Shown here piece after piece: positions 1 through 56,316 of a stretch of DNA of 56,316 bases (its first letter is position 1; the number at the start of each line of letters is the position of its first letter). The notes beneath the pieces were generated by a model, which did no database searches, was not told where the DNA came from, and was given only the letters and a program-made list of their open reading frames with translations. The stretch is taken from the NCBI GenBank assembly GCA_016219715.1, contig JACRKX010000008.1, positions 1 through 56,316 of the forward strand. The letters run 5' to 3'. Both the position numbers and the translations under genes were made by a program. The stretch comes from Actinomycetota bacterium (GTDB lineage Bacteria > Actinomycetota > Thermoleophilia > Solirubrobacterales > JACPNS01).

Positions 1-369
1 GGCGTGCAGCCGCTCGCAGCGCTGCTTGAGCTCGCCCGGCGTCTGATCGCCGCGCAGCAGCAGTACACACAGCAGCGCCGACTGGTCGTCGGGCAGGTCA
101 AGCGTCTCGGCCAGCAGATGGCGGTACTTGGACGCGCGGCTTCCATGCCCGCTGGCGACGCGTGTCAGTTCGCGCCGGTGCAGCCGCTGCAACGCCTCCT
201 GGACCTGCGTCTCGGAGACGTCCATCACGGGGTCACGATTAGTCGACTGATTACACGCCAGGCGCAGCGCGTTGAGCGTCAGCGGATAGGCGTCGGGAGT
301 GGTGCGCTGTTTCTCCAGCAGGCAGCCGAGAATGCGCGTCTCGACGGGATCTAGTTCGAATCTTCCCAT
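1..369 (-). CDS. YceH/DUF480 family protein (runs off the window edge)
   Basis: Manual minus-strand translation from ATG 369: MGRFELDPVETRILGCLLEKQRTTPDAYPLTLNALRLACNQSTNRDPVM...LLLRGDQTPGELKQR, the DUF480 signature. Missing from the ORF track because it has no stop in the window. Confidence 0.9.
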   Translation of the reverse strand, partial: MGRFELDPVETRILGCLLEKQRTTPDAYPLTLNALRLACNQSTNRDPVMDVSETQVQEALQRLHRRELTRVASGHGSRASKYRHLLAETLDLPDDQSALLCVLLLRGDQTPGELKQRCERLHA

Positions 370-538
370 TGCGATTGCCAGATTACCGCCGCTCGCGCTG
401 CCCGGTGGCGCGGCCGTTCAAGATTGCGAGTTTGTTACGACTGTTGCCACTGCGGTTTCGGCGCAGTAACCTTCGCGCAGCGAGTTTCGCGTTTTTTCAT
501 GTAATGCGCTCGTTCAACGAGCGAATCTGGGGAGGTTT

Positions 539-964
539 GTGTTCGTGGTTGGAAAATTTCGTGTGATGCTCTTGCTTGTTGCCGCCGGTGCGCTGCTGTT
601 GCTGGCCGGATGCGGAGACGACAAGAAAGACGGCGGTTCGACGCAGCCGGTCGAGAAGGTGGACCTCTCCGCCGACCTGACGGTCAAGGTCGACGAGAAG
701 GCCAAGACCTTCAAGCTCAACAAGAGCACCGCGAAGGCCGGCACGGTCAAGATCACGGTCCAGAACCCCACCGACGCCAAGGGCCAGCACGGCATCGGCA
801 TCACCGGCGAGGCTCTCAAGGACATCGATGGCGCAGCGGTCAAGCCCGGCCGCAGCACGAGCCTGACGGTCGACCTCAAGCCCGGCGACTACGAGGTCTA
901 CGACTCGTACAAGAACAACCGCAAGGAGGGCTACACCGCCGACCTCAAGGTCGAGAAGAAGTAG
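539..964 (+). CDS. Cupredoxin-fold lipoprotein (start uncertain, 539-566)
   Basis: Lipobox LLLAGC; KAGTVKITVQN, H-x-I and LKPGDYEVY cupredoxin-like strands; strongly biased codons. Confidence 0.75.
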   Translation: MFVVGKFRVMLLLVAAGALLLLAGCGDDKKDGGSTQPVEKVDLSADLTVKVDEKAKTFKLNKSTAKAGTVKITVQNPTDAKGQHGIGITGEALKDIDGAAVKPGRSTSLTVDLKPGDYEVYDSYKNNRKEGYTADLKVEKK

Positions 965-990
965 CTCATCCCACGCATACGCGTTGAAAC

Positions 991-1028
991 GAGCCGTCCG
1001 GTCGACAGATCGGGCGGCTCTTTTCTTT
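991..1028 (+). terminator. Intrinsic terminator
   Basis: GAGCCGTCCG...CGGGCGGCTC stem followed by TTTTCTTT. Confidence 0.8.
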
Positions 1029-1072
1029 GCGGTGGCCGGCGCGAAACGCGGCGACGCACTTCAAGAAGGCGC

Positions 1073-1162
1073 TTAAACCCAGAGCTTGACCGCAGCGATG
1101 ATCATGCTCATTGCCACGAGAACGACGATCGCGATCTGCATGATGATCCAGCTGCGAGGCAT
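1073..1162 (-). CDS. Small single-TM membrane protein (29 aa)
   Basis: MPRSWIIMQIAIVVLVAMSMIIAAVKLWV*; GC3-rich codons; purine-rich GAGGGGTGAG upstream; fills an otherwise empty gap. Confidence 0.6.
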   Translation of the reverse strand: MPRSWIIMQIAIVVLVAMSMIIAAVKLWV

Positions 1163-1251
1163 TGCGTGATCGTACTCACCCCTCACCGCCGGGCCGCTGC
1201 CGTATGATCGTCTCCGACAGCGACCGCAACCGGCTCTTTAGCGCGAGGTGA

Positions 1252-1701
1252 TTGAAGTTGATCAAGACCATCATTGTCGGAACCGACGGATCGGACACGG
1301 CAGCTCAGGCCGTCGTTCAGGCCGGTGAGCTCGCGGAGAAGCTCGACGCGCAGCTCGTGATCGTCAGCGCCTTCGAGCCAGTCTCCGAGACCCGGCTACA
1401 AGAGGAGCGCGTCGAAGCTCCGGCCGACGTCGAGTGGGCGATCAACGAACGTGAAGACGTCGACGCGATGCTCGCGCAGATTTCGGCGCCGCTGCGCGAG
1501 CGCGGCGTGAACGTGCGTTTCGCGGCACGCCAGGGCAACCCGGCCGACGCGATCCTCGACATCGCCGAAGAAGAGCACGCCGACCTGATCGTCGTGGGCA
1601 ACCGCGGCATGACCGGCGCGCGCCGCTTCCTACTCGGCAGCGTGCCAAACAAGATCTCGCACCACGCGCCCTGCTCGGTGCTGATCGTCCGCACCACTTA
1701 G
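1252..1701 (+). CDS. Universal stress protein
   Basis: IIVGTDGS N-terminus; DLIVVGNRG...LLGSVPNKISHHAPCSVLIV. Confidence 0.95.
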   Translation: MKLIKTIIVGTDGSDTAAQAVVQAGELAEKLDAQLVIVSAFEPVSETRLQEERVEAPADVEWAINEREDVDAMLAQISAPLRERGVNVRFAARQGNPADAILDIAEEEHADLIVVGNRGMTGARRFLLGSVPNKISHHAPCSVLIVRTT

Positions 1702-1780
1702 GCGCGGCACAAACTACGCAAGCACGGCACACCGGCAGCGGAAGCGCGCAGCCGGGTGCTGGCGCGCTATAGGTTGACCA

Positions 1781-3184
1781 CTAGGGATTGGTCAGCGCCG
1801 CGCCGGCGTCGACAAGGCCGTAGCCGTAGCGCGAGTCGTAGCCCGGCACGCCGAGGTCCTTGGCCGTCTGCGCCAGACGGTCGGTCAGCGCGGCGGGCGA
1901 GGGGTCTGGACCAAGCAGCCCAGAAGCGACGATCATCGCCGCCGTGGCCGACACGTGCGGTGTGGCCATCGAGGTGCCCTGGTAGCCGCTGACCAGGCCG
2001 AAGCGCTTGAGACTGTTTCCGAAGGTGACCTGGTAGATCGTCGAGGCGGCGCCGCCGAAACTACAGTTGTCGCGGTCGGTACTGCCGCTGCGCAGATCGA
2101 CGATGCCGGAATCGGCGCCGCCGCCGGGAGCGACGATGTCGAGACCGGCGCCACTGTCGGAGTACTCGGCGAGGCAGCCGCGAATAGTCGTGGCGCCCAC
2201 GGCTAGCGCGTAGTTGTAGCGCGCCGGATAGGCCACGCGGCGCGCGGCCTGGTTTCCGGCCGCGGCGACTACCAGCGAGCCGCGCTTTCTCGCGTAACGC
2301 ATCGCCGAGATGATCGTCGGCAGGTGACGCGCGGTTAGCCGCACGTCGAACTCAACCGAGAGGTTGATTACGTCCGCGCCGTGCTTGGCGGCGTAGCGGA
2401 TCGCCTTTGCGACGGTCATCTCGTCGCCGAGGCCGGCGCCATCAAGCGCGCGCAACGGCATCAGCGTGGCACCGTATGCCAGGCCGGTGACACCGACGCC
2501 GTTATTGGTCTGCTCGAAGATCGTCGAGGCGACGTGGGTGCCGTGACCGTTGCGGTCGTTGGCGTGTTTATCACGGTCAATGAAGTCCCATGGCCGCTTC
2601 GTAACGACGCCCTCGAGATCGGGCGAGACGCGGTACGGCCCGATCGTCTCGTAGGCAACACCCGTGTCGACGATCGCCACCACCGCGCCACGGCCGCCTT
2701 CAACGCCCAGAACGCGCAGCTGATCCCACGCCGGTTCGACGTTGACGCCCCAGGCACCGACGAAGTTCCACTGGAGCTGACGCCAGTCGCCGGGATTGCC
2801 GCGGCCGGGATCGTCGGGCATGAACTCGGCGCTGGCGCGGGCCACATAATTGGGCTTGACGAACCTGACGCCCGGACGCCGGGCGATGCGCCTGGCCGCA
2901 GCGGCCGGCGACTCGCCGGAGCGCAACTTCACGACCGCGCTGCGCGGGCCGCCACTCTGCACCGAATCAACCCCTGCCACGCCGGCGGAGCGCAACTGAG
3001 CGCTTCCGTCGCTGGCCGAGATACCTGGATCGAAGCCGACGATCACCGAGTCGGTGGACTGAGCGGGCGCCGACCCCGAGAAGTCCTCGGCTGAGAACGT
3101 GGAGCCGGCGGCGAAAGCACCCGCGGGCGCGAGCAGTGCCGTGGTCGCCGCAATCGTGGCGACGATGGGGGTGCGGAGTCTCAA
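1781..3184 (-). CDS. Secreted S8 (subtilisin-like) serine peptidase
   Basis: Signal peptide; triad VDTG / HGTHVA / GTSMATPH; AAAGN oxyanion motif. Confidence 0.95.
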   Translation of the reverse strand: MRLRTPIVATIAATTALLAPAGAFAAGSTFSAEDFSGSAPAQSTDSVIVGFDPGISASDGSAQLRSAGVAGVDSVQSGGPRSAVVKLRSGESPAAAARRIARRPGVRFVKPNYVARASAEFMPDDPGRGNPGDWRQLQWNFVGAWGVNVEPAWDQLRVLGVEGGRGAVVAIVDTGVAYETIGPYRVSPDLEGVVTKRPWDFIDRDKHANDRNGHGTHVASTIFEQTNNGVGVTGLAYGATLMPLRALDGAGLGDEMTVAKAIRYAAKHGADVINLSVEFDVRLTARHLPTIISAMRYARKRGSLVVAAAGNQAARRVAYPARYNYALAVGATTIRGCLAEYSDSGAGLDIVAPGGGADSGIVDLRSGSTDRDNCSFGGAASTIYQVTFGNSLKRFGLVSGYQGTSMATPHVSATAAMIVASGLLGPDPSPAALTDRLAQTAKDLGVPGYDSRYGYGLVDAGAALTNP

Positions 3185-3398
3185 GCTTTTCTTCGTCTTC
3201 CTTGTGGGTGGGCGGGCTCTTTGTCGGCGCCGCCCTACACCAGTTCAACACGGTACATCGGCGGAAGTAGCTGATGTCCGTACGTGAACGCGCGATTGCG
3301 ACCGCGAAGGCGCCGCGCGCGTTCGCGAATCGCTCGCATCCGATCGCCGTGTAGGCGGGAACCGGCCCGCGCCTTGGCACTGCTCTAGCGTTTGACAG

Positions 3399-3866
3399 GT
3401 GACCGGACCGGGATGGACTGACACAGACGAAGCGATGATGCGCGAGGCGATCGCCGAGGCGCGCGCCGCGCTCGACCACGACGACGTGCCGATCGGCGCC
3501 GTCGTCGCGATCGGCGGCGAGCTGATCGCGCGCGGCCGCAATGAACGCGAACTGCGCCAGGACCCGACCGCCCACGCCGAGGTACTCGCCCTGCAGCGCG
3601 CCGCTGAGGCCGTCGGCTCGTGGCGCGTGCTCGACGCCACGCTCTACGTGACGCTCGAACCATGCTCAATGTGTGCCGGCGCGATCGTGCTGGCGCGCGT
3701 ACCCCACGTGATCTACGGCGCCACCGACCCGAAGGCCGGCGCCTGTGGCAGCGTGCTCGACGTCACCAGTGAGCCGCGCTTCAATCACCGCCCAGACGTG
3801 CGCGGCGGGCTGCTGGCCGAAGAGTGCGGCGACCTGCTGCGCGAGTTCTTCGCGGCGCGGCGCTAG
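3399..3866 (+). CDS. tadA: tRNA adenosine(34) deaminase
   Basis: HAE and TLEPCSMCAGA zinc motifs; DPKAGA; FF..RR C-terminus. Confidence 0.95.
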   Translation: MTGPGWTDTDEAMMREAIAEARAALDHDDVPIGAVVAIGGELIARGRNERELRQDPTAHAEVLALQRAAEAVGSWRVLDATLYVTLEPCSMCAGAIVLARVPHVIYGATDPKAGACGSVLDVTSEPRFNHRPDVRGGLLAEECGDLLREFFAARR

Positions 3867-3899
3867 TCAATTCGAACATCCGCCGCTAGGATTTCCCGC

Positions 3900-3988
3900 G
3901 GAGAGGTGCCGGAGCGGTTGAACGGGGCAGTCTCGAAAACTGTTAACGGGCGTAAGTTCGTTCGAGGGTTCGAATCCCTCCCTCTCCG
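3900..3988 (+). tRNA. tRNA-Ser(CGA)
   Basis: GGAGAGG/CCTCTCC acceptor stem; anticodon arm GCAGT-CT-CGA-AA-ACTGT; long variable arm; GGTTCGAATCC T-arm; CCA not encoded. Confidence 0.97.
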
Positions 3989-4268
3989 TTCTGTGTCGCT
4001 GTCTTGCCGTCGCAACCAGCAGCTCGTCGGTCATATTCGCACCAGGTCCCCTGGCTCGGTCTCAACCGGTTTGGATTGCTCGAAGAAGATGTTGCGGATC
4101 TACCTGTCGCTGAGGCGAGGTGGGGCATCTCACTGGTTAGTTAGTGGCGAACCGCTTTGAAACCGCCATAGCTGGCGCTCAGCGCGCGCTGGACCCGGAG
4201 ACGAGGGGCTCTACTGCGGGCCATCACAACAACGCACTGGCTATTCGCCGTAGTTCGTCGTCCGTAGA

Positions 4269-4721
4269 CTAGGACGACTGTCGGGCGACCAGTGCTTCGA
4301 ATACGCGCGAGGTCGCCTGCTCCATGGATTCGTGTTCCCAGATGCGGACGACGACCCACCCGGCCTCACCAAGCAGGCGATCAGTCTGATGATCTCGCTC
4401 ACGGTTACGAGCAATCTTCGATAGCCAGTAAGCAGCGTTCGTCTTCGGAATTGAGCCATGTTCGGGGCATCCGTGCCAGAAACAACCGTCGAGAAAGATC
4501 GCTACGCGAGGGCGGGTGAAAACAACGTCGGGGCGGATCGGCCGTCTTCCGGGCACTGGAATCGGTAAATCGACTCGAAATCGGAGTCCGCTCCGATGAA
4601 GGCTCGACCTCAATCGAAGTTCTGGACCAGTGTCGCGGCGCCGATTGGCCGACATGATGCGTCGGCGCGCCGTCTCGACTCCAGGCCATGGCTTGCGAGT
4701 TTCAAGCGCGGGTTTTGTCAT
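4269..4721 (-). CDS. vsr: Very short patch repair endonuclease
   Basis: IMSANRRRDTGPE, RPDVVF, FLDGCFWHGCPEH, YW..KI.RN.ERD, GW.VVRIWEHE. Confidence 0.95.
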   Translation of the reverse strand: MTKPALETRKPWPGVETARRRIMSANRRRDTGPELRLRSSLHRSGLRFRVDLPIPVPGRRPIRPDVVFTRPRVAIFLDGCFWHGCPEHGSIPKTNAAYWLSKIARNRERDHQTDRLLGEAGWVVVRIWEHESMEQATSRVFEALVARQSS

Positions 4722-4730
4722 GGATCGAGC

Positions 4731-5174
4731 CTAGCCACCCGGCCCGAACTCGCGCGCCTCGGTAACGTCGCTCCTACGCTTGCGCGATGTAGCGTCTCGA
4801 TATGCGGCACGGGCATCGTCGATGGCCTGACGCAACTCGACCACGACCACTGACCGTCCGTGTTCCACACGCTTGGAAAGCTCGCTAAGCCTAATAGCGA
4901 GACCGTGGCGTTCGATTCCGGTGGTCTCGATCACGATCCAAAGCCGGCGCGGCGGCTTTAACAGGAACCTCTGCAGCGGACCACGCAGGTCTCGCCATGC
5001 GGCTTTTCCACGTTTCGGTCCCGCAGCCTCCCGCAGCCGGGCATACGCCATCAGCTCAACGGCATCGAGCTCTTCAAAACCCCGCTGCTGGCGAAGGGCA
5101 CCACCTTTTGCCCACGCCTGTCGCTGCGCCAACGTGGTCCCACATATCTCGCATAACTCGTCGGCGGTCAGCAC
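4731..5174 (-). CDS. Hypothetical protein with MerR-like N-terminal HTH (candidate regulator)
   Basis: MLTADELCEICGTTLAQRQAWAKGGAL resembles the MerR/Xis HTH pattern; divergent from the MTase and co-oriented with vsr. Confidence 0.6.
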   Translation of the reverse strand: MLTADELCEICGTTLAQRQAWAKGGALRQQRGFEELDAVELMAYARLREAAGPKRGKAAWRDLRGPLQRFLLKPPRRLWIVIETTGIERHGLAIRLSELSKRVEHGRSVVVVELRQAIDDARAAYRDATSRKRRSDVTEAREFGPGG

Positions 5175-5250
5175 TTGAGTCCATCGATCCGTCCGGGGTT
5201 TGCCATAGCTTATTGTGGCTAATACTGCCAGGATTCACGTATAGGATTCC

Positions 5251-6606
5251 ATGCAAAATCACGACCCAGAGAACTTCGATGCGATCACGCTACCCGACAG
5301 ACCGGAGGCAACCGATAGACCGCTGCGTGCACTGGACCTGTTCGCTGGAGCTGGTGGTCTAAGCCGAGGTTTCGAATGGGCGGGTGCCGGGGATGTCGTA
5401 GGTGCCGTTGAAATCGATGAGTCCGCGGCCGAAACATTCCGCGCCAACCACCCCGGTGCGAGGGTATGGACCGAAGACATCCGCACAGTAGACCCTCTCG
5501 CCGTCGAGCAAGAACTTGGGCCAATTGACGTGGTGCTCGGCGGGCCTATGTGCCAGGGCGTTTCTCAACGTGGCCCACGTGATCCACGCGATGAGCGCAA
5601 CTTCGCGTTCTGGGCCTTCGCGGACTACGTGCGCAAGCTCAAGCCTCAGTTCTTCTTGATGGAAAACGTACCCGCAGTCGCGTCGGACGTGCATAATCGA
5701 CGCCTAGCTATCGCTGTGTTTGAGGAGCTCGAGTCGCTCGGGTACCACCTATCTGCTGAGGTCGTCTGCGCCGCTTGGTTCGGTGTCCCTCAGCTGCGCT
5801 ATAGGCTAGTGGTGCTCGGCTCACTGGACGGGCAACCGGCGTTTCCCGCATGTGTGGCCGCGGGGATTGAGGGCCACATGAGTGAACATGATTTCGTCCG
5901 CGTAGGCGACGCGATCGGAGACCTGCCACGAGTGGCCTCGGGTGGGGGCCTCGATGACCGACCAATGCCTCGCAATCCCCGGTCCCTCTCGCCATATGCC
6001 GCGATGCTCCGTGGCGATGCCGAGCGCCTCTACAACCACTGGTCGGCCGACACGGCGCCGGTCAACCTGGATCGAATTCGACATGTCCCGGAAGGAGGGA
6101 ACTGGCATGACATCCCGCTTGAGTTGCTGCCTCCACGCTTCCGCGAGGTGCGGCTGTCTGACCACACGACAACATACCGCCGACTCGATCGCAAGCACCC
6201 GGCTCATGTGATCACCTGCCTCTGCGGGAACGTCACGGCTGGAGCATTCACGCATCCGACACAGCATCGTGCGATTACCGTGCGCGAGGCTGCGAGGCTG
6301 CAGGGTTTCCCGGATGTACACCGTTTCGTCGGGCCCCGCTCAAGCCAATATCGACAGGTCGGGAACGCTGTACCAGCGCTCATGGCTCGTCGGCTGGCGG
6401 CAGCGCTTGTCGGCCGCGAGGAAAACATGGCGTGGGACAGGAGCGCAGCGCAGACCGACATCGGCTGGACAGGCCGCGTCACGCTCGACGTGCTGAAGCG
6501 CTATCCCGACCGACGACTTCCGTTCACGCTCGCACCGCGCTACAAGGCACTGTTCGGCGCTCGCGTCCACCGTCGTCGCCAGGACCTCGAACCGGCGGCA
6601 GCGTAA
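5251..6606 (+). CDS. dcm: DNA (cytosine-5)-methyltransferase
   Basis: Motif I LDLFAGAGG; IV GGPMCQGVS; VI MENV; VIII GVPQLRYR; IX REAARLQGFPD; X YRQVGNAVP. Confidence 0.95.
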   Translation: MQNHDPENFDAITLPDRPEATDRPLRALDLFAGAGGLSRGFEWAGAGDVVGAVEIDESAAETFRANHPGARVWTEDIRTVDPLAVEQELGPIDVVLGGPMCQGVSQRGPRDPRDERNFAFWAFADYVRKLKPQFFLMENVPAVASDVHNRRLAIAVFEELESLGYHLSAEVVCAAWFGVPQLRYRLVVLGSLDGQPAFPACVAAGIEGHMSEHDFVRVGDAIGDLPRVASGGGLDDRPMPRNPRSLSPYAAMLRGDAERLYNHWSADTAPVNLDRIRHVPEGGNWHDIPLELLPPRFREVRLSDHTTTYRRLDRKHPAHVITCLCGNVTAGAFTHPTQHRAITVREAARLQGFPDVHRFVGPRSSQYRQVGNAVPALMARRLAAALVGREENMAWDRSAAQTDIGWTGRVTLDVLKRYPDRRLPFTLAPRYKALFGARVHRRRQDLEPAAA

Positions 6607-6609
6607 CTC

Positions 6610-7875
6610 CTACTGCCGAATCAGCTCACACTCCTCGATGAACCGGGCGAGATCCTCTGTGAGGTGGGTTGGACGCACTTGGGCCGTCCAAGTACGGCAA
6701 CCGGTGGCGGAGCGGCCCAGGTACCGCGACGAATAAGCACCATCGCCCGCATAGACGAGGAAGGCACGGTCGGTATCTAACGAGGCCGCGTGAACGAGCA
6801 TCTGGTATAGGTCGGGCCGGCCTTCCTTCTTTGGACGCTGGGTTGCAGCCTTTTCATTGTCGGAGAGCTCCCCGAGAGCGGCTGTCAGGCTCTTGTACTT
6901 GACGTCTCCAGCGGCACGAACGACACCCTCACGGTGCACGACGATGTCCGGATTTGTACGTGACGCATCGCTGCCCCCCGTGAACATCCGACGGCCGTAA
7001 CTCTCTCCGCGATCGACTTCATGCGACTTCAGAAGTTCGCGGAGGGTTTCGCGGACCGCCTGTTCGAAGAGCGTCTCGAGGTCAAGAAACCATGCCCGCG
7101 GAACGTCGCTGTGCCCCGGAAGGTTCGGCTCAAAGCCGCGGTGAAGGAGGGCGACGGCTGCAAGACGCGCTAGGTCAACATCGTCCGAGAGCATGGACGA
7201 GTCGCGCTCGATGTCGTCCCCAAGCGACAGAAACGTGGCTGCGGAGGATGTCACAAACGCCTGGTCGCGAACCTCAGATAGTGCTCCCGCGAGCCAGCGC
7301 GCGTCGTAGACCGTGCTCGGGTCGAGTCGTAGCACCCGCGCAGCTCGATCCAGTTCGTCAAGTCCAGCCAGAACCAGTCGGTCGAGCGGCTCGTCACGCA
7401 CAACCGCACCTTCACGATAGGCGAAGATGCCGAGGCGCCCAGCGGCATGCAGACGCATTGTGGCTGGCATGTCGAGCCTACCTGCCAGCACCGACCCCGA
7501 AGCCCGTCGGTATCGGTAGCGGGCTACACGTCGATCAGAAACATACCGACCGGCGGCGCGTGTGAACTCGGTGAGTAGGTGCCGAGATACGACGTCGAAC
7601 TCAGTGGCGGGCGACTCCGCTTTCTCGATGCGGAGTTCGGCTCCGGTTGCCGCACCAATGAGCGACAGCAGCGTCCCGGGAACCTTCTCGCGTACCTGGA
7701 TTTCTATCCCGCCGACCCGTGCGCGGCCTACGTATTTGTGACCTACGATCTCGAACCGATCGGTGCCGGCCCGGCGATAGGATACGTACCCCGCATCACT
7801 GAGGCGCCAAAATCCCTCAGCGGCCTCGATCGCCTGCCACTCCTTTACATCGAGCTGGCGTCGATGCCGCTCCAT
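6610..7875 (-). CDS. mcrC: McrC-like PD-(D/E)xK nuclease subunit
   Basis: YVG..I..K N-terminus; DLETLFE; NPDIVV...GDVKYK; DLYQM; directly downstream of the McrB-like gene. Confidence 0.85.
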   Translation of the reverse strand: MERHRRQLDVKEWQAIEAAEGFWRLSDAGYVSYRRAGTDRFEIVGHKYVGRARVGGIEIQVREKVPGTLLSLIGAATGAELRIEKAESPATEFDVVSRHLLTEFTRAAGRYVSDRRVARYRYRRASGSVLAGRLDMPATMRLHAAGRLGIFAYREGAVVRDEPLDRLVLAGLDELDRAARVLRLDPSTVYDARWLAGALSEVRDQAFVTSSAATFLSLGDDIERDSSMLSDDVDLARLAAVALLHRGFEPNLPGHSDVPRAWFLDLETLFEQAVRETLRELLKSHEVDRGESYGRRMFTGGSDASRTNPDIVVHREGVVRAAGDVKYKSLTAALGELSDNEKAATQRPKKEGRPDLYQMLVHAASLDTDRAFLVYAGDGAYSSRYLGRSATGCRTWTAQVRPTHLTEDLARFIEECELIRQ

Positions 7876-7894
7876 GACCGAGATGACGGGGATC

Positions 7895-9526
7895 TCAGTT
7901 ACCGGAAGTCACCCCGCTTGACTGTGCCGAACCGTCGGTAACGTCAATCGCGGTGCGGCTTGGTTCCTCGTCATCGTCCAGCCGTGGAACCTCAGCCACA
8001 GGCTTCACGACCGTCACCTCTGGCGAGATGCGCCACGGGTAGTGCGCGACGATTGTGTCGTACAGCTCATGACGCGGGGTGTGTGGACGGACCAGCATTC
8101 GCTTGAGCTCTTGGTGCCAAAGCTCGTATAGATCGGGCTCGTCCTCGACGGACGCGAAGATTGCGTGCCCGAACGGCATCGTCTCACCGAACCTATCCGA
8201 CCCGGCAACCTCACGGCACGCATCGAACATTTCTACAAGCTTGGTCGTTACCTGTCCGTCGACGCCGTTCGCGCCAAGTATCTCCTCAAGCAGCTGAATG
8301 CTGGGAGGGAAGTCGAGAATCCGCATGCGTCGAATGAGCGCTGCGTCGATGTTGACCGCCGATCGGTCTGTTGGGTTGTACGTCGCAAGGATCGCGACGT
8401 TCGGGGCAATCCGGGTCCGCTCGTCGCGACGATACATCGTCGTAAACAAGTCCATTTCATCGCGGTATTCGACATACGTTACGAGTTCTCCCAGGACACG
8501 AGGAAGGTCGGCGCGGGTCAACTCCTCGATGAGAAGCACATATTGGCTGCCAGGATCCTCGATGGCTCGCTGATTGAGTTCGAGGAAAGCACCAGCAACC
8601 ACTTCGACCTCCATCCCCTTGCCATAACGCGGGCCCTCCATGAACTCTTCGTACGTGTATCCCGGGCTGAACTGAACCTCACGGAGGCATCGGTCGGACG
8701 CGTACGCGCGAGCAGCGATGCGGGCGGCGTGGCTCTTGCTGGTACCGGGCACCCCCGCCAGCGCAACGATCGCTCGCCCTCCGTGCTTGGTGAGCGCCTC
8801 AAGTATCCGATCTACGTGGGAGGCGAGATGCAACGGAAGTTCCTCGACCTGCCGTCTCAACTCTTCAGCTTTCTCGGCGCCTGGCGGCATCAATGTTGAC
8901 GAAAGGTTCGCGGGGTCCCATTCGTCGCCACCGAACGGCTCAAGCTGGAGCGACGGTGAGGATGAGACCTTCTCCCATTCGTCAGAGGACAGGCCGAACT
9001 GTTGCCGAGCGATTTCCATGAGATCCGGCCATCCCAATTCGGGATCAAGAGACTGGTCCCGGAGCGCAAGCGCCGCTAGGGCGTCTCGCGGCGGCCAAGC
9101 ATATGGCGCACCACCGAGCGTTTCCGTCACTCGGTCTACAGCGTTGCCAAGCATAGGGTTGCGCCAATCCTCGCCACGAAACATGAAGCGCCCCGGTGAC
9201 GATGGTCCGGCGTAGTCGAGAAAGCTCCCACGATAAGCATCGTTCCTCAGCCACGCGGGCCGACCCTGGCTTCCCCTGAGAGCGATCGTACCGCTGTATT
9301 TCTTCTCAGGAACTCCCTCGGGAGTCGGCAGAAGAGTGAAGAGTTCCTCGACGACGTTCTTGACTGCCGGTGTATCGACTTCAGTCTGCACGCCGTCGCG
9401 GTGGATCGCCTTGAATGCAAGGAACGTCCGAAGCATCGAGTCGGACCGCGTCTTGAGCTTGGTGCCCACCACCGCTCTCAAGGCTGCCTCGACGGCTCGG
9501 TGCCCAATGCGCCTATGGGTGTCCAT
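7895..9526 (-). CDS. mcrB: McrB-like AAA+ GTPase with unrecognised N-terminal domain (start ATG 9526 or GTG 9535)
   Basis: GVPGTSKS; VQFSPGYTYEEFMEG; LLIEELTRA..VLGEL; ATYNPTDRS..IDAALIRR. Confidence 0.88.
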   Translation of the reverse strand: MDTHRRIGHRAVEAALRAVVGTKLKTRSDSMLRTFLAFKAIHRDGVQTEVDTPAVKNVVEELFTLLPTPEGVPEKKYSGTIALRGSQGRPAWLRNDAYRGSFLDYAGPSSPGRFMFRGEDWRNPMLGNAVDRVTETLGGAPYAWPPRDALAALALRDQSLDPELGWPDLMEIARQQFGLSSDEWEKVSSSPSLQLEPFGGDEWDPANLSSTLMPPGAEKAEELRRQVEELPLHLASHVDRILEALTKHGGRAIVALAGVPGTSKSHAARIAARAYASDRCLREVQFSPGYTYEEFMEGPRYGKGMEVEVVAGAFLELNQRAIEDPGSQYVLLIEELTRADLPRVLGELVTYVEYRDEMDLFTTMYRRDERTRIAPNVAILATYNPTDRSAVNIDAALIRRMRILDFPPSIQLLEEILGANGVDGQVTTKLVEMFDACREVAGSDRFGETMPFGHAIFASVEDEPDLYELWHQELKRMLVRPHTPRHELYDTIVAHYPWRISPEVTVVKPVAEVPRLDDDEEPSRTAIDVTDGSAQSSGVTSGN

Positions 9527-9618
9527 GTTCGCCACACCCCCATGGTATGTTGAGCGAGGGATGCCACTGGTGTCACCGAGCAGATTTATCAAGCAATCTC
9601 CGGTGCTACGGGATCTGC

Positions 9619-9687
9619 CGAAGCGGTGCGCAACATCGAATCCGACATCGACGGCGACGGCGACGGGCTGGGCGATAAGACACAGGA
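9619..9687 (+). repeat. Degenerate copy of 14839-14907 (gene remnant encoding IESDIDGDGDGLGDKTQD)
   Basis: ACATCGAAtCCGACaTCGACGGCGAC(ggcgac)GGGCTgGGCGAtaAGACACAGGA aligns to ACATCGAAcCCGACgTCGACGGCGACGGGCTtGGCGAcgAGACACAGGA. Confidence 0.8.
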
Positions 9688-9959
9688 TTCAGTCAGGGTC
9701 TTCCTGCTGCGAATACAAACGCATGAGTGGTCTGGGTCCGCAAGCGTGAGACAAAAAAGTCTCGAAATCTCGTCACAAAACCGCAGTCAGCGCGAATACA
9801 TAAGTGCAGACATATTTCAGATGAGTCTGTGTTCCAGGGAATGTGAGCAGACGTCACACTCGGCAATCCCTGGCGCATTCGTTGACTGGCGGGGGAGAAA
9901 GCCCTAACAAGGCATTTGTCGTTCAGGCACCACCGCACGAAATCTCAGTATCGAAGGAG

Positions 9960-10370
9960 ATGGTGACACTGGATCGGTTCGCAGACAACCTACTTACGTC
10001 GTCCCGAGCGGTCGTCGCACTAGTTGTGGCAACGATCGCGCTCTTGGTCGGCGTCTTGATCGCGCAGCCAGCCTCGGCGCACGTCCAAGACACGCGCTAT
10101 TACTGCACGAATACCGAGGTCGGCGGCGACACCTGGTGCAACGGTGGTAGCCCAGCCAACTTCCACGAGAACCGCGCCTACACCTACGGGGGTCACTGCG
10201 TGGGCGTTCGGTTCATTCGCGTCTCGGACAACGCCGTTCTGTATCGCTACCTGGCGACCAACTGGGTGTCGTCGGGTTATCGCGATGCCAGCTACCGCTG
10301 GACACAGGCCGCGAATTGCTCGAACATCCCTTGGACCATCAGCGCAGCCGCTGACTACCACTACCCCTAA
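9960..10370 (+). CDS. Small secreted protein with 4 Cys (start approximate)
   Basis: AAGGAG at 9954; hydrophobic stretch ending AQPASA; ~96-aa mature region rich in Tyr/Trp/Asn. Confidence 0.7.
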   Translation: MVTLDRFADNLLTSSRAVVALVVATIALLVGVLIAQPASAHVQDTRYYCTNTEVGGDTWCNGGSPANFHENRAYTYGGHCVGVRFIRVSDNAVLYRYLATNWVSSGYRDASYRWTQAANCSNIPWTISAAADYHYP

Positions 10371-10388
10371 AAAGGAGATCAGTTCTAC

Positions 10389-11093
10389 ATGCTTATGAAT
10401 CGTGCGAAAGGACTTACGCGCGGCGGTGTCGCGGTACTCATCGTGCTGGTCGGCCTGGCCGTGGCGGCTGTTGTTGCTGTCGCAGGACCATCAATCGTCT
10501 CGGGCCCCGAGGGGTCCAAGGTGGTAGAAGGCAGTTCGCAATCGACGCCACCGTCGATGACCAAGCCTCAGTCCGAAATGGCCGCGCAGGCTCTCGAACA
10601 GGCGCGGGCGAAGTTCAGTTCACTTCGCGCCGCCGAATCCGCCGCAGACAAACTGCCCGAAGCAATCAATCGCTCTTCGATCGCCAAGAACTTTGCCGGG
10701 CCAAACGCGGCCAGGAAAGTCGGCACTTCGAAATCCGGTATCGACTTCTTCGCCATTCCAGTCGTGCCTGGAGCAGAGTTGCAGTTTGATGACGCTGGCG
10801 TCTGTGTCTTAGAGGAAAACGGCGCGGGATCGTGCCAGTCGATCGATGAGATCGAGCAAGGACAGTCCCTTGTCTACGCGGACCACCTCCCGGAGTTGCC
10901 GAGCGGATACGCGCGGCTGCGAGGCTTCATGCCCGACGGAGTTGATGAAGTCAAGATCGCGACTAGCGACGGAAAGTCGTTGACAGTTCCGGTGAACGGC
11001 AACTTGTTCGTTTACGAAGCCGACTTCAGCCCCGTCAGCATCAGCTGGTCACTCAACGGCAATCAGCACTCGCGGGCGGTTCCGGGCGCGTAG
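10389..11093 (+). CDS. Membrane-anchored/secreted hypothetical protein
   Basis: AAGGAG RBS right after the upstream stop; N-terminal TM; C-x8-C; G..PDGV..V...V.V.GN.F motif. Confidence 0.75.
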   Translation: MLMNRAKGLTRGGVAVLIVLVGLAVAAVVAVAGPSIVSGPEGSKVVEGSSQSTPPSMTKPQSEMAAQALEQARAKFSSLRAAESAADKLPEAINRSSIAKNFAGPNAARKVGTSKSGIDFFAIPVVPGAELQFDDAGVCVLEENGAGSCQSIDEIEQGQSLVYADHLPELPSGYARLRGFMPDGVDEVKIATSDGKSLTVPVNGNLFVYEADFSPVSISWSLNGNQHSRAVPGA

Positions 11094-11116
11094 TAGAAAG
11101 GACGTTCGATCACTAA

Positions 11117-11172
11117 ACAACACGTCGTGCGAGGCTTATGGGGATCGCTTTCAGCTCAGCACGACGTGTTGT
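11117..11172. repeat. 14-bp perfect inverted repeat (hairpin) after the two-gene operon
   Basis: ACAACACGTCGTGC (11117-11130) and GCACGACGTGTTGT (11159-11172). Confidence 0.8.
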
Positions 11173-11315
11173 GGTCGATGATCGGCTCAGACTCATCTGC
11201 CGATCTCGTCCTGAGTTGATTCACATGCCTGAACTCGACGCCGTAGAGTCCAAGCCGGTGTCTGTTCGGCTTGCCGCACTTCATAATCGTCGCGGCTTGA
11301 CCGACAAGGACGACG

Positions 11316-12443
11316 ATGAGATTTCGTCGCCACGCAGCGAGGGTCACTGCTTCACTCGCCATTTCGGTAACCGGACCGTTGCTCGCTCCGACGGTTTCGA
11401 TTGCCGTTGAAACTGTGGCCGCAGTTGAACCGACCCAGGCCGCGCTTGGTGGCAAGTACGTGTATTACCGCCTCCCGGTTCCGTACGGCAGTAGAGATTC
11501 TGGCTCTCCGCGCCTTCTGCGAGTCGATCGCGTTTCTCACCTCACACGAACCATTTACACGCCTCCGCGCGGCTGGGCCATCACAGACTTCCGCGAACGG
11601 AATGGACTGTTATCGGTTCTAATTGATCCCGAGCCGTCAGACGACGTAGGCACCGCACGGCTGCTGACGATGAACGCCGACGGCAGGCGAAGGAGAACGA
11701 TCGATTCCGTCACCGACTCCGGAAAACGCCTGCCGTGCTTCAAGTCATTGAGTCTCGTCGCGATCACGGAAAGCAAACGCACCATCGCCAACCAGGTCGC
11801 GTTTGAACGCTCCGCCGGAGGTCAATGCAACCCGCCGCGCACCGTCGTTCGGACGATCTCCAGTGACCGACGCGGTTCGCGAGTCAGGTTGTCCAGCGCC
11901 TCGCTTGCTCCGCGGCGCCGAGAATTGCGCTCATTCCCATCTCGGGAGTACTTATTCGCTGTGTCACAGATAGTCATGGACGCGACTGACCGTTGGCTCG
12001 TTCGATTCCGGTGGGATTCACAATCGATCGCACTGACCGACCGGATCACCGGTGCGCGCACCGTTCGCCACGTCGGCTTGATGCCGGACGTCTTGCAGGT
12101 TTGGGAGGACGGAGCCGTTCTCGCTGGTTACCACGACTACTCCGAGATACACCCGAATGACCTCCTCTGGATCACTCCATCGCAGAGCGCGCCTGTCGAA
12201 CTCTTGCGCGACGGAGCCAGTTCACGGTTTCAACGATGTGGCAACGCGATCATCAACGTCTATTGGCCTCAGTCGCCACCTGGCGTCGAGCAGCCTCGAT
12301 TGGCCGTTCATGACCGCAGCGGCGCATTGGTGCGCGATGTCGCCGAATCGCTTCCGGCCAGCGCAACGCTTGAGGACTGCGACGGAGAAACAGCGCTTTT
12401 CTCGACCGCCTCGCCGCCACGACTGTTAGCGGTTGACTTGTGA
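11316..12443 (+). CDS. Hypothetical exported protein, possibly beta-rich/propeller
   Basis: 375-aa ORF; basic N-terminus then hydrophobic stretch; beta-strand-like segments; no family recognised. Confidence 0.55.
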   Translation: MRFRRHAARVTASLAISVTGPLLAPTVSIAVETVAAVEPTQAALGGKYVYYRLPVPYGSRDSGSPRLLRVDRVSHLTRTIYTPPRGWAITDFRERNGLLSVLIDPEPSDDVGTARLLTMNADGRRRRTIDSVTDSGKRLPCFKSLSLVAITESKRTIANQVAFERSAGGQCNPPRTVVRTISSDRRGSRVRLSSASLAPRRRELRSFPSREYLFAVSQIVMDATDRWLVRFRWDSQSIALTDRITGARTVRHVGLMPDVLQVWEDGAVLAGYHDYSEIHPNDLLWITPSQSAPVELLRDGASSRFQRCGNAIINVYWPQSPPGVEQPRLAVHDRSGALVRDVAESLPASATLEDCDGETALFSTASPPRLLAVDL

Positions 12444-12470
12444 CCGTCGGCGTCGCATTGCCGAGCCTGC

Positions 12471-14021
12471 TCAGCGCAACGGCACGCGCATAGTCGTCTT
12501 CTTGGCCGCAGCGCCGGTGGTGGTGCTCCGCAAGACCAACGGCGCCGTCCGCTTCTTGAAGCGCCGAAGCGCCTTCAGCCCACTCGATGTCAGACGCAGC
12601 GTCGCCTTGCCGACACCGGCCGCGCCGAGCGCTCCCTGGGCGGAGCCGAGCTTGGACCGGCCGAGCGACAGCGAAAACTGCACCGCGCAAGCCTGCGAAC
12701 ACGCGAACTCGATGTTCAGGCGTTTCGACCGCCGCAGCGCCGCCAATGATCTGGGCGTTGATGGGGCAGCCAGTAGCTGCGGCTTCGCCGAAACAACGTC
12801 GTCGTCGAGGATCTGCACCGTCGTGATCGGCGACAGGACCAGCGCTCCACCGGTCGGGCTCGTCAGCTCAACGGCGAATACCTGTGCGCCATCGATCGCG
12901 CTGTCCTGGATCAGCGGGACAACGATCTCCTTGGTGCGTTCGCCGGCGACGAATTCGAGCGTGCCCTGGACTGGTACGTAATCTTGCCCGGCTATCGCTG
13001 TGCGATCAATCGTTTGGTACCGCACGCTCGCCGGAAGCAGCGTGTCACCTGTCCGCTCGACCCGCACCGCCACCGACGAGCCCTCGGCGCCAACCTGCAA
13101 GCCAGTCGGCAGAAAGCCGCCGCCCCGGGCAATCGTCAGGCCGGCGAGCCGACCGGCGCCGATGGCTCCGAGCGACGCCGAGGCTGCGCCGGTCGACAGG
13201 TTGAGCGTGTGCAGGTCCGACCCCAACGCCCCGGACGGGGCCACCGCTGCCCACCCGACCCCAGTGCCGCCAGACGAACCTGGAGCGATGTCAAGAGCGA
13301 CGAAGCTGGAGGCGTCAATGCCCAGTGAACCAATCGTGAACAGCAGTCCGCCGTTCGGCGAGGGAGCACCGTTGACCCCGCCTTGACGTACGAGAATGTC
13401 CTGTGCCGAATCGACCCCGAACAGCGTCGTCCCCGTCGCTGGATCGTTGTCGTTGCGGTCGTACGCGATATCGACAACGTTGGGACCGTCGCCGGCATTG
13501 ACATCGCCGGCATCGAAGGCCAAGTTCGTGTCGGGGTCCACCACGGACGTACCAAGGTTGGTGTCGACCGGGTCGAGCGTGATCGGGTTGAATCTGAGAT
13601 TCTGATCTCCGGTGTTGACCAATCGCAGCCGGTCGACCGCCGGATTGAAGTCAACGCCGATCGACCCAGCCGGACTGAACACCCCGGTATCGATGTCGCT
13701 GGCCTGGGTCGCGGCGCCGTCGAACGCGGCTATCGCGAGCACTCGGCCGACGCTGGTGTACGCGTAGATCTGGCCGGTCGCCGGACGCTGGTCGATCGAG
13801 CGGACCAGTTCGCCGGTAAGCATGCCCGTCAACGGCGAGCTGGTGATCGTGGAACTCGGCGCTGACGTGTCGAACGTCACGACCTTTGGGTCGACACCGG
13901 CCGTGACGCCGACGGCGATCTCGCCTGCCGACGCAGTCGACGCCCCGACCGCGAATACGGCCGCTACCGCAATCGCGCACACTCCAGACTTCTGCCGAAT
14001 ACCCATACGATCCCGCTCCAA
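12471..14021 (-). CDS. Secreted DUF4394 + Calx-beta domain protein with basic C-terminal domain
   Basis: IDQRPATGQIY and GVDFNPAVDRLRLV (DUF4394); V.Y.T.D.TA.AG.DY....GTLEF.AGE..K.I...I.DDD (Calx-beta). Confidence 0.85.
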   Translation of the reverse strand: MERDRMGIRQKSGVCAIAVAAVFAVGASTASAGEIAVGVTAGVDPKVVTFDTSAPSSTITSSPLTGMLTGELVRSIDQRPATGQIYAYTSVGRVLAIAAFDGAATQASDIDTGVFSPAGSIGVDFNPAVDRLRLVNTGDQNLRFNPITLDPVDTNLGTSVVDPDTNLAFDAGDVNAGDGPNVVDIAYDRNDNDPATGTTLFGVDSAQDILVRQGGVNGAPSPNGGLLFTIGSLGIDASSFVALDIAPGSSGGTGVGWAAVAPSGALGSDLHTLNLSTGAASASLGAIGAGRLAGLTIARGGGFLPTGLQVGAEGSSVAVRVERTGDTLLPASVRYQTIDRTAIAGQDYVPVQGTLEFVAGERTKEIVVPLIQDSAIDGAQVFAVELTSPTGGALVLSPITTVQILDDDVVSAKPQLLAAPSTPRSLAALRRSKRLNIEFACSQACAVQFSLSLGRSKLGSAQGALGAAGVGKATLRLTSSGLKALRRFKKRTAPLVLRSTTTGAAAKKTTMRVPLR

Positions 14022-14100
14022 CCCTTAGCCTCCGGCCGCGATCGTCGCGAGCCCATGTGGCTGCGATAACGCGATCCCGCGTACGCGGCGTCATCACAAA

Positions 14101-14126
14101 CTAATGGATTTCGCTAATGGATTTCG
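14101..14126. repeat. Perfect 13-nt tandem direct repeat in a divergent promoter region
   Basis: CTAATGGATTTCG twice. Confidence 0.85.
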
Positions 14127-14230
14127 TCGCATGCTTGCCCGCCAGCAAGCAAGCGGACCCAGCTCGGCGAGATCGCGTGCTCGAGCGCCGCAGATCCTGC
14201 GATCCGCGGGACGTGCGGTAACTTGAGGAA

Positions 14231-15262
14231 ATGCCGCCCCGTATCGTTCGCATCTGGATGGTGGTTGCACTCGCGACTGTCGCGCTTGCCACCACGGCTT
14301 CCGGCGCGACGGCAGCGACCACCGTCGGCGGCAAGCTCGACTCCACACCGACCTCGTACGGCTGTGTGGGCTACGGCCCCGGCGTAGTCATGCCTGGGGT
14401 GACTATCGGTTGCACAATTCAGCAGACCGTCGCCGCACCCGCGTTCTCAGTCGGCTCAACGAGTCCAATCGCAACCGGTGGCGTCGTGACGCGATTCCAC
14501 ATCCTCACCGGCGCGTCCGGAGCCGGAACCAGCCGCGTGGTCGTCGCGCCACGAGTGCTCAACCCGGCACTGGACGTCGTGGCGACGGGAACTCCGCAGG
14601 ACATTCCGCTTGGCATCGCTGGTGTTCACTCCTTCGACACCCAGCTGCCCGTCACCAGTGGACAGCATCTCGCTATGCATCTCGAGTTCACGGCCGGTCC
14701 GCTCGCGGGATCCGAGACCGTCGGCATCAAATGGGTCTACGTGGCCCCAAGCGGAACCGCCGGTTCAACGGCCAAGAAGTCCGGCACTTTGCCGGGACCC
14801 ACCTCGCTGGCTACGCCCGACAGCACGTCGGCCAACGGCGAAGCGATGGTCGCCTACGACATCGAACCCGACGTCGACGGCGACGGGCTTGGCGACGAGA
14901 CACAGGACACTGCGCCACCCACACTCAAGCAGAGCGTCCGAGCGCGACAAAACGTCGTCAGAGGACGTGGTATCTCGCTGCTCATAACTAGCAGCGAGAC
15001 AGGCACGGTCACGATCGGCGGCTTGGTCAAGGTGGGCGGCGAGTTGGGCTCGCTGACGCTCGCTTCGCGCACAATCGCGGTGGATGCCGGGGTCGCGAAA
15101 CGCGTCCGGCTACCGATACCTGCGCGGCGTCTCAAGAAGATCAAAGCAGCGCTTAAGTCCGGCAAGTCGGTGTCGGTGCGCACGCAAGTGTTCGCGACCA
15201 ACGTGATCGGCCGGTCATCGCAGACGCAATCCAAGACGGTGCGCGCCGCGAAGATCCGATAG
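14231..15262 (+). CDS. Secreted protein with DxDxDG Ca-binding linker and basic C-terminal domain
   Basis: Signal peptide; IEPDVDGDGLGDETQD; K/R-rich C-terminus; TAACTT 6 nt before the ATG. Confidence 0.8.
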   Translation: MPPRIVRIWMVVALATVALATTASGATAATTVGGKLDSTPTSYGCVGYGPGVVMPGVTIGCTIQQTVAAPAFSVGSTSPIATGGVVTRFHILTGASGAGTSRVVVAPRVLNPALDVVATGTPQDIPLGIAGVHSFDTQLPVTSGQHLAMHLEFTAGPLAGSETVGIKWVYVAPSGTAGSTAKKSGTLPGPTSLATPDSTSANGEAMVAYDIEPDVDGDGLGDETQDTAPPTLKQSVRARQNVVRGRGISLLITSSETGTVTIGGLVKVGGELGSLTLASRTIAVDAGVAKRVRLPIPARRLKKIKAALKSGKSVSVRTQVFATNVIGRSSQTQSKTVRAAKIR

Positions 15263-15513
15263 CGGCCGACAGAGGGCCTCGTCGCCGACATCTTTGAAGC
15301 GGTGGTACGGGTTTCGCCGCGCGCTCGAAACCATGAAGGAATCGGCCTCGCCAGGCTTGACCGTTTCGGCCGCATTCGGGTTTCGCATACGCGAACCTGA
15401 AACCGATCGGCGGAGGCAGCAACATCGCCGGTACATACACCTATACCATCCCCTATTTCGAGGTATAGTATTGGGTTGTTGAATTACACACACTTCGCAC
15501 CCAGGGGAGCCGC

Positions 15514-18387
15514 ATGCGATTCGCACGATGCTTACTCGCGATTGCCGCGCTGGCCATTTGCCAGCTGGCCATCGCTTCCACGGCCGCCGGTTACACGCCG
15601 GGCACCGTCAAGAACTACAAGACCGCCGTGCTGGCGGTGAAGTATCAGGACGAGACTCCAACCGTCACGTTGGAAGACATCCGCCAGCGTGTGTTCACGG
15701 GCAGCGACTCGGCTCACGAATTCCTGATCGCGTCGTCACAGGGTCGCGTCGGCCTCGAAGGGGACGTGTTCGGTTGGTTCACTGTGCCTGAGAACACACC
15801 TCCCGACTGCGGAGCGAGTCTCGACTTTCTGGACATCAGCGCGGCGGCCGAAAGTCAGGCTCCGTTCGCACCGCACAATCTGAATCTCCACGAATACGAG
15901 CGGATAGTTTTCGCGGCACCGGGATGTGGTGGTGCGCTCAACCTAGCTAGTGGCACCTCCGAAGGCGGCGGCCGACGAGCGTGGATCGTCGGCGACTATG
16001 TCGGAACCACGACCTCGGTCTACACGCACGAGATCGTTCATACCCTCCGGGCGGGCGGTCGCGGGATCGGACATGCCGGCGCAACCACATGCCGCGACGG
16101 GAACTTTCCGGTCGCCTACTCAACGAGTTGCCTCGACTGGGACGGAGCCGACCAGAACGATCTGATGGGATCGGGGTATCGCCTACAAAGCACTTTCATG
16201 CGCGTGGCGCTCGGATTCCTGAACTACAGCGACTCCACAACCGCCAACGGGTCCAACACGTTCGAGATCTACTCGACCGATCAACCTCCCGCTCCCGGTC
16301 GCATCTACAACCTGCGGGTCAAGCTGCGCGAGCCGAGGATCAGTGAACTGGGCAGCCCGTTTCCCAATGCGGCGACCGGTGGTGGACAGGCGTTTCTGAA
16401 CATCGACTATCCAGTCATCGACGGCCAGTTCGGCGGAGGTTTCAGCTGGATCGGACAGGCGCCGCTACGTCTCGCAAGAGAGATCGGACATGCGACGAAC
16501 AATGGCTCAGGCAACGGAGAACGAGCGCGGACGCTCCGCGTAGACACCGACCCGCACACTCGCTGGCAACTCGCTCAGGAGCAGTCGGCCGGCCTAGCAC
16601 CGACAAGCGACTACTTCTACACGCCAGCGCCCAATCCAAGCGTTCCTGACCAGTCGTTTGAGCCGCTCTCGATGGACACCGGCTTCTACGACCCCGACTC
16701 GAACGTGTTGCTTCGGGTGATCTCGGCAGATACGAGCAAGATCACGGTTGCCTATAGCGAAGGTCTGACGCCTAGCGAGCGCACTTCGCTCGAAGTCGTC
16801 GGCAAAACGCTAAAGGTCACCGCACAGGCCGGCTACGCGAACGACCTCCACATCCGCGCGGACGCCAAAGGCAACATCGTCGTACGCGAAGGCAACGCCG
16901 CTGTGCACAACGTGGCTGGATGCTCGACGCACAAAAACATCGGCTACTGCCCCGCTTCGCGCATAAGTCAACTGATCGTCGACACCGGCGATCGCCGCGA
17001 CTACGTCGACGTAAGCCTGTCGGGGGTGGCGGTGAACGTGCGCGGAGGCGACGGCAACGACGTGCTGGTCGGCGGTTCGGCAGTCGAGTCGATGCTCGGC
17101 GAGAACGGTGACGACCAGATTGTCTCTCGAGGCGGCAACGACAACATCGTCGGCGGCGCGGGAGCCGACCGCATCGAATCAGGCGACGGAGCCGACGTGA
17201 TCACCGGCCTCGACGGCACCGACCCGGATACCGTCTGGTGCGGCGCGGGGACGGACAAGTTCGAGATCGGAACGGGCGACATCCTCGGCACCAACCCCGC
17301 GCACGGCTGTGAGTCGAACACCGGCGCCGAGACCCGCATCCTCTCTGGCCCCCAGCCGACGGGATCGAGCACACCTACGTTCGAGTTCGTCGCGAACAAG
17401 TCGACTTCGACAACGTTCCAGTGCAATCTAAGCGCGTCGGGCGGCACGTGGTTCGGCTGCACCTCGCCCTACACGGTTTCACCGCCGTACGCGTCTGGCA
17501 ACCGGGCGTTCCGCGTCCGTTCGATCGTGTCGGGTGTAACGGACTCCTCGCCCGCGTCGAGCTCGTTCGCCGTGTCGTCTGCGGACACCAATCCCCCCGA
17601 CCTCTCGATCAGCTCACCGGGGGCCTTTGCTACGGGGACTCAGTCGACGCTCACCTACAGCATCGCCGACGCATCGGGACTCAGCGGCACGCCGCAATGC
17701 AGGATCAACGGCGGAACAGCGTTTAGCTGCAACAGCGGCTACCAACTCAGCACGCCAGCCGACGGAAGCTACGAAATCTCGGTTACCGCTACCGACACAG
17801 TCGGCAACTCCGTCACCGTGAGACGCGACTTCGTCGTGGACAACGTGACGCCGGCGATCACGATCGCCGGCCCGAACAACACGACGATCCACTCGTCCCG
17901 CTTCGATGTTGAGTTCGACGCGAACGACACGAACGGAATTGCCGAAACCGACTGCGCAGTCGACGGCGGGACCTACGAGCCCTGCTCGGCCGGCTGGACG
18001 TCGCCTGCCGCGCTTGGGAACGGCCAGCACTCCGTTTCCATTCGGGCGAAGGATAGAGCCGGCACCGTGGCCACGGCCGTTGCGACGTTCACGATCGATA
18101 CGGGTGGAGTGCAGACGAGCTTCAGTTCCGGCCCAGCCGATGGCTCGACAATTACGACGTCGTATACCACGTTCGGTGTGCTCGGAAACTCGCCGTACGA
18201 CTCGCAACGGCTCGAGTACCGGCTCGACAGCAACAACTGGCGTGAAATCACGGGTTCCCCCACCTTCACGGCAACCCTGAACCTCTACGGGCTGGCGGCC
18301 GGATCCCACACGATAGAGGTCCGCGCGATCGACGCATCGGAAACCGCCGACCCAACGCCAGCTACGCGAACGTTCAACGTGCAGTAG
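15514..18387 (+). CDS. Secreted metzincin (M11/M6-like) metallopeptidase with RTX Ca-binding repeats and Ig-like domains
   Basis: Signal peptide; HEIVH...GIGHA; DQNDLMG Met-turn; GGDGNDVLVGG-type nonapeptides; repeated C..DG/G.H...V.A.D Ig-like modules. Confidence 0.8.
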   Translation: MRFARCLLAIAALAICQLAIASTAAGYTPGTVKNYKTAVLAVKYQDETPTVTLEDIRQRVFTGSDSAHEFLIASSQGRVGLEGDVFGWFTVPENTPPDCGASLDFLDISAAAESQAPFAPHNLNLHEYERIVFAAPGCGGALNLASGTSEGGGRRAWIVGDYVGTTTSVYTHEIVHTLRAGGRGIGHAGATTCRDGNFPVAYSTSCLDWDGADQNDLMGSGYRLQSTFMRVALGFLNYSDSTTANGSNTFEIYSTDQPPAPGRIYNLRVKLREPRISELGSPFPNAATGGGQAFLNIDYPVIDGQFGGGFSWIGQAPLRLAREIGHATNNGSGNGERARTLRVDTDPHTRWQLAQEQSAGLAPTSDYFYTPAPNPSVPDQSFEPLSMDTGFYDPDSNVLLRVISADTSKITVAYSEGLTPSERTSLEVVGKTLKVTAQAGYANDLHIRADAKGNIVVREGNAAVHNVAGCSTHKNIGYCPASRISQLIVDTGDRRDYVDVSLSGVAVNVRGGDGNDVLVGGSAVESMLGENGDDQIVSRGGNDNIVGGAGADRIESGDGADVITGLDGTDPDTVWCGAGTDKFEIGTGDILGTNPAHGCESNTGAETRILSGPQPTGSSTPTFEFVANKSTSTTFQCNLSASGGTWFGCTSPYTVSPPYASGNRAFRVRSIVSGVTDSSPASSSFAVSSADTNPPDLSISSPGAFATGTQSTLTYSIADASGLSGTPQCRINGGTAFSCNSGYQLSTPADGSYEISVTATDTVGNSVTVRRDFVVDNVTPAITIAGPNNTTIHSSRFDVEFDANDTNGIAETDCAVDGGTYEPCSAGWTSPAALGNGQHSVSIRAKDRAGTVATAVATFTIDTGGVQTSFSSGPADGSTITTSYTTFGVLGNSPYDSQRLEYRLDSNNWREITGSPTFTATLNLYGLAAGSHTIEVRAIDASETADPTPATRTFNVQ

Positions 18388-18402
18388 TTGCGCGGCGTAC
18401 TC

Positions 18403-18439
18403 CCGACCGGCCGCCGGATTCGATCCGGGGGCCGGTCGG
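18403..18439. terminator. GC-rich hairpin between convergent genes
   Basis: CCGACCGGCC-GCCGGA-TTCGA-TCCGG-G-GGCCGGTCGG. Confidence 0.6.
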
Positions 18440-18446
18440 AAACTGC

Positions 18447-18905
18447 CTACTTCCCTTCGTACGCCTCGACGAGATCCTCGATGATCAGCTTCTGCATGCC
18501 GAGCATCGCGTCGGTTGCGCGCTGCCGGCCCTCGGGGTCTTCGCCGCCGATCAGGTCGGTCAGCACATCGGGAACGATCTGCCAGCTGACGCCGTACTTG
18601 TCCTTTAGCCAGCCGCAGCGGCTTGGCTCGCCGCCGTCTGCTGTCAGAGCGTCCCACAGGCGATCGACCTCGTCCTGGTCCTCGCAGTTGACCATCAGCG
18701 AGAAGGCCTCATTCAGCTCGTAGTGCGGGCCGCCGTTGAACAGCGTCAGCTCGAGGTTCTTGAGGCGCAGCTTCGCGCCCATCGGCTCGATGCCGGGGCC
18801 GGGCATCGTGCTGAGCAGTTCCGCGTCACCGAACACCTCGAGATAGAACTCGGCGGCCTCGCCGACATGGCCGCTGAACCAGAGGAAGGGAGTGATCGAC
18901 TTCAA
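18447..18905 (-). CDS. VOC family protein (PhnB/3-dmu-9_3-mt type)
   Basis: ITPFLWF; NGGP...NEAFSL.V.C..Q.EVD.LW; CGWLKDKYGVSWQIVP. Confidence 0.92.
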   Translation of the reverse strand: MKSITPFLWFSGHVGEAAEFYLEVFGDAELLSTMPGPGIEPMGAKLRLKNLELTLFNGGPHYELNEAFSLMVNCEDQDEVDRLWDALTADGGEPSRCGWLKDKYGVSWQIVPDVLTDLIGGEDPEGRQRATDAMLGMQKLIIEDLVEAYEGK

Positions 18906-19000
18906 CGGTGGTCTCCTTCGATTGCGCAGGTCATCGTCGCCCGCAGCCTACGAGATTGACGGTGATGAGGAAGTCTGGCGGCATCACTAGCTTTGTGCTC

Positions 19001-19894
19001 GTGAACTGGCACCAACGCCGCATGGCCGGCTTCGACATCGAATCAACCGGGGTCGATCCGCAGATCGATCGCATAGTGACCGCGACAGTCTGCGTGGTCG
19101 GCGGCGGCCTGCCCACCGACGACACGTCGTGGCTGGCCGATCCCGGCATCGAGATCCCGGCCGGTGCCACCCAAGTGCACGGCATCACGACCGAGCAAGC
19201 ACGCGCCGAAGGCCGGCCGGCAGCCGAGGTCGTCGAGGAGATCACCGCGAAACTCGCCGAGGCGGTAAACGCTGGGCTGCCGATCGTGGCCTTCAACGCC
19301 CGCTACGACCTGACCATGCTCGACCGTGAGGCGCGCCGGTACGGGATCGTGCCGCTCGTCGACAGGGTCGGCGGACCGCAGGCGCTGCTGGTGGTCGACC
19401 CGCTGATCGTCGACAAGCAACTCGATCGCTACCGCAAGGGCAAGCGCACGCTCGAAGTTGTCTGTGGTCACTACGGGGTCGACCTGAAGGACGCACACCA
19501 GGCCGACGCCGATGCAATCGCCGGCGCCCGGCTGGCGTGGCGCATGGGCGAGAAGTTCGCCGAGCTAGCCGCCGAGTTGCCGGAACTGCACCGGCTGCAG
19601 GTTGGATGGGCGAGGTGCAGATTCGGCCGTGTGCTCGCGCTCGATCTCACGCTTGTCGCCACCGCCGATCGGCGTCCACCCCGGACCGCGGAAGGTGTAG
19701 CCGAAGCGGTCGCGCCAGTTCTCGGCGTTGCGCACGTCGTTCCAGATAGCGACCCACTCGTGGCTGAACACGTGCAATGGGTTGAACGAGTGGATGTTCT
19801 TCGTCAGACCAAAGACGACACGCTCGCCCTCTGGCTCGAAGCTGCGGAAGATCCGGTCCCAGACGATCAGGATGCCGCCGTAGTTCTTGTCTAG
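19001..19894 (+). CDS. DEDDh 3'-5' exonuclease (Pol III epsilon-like); native C-terminus apparently lost after ~19612
   Basis: FDIESTG, VHGIT, AFNARYDL, HQADADA; TAGCTT 7 nt before GTG 19001; the tail reads antisense to the desaturase. Confidence 0.8.
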   Translation: MNWHQRRMAGFDIESTGVDPQIDRIVTATVCVVGGGLPTDDTSWLADPGIEIPAGATQVHGITTEQARAEGRPAAEVVEEITAKLAEAVNAGLPIVAFNARYDLTMLDREARRYGIVPLVDRVGGPQALLVVDPLIVDKQLDRYRKGKRTLEVVCGHYGVDLKDAHQADADAIAGARLAWRMGEKFAELAAELPELHRLQVGWARCRFGRVLALDLTLVATADRRPPRTAEGVAEAVAPVLGVAHVVPDSDPLVAEHVQWVERVDVLRQTKDDTLALWLEAAEDPVPDDQDAAVVLV

Positions 19895-20530
19895 GTACTG
19901 CGGGTTGCTGCCGTGGTGTACGCGGTGATGGCTGGGTGTGTTGAAGACGTACTCGAACCAGCGCGGCAGGCGACCGATCGTTTCCGTGTGAATCCAGTAC
20001 TGGTAGACCAGGCTTACCGCGTGCATGCCGACGATCATCGCCGGGGTGAAGCCCAGCAGCGCAAGCGGAGCCATGAACGGCAGCAAGGTCGGGAGCACCC
20101 ACGGCTGGCGCAGCGCCGTCGAGAGGTTGAAGTGACGGCTGCTGTGGTGCACCACGTGCTGCGCCCAGAACAACCGCACCTCGTGGTGCACGCGGTGGTA
20201 CCAGTAGAAGGCGAGGTCGTCGGCGAAGAACAGCAGCACGTATGTGTAGACCTGGTCGGCCGGCATGTGCCACGGCGCGAGGTATTCGTAGATCACGGCG
20301 AGGATCGCCACCTCGGCTAGCCGCCAGACGGCGTTGACCAGCACGTTGCCCAGGCCCATTGCCAGGCTCGTCCGCGTGTCCTTCGGCTCGTAGCCCACCG
20401 GTCCGGCGAGCGTGGCCTCCCATTCGGGATCGTGGTCCTCGGGATGGTTGTGAACGTGGCGCAGCGCGAAGATCTCTACCGCGAGCAGCGCGACGAAGAA
20501 CGGAACGGCGTAGAGAACAAGGTCGACCAT
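19565..20530 (-). CDS. Sterol desaturase / fatty acid hydroxylase family membrane protein
   Basis: YWYHRVHH, WAQHVVHHSS, STALRQ, WIHTE, TPSHHRVHH, DKNYGG histidine boxes. Confidence 0.92.
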   Translation of the reverse strand: MVDLVLYAVPFFVALLAVEIFALRHVHNHPEDHDPEWEATLAGPVGYEPKDTRTSLAMGLGNVLVNAVWRLAEVAILAVIYEYLAPWHMPADQVYTYVLLFFADDLAFYWYHRVHHEVRLFWAQHVVHHSSRHFNLSTALRQPWVLPTLLPFMAPLALLGFTPAMIVGMHAVSLVYQYWIHTETIGRLPRWFEYVFNTPSHHRVHHGSNPQYLDKNYGGILIVWDRIFRSFEPEGERVVFGLTKNIHSFNPLHVFSHEWVAIWNDVRNAENWRDRFGYTFRGPGWTPIGGGDKREIEREHTAESAPRPSNLQPVQFRQLGG

Positions 20531-20594
20531 CGTGCGGGATCCTTCCGCAAAAGAGCTTAGGGGCGCAAACGACGCACTAGCCTGTACACCTGCT

Positions 20595-20685
20595 GGAGAG
20601 GTGGCGGAGCTGGCTGAACGCGCACGCTTGGAAAGCGTGTAGGCGGTTTATAACCGTCTCGAGGGTTCGAATCCCTCCCTCTCCG
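20595..20685 (+). tRNA. tRNA-Ser(GGA)
   Basis: GGAGAGG/CCTCTCC acceptor; CACGC-TT-GGA-AA-GCGTG anticodon arm; long variable arm; T-arm. Confidence 0.97.
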
Positions 20686-20810
20686 TCGTCTGCTCGCTGC
20701 ACATTTCGTCATGCTCGGCGAGGCCGGATCGGTCACGCACAAAAGTGCGCTCCCTCACCGGACTCGCCTGCGCGTGGCGAACTGCTTGGATCAGACGCCT
20801 GAGAGGAGCT

Positions 20811-22181
20811 ATGGGGAAATTCGGAGACACTCGACTTCCGCCTGGGCCCAAGTGGCCGCGGCTGGCCCAGGGCTTGATCTTTCTTGTCGCGCAGCGGCAG
20901 ACGGCTCGGATGTTGCAGCGCCGCTACGGCGATGCGGTCACTGTGCGGTTGCCGGTTTTCGGCACGGGCGTCTTGCTCAGCGACCCGGAGTTGATCAAGC
21001 AGACGTTTACGGCCAGCCCCGACGTGCTCTACGGCGGTGAGGGCAGCCCGCTTGGCAACATTCTCGGTCCCGGCTCGTTCTTCTCGCTCGACGGTCCGGC
21101 GCACCTGCGGCAGCGCAAGCTGCTGCTGCCGCCGTTTCACGGCGAGCGCATGCAGTCGTACGAGGCGATCATCGAAGAGGAATCGCTCAAGGAGATGGCG
21201 ACGTGGCCGGAGGGCCAGTCGTTCGCGACCGCCGAGCCGTTCATGCGCATCACGCTCAACGCGATCCTGCGGGCGGTCTTCGGCGCGCAGGGACGCGAGC
21301 TCGACGCGTTTCGCGATCTGCTTCCGCGACTGGTCACGCTCGGATCGCGACTGACGCTGCTGCCGATCGCCCAGCGAGACTTCGGCCGCCTGAGCCCATG
21401 GACGCGCTTCAAGGCGATGCGCCGCGAGTACGACGAACTCGTCGGCGAGCTGATCGCGACCGCACAGGCCGATCCGCAACTCGAAGAACGCGCCGACGTT
21501 CTGGCGCTGATGCTTCGCGCGCGCTACGACGACGGCTCGCCGATGGAGCAGAGCGACATCGCCGACCAGTTGCTCACGATCTTGCTGGCCGGCCACGAGA
21601 CGACCGCGGCGACGCTCGCCTGGGCCGTCGAACGGTTGCGCCGCCACCCCGATGTCTTGCGCCGGCTCGTCGAAGAGACCGACGCCGGCGGCTCCGAGCT
21701 GCGGCAGGCGACGATCTACGAGGTGCAGCGCGTCCGCCCGGTGATCACCGGAGCATCGCGTCTGGTGAAGGAGCCATTCGAACTCGGTGAGTGGTTGCTG
21801 CCGCGTGGCTCGACGGTGATCGTCGCGGGCGTCAACGTACACAACGACCCGCGCATCTACGACCGCCCCGGCGAGTTCGACCCCGACCGCTTCGTCGGGC
21901 AGAAACCCGACACCTACAAGTGGATTCCCTTCGGCGGCGGCACGCGCCGCTGCATCGGCGCCGCCTTCGCGAACATGGAGATGGACATCGTTTTGCGCAC
22001 GCTGCTGCGCGAGTTCACGCTTGAGCAGACCGGCGAGCGGCCCGAGCGGCAACACCATCGCGGAGTCGCGTTCGTGCCCGCCCAGGGCGGGCGTGCAATC
22101 GTGACTCGCCGCCGGTCCGGGGCGAGCACCGCCCGGTCCGGTGCCGTAGCCGAGCCGGCCGTCGCGTCGGTGAGCTCGTAG
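20811..22181 (+). CDS. Cytochrome P450
   Basis: LPPGP; AGHETT; EVQR (ExxR); FDPDRF; FGGGTRRCIG; GAGGAG before ATG 20811. Confidence 0.95.
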   Translation: MGKFGDTRLPPGPKWPRLAQGLIFLVAQRQTARMLQRRYGDAVTVRLPVFGTGVLLSDPELIKQTFTASPDVLYGGEGSPLGNILGPGSFFSLDGPAHLRQRKLLLPPFHGERMQSYEAIIEEESLKEMATWPEGQSFATAEPFMRITLNAILRAVFGAQGRELDAFRDLLPRLVTLGSRLTLLPIAQRDFGRLSPWTRFKAMRREYDELVGELIATAQADPQLEERADVLALMLRARYDDGSPMEQSDIADQLLTILLAGHETTAATLAWAVERLRRHPDVLRRLVEETDAGGSELRQATIYEVQRVRPVITGASRLVKEPFELGEWLLPRGSTVIVAGVNVHNDPRIYDRPGEFDPDRFVGQKPDTYKWIPFGGGTRRCIGAAFANMEMDIVLRTLLREFTLEQTGERPERQHHRGVAFVPAQGGRAIVTRRRSGASTARSGAVAEPAVASVSS

Positions 22182-22218
22182 GCATTGGGCATTCCGTGGC
22201 CGTCCTAGGCTGAAACCC

Positions 22219-22686
22219 GTGAGGCTCGATCCACTCCAGACCTGGAATCGTCTTTCCGGCACCGCGGCCGGTCGCTGGGTCTTCTCGGTTGGCGTCGGCC
22301 TGCGGGCGCCCTACTTCCTGACGGTGCGCGCGCGAGTGCGCGAGGTCGCGCCGGGGCGGGCCGTTGTCTTCGCGCGCAAGCGCTGGCGCGTGCGCAATCA
22401 CCTCGGCGGGTTCCACGCGATCGCGATGTGCAACCTGGCCGAGATGGCAATGGGACTGGTCGCCGAAGTGACGGTTCCGCGATCGCACCGTTGGATCCCG
22501 ACCGGGATCGGCGCCGAGTACATCGCGCGGGCCGAGACGGCCCTCACGGCGGAGGCCGTACTTGACCCGGTGCCGGCATTCGGCAGCGAGAAGTTCGAGG
22601 CGCCCGTCGAAGTTGCGATTCGCGACGCGAACGACACGGTCGTCGCACGCGTGACGATCCCGATCCGGATCTCGGCACGCCGCTGA
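22219..22686 (+). CDS. Hotdog-fold protein (DUF4442/PaaI-like)
   Basis: APYF; V.NHLGGFHAIAMCNLAE; RWIP. Confidence 0.85.
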   Translation: MRLDPLQTWNRLSGTAAGRWVFSVGVGLRAPYFLTVRARVREVAPGRAVVFARKRWRVRNHLGGFHAIAMCNLAEMAMGLVAEVTVPRSHRWIPTGIGAEYIARAETALTAEAVLDPVPAFGSEKFEAPVEVAIRDANDTVVARVTIPIRISARR

Positions 22687-22733
22687 GCCACGGCTTGATC
22701 GCGACACGCTTGACCCGGCTGTAGCCTGGCGAT

Positions 22734-23081
22734 GTGTACCTCCTGCTGAAGGCCGTCATCTCAGGCGTCGTAGTAGCTGCCGCGAGCGAGATCGCGCGAC
22801 GCTCGACGCTGCTCGGAGCGATTCTGATCTCGCTACCGCTGACGTCGATCCTCGCATTGGTCTGGCTCTACCGCGACACCGGCGACGCCGACCAGATCGC
22901 ATCGCTGTCGTGGTCGATCCTGTGGGTGATCGTTCCGTCGCTGGTGTTCTTCGTGGTATTGCCGTTAGCTCTCGGCAAGGGGCTCGGCTTCAATCTTGCG
23001 CTGCCGATCGCGTGCGCGGCGACCGTCGTCGCCTATGGCGTGTGGGTGTTCGCCGCCCGGCGAATCGGGATCGATCTGTGA
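22734..23081 (+). CDS. DUF3147-like membrane protein
   Basis: K..ISG......SEIARRS...GA...SLPL.S.L...WLY; four hydrophobic segments. Confidence 0.8.
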   Translation: MYLLLKAVISGVVVAAASEIARRSTLLGAILISLPLTSILALVWLYRDTGDADQIASLSWSILWVIVPSLVFFVVLPLALGKGLGFNLALPIACAATVVAYGVWVFAARRIGIDL

Positions 23082-23115
23082 CCTGACAGGCGTGCTGGCC
23101 GCGGCTGAGCCTCGG

Positions 23116-23502
23116 TCAAGTCGCCGATTCGGTCAGCACCGAAAGGATGTTGCCCGCCGGATCCTTGAACCAGGCGATCTCGGGACCCCCTCCGCCGCGA
23201 GCGATGCCTTTGGCGTCGGTCTTGATCTCGCCGTCGTAGTGCTCGAACTGAACTCCTTTGGCGGTCAATTCGTCGACGGTTTGCTCGATGTCGTCTACGG
23301 GGAAGTTCAGAACCGTGTAGGTGGCCGGCTCGTGGTCGGGCTTGGGGTAGACGATGACGGGCGTCTCCGAGTCCATCTTCATCTCGAGAATGCCCATTGA
23401 CATCAGCGAGACCTGCATTCCGAGCGTCTCGCCGTAGAAGCTACGGGCGGCTTCGATGTCGTTCACGGCGAAACTGCTGAAAGGTGGGGCTGCGTTGCGC
23501 AT
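23116..23502 (-). CDS. VOC/glyoxalase family protein
   Basis: FSSFAVND; FY...LG; YPKPDHEPATYTVLNFPVDDI; AWFKDPAGNIL; GGAG before ATG 23502. Confidence 0.9.
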   Translation of the reverse strand: MRNAAPPFSSFAVNDIEAARSFYGETLGMQVSLMSMGILEMKMDSETPVIVYPKPDHEPATYTVLNFPVDDIEQTVDELTAKGVQFEHYDGEIKTDAKGIARGGGGPEIAWFKDPAGNILSVLTESAT

Positions 23503-23579
23503 GACCGTCTCCATTCTCGACTGCTGAGTGCGATCAAGAAGTTCTACCGCCACCGCGGCCGTCTCGTCGTGCGACCGGC

Positions 23580-24230
23580 TTAAGCGGCGTTGATCGCGAA
23601 GTTGAATGGCCCGGCGGTGAAGCCGCCGCGGGCCATCATCACGCGTAGCCAGATCGACATCATCATCTCGGCGCTAGCGGCGCTGTCGATGCCGCCGAGA
23701 TCGATGATCTGTTCGTCGCGCCAGCCGAACTCGCGCAGCAGGCCCGTCACGGCAGCCTTGGCCGCGCCATCGTCGCCACTGACGAACACGACGTGGTCAC
23801 CGGGCACGAGCGAGGGGTCGACCATGATGTTGCAGTTCATCGTGTTGAGCGACTTGACGACGCGGGCGGCCGGGAAGGCCTCCTGGATCTTGCGGGCGAG
23901 CGAGTTGTCGGGCCCCGCCAGGGGCTTGGGCGGCATGCCGCCACTTGCGTCGAGTTCGTTGGCGACGTCGAGGACGACCTTGCCACCGAGGTTGCCCGCC
24001 GCAGCCAGCGCTTCTAGCGAATGCAGGCCGTTGGTGGCGTTGATGACGATCTCGGCGTCGGCGCCCGCGGTGGCGAAATCCGCGGTGGCCACGCCCGCGA
24101 TCTCCTTGAACGGATTAAGCGACTCCGAGGCCGCGTCGCGCGCGCCGACCGTGACCTCGTGCCCGAGCCCGGCGATGCGCTCGGCAAGGGCCTTGCCGAC
24201 CATTCCGGTACCGAGCACTGCGATCTTCAT
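23580..24230 (-). CDS. NADP oxidoreductase (F420_oxidored family)
   Basis: MKIAVLGTGMVG Rossmann motif; VVKSLNT; DLGGI. Confidence 0.88.
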   Translation of the reverse strand: MKIAVLGTGMVGKALAERIAGLGHEVTVGARDAASESLNPFKEIAGVATADFATAGADAEIVINATNGLHSLEALAAAGNLGGKVVLDVANELDASGGMPPKPLAGPDNSLARKIQEAFPAARVVKSLNTMNCNIMVDPSLVPGDHVVFVSGDDGAAKAAVTGLLREFGWRDEQIIDLGGIDSAASAEMMMSIWLRVMMARGGFTAGPFNFAINAA

Positions 24231-25470
24231 CGTTCAGCCCCCTCGATTTCGGCGCGGTCGTGTTCGCGTGGGACGAAGCGCACCCTCGTGCCCTTCGCAG
24301 GTGCCAGTGTGACAGCCCGCAGCCGCTGACGCTCGGGCGAGCGCGAGGCGCTGGTCAGCTCGCCGGCGAGCAGCATTTCCTTGAGCACCAGACGCATCTC
24401 CAGCGACGCGAACGCCGCTCCGATACAGCGGCGGATGCCGCCGCCAAACGGGATCCAGGCGTAGGCCGGTGGCTGCGTGTCGACGAACCGCTCGGGCTCG
24501 AAGCTGCCGGGGCGCTCGTAGATGCTCTCGTCGGCGGCGAGCACGTTCATCGGCGACCACAACCGCACGCCGGGGGCGATCGTCCACTCGCCGAGCTGGA
24601 AAGGCTGCTGGACGATCCGCCCGGTCGACCAGACGACTTCCACATCAACAGATCGACGGCCCAGGCAAGCGCGGTGGCCGTGGTTTCGTGCCCGGCGAAC
24701 AGCAGCGTGACCAGCTCGTCGCGCAGCTCCGAGTCCGTCAGCGCGCGGCCGTCTTCGTCGCGTGCGGCCAGCAGCAGCGAAAGTACGTCTTCGCCACCGG
24801 CCGCCTGCTTGCGGCGACGCTCGACGTCCTCGAAGATCAGCCGGTCGACCGCGACGCGGCGCCTGGCGATCAAGCGCTGAATCGGCGAGCGCCGGCCGCT
24901 TCCGGGCCGGGTATCGAGCGCAAGCAAATTCGAGATGGCCATCAGACGGTCGACGGCATGCGAGTAGCGATCGCGGCGCTCCGCGTCATCGACGCCGAAG
25001 ATCACCTCGAGGATCACCTGCAGCGTGATCGCCTGCATTCGCGGGCGCATCGCGAAGGGCCGGTTCGCCGGCCAGGTGGCGATTTCACGACGCGTGATCT
25101 CGGCGATTCGCCGTTCGTAGGCACGCAGCGCCTCACCGTGAAACGGCGGCAGCAGCAGTTTGCGCTGGCGCATGTGCTCTCCGCCGTCGAGCAACAGCAC
25201 CGAGTGCGGGCCGAGCACCGGCCCCATCACCTTCGACGCTTCTCCCGCGTAGGCCCGGTCGTGATCGAGGAACACCTGCTTGATGAGCGCGGGGTCGGTG
25301 ACGCTGACAACGCGGCCGAACCCCGGCAGCGAGAGCCACGCCACCGGTCCGTAGTTGCGTGTGGCCGACTCGAAGTAAGACACCGGGCGCGTGAAGAACC
25401 AAGCGGCCTGGAAGACCGCCGGCAACTTCGATCCGGGCACGCGCTGGGGATCAGCCACCTCTACGGACAT
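24227..25470 (-). pseudogene. Cytochrome P450 with internal deletion/frameshift at ~24640
   Basis: The N-part ends AGHETTATALAWAVDLL. The C-part VVWSTGR...FEPERF...FGGGIRRCIG is in another frame. The intervening ExxR segment is absent. Confidence 0.85.
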
Positions 25471-25699
25471 GCGCACACGATAGGCGCAATCGTCGGCGCG
25501 ATGACCGGCATCAGCACCGAGATCCACTGCGGCGTTTTCTCATCCATATTCCGTTAGATTCGCGAAGAGTCCGTCGCCGTCAGCGGGAGCCCGGGGCCTC
25601 GACGCTTCGAGCAAATCCGGCCGCACGCGCGGCGCTAACCTACCTTCAAGTAAGAAGCGGAACTTCCTACGTGCCGATTCTGCGCGAAAGGCTCCATCG

Positions 25700-27085
25700 A
25701 TGAACGTACCGCCAGCACCCAACGCCGCCGGCCCCTCGACACTGCCCCGAGTCTGCGTAATCGGCGCCGGATCCTCCGGCATCGCCGCATCGAAGCAACT
25801 GCACCAGTCGGGCATCCCGTTCGACTGCTTCGAGAAGGCCACCGCGATCGGCGGGCTCTGGAACTTCGGCCACGACGCGGGCCACAACGCCGCCTATCGC
25901 TCGCTGCACATCAACACCTCGCGCCAGATCATGGAGTTCTCCGACTACCCGATGCCCGAGAGCTACCCCGACTACCCGAGCCACAGCGACATCGCCGAGT
26001 ACTTCGCCGACTACGTGGACCACTTCGGTTTTCGCGACAAGATCCAGCTCGGCGTGGAGGTCGAGCGCGCAGAGCGGCGCGACGACGGTGTCTGGCTGGT
26101 CACGCTAAGCGGCGGTGAAACACGTGAGTACGACGCCCTAGTCGTGGCCAATGGCCATCACTGGGATCCGCGCTGGCCCGAGCCCGCCTTTCCCGGCAAC
26201 TTCGACGGCGTCGAGATGCACTCCCACGACTACGTCGACCAGACGGATTTCGCCGGCAAGAACGTGATCGTGCTGGGCATGGGCAACAGCGCGATGGACA
26301 TCGCCGTTGAGACGAGCACGGTCGCAGACAACGTCTACCTCGCGGCTCGAAGCGGCGTACACATCGTGCCCAAGTACGCGTTCGGCAAGCCCTTCGACCA
26401 CCTAGAACCGCCGGTCACGCTGCCGTGGCCAGTCAAGCAAAAGCTCTTCGCCGCGATGCTGCGGACGGCCGTCGGCAAGGTCGAGGACTACGGACTGCCG
26501 AAGCCCGCCCAGGGCGTCGGCGAGGCCCACCCGACAGTCAGCAGCGACATCCTCAGCAAGGTCGGTCACGGTTTCGTGAAGGTCAAGCCGAACATCGCCG
26601 AGCTGCAGGGCGACAAGGTCAGGTTCACCGACGGCAGCGTGGTCGAGGCCGACATCATCGTCTACTGCACGGGCTACAAGGTCACCTTCCCGTTCTTCGA
26701 CGAGGACTTCATCAGCGCACCCGACAACGACCTGCCGCTCTACCGGCGGGTCTTCAAGCCAGGCCTCGACAACGCCTTCTTCGTGGGCCTACTGCAACCG
26801 TTGGGCGCCATCATGCCACTCGCCGAGGCGCAGTCTCGCTGGATAAGCGCTTACCTGAAAGGCCAATGCGCCCTGCCCTCCGAGGGTGAGATGCGCCGTC
26901 AGATGGAGGCCGAGCGGGCGAAGATGTTCAAGCGCTACACGAAGTCGAAGCGTCACACCATGCAGGTCGACTTCCGCGAGTACCTGCAGGAGCTCAAACG
27001 CGAACTCGACGAGGGCGCCAAGCGCGCCCAGGGTCGCGGACTTCCCGTGCCACCACGCGCGGGCTCCGCTGTCTCGGCGGGCTGA
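25700..27085 (+). CDS. Flavin-containing monooxygenase (FMO-like)
   Basis: GAGSSG; GGLW; F.G..MHSHDY; GMGNSA; YCTGY. Confidence 0.93.
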   Translation: MNVPPAPNAAGPSTLPRVCVIGAGSSGIAASKQLHQSGIPFDCFEKATAIGGLWNFGHDAGHNAAYRSLHINTSRQIMEFSDYPMPESYPDYPSHSDIAEYFADYVDHFGFRDKIQLGVEVERAERRDDGVWLVTLSGGETREYDALVVANGHHWDPRWPEPAFPGNFDGVEMHSHDYVDQTDFAGKNVIVLGMGNSAMDIAVETSTVADNVYLAARSGVHIVPKYAFGKPFDHLEPPVTLPWPVKQKLFAAMLRTAVGKVEDYGLPKPAQGVGEAHPTVSSDILSKVGHGFVKVKPNIAELQGDKVRFTDGSVVEADIIVYCTGYKVTFPFFDEDFISAPDNDLPLYRRVFKPGLDNAFFVGLLQPLGAIMPLAEAQSRWISAYLKGQCALPSEGEMRRQMEAERAKMFKRYTKSKRHTMQVDFREYLQELKRELDEGAKRAQGRGLPVPPRAGSAVSAG

Positions 27086-27235
27086 GCGGATGCGACCGGG
27101 CGTCTGGATGCACGGACGCCTCGAACATTCGTCCACGCCTGGCCGCCATTGCGCTGGCACCGGGGTCGAACCGTCGCGATGCTGGGGCTGCGCCCGAAAC
27201 CCTCCGGGAACCCACGGACCGATGCGGAGTCATAG

Positions 27236-29464
27236 GTGGGGATAACAACTGAAACCGACCACGGTCTCAAGACCGACGCCACGCTGGCCGAACTGAGCCA
27301 CGCGGCGCCCCACGACGAGCGCGATCTCGCGTGCATCGTTTGCGGCCTTTGGTGGGCGATCGAGATGGTCACGCTACTGGCCGGCACGCTGCTGATGCCC
27401 GATCTGATCGAGTCGGGAGCGGCCTACTGGCAGTTCGGCGGGGCCCTCTACGGCGTGCTGATCGCAACCTCGCTGGTCACCTGGGTTCGCCGACTGCCGG
27501 AGCGCACGTGTTACCGGGTGCTCGACTTCGCGGTGATGCTCGCGATCGCCACGAGCGTCGTGCTGATGGTCGCCGCGCCGGCCGGCGTCCCGGCGCTGAC
27601 GCTCAACATGCTCTCGGCGGTGATGTTCGCCGCCTACTTCCTGGGCGGGCGCATGACGTTCGTGACGACGGTCGTCGTCACGCTGACGACGATTCTCCCG
27701 TTGCTGCTGAACGTCGACGCAAGCAGTGCCGAGCACATGACGTCGCGATTGACGGTGTGGATTCCTGTGGTCTGGATGATCGCGCTGGCGATCCACCTCC
27801 AGAATCGCGAACGCCACGCCGCCGTCGAGATGGCCGAGAGCCAGGCCACGGCCGACCGCCTGACGGGACTTGACAACCTTCGCGCCCTGCGCGAACACGC
27901 CGATTCGGCACTCGCCGAGGCCCGCGCCAGCGGCCGGCTGACCGGGCTGCTGCTGATCGACCTCGACGATCTCAAGGAGATCAACGCTTCCCGCGGTCAT
28001 CGCGCCGGCGACGAAGTGCTGGTAGCGGTTGCCGAAGCGCTGAAAGCGGCCGCGAGCGGCAACCATCACGTAGCGCGCATCAGCGGCGACGTGTTCGCCG
28101 TGCTGGTGGAGAACGCCGTGGCAGCAGACATGGAACCGCTCGCCGCGCGCTTCCGCGCCGCCGTGCACGCCGCGCGCAATCGCGTGGGCCCATCGGGAAT
28201 GCGGCTCGACTGCGGCGTCGGTACCGCGATCGCACCCGAGGACGGCCACGCACTCGAGGACCTGATGACGGTCGCCGACCGCATGCTCTACGACCTCAAG
28301 CGTCGCCGGCGCGACCTCGGCGAAGAGCCGGTGACCGGGCGCCTGCCGGCCGACTTCCTGCGCAAGACCTCGATCCCACTCGTGACCCCGGCATACGACC
28401 ACCCCGCAACGATCGACCCCGAGCAGCCGATCATGTTCGGGCGACCGCTGCACGCCTTCACCGCCGCGGCCGGCTGGCTAATGGCGATCGTCCTGATGCT
28501 CATGAGCATGGCGATGCCCGACGCCGATCGGTCGCACATCTCGGTCGCCTTGCCGGTCACGTTGCTGGCGCTGATCCCCGCTTCGCTGGTCTTCTTCTTT
28601 CCGCCACGGCTGCGCTCGATGCGCCACTTCGTCAACGACATGCTGACGCTCGTGATGATTGCCGTCGTCTCGTACCTGACCGGCGGCGTCGAGAGCCCGG
28701 CGCTGGCCCTCGTCTTCGCGTTCATGATCCACGAGGGATGGTTCATGAGTCCGCGCCAGCTGATCCCACGCGCAATCGCGATGGTGCTGGTGATCGTCGC
28801 CCCGCTGGCTTACGAGGACATCGGCGAGGGCGCCAACGCGCTTTCGCAGATCGCGACGATCTACATGGCCGTGAACGTCGCGCTGTGGCAGACGCTCGCG
28901 ATGGGTCTCAGCCGCACATACATCCTGCGCGCCCAAGAAGTTGCGCTGCGACTCGCGAAGCTCGACCCGCTGACCGGTCTGGCCAACCGCGAGACCTTTG
29001 AGGCCGATCTCGAGCGGCAGCTAGAGGACAAGCCGTTCTCAAACGAGGACTCGCTGGCGATCGTGATGATCGACCTGGAAGGCTTCAAACGCATCAACAG
29101 CCTGCGCGGGCACGGGGCCGGCGACCGCCTGCTCTGCGAGATCGCCGATGCGCTGCGCGTAACGATGCGCGCCGACGACGTGCTGGCGCGGATCGGCGGC
29201 GACGAGTTCGCCGCGCTAGTGCCAAGTGCCAGCGAGCACGAGGCCCGCGCGCTGGCCGAGCGGCTCGTCTCGGCAATCGACGACTGCGTGGCGATCTCGC
29301 CCGACGCATCGGCCTCGCGGATCACGACCTGCGCGGGCTTCTCGCTGTTTCCGACACACGGCCGCACGGCCGACGAACTGATGTCGGCCGCCGACCTGGC
29401 GCTTCTGACGGTGAAGTCCGGCGGCCGCGGGTCACGCGTCAGCCGGCTTGTCGTCGGTCTCTGA
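27236..29464 (+). CDS. Membrane diguanylate cyclase with two TM+GGDEF modules
   Basis: DRLTGLDN...RISGDVF (degenerate) and DPLTGLANR...RIGGDEF (intact). Confidence 0.9.
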   Translation: MGITTETDHGLKTDATLAELSHAAPHDERDLACIVCGLWWAIEMVTLLAGTLLMPDLIESGAAYWQFGGALYGVLIATSLVTWVRRLPERTCYRVLDFAVMLAIATSVVLMVAAPAGVPALTLNMLSAVMFAAYFLGGRMTFVTTVVVTLTTILPLLLNVDASSAEHMTSRLTVWIPVVWMIALAIHLQNRERHAAVEMAESQATADRLTGLDNLRALREHADSALAEARASGRLTGLLLIDLDDLKEINASRGHRAGDEVLVAVAEALKAAASGNHHVARISGDVFAVLVENAVAADMEPLAARFRAAVHAARNRVGPSGMRLDCGVGTAIAPEDGHALEDLMTVADRMLYDLKRRRRDLGEEPVTGRLPADFLRKTSIPLVTPAYDHPATIDPEQPIMFGRPLHAFTAAAGWLMAIVLMLMSMAMPDADRSHISVALPVTLLALIPASLVFFFPPRLRSMRHFVNDMLTLVMIAVVSYLTGGVESPALALVFAFMIHEGWFMSPRQLIPRAIAMVLVIVAPLAYEDIGEGANALSQIATIYMAVNVALWQTLAMGLSRTYILRAQEVALRLAKLDPLTGLANRETFEADLERQLEDKPFSNEDSLAIVMIDLEGFKRINSLRGHGAGDRLLCEIADALRVTMRADDVLARIGGDEFAALVPSASEHEARALAERLVSAIDDCVAISPDASASRITTCAGFSLFPTHGRTADELMSAADLALLTVKSGGRGSRVSRLVVGL

Positions 29465-29494
29465 TTCGGGTTCGGCCTCGAAGCCGATCCAGAC

Positions 29495-30376
29495 CTAGAG
29501 CGGTCGCAGCGTCCCGTCGAGGTGCGGCGTGCCCTTCTTGACGTCGCGCACCGCGAAATCGAGCCCACTTTGATCGGCGTCGTCGCCGCGCTCGGCGACG
29601 GCGAACGCGACCTTTGCCGGCAGCAGGACCGGCCGGCGGAAGGCAACGTGCACCTTGAAGGCGTCGGGACGGCGGTTGTCGAGCGCTGCGAGGCAGCGAG
29701 CCTTCGTCCACATGCCGTGCGCGATCGCGCGGGGGAAACCGAAGGCCTTGGCCGTCAGGTCGTACATGTGGATCGGGTTGCGGTCGCCGCTGACGGACGC
29801 GTAGCGACGGCCGAGATCTCCGGGCAGCTTCCACTCGGCGATCTGCGGCAACTCGCCCGGGGCTCCTGCGCCCTCGGGTCGTTGTGCGGCCGTGTTCTTG
29901 TCTCCGCCACCGCGCTTGAGGTAGGTGCTCTCAGCGACCTGCACGAGCTCGTCGCCGACCGAGACCTCGGTGATCATCGTGAACTGGCGGCCCTTGGCGT
30001 GCGGAGCGATCGGCGTGGCTCGCACCGACAGCGTCAGCCGTTCGTCGGTCTTCACCGGGCGGTGCTGCGTGATCGTGTTCTCGACGTGTACGAGGCCGAT
30101 CGCGGGGAACGGGAAGTCGCCGGCCGTCAGCACCTTCATGTGCAGCGGGAAGGCAAGCGTGTTCGGGTAGATCGGCGGCAACGTGTCGCGCATCGTGAAC
30201 TCGGTGACGCGGCAGTAGTCGGCCAGCTTCGCCGAGTCGACCGCGATGTTCTCGAGCTGCAGCGTGCGCTGCGGCACATCCTTGCCCCGCCCGCGGGCCA
30301 GCGGGGTCATGCCCAGCGCGGCCTTCAGGTAGAGCGAGCCCGAGGAAGGCGATGATTGCAGCGTTTCGATACTCAT
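29495..30376 (-). CDS. htdX: MaoC-like double-hotdog dehydratase (HtdX-like)
   Basis: YASVSGDRNPIH; GFPRAIAHGMW; start MSIETL at 30376; follows fabG4. Confidence 0.85.
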   Translation of the reverse strand: MSIETLQSSPSSGSLYLKAALGMTPLARGRGKDVPQRTLQLENIAVDSAKLADYCRVTEFTMRDTLPPIYPNTLAFPLHMKVLTAGDFPFPAIGLVHVENTITQHRPVKTDERLTLSVRATPIAPHAKGRQFTMITEVSVGDELVQVAESTYLKRGGGDKNTAAQRPEGAGAPGELPQIAEWKLPGDLGRRYASVSGDRNPIHMYDLTAKAFGFPRAIAHGMWTKARCLAALDNRRPDAFKVHVAFRRPVLLPAKVAFAVAERGDDADQSGLDFAVRDVKKGTPHLDGTLRPL

Positions 30377-30378
30377 CG

Positions 30379-31737
30379 TCACGCCCCCAGGAGACTCTGA
30401 CCGCAGACGCGCACGACGTTTCCGGTCACACCGGTGCTGGCCGGGCCGGCGTACCAGGCGATCGTCTCGGCGACGTCGACGGGCAGTCCGCCCTGCAGCA
30501 TGCTGTTCATGCGGCGGCCGGCCTCGCGCGTGCCGATCGGCATCGCGGCGGTCATCTGCGTTTCGATGAAGCCTGGCGCCACGGCGTTGATCGTGATCTT
30601 GCTCTTGGCGAACTCGGGTGCCATGCTCTGGACCATTCCGATCACGCCGGCCTTGCTGGTGGCGTAGTTGGTCTGGCCGGCGTTGCCGGCAATGCCGCTG
30701 ATCGACGACACGCACACGATGCGGCCATTCTCGTTGATCAGCTTGCGTGCGAGCAGTTCGTCGTCGATCCGCTCCTCGGAACTGAGATTGATCTCGAGCA
30801 GCACGGACCATTTGTCCTCGTCCATCTTGCCGAGCGTCTTGTCCTTGGTGACGCCGGCGTTGTGCACGATGACGTCGATGCCGCCGTGCTTCTCGGCGAT
30901 CTGGTCGGCGATCATCGTCGGAGCGTCCGCGGCGGTGATGTCGCCGACGATCGAGCTGCCGCCGAGCTGCGCCATCAACGCCTCGAGGTCGTCGGCCAGC
31001 GGCGGCACGTCTAGCCCGACGACGTGGGCGCCGTCGCGGGCCAGCGTCTTGGCGATCGCCGCGCCGATGCCGCGCGAAGCGCCAGTGACCAGGGCGACCT
31101 TGCCGGCCAGCGGCATGCCCCAGTCGATCGGGCCGGCTTCGGCCACGCCGGCGCCGATGCGCACGACCTGACCGCTGACGTAGGCCGATTTAGGCGAGCA
31201 GAAGAAGCGCAGGCTGCTCTCGATCTGGTCTTCGGCGCCGGGCGCTACGTAGATCAACTGCGCCGCGGCCCCTTTGCGGACCTCCTTGCCGACCGCGCGA
31301 ACGAAGCCCTCCAGCGCACGCTGGGCCGTAGCCTCGCGCGGGCCGGTGGTCAGCTCGGGCTGCGTACCGAGCACCACGATACGGCCGCTGGTCTTGACAC
31401 GGCGGATCGTGGTGTGGAAGAACTGCCACAGCTCACGCAGCTGCGTGCTGTCGGTGATGCCCGTGGCGTCGAAGATCAGCGCCTTGTAGCGCTCGTCACC
31501 TTCGGGTGCCGCGCCGGGCTCGCTGTAACCGAACTCGACATCGGCCGACTTCAGCGCGGCGACGATCGCCTCGCCGAGACGACCGCCGGGAGCCGCGCCG
31601 ATGAACGCCTTGCCGGTGACGACCGGCTGGCCTGGCTTGTAGCGCTCGAGCTTGACGGGCTGGGGCAGGCCGACCTTCGGGGCAATGAAGTTTCCGACGG
31701 GCGAGTTGACGAGTGATGCGTAACGGTCTGAAGACAT
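30379..31737 (-). CDS. fabG4: 3-oxoacyl-ACP/CoA reductase, long FabG4 type
   Basis: Extra N-terminal domain; TGASRGIG; HNAG; YATSK; RVCGQSLLGA C-terminus. Confidence 0.92.
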   Translation of the reverse strand: MSSDRYASLVNSPVGNFIAPKVGLPQPVKLERYKPGQPVVTGKAFIGAAPGGRLGEAIVAALKSADVEFGYSEPGAAPEGDERYKALIFDATGITDSTQLRELWQFFHTTIRRVKTSGRIVVLGTQPELTTGPREATAQRALEGFVRAVGKEVRKGAAAQLIYVAPGAEDQIESSLRFFCSPKSAYVSGQVVRIGAGVAEAGPIDWGMPLAGKVALVTGASRGIGAAIAKTLARDGAHVVGLDVPPLADDLEALMAQLGGSSIVGDITAADAPTMIADQIAEKHGGIDVIVHNAGVTKDKTLGKMDEDKWSVLLEINLSSEERIDDELLARKLINENGRIVCVSSISGIAGNAGQTNYATSKAGVIGMVQSMAPEFAKSKITINAVAPGFIETQMTAAMPIGTREAGRRMNSMLQGGLPVDVAETIAWYAGPASTGVTGNVVRVCGQSLLGA

Positions 31738-31780
31738 AGGCATGTTCCTCTCTGGGATTCCTCTCTGGCCGGGAGCGTTA

Positions 31781-33073
31781 TCAGCGCTCGAGGATCGCGA
31801 CGACGCCCTGGCCACCGGCCGCGCAGATCGAGATCAATCCGCGTCCGGAGCCCTTCTCCTCGAGCATCTTCGCAAGGTTGGCGATGATGCGGCCACCGGT
31901 CGCGGCGAACGGGTGCGCCGCGGCCAGCGAGCCGCCGTAGACGTTCAGCTTGCTGCGATCGATCGAACCGAGCGGCTCGTCGAGTCCGAGGCGCTGCTTG
32001 CAGAAGGCCTCGTCCTCCCAAGCCTTCAGCGTGGCCAGCACCTGGGCGGCGAAGGCCTCGTGGATCTCGTAGAAGTCGAAGTCCTGCAGCGTCAGGCCGT
32101 TGCGCTTGAGCATGCGCGGCACCGCGTAGGCCGGAGCCAGCAACAGGCCTTCCTGCTTGACGATGTAGTCGACCGCGGCGGTCTCGGCGTCGACGAAGCG
32201 AGCGCGCGGGGTTAGGCCGCGCTCCTTTGCCCACTCTTCCGTTCCCATCAGCACTGCGCTCGCGCCGTCGGAGAGCGGTGTGGAGTTGGCGGCGGTCATC
32301 GTGCCGGTCTCGCGGTCGCCGAAGACGGGCTTCAGCTTGGCGAGCTTCTCCAGTGTCGTGTCGGCGCGCATGTTGCCGTCGACCTCGACGCCGAGGTACG
32401 GCGTGATCAGATCCTCCTGCCAGCCACGTTCGTAGGCAGCGGCGAGGTTCTTGTGCGAGTGAAATGTCAGCTCGTCCTGGGCCTCGCGGGTGATGTCCCA
32501 CTCGGCGGCGGTGATCGCAGTGTGCTCACCCATCGAAAGGCCGGTGCGCGCCTCGCGGTTGACGGGAATCTCGGGCTTGATCATGCCCGGACGCAGGCGC
32601 GGCAGCAGCGTCTTGAGCTGGCCGCCGACGGACTTCTGGCGATTGGCGTCCATCAGGATCTTGCGCAGGTCCTCGTTCAATTCGATCGGGGCGTCGCTGG
32701 TGGTGTCGGTGCCGCCGGCGATGCCGCTGTCGATCTGACCGAGAGCGATCTTGTTGGCGATCAGAATCGCGGCCTCGAGGCCGGTGCCACAGGCCTGGCC
32801 GACGTCGAAGGCCGGCGTCTCGGGTGCGAGCTTGCTGCCGAGCACGACCTCGCGGCTGAGGTTCAGCTCACGGGCGAACTTCAGCACCGCGCCGCCGGCA
32901 AAGTCGCCGACACGCTGACCTTCAAGGCCGTAGCGCTCGACGAGGCCGTCGACAGCGGCGGTGAACATGTCCTGGTTGGACGCGTGCGAGTAGGGGCCAT
33001 TCGAACGCGCGAAGGGGATGCGGTTACCGCCGATGACCCAGACGTCACGGGCGGAGGCGCTCTTTGCTGCCAT
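31781..33073 (-). CDS. fadA2: Acetyl-CoA C-acyltransferase (FadA2-like thiolase)
   Basis: GGNRIPFARS; QACGTG; HEAFA; HPFAATG; CAAGGQG. Confidence 0.92.
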   Translation of the reverse strand: MAAKSASARDVWVIGGNRIPFARSNGPYSHASNQDMFTAAVDGLVERYGLEGQRVGDFAGGAVLKFARELNLSREVVLGSKLAPETPAFDVGQACGTGLEAAILIANKIALGQIDSGIAGGTDTTSDAPIELNEDLRKILMDANRQKSVGGQLKTLLPRLRPGMIKPEIPVNREARTGLSMGEHTAITAAEWDITREAQDELTFHSHKNLAAAYERGWQEDLITPYLGVEVDGNMRADTTLEKLAKLKPVFGDRETGTMTAANSTPLSDGASAVLMGTEEWAKERGLTPRARFVDAETAAVDYIVKQEGLLLAPAYAVPRMLKRNGLTLQDFDFYEIHEAFAAQVLATLKAWEDEAFCKQRLGLDEPLGSIDRSKLNVYGGSLAAAHPFAATGGRIIANLAKMLEEKGSGRGLISICAAGGQGVVAILER

Positions 33074-33124
33074 CAGGGAAGTCTCACTTTCTCAAACGGG
33101 GATTCGGGCTTGCGATGGGGAGCG

Positions 33125-33164
33125 CACGGTCGCGCCGGCAATGGAGGAAGCCGGCGCGACCGTG
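33125..33164. other. 15-bp perfect intergenic hairpin within the fad operon
   Basis: CACGGTCGCGCCGGC-N10-GCCGGCGCGACCGTG. Confidence 0.75.
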
Positions 33165-33199
33165 GCCAGTTGGGGGGAACCGTCAAATCGGCAATTGGC

Positions 33200-34432
33200 T
33201 TATTTCAGCTCGGACGAGGACTTGCCCAGTAGCTGCCGCGCGATGATCAGCAGCTGAATCTGCTGCGTGCCCTCGAAGATGTCGAGGATCTTGGAGTCGC
33301 GAGACCACTTCTCGAGCAGCTCGTTTTCCGAGTAACCGACGCTACCGGCCAGCTTGACCGCGCGCAGCGTGATGTCGGTGCCGCTGCGGCCGGCCTTCGC
33401 CTTCGCCATCGAGGCGTGGACGGAGTTGGGCTTGCGGTTGTCGGCCATCCACGCCGCCTGCATGGTCAGCAGCAGAGCCGCCTCCCAGTCTGCCTCGAGC
33501 TCGATGAACTCGGCGACTGCGCCGGGCTGGTGGGCGGTCGGCCTGTCGTAGTCGATCTCGAAGCCGGCGTCGGTCAGCAGTGTGCGCAGCTCGTCTAGCG
33601 CGGCTCGGCTGCAGCCAAGCGCCATCGCGGCGACCAGCGGCCGGGTGTTGTCGAACGTCTGCATGACGCCGCCGAAGCCCTTGTCGGTCCGGACCTCGGG
33701 GTCGCCGAGCAGGTTGTCCTTGTGCACACGGCAGTCCTGCAGGATGAAGTTCGCCGTGTCGCTGGCGCGGATGCCGAGCTTGTGCTCGAGGCGGTCGAGC
33801 TTCAGGCCGGGGTTGTCACGCTCGACGACGAACGACTTAATGCCCGCGCGGCCCGCCGACGGATCGACGTTGGCCCAGACCACGACCACGTCGGCGCGCT
33901 CGCCGGACGTGACGAAGATCTTCTCGCCGTTGAGGACGTAGTAGTCGCCGTCTTTGACCGCTGTGGTGCGGATCGAGGCGCTGTCGCTGCCGGCCTCGGG
34001 CTCGGTGATCGCCATCGCGGCCCACTTGCCCTTGAAGCGCTTGAGCTGCTCTTCGTTGGCGACGGCAGCGATCGCGCTGTTGCCGAGACCCTGTCCGGGC
34101 ATCGTCAGCAGCAGGCCGGTGTCGCCCCAGCACATCTCGATGATCGAGAGTGCCGTGGAGAGGTTGGTGCCGTTCTTGGTGCCGGTCTCTTCGGCCTTCG
34201 GGGCGCCGCCGTTCTCGGAGGCGTCGCCCTTGCCGACGCCGGCGGCGCCGGCGCCCATACCGGCTCCGTCCTCCATGCCTTCGATCAGCGACCTGAGCAT
34301 GTCGAGCTCGACGGGGTACTCGTGCTCGGCGATGTCGTACTTGCGCGAGTTCGGGCGCAGCAGCTCCTGGGCGACCATGTTTGCCTGGCTGACCAGTGGC
34401 TTGAACTTCTTGGGGTATTCGAGGTTGATCAT
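33200..34432 (-). CDS. fadE23: Acyl-CoA dehydrogenase (FadE23-like)
   Basis: MINLE; AITEPEAGSD; LNGEKIFVT; KLGIRASDT; IFEGTQQIQ. Confidence 0.88.
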   Translation of the reverse strand: MINLEYPKKFKPLVSQANMVAQELLRPNSRKYDIAEHEYPVELDMLRSLIEGMEDGAGMGAGAAGVGKGDASENGGAPKAEETGTKNGTNLSTALSIIEMCWGDTGLLLTMPGQGLGNSAIAAVANEEQLKRFKGKWAAMAITEPEAGSDSASIRTTAVKDGDYYVLNGEKIFVTSGERADVVVVWANVDPSAGRAGIKSFVVERDNPGLKLDRLEHKLGIRASDTANFILQDCRVHKDNLLGDPEVRTDKGFGGVMQTFDNTRPLVAAMALGCSRAALDELRTLLTDAGFEIDYDRPTAHQPGAVAEFIELEADWEAALLLTMQAAWMADNRKPNSVHASMAKAKAGRSGTDITLRAVKLAGSVGYSENELLEKWSRDSKILDIFEGTQQIQLLIIARQLLGKSSSELK

Positions 34433-34466
34433 TGTTGAAATCTCCTGTTTCCGTGTGCCGCCGCCG

Positions 34467-35801
34467 CTAGACGAGCAGCACTCCCTCGATCATGCCGGCG
34501 GCGCGAAGGTCGCGGTACCAGCGCTCGACAGGGTGCTCCTTGATGTAGCCGTGGCCGCCGAGCAGCTGCACGCCGTCGGAGCCGATCTGCATGCCCTTGG
34601 TGGCGGTGAGCTGGCGAGCCAGCGCCGACTCGCGGGCGAAGCTCTTGCCGGCGTCGGCGCGGCTGGCTGCCTTGTATGTGGTCAGGCGAATCGCGTCGAG
34701 CTCGATCGCGATGTTGCTGACCGTGAAGGCGACGGCCTGACGGTGGCTGATCGGCTCGCCGAAGGCGACGCGGTCGTTGACGTACTGGGTGACGTAGTCG
34801 AGCACGGCTTGACCGGTGCCGGCGGCTAGCGCCGACCACGCGATGCGGCCGAGGCGGATGCAGTCGGCGTAGACCTCGGGGTCGGCGTCGCCGAGCAGCG
34901 ACTCGACCGGCAGCTTGACGTCTTCGAGCGCCAGGGTGGCCGTAGCCGATGCGCGGATGCCCATCGCGGGCTCGGGCGCGACGGCCACGCCGTCGGTCTT
35001 GGCCTCGACGATGAACAGCGCCGGCTTGCCCTCGAGCTCAGCCGCGATTACGAATAGCTCGGCGTCGGCAGCGCGCGGGACGAGCGACTTGACGCCGGTA
35101 AGCGTGAAGCCGCCATCGGCGTTGCGGGTGGCCTTGGTGTCGAGCTTGAATGGGTCGAACAGCGGCCTTGGCTCCATAACCGCGAGCGCAGCGGCGGGAA
35201 CGTTCTCGCCGACGAACTCGGGCAGGTAGGTGGCCTGCTGGTCGGCGTCGCCCCACAGTCCGAGCGCAGTCGAAACGGCGGCGGGCGCAAGAACCGCGAC
35301 GGCCAATCCCATGTCGCCCTTGGCGAGCGTCTCGCTGATCAGCGTCGAGGTGACGGCCGAGCGCTCTTCGACGGCGCCACCGAGTTCTTCGGGCACGCCG
35401 ATCATCGTCACGCCCAACTCAATGCTCTGGGCGAGCAGCTCGGCCGGGGCGGCGCAGTCGTGGTCGGCCTGTCCGGCGATCGGCTTGAGTTCGCTCTGCG
35501 CGAAGTCGCCGAAGGCCTCGGTGAGCATCGCCTGCTCATCGGTGGGAGTCAGATCGAAGAGCCCGTAGCTCTTGGCGCTGGGCTGGCGAGCGGGCTTGTC
35601 GCCCTTCTGCTTGGTGAACTGGCGGCCGACCGCGCCGGCTGCCTTGAAGCCGCCCTTGGTGGTGCTGTAGAGAGCCTTCTCGGCGGGCTTGCGCAGCTTG
35701 AGCTTGTCGATCGTGCTGGAGCTTGCGAAACGGTTCAGAGCGCGCAGTCCGAATGCCATTCCCTTGTCCGCGGGTGATTTTTCGATGGTGTTGGGTGCCA
35801 T
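34467..35801 (-). CDS. fadE24: Acyl-CoA dehydrogenase (FadE24-like partner)
   Basis: FDLTPTDEQ; GDMGLA; QLLGGHGY..EHPVERWYRDLRA; short EGVLLV end. Confidence 0.88.
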   Translation of the reverse strand: MAPNTIEKSPADKGMAFGLRALNRFASSSTIDKLKLRKPAEKALYSTTKGGFKAAGAVGRQFTKQKGDKPARQPSAKSYGLFDLTPTDEQAMLTEAFGDFAQSELKPIAGQADHDCAAPAELLAQSIELGVTMIGVPEELGGAVEERSAVTSTLISETLAKGDMGLAVAVLAPAAVSTALGLWGDADQQATYLPEFVGENVPAAALAVMEPRPLFDPFKLDTKATRNADGGFTLTGVKSLVPRAADAELFVIAAELEGKPALFIVEAKTDGVAVAPEPAMGIRASATATLALEDVKLPVESLLGDADPEVYADCIRLGRIAWSALAAGTGQAVLDYVTQYVNDRVAFGEPISHRQAVAFTVSNIAIELDAIRLTTYKAASRADAGKSFARESALARQLTATKGMQIGSDGVQLLGGHGYIKEHPVERWYRDLRAAGMIEGVLLV

Positions 35802-35859
35802 GAGAAAGGAGGTGCTATTCGCCTTCAGGTCGTGGGAAGATCCCGAGGATGGAGTCTGG

Positions 35860-35881
35860 TAAGTGACTGATTGGTCACTTA
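35860..35881. promoter_or_regulatory. Palindromic operator (TetR-like) just downstream of the fad promoter
   Basis: TAAGTGAC-TGATTG-GTCACTTA. Confidence 0.75.
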
Positions 35882-35891
35882 GTTAGGACAT

Positions 35892-35920
35892 AGCTTAGCC
35901 ACGGCGCCTGGAGTTGTCAA
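35892..35920 (-). promoter_or_regulatory. Sigma70-type promoter of the fad operon
   Basis: Minus strand TTGACA-17 nt-TAAGCT. Confidence 0.8.
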
Positions 35921-35970
35921 GTCCACGTTCGCCACGGGCCGCCGTAGCGTCGCTTCGCTGAGCCACGTGC

Positions 35971-36041
35971 CGCGCAAGGTTGCGATCTTTGCGCAGATCT
36001 TTGCGCAGGACCTTCGTGCGCAAAGATCGCAACCTTGCGCG
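35971..36041. repeat. 25-bp perfect inverted repeat with an internal 12-nt tandem duplication, downstream of narI
   Basis: CGCGCAAGGTTGCGATCTTTGCGCA (35971-35995) and its reverse complement (36017-36041); GATCTTTGCGCA twice. Confidence 0.85.
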
Positions 36042-36093
36042 CGAAACCGCTTCGGAATGGGAGACCTTGCGCTGGCCCGCCGGGCCGCGGCGG

Positions 36094-36792
36094 CTACCGC
36101 GCCACCGAGTCGCGGCGGCGGAAGACGATCGGCGGGCGCACGATGAAGGTCAGTGGCACGCTCCAGGCATGAACCAGTCGCGTGAACGGCCAAAGCGCGA
36201 AGAGGCCCATCGCGGCCAGCGCGTGCAGCTTGAACGACCACGGCGCTTCGGCCATCAACTCAGGGTCAGGCTGCAGCAGGAAGATGCCGCGAAACCACGG
36301 TGAGACCGTCTCGCGATAGTCATGCGAGTCGCCGAGTAGCTGGATGCCGATCGTGTTGATCATGCCGGTCACCACCACCGCCAGCAGCGCCACGATCACG
36401 ACGAAGTCGGCCGTCTGGCTGGCCTTGCGCACTCGCTCGTTGCCCGAGCGACGCAGCGCCAGGATCACCAGCCCGGCCGTCATCGTCACGCCGGCCAGCG
36501 TGCCCATCGCGACGGCGACGTTGTGGTACATGTGCTCGGTGATGCCGAGCGACCCGGTCAGATCCTTGGGTATCAGCAATCCGCCGATGTGACCACCGAC
36601 GACGGCGAGCATTCCGAAGTGGAACAGCAGCACGCCCACCATCAGCGTCTTGCGTTCGAGTAGCTGCGAAGAGCGCGTCGTCCACGAGTACTGCGCGGTG
36701 CGGTAGCGCCAGACGTGGCCGACCACGAACACCGCGATCACCGCGTAGGGCAGAGCGCCCCACACCAGCATCTTGAACTCCTCATTCATCAT
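36094..36792 (-). CDS. narI: Respiratory nitrate reductase gamma subunit
   Basis: WTTRSSQLLE; LFHFG...GH; FKLH; WPFTRLVHAWS. Confidence 0.96.
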   Translation of the reverse strand: MMNEEFKMLVWGALPYAVIAVFVVGHVWRYRTAQYSWTTRSSQLLERKTLMVGVLLFHFGMLAVVGGHIGGLLIPKDLTGSLGITEHMYHNVAVAMGTLAGVTMTAGLVILALRRSGNERVRKASQTADFVVIVALLAVVVTGMINTIGIQLLGDSHDYRETVSPWFRGIFLLQPDPELMAEAPWSFKLHALAAMGLFALWPFTRLVHAWSVPLTFIVRPPIVFRRRDSVAR

Positions 36793-37481
36793 GACCTCCA
36801 GTCGTGGCCGCCGGCGGCCGTGGGAATCGGCATCTGCGGGGCGGACTGGCCGGAGGGCATCTCGTTACCCGGACCAAACGGCTCGAGCCCGACCTCCTCG
36901 TCGGGCGGACCCTGCGCGAGCAGTTGCTCGACCGTCTCTCGCAGGTTCGATCCCATCTTCGGCAGCGTGGCCGACAAGGCGTCGAACAAAACGGCCTGCG
37001 GCTGGCCCTGATCGTGCAGCACCTTGCGCACCAGTTCGATCGGCGCACGCCACTTCTGCAGCAGATCGGCGCCGGCCGGGTCCGGGGCGAAGGCCGCGAA
37101 CTCGAGCATCAGCGGCAGCCAGTCGGGTAGCTCGTCCTCGACGGGGTGCATGTCGTTCTCCTGGTAGGCACGCTTGAGCTTCAGCAAGACGAGGCCACGT
37201 TGACGGCGGTCGCCGTACTGGTGCCAGCTCATGTAGAGCGAGCTCTGACGACCGAGGTCGAAGCGCTCGACGTACTCGGTCTGCAAGTCGATCAGATCGC
37301 GCGCCGACCAGTCGTCGATCAGCTTGGCGATCGACTCGACCTCGACCACGCGCTCGGCGATCGCGGCCTCGCGGATCGCCGGCAACGCGGCGATCAAGTC
37401 CTCGTCGGGGTAGCGCAGCAGCGCCGACACAACGTGCCAGGTAGCCACCCGCTGCTCTAGGCCGAGCGAGCGGCGCCTCAC
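36789..37481 (-). CDS. narJ: Nitrate reductase chaperone
   Basis: LLRYPD; YVERFD; GDRRQRG; ELPDWLPLMLEF. Confidence 0.93.
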   Translation of the reverse strand: MRRRSLGLEQRVATWHVVSALLRYPDEDLIAALPAIREAAIAERVVEVESIAKLIDDWSARDLIDLQTEYVERFDLGRQSSLYMSWHQYGDRRQRGLVLLKLKRAYQENDMHPVEDELPDWLPLMLEFAAFAPDPAGADLLQKWRAPIELVRKVLHDQGQPQAVLFDALSATLPKMGSNLRETVEQLLAQGPPDEEVGLEPFGPGNEMPSGQSAPQMPIPTAAGGHDWRS

Positions 37482-39136
37482 GACGCACCCCCCTTCGTGC
37501 CGGCCGAGCCATCCTGCGCGGAAGCCGCGCGGCCATCGCCGTTTCCGTTCGAGCCATTGCCCGCCGAGCCGTTGCCGGGCGCCCCCGGGGCACCCGGGCT
37601 GACACCGTGGAGCTGCACCATCGGCAACTCGAAGCCGCTGTTGGAGGTGGCCCCGCCGGGACCGTCGAGCGCCTCGGGCGGAGTCTCGAAGCTGATCGGG
37701 AAACCGCTGCCACCCTGAACCTGGAAGGGACTGCGGCCGACCTCTCCACGCCGTGTCGGGATCACGAAGCGGTCCTTCGACTTGGCGATCGCAAGGATCT
37801 CGTAAAGCCGGCGGATCTGGGCGTCATCCATACCCGCCATGTCGGTCTCGCGGCGCTCGTCGTCGTCGATCATGTCGTTCTCGCGCATGTACATGCGCAT
37901 CGCCGCCAGCTTGCGCAGGATCATCCGGATCCGCTCGGTATCGCCGGCGGTGAACATGTTCGCCAGGTACTCGATCGGGATCCGCAGCGATTCGATCGCC
38001 GGGAAGACGTCGTCGGGATCGGCCGGCGAGTCCTCGGCCTCGAAGGCGCTGGTGATCGGCGAGAGTGGCGGCACGTACCAGACCATCGGAATCGTGCGGA
38101 ACTCTGGGTGCAGCGGCACCGCTACGCCGTAGCGCTTGATCAGCGCGAAGGCCGGCGACTTGCGGGCGGCCTCGATCCACTCGGGCTGCACACCGTCGCG
38201 CAGTGCCGCGTCTTGGACCTCCGGGTCGTTCGGGTCGAGGATCATCGACAGCTGGGCGTCGATCAGGTCCTTCTCGTCGGCAGTACCCGCGACCTCTTCG
38301 ATGCGATCGGCGTCGTAGAGCAGCACGCCCATGTAACGGATGCGGCCCACGCATGTCTCGCTACACACCGTCGGCTGTCCGGCCTCGATGCGCGGGAAGC
38401 ACATCGTGCACTTCTCGGCCTTGCCGCTCTTCCAGTTGAAGAAGACCTTCTTGTATGGGCAGCCCGAGACGCACATGCGCCATCCGCGGCAGCTGTCCTG
38501 GTCGATCAGGACGATGCCGTCTTCTTCGCGCTTGTAGATCGATCCGCTGGGGCAGCTCGCCATGCAAGTCGTGTTGATGCAGTGGTTGCAGATACGCGGC
38601 AGGTACATCATGAAGACGTTCTCGAAGTCGGCCTTCAGCTTCTCTTCCAGTTCGCCACGGATGTTCGGGTCGTTGAGCAGCACGTTGGCGCCGCCGGCCA
38701 GATCGTCTTCCCAGTTCGGACCCCACTCGACGGCCATGTCCTTGCCGGTCAGCTTCGACTGCGGCGTGGCGACCGGCTGATGCTTGCTGACAGGTGCGTT
38801 CTGCAGCGTCTCGTAGTCGTAGGTCCAGGGCTCGTAGTAGTCGTCGATCGTCGGCAGATTCGGGTTGAAGAAGATGTTCGCCAGCTTCTTCAGCTTGCCG
38901 CCGCTGCGCAGCACCGGCTTGCCCTTCTTGTCGAGCACCCAGCCGCCCTTGTACTTGTCCTGGTTCTCCCACTGACGCGGGTAGCCCTCGCCGGGCTTGG
39001 TCTCGACGTTGTTGAACCAGATGTACTCGGCGCCGGGACGGTTGGTCCAGACGTTCTTGCAGGTGACACTGCAGGTGTGGCATCCGATGCACTTGTCGAG
39101 GTTCATCACCATCGTGATGTGAGCGCGAACCTTCAT
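37478..39136 (-). CDS. narH: Nitrate reductase beta subunit
   Basis: NLDKCIGCHTCSVTCK; CRGWRMCVSGCPYKK; CSETCVGRIRY. Confidence 0.98.
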   Translation of the reverse strand: MKVRAHITMVMNLDKCIGCHTCSVTCKNVWTNRPGAEYIWFNNVETKPGEGYPRQWENQDKYKGGWVLDKKGKPVLRSGGKLKKLANIFFNPNLPTIDDYYEPWTYDYETLQNAPVSKHQPVATPQSKLTGKDMAVEWGPNWEDDLAGGANVLLNDPNIRGELEEKLKADFENVFMMYLPRICNHCINTTCMASCPSGSIYKREEDGIVLIDQDSCRGWRMCVSGCPYKKVFFNWKSGKAEKCTMCFPRIEAGQPTVCSETCVGRIRYMGVLLYDADRIEEVAGTADEKDLIDAQLSMILDPNDPEVQDAALRDGVQPEWIEAARKSPAFALIKRYGVAVPLHPEFRTIPMVWYVPPLSPITSAFEAEDSPADPDDVFPAIESLRIPIEYLANMFTAGDTERIRMILRKLAAMRMYMRENDMIDDDERRETDMAGMDDAQIRRLYEILAIAKSKDRFVIPTRRGEVGRSPFQVQGGSGFPISFETPPEALDGPGGATSNSGFELPMVQLHGVSPGAPGAPGNGSAGNGSNGNGDGRAASAQDGSAGTKGGAS

Positions 39137-42100
39137 CAGTACGTCACCTCCTCAACTCGGCGGCGCACAACGATCAGTTCATCTCGCTGGTTGCCGGTGG
39201 GGCCGTAGTAGTTGAACGCGTAAGAGAGCTGGGCGTATCCGCCGATCAGGTGGGTCGGCTTGACGTTGATGCGAGTCAGCGAGTTGTGGATACCGCCGCG
39301 CGTGCCGGTCAGCTCCGTCTTGGGCACGTTGACGTGGCGGTCCTGTACGTGGTACATCAGCGAGGTGCCCTTCGGTATGCGATGGCTGACCGCAGCGCGA
39401 CACGCCACCACACCGTTGCGGTTGTAGAGCTCGATCCAGTCGTTGTCGGCAACGCCGATCGACTCGGCGTCTTCGTCGCTGATCCAGAGCACCGGCCCGC
39501 CTCGCGAGAGCGTCAGCATGATCAGGTTGTCCTGGTAGGTCGAGTGGATCGACCACTTCGAGTGCGGCGTCAGGAAGCGCAGCACTACCTCGGGGCGGCC
39601 GGCGTCACGCAGCTGCGGGTCGGCGACGTAGGCGTGCAGGTCGACCGGCGGCCGGTAGGTCGCCAGACCTTCGCCGTAGTCGGTGATCCAGTCGTGATCG
39701 AGGTAGAAGTGCTGGCGGCCGGTCAGCGTGCGCCACGGAATCAAGTGGTCGACGTTGGCCGTGAACGGCGAGTAGCGGCGGTCGCGCGCTTCGAGACCCG
39801 ACCACTCGGCAGAGGCGATCACCTTGCGCGGCTGGTGCTGGATCTCGTCGAACGTGATCAGCTCGTCCTCGCGGTCCTTCGAAACCTGCGAGAGGTCGCG
39901 GCCTACGCGCTTGGACAGATTCTTCCATCCCTGCACGGCGAGCTCGCCGTTGGTCGTACCTGAGAGCCGCAGGATCGCCTCGGCGACCTGCTCGGCGCGG
40001 GCGAACGAGGGCGTGGGACCTTCGGCGCCATCGATCGCGCCGTTGGCCTGGGCAAGCTCATCGACCTGCTTGTCGACGTTCCACGACACGCCCTTCCACT
40101 GCATGCCGAGGTTCTTCGGCAGCGGCCCGAGGCGAGTCATCTGGTTGAAGACGTTCGGGTAGTCGCGCACGACGGGGATGAACTTCGGCGCGGTCTTGCC
40201 AGGGATCAGCTCGCACTCGCCCGCCTTCCAGTCACGCACCTCGCCAAGCGGCTGGGCGATCTCGTCGGGCGTGTCGTGCTGCAGCGGCGCCATCACGACG
40301 TCGGTGCGCTTGCCTAGGTGCTTCTCGGCTTGCTCGGAGAAGTAGTACGCGATCAGCTTGAAGATGTCCCAGTCGGAGCGGGCGTCCCAAGGCGGGCTGA
40401 TCGCCGGATTGAACGGGTGCACGAACGGGTGCATGTCGGTGGTGGAGATGTCGTGCTTCTCGTACCAAGTGGCGGCCGGCAGAACGACGTCGCTGTGCAG
40501 GCAGGTGCCGTTCATGCGGAAGTCGAGCGTGGTCAGCAGGTCGAGCTTCCCCGACGGTGCCTCGTCGTGCCACTTGACCTCCTTCGGGCGTTTGCCTTCG
40601 GGCGATTCGGGGTTGCGAACCGCCGAGGTCGTGACGCCGAGCAGGTGATCGAGGAAGTACTCGTGGCCCTTCGCCGAGCCGCCGATCAGGTTTGCGCGCC
40701 AGACGTTGAGCACGCGCGGGAAGTTCTGCGGGTCGTCGGGGTCGTCCCAGGCGAAGCCCAGTTCGCCACTCTTCAACTTGCCGGCGATCAGTTCGGCCGG
40801 CGGAACGCCGGCGGCCGCAGCCTGGTCGCCCAGCTCGAGCGGGTTCTCGGTCAGGCTCGGGTACGCGGGTGTCCAGCCCAGTCGAACGGCCTGAGAAACG
40901 CAGTCGGCGATGTGGCGCTCCTTGAGCACACCGTTGCCGGTCGGCGAGCGAAACGTGCCGGCGTCCCACGGGTCGTAGCGAAACTGACTCGTGTTCATGT
41001 AGAAGAACGAGGTCGATGCCTGGTGGCGCGGCGGGCGCGCCCAGTCGAGCGCAAAGGCGACCTGCGAGAAGCCGAGGATCGGACGCACCTTCTCCTGGCC
41101 GACGTAATGCGCCCAGCCGCCGCCGTTGACGCCCTGACAACCGGTCAGCAGCAGAAGGTTGAGCATCGAGCGGTAGATCGTGTCGCCGTGGAACCAATGG
41201 TTGGTCGCGGCGCCCATCACGATCATCGAGCGACCTTTGGTGCGCTCGGCGTTGCGCGCGAACTCGCGCGCGACCTTGATCACGTCGGCGGCCTTGACGC
41301 CGGTGTGTAGCTGCTGCCAGGCCGGGGTGAAAGGCTTGTCGTCGTCGTAACCGCTGGGCCAGTCGCCGGGCAGGCCCTCGCGGCCGACGCCGTACTGCGC
41401 GAGCACGAGGTCGAGCACGGTGGTGACCAGCGTGCCGTCGGGCAAGCGCTTGACCGGCACGCCACGGGTGACCACCGCGGCGTCATGCGGCCCATCGCCG
41501 CCGAACACGCTGACATCGACGGCGACGTTCTCGTCGCCGCTGTCGATCAGCGTGAGCAGTGGATCGACGCCGTCGAGTTCGAGGTTCCACCTACCGGCGC
41601 CCTCGTCTCCCCAGCGATCGCCGATCGCGCCCTTCGGTACGCGCAGCTCGCCACTGGCCGAGTCGATCACGACGGTCTTCCATTCTTCGTTTTCGCCGCT
41701 GCCGCCGATGTCGCTGGCGCGCAGGAAGCGGCCCGCCACGTGATTGCCGGTGGCGCCCGGCTTGAGCCGAACGAGATGGCAGAGGTCGGTGAACTGCTTC
41801 GCGTAGTCCTGGAAGTACCGCGTCTGCTTGTCGACGTAGAACTCCTTGAGCATCACGTGTCCCATCGCCATCGCCAGCGCGCCGTCGGTGCCGGGGTTGG
41901 CCGGCAGCCAGTGGTCGGCGAACTTGGTGTGGTCGCTGTAGTCGGGACTGACGACCACGGTCTTCTGGCCGCGATAACGCGCCTCGGTCATGAAGTGCGC
42001 GTCGGGCGTGCGCGTCATCGGCACGTTGCTGCCCCACATCATCAGGTAGCCGGCGTTGAACCAGTCGGCGCTCTCGGGCACGTCGGTCTGGTCGCCCCAG

Positions 42101-42786
42101 ACCTGCGGCGAGGCAGGCGGAAGGTCGCAGTACCAGTCGTAGAAGCTCAGGCACGATCCGCCGATCAGCGAGAGGAAACGCGTACCGGCGCTGTAGCTGA
42201 CCATCGACATCGCGGGGATCGGCGAGAAGCCGAAGATGCGGTCGGGGCCGTGCTGCTTGGCGGTGTGCACGTGGGCCGCGGCGACCATCGTGGCGACTTC
42301 GTCCCAGCGCGCGCGAACGAATCCGCCCTTGCCGCGCTGCGAGGTGTACTGGCGCTTCTTCTCGGGGTCCGAGACGACGGCCTCCCACGCCTCGACGGGA
42401 TCGCCGCAGCGTTCGAGCTCGCGGCGGTAGAGGTCGAGCAGCGCGCCGCGCACGTATGGGTAGCGCACACGGTTGGGCGAGTAGATGTACCACGAGAACG
42501 ACGCTCCGCGGGGACAACCGCGCGGCTCGTACTCGGGCATGTCGGGGCCGTTGGAGGGATAGTCGAGCGCCTGGGTCTCCCAGGTGATGATGCCGTCCTT
42601 GACGTAGACGTTCCACGAACAGGAACCGGTGCAGTTGACGCCATGGGTCGAGCGCACGACCTTGTCGTGCGCCCAACGGCGGCGGTAGAAATTCTCTGCT
42701 TGCCGGCCGTCTCGCGAGAGCATCGACCAGCCGTCTTCGGAGGGGGAACCTTTGACCAGAAGGCTGCGCAGGCCGAAGTCATTCAT
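39136..42786 (-). CDS. narG: Nitrate reductase alpha subunit (start ATG 42786)
   Basis: STHGVNCTGSC; FYDWYCDLP; GGGWAHYVGQEK; NYYGPTGNQRD; AAGGAGG RBS. Confidence 0.98.
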   Translation of the reverse strand: MNDFGLRSLLVKGSPSEDGWSMLSRDGRQAENFYRRRWAHDKVVRSTHGVNCTGSCSWNVYVKDGIITWETQALDYPSNGPDMPEYEPRGCPRGASFSWYIYSPNRVRYPYVRGALLDLYRRELERCGDPVEAWEAVVSDPEKKRQYTSQRGKGGFVRARWDEVATMVAAAHVHTAKQHGPDRIFGFSPIPAMSMVSYSAGTRFLSLIGGSCLSFYDWYCDLPPASPQVWGDQTDVPESADWFNAGYLMMWGSNVPMTRTPDAHFMTEARYRGQKTVVVSPDYSDHTKFADHWLPANPGTDGALAMAMGHVMLKEFYVDKQTRYFQDYAKQFTDLCHLVRLKPGATGNHVAGRFLRASDIGGSGENEEWKTVVIDSASGELRVPKGAIGDRWGDEGAGRWNLELDGVDPLLTLIDSGDENVAVDVSVFGGDGPHDAAVVTRGVPVKRLPDGTLVTTVLDLVLAQYGVGREGLPGDWPSGYDDDKPFTPAWQQLHTGVKAADVIKVAREFARNAERTKGRSMIVMGAATNHWFHGDTIYRSMLNLLLLTGCQGVNGGGWAHYVGQEKVRPILGFSQVAFALDWARPPRHQASTSFFYMNTSQFRYDPWDAGTFRSPTGNGVLKERHIADCVSQAVRLGWTPAYPSLTENPLELGDQAAAAGVPPAELIAGKLKSGELGFAWDDPDDPQNFPRVLNVWRANLIGGSAKGHEYFLDHLLGVTTSAVRNPESPEGKRPKEVKWHDEAPSGKLDLLTTLDFRMNGTCLHSDVVLPAATWYEKHDISTTDMHPFVHPFNPAISPPWDARSDWDIFKLIAYYFSEQAEKHLGKRTDVVMAPLQHDTPDEIAQPLGEVRDWKAGECELIPGKTAPKFIPVVRDYPNVFNQMTRLGPLPKNLGMQWKGVSWNVDKQVDELAQANGAIDGAEGPTPSFARAEQVAEAILRLSGTTNGELAVQGWKNLSKRVGRDLSQVSKDREDELITFDEIQHQPRKVIASAEWSGLEARDRRYSPFTANVDHLIPWRTLTGRQHFYLDHDWITDYGEGLATYRPPVDLHAYVADPQLRDAGRPEVVLRFLTPHSKWSIHSTYQDNLIMLTLSRGGPVLWISDEDAESIGVADNDWIELYNRNGVVACRAAVSHRIPKGTSLMYHVQDRHVNVPKTELTGTRGGIHNSLTRINVKPTHLIGGYAQLSYAFNYYGPTGNQRDELIVVRRRVEEVTY

Positions 42787-42820
42787 GTTGTGGGGCCTCC
42801 TTGGCTTGATTTCATCAGAT

Positions 42821-44176
42821 TCAGCATGGGTTCGGGGCACCCTTGCGCGCGAAGTACACCCAGTTCAGAACCACGTTCAGCGCACAGAAGATCGACAGTC
42901 CTATAAAGAAGTTGGCAGGTGTGCCGGTAGAAGACGCCGAGAACGAGATCAACAAGGAGAAAAGGAACGGCCCGTAGGCGGCGACCGCCGCCGTCCAGCC
43001 GATCACTCCGGCCGACTTGACCTTGTCGAAAAGCATCGGAATCTGCTTGAAGGTCGAGGCGTTGCCGACGCCGGCGAAGAAGAACACGCCGGTCATCGCC
43101 AGCACGAACGGGGTGAAGTCGTCGATCGAGTCGGGCTTCACCCAGAACGACACGAGGAAGGCAAAGACCGTCGCGCCGATGCCGGCGACCGTCGTGACCT
43201 TCGCGCCACCGAAGCGGTCGGAGATCGGCCCGGCCACGACGCGCGCGAGCGATCCGACCAGCGGACCGATGAACGCGTACTTCAGCGGGTCGGGGGCGCT
43301 GGCGAAGTCTCCGAACTGGTTCTTGATCAGAACCGGGAAGGCCGCGGCCAGTCCCGAGAAGGTGCCGAAGGTCATCAGGTAGAGCGAGGTCATCGTGTAG
43401 GTGTGCTTCTCGCGGAAGATGTTCATCTGCTCGCTCATCTTCGCGTGGACCGGCACGTCCTTCAGGTACACCCACGCGACGATCGTTCCGATGATCACGA
43501 ACGGGATCCAGAAGAGGAAGGCGTTGCCAAGGAAGACCTCGGTCGCAGCCGGCGGCTTGTCGGGACCGCCCTTGTCGAACATCAGCGACGTACCGACGAC
43601 CGAGAGGCCGATCAGCCAAGGCGTCAGGAACTGCACGAGGCTGACGCCGAAGTTGCCGATACCGGCCTGGACACCCAGCGCCGTTCCGAGCTTCTTCTTC
43701 GGGAAGAACAAGCTGGTCGAAGGCATGAACGACGAGAAGTTTCCGCCGCCGAGACCCGCAACGAAGGCGAGCACGATCAGCGTCGTGTACGAGGTGGTGT
43801 TCTGCTGCATCGCGAAGTACCAACCGATCAACGGCACCAGCAGCGAGGCCGTCGAGAACGTGATCACCTTGCGAGTGCCGAAGATCGGGATCAGGAACAT
43901 GTGCGCCAGGCGCAGCGTTCCGCCGGCGAGACCGGGCATCGCGACCAGCCAGTAGAGCTCGGTCTTGCTGAGCTCGAACCCGGAGTCCTTCAGGCGCGCG
44001 ACGATCGCGCTGACGACGAACCACACGGCAAACGCCAGCGTCAGGTTGAAGGTGGTGATCACCAGCGTGCGATTGGCGATCTTCTTGCCGGTGGACTCCC
44101 AGAAGGCTTCGTTCTCTGGATCCCAATCGGTCAGCTCGGCGCGATTGGGCGCCGGCGTGGAGGGTGGGGCATTCAT
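42821..44176 (-). CDS. narK: Nitrate/nitrite transporter (NarK2-type)
   Basis: WDPENEAFW; GLGGGNFSS; GIGNFGVS; GVGNASTF; AGGAG RBS upstream of ATG 44176. Confidence 0.92.
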   Translation of the reverse strand: MNAPPSTPAPNRAELTDWDPENEAFWESTGKKIANRTLVITTFNLTLAFAVWFVVSAIVARLKDSGFELSKTELYWLVAMPGLAGGTLRLAHMFLIPIFGTRKVITFSTASLLVPLIGWYFAMQQNTTSYTTLIVLAFVAGLGGGNFSSFMPSTSLFFPKKKLGTALGVQAGIGNFGVSLVQFLTPWLIGLSVVGTSLMFDKGGPDKPPAATEVFLGNAFLFWIPFVIIGTIVAWVYLKDVPVHAKMSEQMNIFREKHTYTMTSLYLMTFGTFSGLAAAFPVLIKNQFGDFASAPDPLKYAFIGPLVGSLARVVAGPISDRFGGAKVTTVAGIGATVFAFLVSFWVKPDSIDDFTPFVLAMTGVFFFAGVGNASTFKQIPMLFDKVKSAGVIGWTAAVAAYGPFLFSLLISFSASSTGTPANFFIGLSIFCALNVVLNWVYFARKGAPNPC

Positions 44177-44181
44177 GGCGA

Positions 44182-45456
44182 TCACATCTCCTGGGCATGG
44201 GCGGTTGCACGGATGTGCGCCACCGCTATTGACAGTGCGAGGATGCTCAGCACGGCAAGCCCGAGCATTACGTAAAAAGTGCTTTCCGGGCGGCCGGTCT
44301 CGGACTTCGCCCAGGCGAACATCAGCGGCAGGAAGAAGCCGCCAAGGCCGCCGACCGCGCCGACCAGGCCGCCGACGGCGCCGACGTCCTTCGGGAAGTA
44401 CTGCGGGATGTAGGTGTAGACCGAGGCCTTGCCGATGCCCATCGCAACGCCAATCGTCATCACGAGCAGCGTGAACGGCAAGACGCTCATCGTCATGCTC
44501 AGCACGGCCGAGGCGAGGGCGATGATCGTGAACGAGATCGCCGTTATCGGCCTGGCACCGTAGTTGTCGGAGAGGTAGCCGCCGAGTGGGCGCAGCAAGC
44601 TCGCCGGGAAGATGAACAGAGCCGTCATGAATCCGGCGTCGCGCAGAGAGAAGTCGTAGACGTCGACGTAGTACTTCGGTAGCCAGAGCGAGAGGCCTAC
44701 GTAGGCGCCGAAGACAGTCACGTAGTAGAAGCCGAAACGCCAGACCCGCAAGATCGCCAGCGGCTTGGACATTTCGATCAGGCTGCGGCCCTTCGATGGT
44801 TTCTTGTCCTGCCGCGGCGTAATGAACGGCACGATCACCGCGCAGCAGACGAGGATGATCGCGTACATCGCCGGCACGAACCGCCAGCCGCCCGCGATCC
44901 AGCCGCCCAGCAGCCCGCCGGTGCCGACCATCGTGACCATCGTCGGCGCCAGCAGCTTCGTGATCGATGCGCCGACGTTGCCGGTGCCGAACACGCCCAG
45001 CGCAAAGCCCTGGTACTCGGCCGGATACCACGCCGAGACCCAGGCAACGCCAACGGCGAACGAAGTGCCGGCCAGACCGACGAACAGCGCGAGGATCAGC
45101 GCCTGGTCGTAGGTCTCGATACGGCTCACGAGATAGGTCGGGATCGCCGTGGCGATCAGCAGGGCCATCATCATGTTGCGGCCTCCGACCTTGTCGGTCG
45201 CGATGCCGACCGGCACCCGCAGAATCGATCCCGTCAGGACCGGGATCGCGACCAGAAGCGCGAACTCGCCCTCACTCAGCGAGAGCTCCTTGCGCATCTT
45301 CAGGCCGATGATCGCGAACATCACCCAGACCGCGAAGAACAGGGTGAACAGCACTGTGCTGATGACAAGCACCAGCTTCGCATCGGACTCAACGTGTGAA
45401 TTTGGCGCAGGTTTGGTTGCCGTAGGCGCTCTGTCTATCTGGTCATTGCCGCTCAT
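44182..45456 (-). CDS. narK: Nitrate/nitrite transporter (NarK1-type)
   Basis: P.LTGS..R...G..TD..GGR; GLAGTSFAVG; GIGKASVY; GGLGGF. Confidence 0.92.
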   Translation of the reverse strand: MSGNDQIDRAPTATKPAPNSHVESDAKLVLVISTVLFTLFFAVWVMFAIIGLKMRKELSLSEGEFALLVAIPVLTGSILRVPVGIATDKVGGRNMMMALLIATAIPTYLVSRIETYDQALILALFVGLAGTSFAVGVAWVSAWYPAEYQGFALGVFGTGNVGASITKLLAPTMVTMVGTGGLLGGWIAGGWRFVPAMYAIILVCCAVIVPFITPRQDKKPSKGRSLIEMSKPLAILRVWRFGFYYVTVFGAYVGLSLWLPKYYVDVYDFSLRDAGFMTALFIFPASLLRPLGGYLSDNYGARPITAISFTIIALASAVLSMTMSVLPFTLLVMTIGVAMGIGKASVYTYIPQYFPKDVGAVGGLVGAVGGLGGFFLPLMFAWAKSETGRPESTFYVMLGLAVLSILALSIAVAHIRATAHAQEM

Positions 45457-45468
45457 CGTTATTCCCTC

Positions 45469-45493
45469 TTTAACCCAATTTCATTGGACTAAA
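45469..45493. promoter_or_regulatory. AT-rich imperfect palindrome upstream of the nar operon
   Basis: TTTAACCCAAT-TTC-ATTGGACTAAA, between a TAGCTT -10 and the GAGGG RBS on the minus strand. Confidence 0.55.
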
Positions 45494-45582
45494 GCCAAGC
45501 TAACAATGCCGGCCGCTCCGCATACGGCACCGGACTACTGCACGCGTTGCGCAGAAACTACGGATTCTGGAGGCAGTACGCG

Positions 45583-46842
45583 CTACGCCCGCGTGAGCTC
45601 AACCGCCACTGGCGCGCCAGCGGCGAGGTCGGTGACCTCGGCCGGAATCAGCGCCAGTCCGTGCACTCCGACGAGCGACGAGATCGCGTGCGAACGCTGG
45701 TTGCCCGAGGTTGGCGCGGCCAGCAGACCACCGTGGCCGTCGTCGCTCAGCCGGCAGCGCAGCACCTGGGCGTGGCCCGGAGGCTTGCGCAGAGGCTCGG
45801 CGAGCCGGGCGGTCACGGTACGTGGCAATCGCTCGCCACCGGCCAGCGCGCGCAGAGCGGGAGCCGCAAACATGTGGAAGGTCGCATAAGCCGAGACGGG
45901 ATTGCCGGGCAGGCCGAAGACGAGCGTTGCGTTTTCGCCGCCCGCCGCCTCACGCACGCCGAAGTAGGTCGGATGCCCGGGGCGCATCGCGACCTGCCAG
46001 AAGATCTCGCCCACGCCGGCTGCCGCAAGCGCCGGCTTGACGTGGTCGTGCTCACCGACCGAGACACCGCCACAAGCGATCAGCACGTCGGGCGGGGCGC
46101 CGTCGCCGGCCAGCGCCGCGGCGATCGCTCTCTCGGCCGGGGTCTGCTCGTCGGCAACGGCGGTATCGAGCGATACGAGTTCGGCGCCGCACGCTTCGAC
46201 GAGTGCCACGAGCATCGCCGAGTTGCTGTCGAAGATCTGACCGTGTTCGAGCGTGCCACCGGGCTCGACCAGCTCGTCGCCGGTCGTCACGATCGCCACG
46301 CGCGGCCGGCGCGCGCACTCGACCGTGCCGGAGCCGACCGAGGCCAGCATCGCAATCTCGCCGGCACCGATCACAGCACCGGCCGCGACAACGCGTTCGC
46401 CGGCGCGCACGTCGTCGCCGGCGGGGCGCACGTCGTGGCCGGGCGCCAGCTCATAGGCGACCTCTACATGCGCTTCATCCGGACGACCGGCATCTTCGAC
46501 GCGAAGCACGCAGTCGGCCCCATCGGGCAGCGCGGCGCCGGTCGAGATCTTCGCGATCTCTCCCGCCTCTAGCGCACGTCGCTCGGGCGTTCCGGCTCGC
46601 GACTCGCCGGCCAGCGTGAGCACGACTGGATTGGAAGCTGTGGCGCCGGCGGTGTCGGCCGAACGCAGCGCGAAGCCGTCCATCGCAGAGTTGTCGAACG
46701 GCGGCAGGTGATGCCGGGCGAATACGTCACCGGCAAGCGTGCGGCCGCGCGCTTCGGCCAGCCGTACCGTCTCGGCGGGCAGCCGTCGCGCACGTTCGAG
46801 TACCTGCTCGCGCGCCGGTCCGAGTGCCAAATGCGAGGCCAT
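45583..46842 (-). CDS. moeA: Molybdopterin molybdotransferase
   Basis: PPFDNSAMDGFA; TTGDELV; GGVSVG; LPGNPVS. Confidence 0.96.
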   Translation of the reverse strand: MASHLALGPAREQVLERARRLPAETVRLAEARGRTLAGDVFARHHLPPFDNSAMDGFALRSADTAGATASNPVVLTLAGESRAGTPERRALEAGEIAKISTGAALPDGADCVLRVEDAGRPDEAHVEVAYELAPGHDVRPAGDDVRAGERVVAAGAVIGAGEIAMLASVGSGTVECARRPRVAIVTTGDELVEPGGTLEHGQIFDSNSAMLVALVEACGAELVSLDTAVADEQTPAERAIAAALAGDGAPPDVLIACGGVSVGEHDHVKPALAAAGVGEIFWQVAMRPGHPTYFGVREAAGGENATLVFGLPGNPVSAYATFHMFAAPALRALAGGERLPRTVTARLAEPLRKPPGHAQVLRCRLSDDGHGGLLAAPTSGNQRSHAISSLVGVHGLALIPAEVTDLAAGAPVAVELTRA

Positions 46843-46854
46843 CGGTCGCGGTCC

Positions 46855-47337
46855 CTAGTGACCCGATCCGTCGTCGATCAGCAGCGCCATCGCGTGCTCG
46901 AGCACATCGACCAGCGGCTCGCCGGCCTCGGCGATCGCACGTGGATTTCCCGGAAAGTTGATGACCAGCGCGCGGTTGCGCACACCGGCGACCCCGCGCG
47001 ACATCATCCAGTACTTGGTGTGCTCCTTCGACGCCAGGCGTAGAGCCTCGGCGATACCGGGAGCCTCCTTTTCGACTACTGCCATGGTGGCCTCTGGGGT
47101 CACGTCGCTGGGCGAAAGCCCAGTGCCGCCGCTGGTCAGAACGAGGTCGGCGCGCTGCGGTTCACACCAGTGCTTGATCCGCTCTTCGATCTGAGCGCGG
47201 TCGTCGGGGATCAGCTCTTCGCCGACGAGCTCGGCGCCGAGCCGGTCCACGTACTGCTTGAGCGCCGGCGTGCCGAGGTCCTCGCCGTCTCCGGCGGACT
47301 TGCTGGTCGAAATCGTGATGATCGCCACGCGCAGCAT
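46855..47337 (-). CDS. MogA/MoaB family molybdenum cofactor protein
   Basis: IPDD; TSGGTGLSPSDVTPEA; SRGVAG; NFPGNP. Confidence 0.92.
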   Translation of the reverse strand: MLRVAIITISTSKSAGDGEDLGTPALKQYVDRLGAELVGEELIPDDRAQIEERIKHWCEPQRADLVLTSGGTGLSPSDVTPEATMAVVEKEAPGIAEALRLASKEHTKYWMMSRGVAGVRNRALVINFPGNPRAIAEAGEPLVDVLEHAMALLIDDGSGH

Positions 47338-47360
47338 GTGGACCTCCTTCGTAGTTTCCG

Positions 47361-47873
47361 TCAGGCGTCGCCCGACGCGAGCTTCCAGTCGTGCCGGCCG
47401 CCCGATTTCTCGAGCAGCACTACTTCTTCGATCGATACGCCACGCTCGACGCCCTTGACCATGTCATAAACGGTCAGCGCGGCGACGCTTGCCGCGGTCA
47501 GCGCCTCCATCTCGACTCCGGTCTTGCCGCTGGTGCGCGCCTCGGCCTCGATCGTGACACGGCCGGCGCCGGCGTCGATCGCGATCTCGACGTCGACGAA
47601 GTTCAGTGACAGCGGATGCGCGAGCGGGATCAATTCAGCCGTCCGCTTCGCCGCCATCACGCCCGCCAGGCGTGCCGTGGCGATCACGTCGCCCTTCGGG
47701 TTGTCGCCGCGAGCGACGAGTTCGGACGTTGCCGGGAGCATCTTCACCGTTGCGCGAGCGCGGGCGCGGCGATCGCTTTCGGCCTTGGCGCCGACATCGA
47801 CCATGCGCGCGTTGCCGTCGGCGTCGACGTGAGTCAACCGCGAGCCGGACTCCGAACCGGGATCGGTAGTCAT
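47361..47873 (-). CDS. moaC: Cyclic pyranopterin monophosphate synthase
   Basis: LTHVD..G.ARMVDV; ELIPLAHP; TGVEMEAL; YDMVK; LEKSGG. Confidence 0.96.
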   Translation of the reverse strand: MTTDPGSESGSRLTHVDADGNARMVDVGAKAESDRRARARATVKMLPATSELVARGDNPKGDVIATARLAGVMAAKRTAELIPLAHPLSLNFVDVEIAIDAGAGRVTIEAEARTSGKTGVEMEALTAASVAALTVYDMVKGVERGVSIEEVVLLEKSGGRHDWKLASGDA

Positions 47874-47914
47874 GACGGATATAAAAGCACTTCGACGGAC
47901 GTATGCTGAGAGAC

Positions 47915-48613
47915 GTGACCGTGAAGGTGAAGCTTTTCGCGATGCTGCGCGAACGCGCCGGCCGTCGCGAAATCGACGTTGAGGCCGTCGACGGTGAGAC
48001 CGTCGACGAAGTCTCCGCGCGCGCCGCCGAGCAGGCCGGCATCGGCGATCTGCTCGCGCGCATGCCCGTGGTCACCGCCGTCAACCGTGCGTATGTTCCG
48101 GGCGACACGCCGATGCACGACGGCGACGAACTCGCTCTGATCCCGCCGGTCAGCGGCGGAGCCGGTACGCCGGTGCATGCGCGGGTCACGGCCGAACCGC
48201 TCTCGGCCGACCGGCTCTGCGAGCTGGTGCGCAACGACGCGGCCGGTGCCATCGTCTGCTTCCAGGGCACGACCCGCGACGTCGACCGGCTCGACTACGA
48301 GGCCTACGCCGAAATGGCCGAAACCAAGATCGAAGAGATCCTGCGCAACGTCTCGGCCGAGCACGGCCTGCTGGCCGCCGCCGCCGAGCACCGCACCGGC
48401 GCCGTGCCGCGAGCCGAGACCAGTGTCGTCGTGGCAGTCAGCGCGCCACACCGCGCCGAGGCATTCGCCGGCGCGCGCGCGGCACTCGACCTGATCAAGA
48501 GCGAGGCGCCGATCTGGAAACGCGAAGTCGTCGCCGACGTTGCCGGCGAGACCGCCAGCTGGGTCGACGGCGTCGCTCCAACCGTTCCCGAAGCCGCGGG
48601 CGAGCGCCGATGA
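47915..48613 (+). CDS. MoaD-MoaE fusion molybdopterin synthase (MoaX-like)
   Basis: VKLFAMLRE...IPPVSGG (MoaD) continues into GAIVCF.G, LDYEAY, HR.G, SAPHR, K..APIWKRE (MoaE); TATGCT 7 nt before GTG 47915. Confidence 0.92.
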   Translation: MTVKVKLFAMLRERAGRREIDVEAVDGETVDEVSARAAEQAGIGDLLARMPVVTAVNRAYVPGDTPMHDGDELALIPPVSGGAGTPVHARVTAEPLSADRLCELVRNDAAGAIVCFQGTTRDVDRLDYEAYAEMAETKIEEILRNVSAEHGLLAAAAEHRTGAVPRAETSVVVAVSAPHRAEAFAGARAALDLIKSEAPIWKREVVADVAGETASWVDGVAPTVPEAAGERR

Positions 48614-49635
48614 ACGCCTTCTTCGCACCGCGCGCCGACGCGGGTCAGATCGAACCGCTGGTCGACGGCCACGGCCGCACGATCGGCGACCTCCGCGTCT
48701 CGGTCACCGACCTCTGCAACCTTCGCTGTCAGTACTGCATGCCGCCCGAGGGCGTCGACTGGCTCGACCATTCCGAAGTGCTGAGCTTCGAGGAGATCGC
48801 GCGGCTCGTCGATGTCTTCGCCTCGCTCGGCGTGCACTCCGTACGCCTGACCGGCGGAGAGCCACTCGTGCGCCGTGAGTTTCCGAAGCTCGCCGCGATG
48901 ATCGGGCGTATCGGCGGCATCGAGGATCTGTCGATCACGACCAACGGTTTCTACCTCGAGCGCGACGCGACCGCACTCGTGGCGGCCGGCATCCACCGCT
49001 TCAACGTCAGCCTCGACGCGCTCGACCGCAAACGCTTCGCGCAGGTCACCCGGCGCGACGTCTACGACCGGGTGATCGCCGGGCTGCAGGCGCTCGAAGG
49101 TCTCGAAGGCGTGACCGCGATCAAAGTCAACGCCGTCGCAATGCGCGGGTTCACCGAGCACGACGTACTGGCGTTCGCCGAGCTGGCACGCACACGGCCC
49201 TACCAGATCCGCTTCATCGAGTACATGCCGATCGGTGCCGACGACTGGCGCGCCGAGGACGTACTGACCGGCGAGGAGCTACGCGCGATGATCGAGACCG
49301 CCTACCCCTTGGTGCCGACCGAGCACGAACCGCACGCCACCGCACGCGTCTTCCGCTTCGCCGACGGCGATGGCGAGATCGGCTTCATCAACCCCGTCAG
49401 CCAGCCGTTCTGCGGAGAGTGCGACCGCGTGCGACTGACGGCCGATGGCAAGCTGCGCACCTGCCTCTTCAGCCACTACGAGACGAACCTGCGCGACCCA
49501 CTGCGTGGCGGCGCAGGCGACGAAGAGCTGCGCCAGGTGATCCGCGACGCAGTCTGGCGCAAAGAGCTCAAGCACGCGATCGGCGACGAGGGCTTCCGCA
49601 AGCCCGCGCGCACGATGTCGTCGATCGGCGGCTAA
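48610..49635 (+). CDS. moaA: GTP 3',8-cyclase
   Basis: LRVSVTD.CNLRCQYC; TGGEP; FCGECDR.R; CLF; MSSIGG. Confidence 0.97.
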   Translation: MNAFFAPRADAGQIEPLVDGHGRTIGDLRVSVTDLCNLRCQYCMPPEGVDWLDHSEVLSFEEIARLVDVFASLGVHSVRLTGGEPLVRREFPKLAAMIGRIGGIEDLSITTNGFYLERDATALVAAGIHRFNVSLDALDRKRFAQVTRRDVYDRVIAGLQALEGLEGVTAIKVNAVAMRGFTEHDVLAFAELARTRPYQIRFIEYMPIGADDWRAEDVLTGEELRAMIETAYPLVPTEHEPHATARVFRFADGDGEIGFINPVSQPFCGECDRVRLTADGKLRTCLFSHYETNLRDPLRGGAGDEELRQVIRDAVWRKELKHAIGDEGFRKPARTMSSIGG

Positions 49636-49638
49636 CCC

Positions 49639-50259
49639 GTGACTGGCGGCGCGGCGACCGGCGTGGTTCTGGCCGGCGGCGCGAGCAGCCGCTTCGGCAG
49701 CCCCAAGGCGGCGGCGCAGCTGGCCGGGCGCGCGATGATCGAGTACCCGCTGGCCGCGATGCGCGAGGCCGGCCTGCCGGCGGTCGTGATCGCGAAGTCC
49801 GATAGCGACCTGCCGGCGCTGCCCGGCGCGGTCGAGGTCATCCGCGAGCCCGACCGGCCGCGGCACCCGCTATGCGGGATCGTCACCGCACTCGAACGGA
49901 TCGGCGGGCCGATCGTCGTCTGCGCTTGCGACATGCCTTTCGTTACGCCGGAGCTACTCGGCTGGCTGGCCGCGCTGCCTGGCGAGAGCGCGATCGTCGT
50001 CGCCGGTGGATCGCCTCAGCCATTGCTTGGCCGCTATACGCCGGCGGCATTGCCCGCGCTGCGTGAGGCACTCGACGCAGAGTCGTCGGTACTACGCGCC
50101 CTCGAGCTCGCGGGCGCGCGCGAGATCGACGAAGGCGAGCTCTCTCGGTTCGGCGAACCGTCCGAGCTGATCGCCGACATCGACTCCCAGATCGCGTTGC
50201 AAGAGGCCGAATCAAAGCTGCGGAAAGCTACGGATTCAGCCGCCGCGCCGCGGCGGTAA
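49639..50259 (+). CDS. mobA: Molybdenum cofactor guanylyltransferase
   Basis: LAGGASSRFGSPK; PL.GI..AL; ACDMPF. Confidence 0.92.
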   Translation: MTGGAATGVVLAGGASSRFGSPKAAAQLAGRAMIEYPLAAMREAGLPAVVIAKSDSDLPALPGAVEVIREPDRPRHPLCGIVTALERIGGPIVVCACDMPFVTPELLGWLAALPGESAIVVAGGSPQPLLGRYTPAALPALREALDAESSVLRALELAGAREIDEGELSRFGEPSELIADIDSQIALQEAESKLRKATDSAAAPRR

Positions 50260-50320
50260 TTTGTACAGGCTGATTGTGCAAAAAGTCACGCGGGAGGCGC
50301 GGTTTTCCCGGACACGTGAT

Positions 50321-50333
50321 TGAACTTTGTTCA
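50321..50333. promoter_or_regulatory. Short palindrome in an AT-rich promoter region
   Basis: TGAAC-TTT-GTTCA next to TTGACA and TACATT. Confidence 0.4.
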
Positions 50334-50429
50334 TTTTGACATCATTTCGTGTTACATTGGGACGACGATCCCAACTCTGCCCCCGGTCGCCAACCGGCCG
50401 TGAGGCGCCAGCGAAAGGCGGTAGCCGCG

Positions 50430-51254
50430 ATGCGCGCATCGACGTTCTTTGAAGGAGTCCACCAGACCCCGGTTGACCTCGACGGCAGCGTGTTCAAGGT
50501 GCCGCTCTTCTACTACGACGGTGAGCAGATGACGGGCATCTTCCCGGCCCGCCTGTCGGGCCTGCGGCGGATGCTGCCCGACCGCCGCCTCTCGCCGGCC
50601 CGCATCGCCCCGGGTGTCGGCGCGATCGCCGTGACCTGTTTCGAATACCGCGACACCGACATCGACGCGTATAACGAGCTGGCAATCGCAATCCCCCTGA
50701 ACGAGCCGTACTTCCGGCCCAACCTGCCGGGCCGCGCGATGCTCGACGCCGTTCGCCGCGGACAGTTCGACAACTGGGTGCACCACCTACCCGTCACGAC
50801 CGAAATCGCCCGTGCCGGCGGCCGGGAGTTCTACAACTATCCGAAGTTCATCGCCGGCATCGACTACGAGCAAAACGAAGCCGTGCGTACCTGCCGGCTG
50901 ACCGAAGGGGCCGAGCACATCCTCACGCTTCAGTGCCGGCGCATCCCCGGCAGCGGCAGCGAGCAGCTCCAGCTCTTCAGCCATCTCTACCAGAACCGCG
51001 AGCCCCAGAGCTCTGAGTTCAAGATCCTCGCGCACGACCTCGGGCGCAGCATCAAGCCCGGCGCCGCCACGCTGCAGCTTGGCGACCGCCACCCGATCGC
51101 GCGCGAACTCGACGGCGTGCTGCTGTCGCGCAACTCGATCGCCACGGCGTACTCGCCGCGCATCGAGGGCATCCTCTACGGCCCGCACCACGCCACGCCC
51201 GAAGTGCTCGAGAAGCTCGGCGTGATCGAGAGCGGCGTCGAGGCGACGGCTTAG
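50430..51254 (+). CDS. Acetoacetate decarboxylase (ADC)-like family protein
   Basis: P.FYYD; FEYRDTDI.AYNE; LPVTTEIA..GGRE.YNYPK. Confidence 0.85.
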   Translation: MRASTFFEGVHQTPVDLDGSVFKVPLFYYDGEQMTGIFPARLSGLRRMLPDRRLSPARIAPGVGAIAVTCFEYRDTDIDAYNELAIAIPLNEPYFRPNLPGRAMLDAVRRGQFDNWVHHLPVTTEIARAGGREFYNYPKFIAGIDYEQNEAVRTCRLTEGAEHILTLQCRRIPGSGSEQLQLFSHLYQNREPQSSEFKILAHDLGRSIKPGAATLQLGDRHPIARELDGVLLSRNSIATAYSPRIEGILYGPHHATPEVLEKLGVIESGVEATA

Positions 51255-51261
51255 GCGAGCG

Positions 51262-52752
51262 ATGAGCGCCACGACACTAGACCCGCTGCGCGAGGCCGTA
51301 CCGCGGCTGATCGATCACCCCCAGCTGCACGGTCGCCAGCTCGATTCGCTCTCCGAGATGATTGCGAAGACGCGCAAGTTCGCTCGTGAGTCGATCCGCC
51401 CGCGAGCGCTCGAACTCGACCGCATCGCAGACATCGACCCCGGCCACTTCCCGTGGGACCTCGCCGCCGAAGGCGCCAAGCTCGGTCTGCTGAACCTGAT
51501 CACTCCGCGCCCATCGGGCGGCGACGTCGACTACTTCTGCCTGCGCGCCTCGCTGCTGGCCGAAGAGATCGCCGCCGGCTGCGCCGGGATGGCCACGCTG
51601 TTCGGCGCACACGCCCTGGGCCTGACCCCGCTGGTCGTCGGCGGACCGGCCTTCTGGGACGGCGTGATGAAGGATGTCGCCGCCTCGAAGGACGACGTGC
51701 GGCCGACGATCATGGCCTGCGCGATCACCGAGCCAACGGCCGGCACAGACGTCGAGCACCACGAGCTGGTGCGCACGGCGAAGCTCGTCAGCCGCGCAGT
51801 GAAGGTCGAGGGCGGCTACCGGATCAGCGGCGTCAAACACTTCATCAGCAACGGAAACGTCGCCCGCTGGATCACGGTGATAATGCCGGAGGATCCAAAG
51901 AATCCCTACGAGACCACGCTCGGCTTCCTGGTCGGCAACGACTCGCCGGGGTTCAGCGTTACGAAAGTCGAGCACAAGATGGGCCAGCGCAGCTCGCCAG
52001 CCGCGGAGCTGACTTTCGACGACGTCTTCGTACCCAACGACCGGGTGATCGGCCGGCCGGGAGATGGCACCCCGATGGTGGCCGGCGTACTGGCCGGCTC
52101 ACGGCCGGTCGTCGGCGGGATCGCGACCGGCATCGCGCGCGGCGCCTACGAACGGCTGCTCGACTGGCTGGAGAACGACCCGGCGGCCGCGGGCCTGCTC
52201 GATCGCCAGCAGGTTCAGATCTCGCTGGCAAAGATGTACGAGGCGATCCACGTGTCGCGCCAGGCGTATCTCGACGCCGCGACAGAGTTCGACGCGGTGT
52301 CGCTGGGCAAGTTGTTCGGCAACTCGCTGGTAAAGGCATTCGGCCGCATGCCATCGGCGGTGCGCACCAACGCGCTCGCTCACCGGCGGCTCAACAGCGA
52401 CTTGTCGCGGCGGCTGCTGATGCAAGTCGTCAACCGCGAAGTCGGCGATGACCTGCTCACCCAGTCGCTCGCCATGTCTTCGCTGGCAAAGGCGCGCGGC
52501 GGCGACACGGCGATGTGGGTGACGGGCCTCGCCCTGGAGATCGCCGGTCTTGAATGCGGCTCGTTGCGTCCCGAACTCGAAAAGTGCATGCGCGACGCCA
52601 AGCTCTGCCAGATCTACGAGGGAACCAACCAGTTGAACCGGCTGGAAGTCTTCGAGGGGCTCGTCGCAGGACAGTCGATGCACGTGCTCGGCGACGCGGT
52701 CGCCGGCATGTCCACGTCGAACGGATCTACGCCTAAAGGAGCGGTCGTATGA
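51262..52752 (+). CDS. Acyl-CoA dehydrogenase, catalytic-type subunit with a helical insertion
   Basis: AITEPTAGTD; G.KHFISNG; KMGQR; RDAK..QIYEGTNQ. Confidence 0.9.
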   Translation: MSATTLDPLREAVPRLIDHPQLHGRQLDSLSEMIAKTRKFARESIRPRALELDRIADIDPGHFPWDLAAEGAKLGLLNLITPRPSGGDVDYFCLRASLLAEEIAAGCAGMATLFGAHALGLTPLVVGGPAFWDGVMKDVAASKDDVRPTIMACAITEPTAGTDVEHHELVRTAKLVSRAVKVEGGYRISGVKHFISNGNVARWITVIMPEDPKNPYETTLGFLVGNDSPGFSVTKVEHKMGQRSSPAAELTFDDVFVPNDRVIGRPGDGTPMVAGVLAGSRPVVGGIATGIARGAYERLLDWLENDPAAAGLLDRQQVQISLAKMYEAIHVSRQAYLDAATEFDAVSLGKLFGNSLVKAFGRMPSAVRTNALAHRRLNSDLSRRLLMQVVNREVGDDLLTQSLAMSSLAKARGGDTAMWVTGLALEIAGLECGSLRPELEKCMRDAKLCQIYEGTNQLNRLEVFEGLVAGQSMHVLGDAVAGMSTSNGSTPKGAVV

Positions 52753-53807
52753 CAACGGTTGAATCTTCAGAGATCGGCACCAGCGAGCTGACGGAGTTCG
52801 TGTCGGTCGCCGGGCATTTCGGTATTGACGTTCCCGGCCGGCTCGCTCTCGAACTCGACGTGGGATCGCCTGACGCGGTGCTTCGCTGCTGGCACGGGCT
52901 ATGCAAGATCGGCCTCGACCGCTGCATCGTTCCGGGCACTTCAGGCGGAGCGGATCTTCCCGACGCGGCGCTCGCACCGCTGGTCGAGGCCGTCGCCACC
53001 GGCGACGCCGGCACGGCGCTGCTGATGCTCAGTTCGAACATCGCTCTCGCCACGCTGACGCCGGAACTCATCGCCGCCGTTCCCGAAACCGACCGCTGGG
53101 CCTACGTGCCCGCCGGAGGAGCGCGTCCAACCGAGCGGCTTCCGGTGCTCGAAGACGGCAAGCTGACGGGCACGGTGGAATTCGCGCTCGGTGCGTTCGG
53201 AGCGGACGGGCTGGTCTTTGCCTGCCGCGAAGACGACGCGCTGGTGCTGGCGGCCGTCACCGGCGGCTCCAGCGGAAAGACCGAGCGGCGCGTCGACGAC
53301 CAGCTCGCACTGGGTGGCGCACCCGTAGCCGAGATCGTGCTCGACGGGGCTCCGGCGGTGCGCGTAGGCGACGAGCCCGAGGCCGGGCGCGCCGACGCCC
53401 TGCTGAACGCCGGCGTCGCCGCGATCGCCCGGGGAGTCGCGCGCCGCGGGCGCGAGATGGCGCTGGAGTACGCGGAGAATCGTTACCAGGGCGGCGGCCC
53501 GATCATCATCCACGGAGCCGTGCGCGACATGCTCGCGCGCATGAGCGAGCGCGAGCTTGCCATGACGCCTGTGACCGATCCGTCTGCACCCCTTGACCCC
53601 GCGATCGCCCTGGCCCGGAAGATCGCCGACACCGACGCGGCAGTCGAATCGACGATCGACGCCGTGCAGGTGTTCGGAGGCATGGGCTACATGCACGAGA
53701 CCGGGGTAGAGAAGCTGATGCGCGACGCCAAGTACTGCCAGCTCTACCCCACTCCCAACTGGATTGCGCGCGACGCGCTGCTCGAAACGCAGCGCAAGCG
53801 CCACTAG
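52749..53807 (+). CDS. Acyl-CoA dehydrogenase-like partner subunit
   Basis: YAENRYQGG; AVQVFGGMGYM....EKLMRDAK; QLYPTPN without the catalytic Glu; start overlaps the upstream stop (ATGA). Confidence 0.85.
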   Translation: MTTVESSEIGTSELTEFVSVAGHFGIDVPGRLALELDVGSPDAVLRCWHGLCKIGLDRCIVPGTSGGADLPDAALAPLVEAVATGDAGTALLMLSSNIALATLTPELIAAVPETDRWAYVPAGGARPTERLPVLEDGKLTGTVEFALGAFGADGLVFACREDDALVLAAVTGGSSGKTERRVDDQLALGGAPVAEIVLDGAPAVRVGDEPEAGRADALLNAGVAAIARGVARRGREMALEYAENRYQGGGPIIIHGAVRDMLARMSERELAMTPVTDPSAPLDPAIALARKIADTDAAVESTIDAVQVFGGMGYMHETGVEKLMRDAKYCQLYPTPNWIARDALLETQRKRH

Positions 53808-53814
53808 ACCTGCA

Positions 53815-53855
53815 CTGGGCCGGCGCCGTTCGCGCAGGGGCGAGCGCCGGCCCAG
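53815..53855. terminator. Hairpin between convergent genes
   Basis: CTGGGCCGGCGC...GCGCCGGCCCAG. Confidence 0.65.
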
Positions 53856-53876
53856 CAGGAAACTTCAACCCGCGAG

Positions 53877-54524
53877 CTAGCCGGGCACCACGTAGAAGGC
53901 GACGACCGAGTACTGGAGGGCGATCGCCACGACGACGAGCGCGTGGAAGACCTCGTGGTAGCCGAAGACCTGCGGCACGGGGTTCGGTTTCTGGGCCGCG
54001 TAGATGATCGCGCCAACCGTGTAGGCCACGCCGCCTGCGGCCAGCAACGCCGTACCGACGGCGCCGATATCACGGGCGATCTGCGGCATGGCGATGATGC
54101 TCACCCAGCCAAGACCGATGCAGATGACCGCCATGATCCACTTCGACGCCTCGGCGAGCGCTAGCTCCATGACACTGCCCGCTACCGCGCAGGCCCACAC
54201 GGCGACAAGCAGCACCGTCGAGAAGGTGCCGTCGAGCACCAGCAGCGCGAACGGGGTGTAGGTACCAGCGATCAGCATGAAGATCATCGAGTGGTCGAGC
54301 CGGCGCAGTTTCATGCGCACCGATTGCGTCCAGTCGCCACGGTGGTACAGCGCGGACACGCCGAGTAGCGCCGATACGCTGACGGCGAAGACTGCGGCAG
54401 CCACCACCGAGCGAACGGTCGAAGCCGCCGTGATCAGCAGCACACCAGCGACAAGCGATGCGTAGAAGGCGCGCTGATGCAGAACACCACGCAGCCGAGG
54501 TTTGAGCGAGGGTTGCACGTCCAT
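53877..54524 (-). CDS. Hemolysin III / PAQR family membrane protein (TrhA-like)
   Basis: KPRLRG..H; SALYH; RLDHSMIF..IAGTYTP; FGYHEVFH. Confidence 0.92.
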   Translation of the reverse strand: MDVQPSLKPRLRGVLHQRAFYASLVAGVLLITAASTVRSVVAAAVFAVSVSALLGVSALYHRGDWTQSVRMKLRRLDHSMIFMLIAGTYTPFALLVLDGTFSTVLLVAVWACAVAGSVMELALAEASKWIMAVICIGLGWVSIIAMPQIARDIGAVGTALLAAGGVAYTVGAIIYAAQKPNPVPQVFGYHEVFHALVVVAIALQYSVVAFYVVPG

Positions 54525-54565
54525 CTTCTCTTTCCGAGTTTCGAAGTTAGGGTACCCTAAATACC

Positions 54566-55438
54566 GTGATCGAGCCGAAAGGTTTCGCGATGGTGCCGGC
54601 CGTAATCGCCAGGGAGGCGATTGCTCGCGGCGGTCGCACTCGCATCCCCGAACCAATGGAGATGGACGAGCCGAGCTCCGTGGTGCAGTTCGAGGCGGCC
54701 GGTCGCCAGGGCGGACCGCTCTTGCCAGTTTACGAACTCGTCGCGCGCTCTGCGAGCCGCCTCGCTCCATCTGACGCGCACGTCGTCGACCTGGGCTGCG
54801 GACCGGCACGACACCTCAGCTATTTCGCCCTCCGCCGGCCGGATGTGACGGTCACGGGCCTCGATCTGGCGCCGAACATGTTGAAGCTCGGCCGGCGCAC
54901 GATCAAACAGGAGGGTGTGGCCGATCGCGTGAAGCTCGTCAAGGGCGACATGACGTCTTTCGCCGACGATTTCGCAGGCGAGAACGTCGATTTGATCACG
55001 AGCGTGTTCTCCCTACACCACCTGCCCACACTCGACGATCTCGTCGCGTGCCTGAAGGAGATCGCAAAGGTCCGCGCCCGCACCGGCTGCGGCGTGCTGC
55101 TGTTCGACATCTGCCGCCTGCGTCACCCGGCCTCGTGGCGGCGCTTCATGGCCGGCGCGGCGGCCGGCTTACTGGCCACGCCCGATCTCGAACGCGACAC
55201 GATCGCCAGCGAGGCCGCCGCCTGGAGCTACGACGAGCTCGAGCACATGCTCTCCGACTCCGGCCTCGCCGATCTCAAACATCGCCGCTCATTCCCGTTC
55301 GCCGGTTTTCAGATGCACTGGTCACCGCCCCGCCCCGCGGGCTGGAAGAACGGCGACGCCGAGTGGCAGGAGCTGCCGATGCCGCTGGGGCTGCGGGCGG
55401 ATGTTGTGCCGTTGAAGTTGATGTTCGGCCAGGTTTGA
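54566..55438 (+). CDS. Class I SAM-dependent methyltransferase
   Basis: R.PEP..M; VDLGCGPA; GLDLAPNM; KGDMT; SLHHLP. Confidence 0.88.
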   Translation: MIEPKGFAMVPAVIAREAIARGGRTRIPEPMEMDEPSSVVQFEAAGRQGGPLLPVYELVARSASRLAPSDAHVVDLGCGPARHLSYFALRRPDVTVTGLDLAPNMLKLGRRTIKQEGVADRVKLVKGDMTSFADDFAGENVDLITSVFSLHHLPTLDDLVACLKEIAKVRARTGCGVLLFDICRLRHPASWRRFMAGAAAGLLATPDLERDTIASEAAAWSYDELEHMLSDSGLADLKHRRSFPFAGFQMHWSPPRPAGWKNGDAEWQELPMPLGLRADVVPLKLMFGQV

Positions 55439-55454
55439 CGGCCGCCGGCCGCGC

Positions 55455-56316
55455 CTACGGCTTGAACCACATATCCATGTAGAACTTCAGGAAGTCGCTG
55501 ACCACGCCGCGCTCGGGCAGTGTGGCGGCCATGCCGTAGAGCGGCGCCATGCCGCCCTCCTTCGACGGCTCCGCGCGCACCTCGTCGACGGCTTCGCGCA
55601 GGTCAGACAGGAACTGCGCGGCCACGCCCGGTTGCGTGTGGCGCAGCGTCGTGCAGATGTGTACCGCCGGCGGGTGGTGCAGTCCGTTGAGGCTCCAGCG
55701 CCGCTCGCTCATCGCGTCAAGCACGCGGAAGATGTCGATCTCGTCGTCCACGCTCTGGAAGGCGACGCAGAACAGCGGGTCGCCGAAGACTTCCAGTTCA
55801 GGGAACTCGCGCAGCCCGGCCTTGATCTCGGCCGCGGTTTCGAGTATCGCCTTCGTGGCGCGCATGTAGCCCTCTTCGCCGACCGAGACGAGCGCCGCCC
55901 AGCAGGCCGCGCTCAAAGCGCCCGGCCGGCTGCCGGCGAACGTCGGCGAGGCGTAGATGCCGCCCGGCCACTCGGTCGCCGTGAAGTACTGGTTGTGGCG
56001 CAGCTCGTTGTCGCGGTAGAGCACGACCGAGGTGCCCTTGGCGGCGTAGCCGTACTTGTGCGTGTCGCAAGACATCGAAGTCACGCCCGGCAGGCGGAAA
56101 TCAAACGGCGGCACGTCGTAACCGAGCTTCGTCGCCCACGGCAGCACGAAGCCGCCGAGGCAGCCGTCGGTGTGGAAGCCGATGCCGCGCTTCAGCGCTA
56201 TCGAGCTCAGCTCCTCGATCGGGTCGATCAGACCGTGCGGAAAGCCCGGCGCCGAACCGACCAGCGCGATCGTGTTGTCGTCGATCGCGGCCTCCATCGC
56301 GGCCACGTCGCCGCGA
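55455..56316 (-). CDS. PLP-dependent sphingosine-1-phosphate lyase-like protein (5' end outside the window)
   Basis: GSAP.FPHG.IDPI; HTDGCLGGF; [20 protein letters not shown]; W.GG.YASPT.AGSRPG. Confidence 0.88.

Follow-up and report, generated by a model that had tools for sequence, protein, structure and literature searches.

The McrB-like protein encoded in the 56,316-nucleotide stretch of DNA analysed here (hereafter, the window) carries an N-terminal domain of 214 residues that is real and probably an undescribed specificity domain, within a system of an already known type. By analogy with LlaJI, we consider it likely that the domain gives a LlaJI-like restriction-modification system its specificity and would bind a short DNA site only when the cytosine there is not methylated, since it stays beside its methyltransferase across genomes while the motor and nuclease change. 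The computed part of this explanation consists of the architecture, the gene context, the joint travel with the methyltransferase and the motor exchange. On a wider proposal our judgement leans slightly to the doubtful side: the domain might be a portable DNA-recognition cartridge, moving with a matching m5C or m4C methyltransferase onto four McrB motor lineages and a Menshen sensor, and so wiring one target site into unrelated defence machines.

Architecture of the McrB-like protein

A reverse-strand open reading frame (window 9526 to 7895) encodes 543 aa, and its translation contains all three peptides quoted in an earlier sequence-only reading of this DNA. The ATG at 9526 is consistent with seven relatives whose start or alignment falls no more than a few codons away, two of which (L002 and L003) have an additional domain further upstream of the mcrB start. 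Pfam AAA_5 covers residues 254-401 (E 4e-13), the NCBIfam McrB match spans residues 238-457, the alignment with E. coli McrB begins at residue 238 (E 2e-18), and Foldseek with the full-length model returned McrB structures as the top matches. The McrB-type AAA+ motor and a disordered C-terminal tail occupy 7895-8833 (reverse strand), where Walker A, Walker B and the NxxD signature are all present as variants (GVPGTSKS, IEE and NPTD, respectively). The first Walker B residue is E across the motor clade of the window and its sister clades, and the window Walker A reads GTSKS; judged from these motifs, the activity of the motor is uncertain in detail.

In both the full-length and the isolated models the folded N-terminal domain stops near residue 214 (8885-9526, reverse strand). 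It is followed by a linker (residues 215-231; 8834-8884, reverse strand), and residues 232-249 already form the first AAA+ helix, as seen in the full-length model and the E. coli McrB alignment. The N-terminal domain of about 250 aa proposed from the sequence is thus real but shorter, the remainder being linker and first AAA+ helix.

The isolated region folds with high confidence (AF2, pLDDT 95.7, pTM 0.92) into a mostly helical model with one hairpin. Its predicted core (residues 24-126; 9149-9457, reverse strand) resembles a distorted winged helix, with helices 26-44 and 52-62, an inserted hairpin at 78-94 and helix 97-106. The last lies within the predicted recognition helix (residues 95-108; 9203-9244, reverse strand), a role suggested by the column table of a 55-row domain alignment, in which conserved polar residues concentrate on helix 97-106 and G79, W92 and R99 are invariant.

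Domain family and comparison with described families

A single-sequence search matched residues 1-235 to 25 other proteins at 50-76% identity (26 including the query), and a profile of eight domain sequences, run against 1.84 billion representatives, retrieved 43 clusters at E ≤ 0.001, to which later searches added further members. These relatives, the profile clusters and the confident fold indicate that the domain is more than a chance occurrence. The domain has two subfamilies that share about 21-30% identity and differ in helix 97-106 (NDxYRGSFxDYAGP in subfamily 1, SGRKTVWNxxTR in subfamily 2), and named members come from Solirubrobacterales, Rathayibacter, Microbacterium, Streptomyces, Rhodococcus and Thermoanaerobaculia. 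The N-terminus of a McrB on a Mycobacterium paragordonae plasmid, adjoining an amino-methyltransferase (L028:7254-7850), has the C-terminal scaffold motifs of the domain; the two align at 37% over 59 columns with a probability of 4%, and the family may be wider than the members given here. Some members of about 800 aa have a second domain of about 260 aa ahead of the 214-residue one (L002:7182-7990, L003:7191-7990; also P0019, P0023, P0029, P0075, P0078 and P0079). This second domain has no Pfam or NCBIfam match, resembles at about 30% the N-termini of plasmid 'AAA family ATPases' in 36 records, and may be a second specificity module.

Residues 1-249 had no match in Pfam, PADLOC or NCBIfam. 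At E ≤ 1 the domain had no Pfam hit, DUF3578/SRA, EVE, YTH and CSD/OB included, and at E ≤ 1e-5 the signatures of these described McrB readers were absent from the N-terminal region in 34 relatives. Sequence-library and structure searches gave no confident match to the domain, and neither the B3 fold nor a beta-rich base-flipping fold of the DUF3578/SRA, EVE, YTH or CSD/OB type is among the fold-search matches listed; the helical build with a single hairpin also argues against a beta pseudo-barrel of the B3 kind. The fold search did reveal a weak resemblance to winged-helix proteins, so the fold may not be wholly new. Comparison with the BspD6I/AlwI-like module of sister motors (hhalign, A4 vs. 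A6) gave a probability of 0.1% and E 0.48, short of homology. No description of the domain appeared among the entries listed in searches of open full-text literature, outside which most subscription papers lie. The sequence-only reading had seen a candidate new recognition module, unmatched by eye to described McrB N-terminal domains; fold and structure searches of the N-terminal region likewise gave no confident match to any of these, and the candidacy gains from the fact that in five different defence proteins the domain takes the position that sets specificity. That it belongs to an already described domain family is improbable.

Genes of the cassette

Immediately downstream of mcrB lies a McrC-like PD-(D/E)xK nuclease of 421 aa (6610-7875, reverse strand; Pfam McrBC, E 7e-10), whose translation contains a PD...DVKYK motif that is presumably catalytic, as in E. 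coli McrC. Convergent with it, a C5-cytosine methyltransferase of 451 aa (5251-6606, forward strand; Pfam DNA_methylase, E 6e-56; PADLOC MTase_II, E 7e-92) is the predicted cognate protector. Beyond it are a 147-aa ORF divergent from the methyltransferase (4731-5174, reverse strand) and a Vsr T:G mismatch endonuclease (4269-4721, reverse strand; Pfam Vsr, E 1e-17; TIGR00632 above cut-off). The 147-aa ORF shows a MerR-like HTH by eye but no confident family match in Pfam, PADLOC or NCBIfam, and has relatives at 54-61% in L002, L003 and L009. Between it and the methyltransferase, TAGCTTA and CGTCCG elements are conserved in four loci (window 4731-5250), and the ORF is a possible controller.

Pairing of the domain with a methyltransferase

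A methyltransferase adjoins the cassette in all 11 loci that hold both the domain and flanking DNA, the window included (nine C5 and two amino-type); these loci include close kin, so the independent evidence amounts to four gene combinations rather than 11. The window and seven close loci have one C5 enzyme each, those of the seven being 74-81% identical to that of the window, as compared to two in the sister clades, and vsr is present in all except L008, where the contig breaks off within the methyltransferase. The locus L031 (genome G1090) is more divergent: a subfamily-2 domain 28% identical to that of the window stands beside a C5-methyltransferase 66% identical and a vsr gene, while the AAA region aligns at 24% over 118 residues only (E 0.003) and the downstream gene cannot be aligned with the window McrC. 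Conversely, L012 and L017 have AAA regions 47-48% identical to that of the window but a different N-terminal module, with no match to the domain, and a pair of methyltransferases at 31-35%. Within the methyltransferase, the segment preceding motif IX belongs to the target-recognition region; it is nearly identical in the window, L001 and L031 and different in L012 and L017. In one sample of 400 class genomes, the domain search and the methyltransferase search (E ≤ 1e-70) each matched only G1090, at one shared locus.

A second pairing involves amino-methyltransferases (PF01555 rather than PF00145). Those adjoining L030 (subfamily 1, motor 52% identical) and L029 (subfamily 2, NxD motor) are 66% identical to each other, neither locus has a Vsr match, and the TSTPY motif IV suggests N4-cytosine enzymes. 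Counting against joint travel of domain and methyltransferase, the amino-type family, at 51-56% identity, lacked the domain in two of three matches among 391 genomes, and genome G638 gave no PF00145 match. Frameshifts affect both the methyltransferase of L030 and the mcrB of L031, and a neighbouring McrB in L030 looks broken too, which, judged from the assembled sequence, suggests assembly errors. These combinations show the putative reader and its predicted writer being exchanged jointly between motors. Neither site-avoidance analysis nor promoter alignments yielded a target site. A related amino-methyltransferase is accompanied by three ParB-like ORFs (by eye) in place of McrBC in L033:6403-11089.

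The sequence-only reading had also allowed for recognition of modified bases. The domain would then resemble Type IV McrBC in reading m5C, hm5C, m4C or m6A, with the methyltransferase a defence-island neighbour, but the adjacent C5-methyltransferase and Vsr, neither of which that reading had used, disfavour this part of the claim: a methyltransferase is present at every flanked locus and its C5 family follows the domain across the motor swap. SRA, EVE and YTH readers are, moreover, beta-rich, unlike the mostly helical domain model. The passages of PMC11037411 on wH fusions give no adjacent methyltransferase for 87% of them, and we regard modified-base reading as unlikely. Less credible still is a role in which the domain does not itself read DNA sequence and serves as adaptor or sensor towards a protein, for instance a phage factor or the methyltransferase. 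Travel with the methyltransferase and the lack of a confident DNA-binding fold match are compatible with such a role, but the domain pairs with methyltransferases of two families, bears its conserved polar residues on helix 97-106 and is also present on NsnA.

Distribution over motors and machines

Most of the 34 profile hits scanned carry AAA_5, and one (P0045) carries DUF262. When 52 motor domains were placed in a quick tree (five of 57 rows were dropped), the domain fell on four clades, one of them with the NxD signature. Subfamily 1 corresponds to a single clade with support 99, which lies within a set of motors bearing other modules; these modules weakly resemble the BspD6I/AlwI recognition region (E 0.014). 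The deep joins are long-branch, and no order of events is drawn from them. Most of the sister cassettes L012-L017 (e.g., L012:7150-7974) and L018-L025 have two C5-methyltransferases, and the weakly BspD6I/AlwI-like module is a separate gene in the former and fused to the motor in the latter. An Arthrobacter plasmid encodes an MTaX1 protein with two methyltransferases on one side and a bare McrB-like motor on the other (L032:5210-6010).

P0045, a Menshen NsnA (E 5e-112), has the domain in its N-terminal sensor slot. The family could then be one of the Menshen NsnA-N sensor families already described (PS-wHTH1-8 or helical), with the same mechanism but no novelty of family; the account in PMC12065111 of eight new wHTH families in that position agrees with this. 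P0045, however, comes from Logan only, whereas the search described in PMC12065111 was of NCBI nr; the NsnA fusion is a single case among the hits scanned; and the passages likening PS-wHTH1-4 to BpuJI and FokI name proteins absent from the 50 fold matches listed. PS-wHTH1-8 were defined in the NsnA-N slot and compared here by description only, so the domain family may be among them, although we give this little credence.

Proposed mechanism and comparison with known systems

In the LlaJI-like reading that we prefer, as extrapolated from McrBC and LlaJI, helix 97-106 of the distorted winged-helix core would contact the target site, the McrB hexamer would hydrolyse NTP and translocate, and McrC would cut incoming unmethylated DNA. 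Host DNA would be shielded by the methyltransferase, and T:G mismatches arising from m5C deamination would be repaired by Vsr. The presence of one methyltransferase, not two, weakly suggests a palindromic site.

LlaJI (Lactococcus lactis; LlaJI.R1 of Helicobacter pylori) shares with the window a McrB-like subunit with a fused N-terminal domain, a McrC-like nuclease and a C5-methyltransferase. According to the parts of PMC1459862 available, LlaJI restricts unmethylated DNA and R1.LlaJI alone sets this specificity. LlaJI proper differs in its two C5-methyltransferases, asymmetric site and B3 domain, as opposed to one convergent C5 enzyme, Vsr and a mostly helical domain in the window; an accompanying methyltransferase, as in LlaJI-type McrBC, is found in the window and 10 other loci. 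The three-gene, non-canonical LlaI and BsuMI systems are likewise methyltransferase-accompanied McrBC, with site specificity as reported in the accessible portion of a preprint (bioRxiv 10.64898/2026.08.31.748284), where their motors accept several nucleotides and LlaI.R1 domain 1 is an ERCC4-like, seven-stranded sheet; their specificity subunit is a separate protein, whereas the window domain is fused and has a different predicted topology.

Canonical McrBC (E. coli with DUF3578, T. gammatolerans with YTH) has an AAA+ motor and McrC homologous to those of the window, but reads modified bases with an N-terminal domain for which the searches gave no sequence or fold match to ours. EVE domains also occur on McrB. 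The modules described for McrB in the passages of PMC7680126 are DUF3578, YTH and B3. As for Menshen, wHTH is the commonest fold in the NsnA-N slot according to PMC12065111, whereas nearly all members of the window family that were scanned sit on McrB-type motors. The relevant passages of Bell et al. (PMC11090510) link the NxxD and NxD McrB branches to methyltransferases, deferring them to a later paper, and name no such domain; the window-family domain sits on both. PMC11037411 mentions, in the part available, NTD-wH-NTPase fusions that were left untested.

Few specificity domains are on record for methyltransferase-protected McrBC in the portions of the literature consulted (B3 in LlaJI.R1 and the ERCC4-like LlaI.R1), and the window domain adds one that has no structural match. 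The subfamily of the domain and the class of the methyltransferase form a natural two-by-two cross, which predicts a single motif recognised by either subfamily and protected by either mark, and joint exchange of reader and writer between motors bears on how restriction systems change specificity.

Distribution and mobility of the cassette

The domain was found in none of 14 same-genus and none of 400 phylum genomes sampled, and in one of 400 order and one of 400 class genomes, completeness varying throughout. A tRNA-Ser(CGA) gene (3899-3989, forward strand; ARAGORN, Rfam) flanks the cassette and is its likely insertion site, and past it, on the cassette side, GC drops from about 0.68 to 0.58-0.64. 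The few positive genomes, the GC lower than in the flank and the tRNA-Ser neighbour indicate a cassette that is rare and likely mobile; the ecological reach of so rare a family is small. No integrase was seen by eye among the listed ORFs. Two tRNA-Ser genes (3899-3989 and 20594-20687) have a 28-nt 3' end in common and flank a stretch of about 16 kb, mostly of lower GC. Upstream of mcrB, several ORFs have a secreted look (window 9843-18387), and one of them, a 957-aa protein, has, by eye, a HEIVH zinc-peptidase-like motif.
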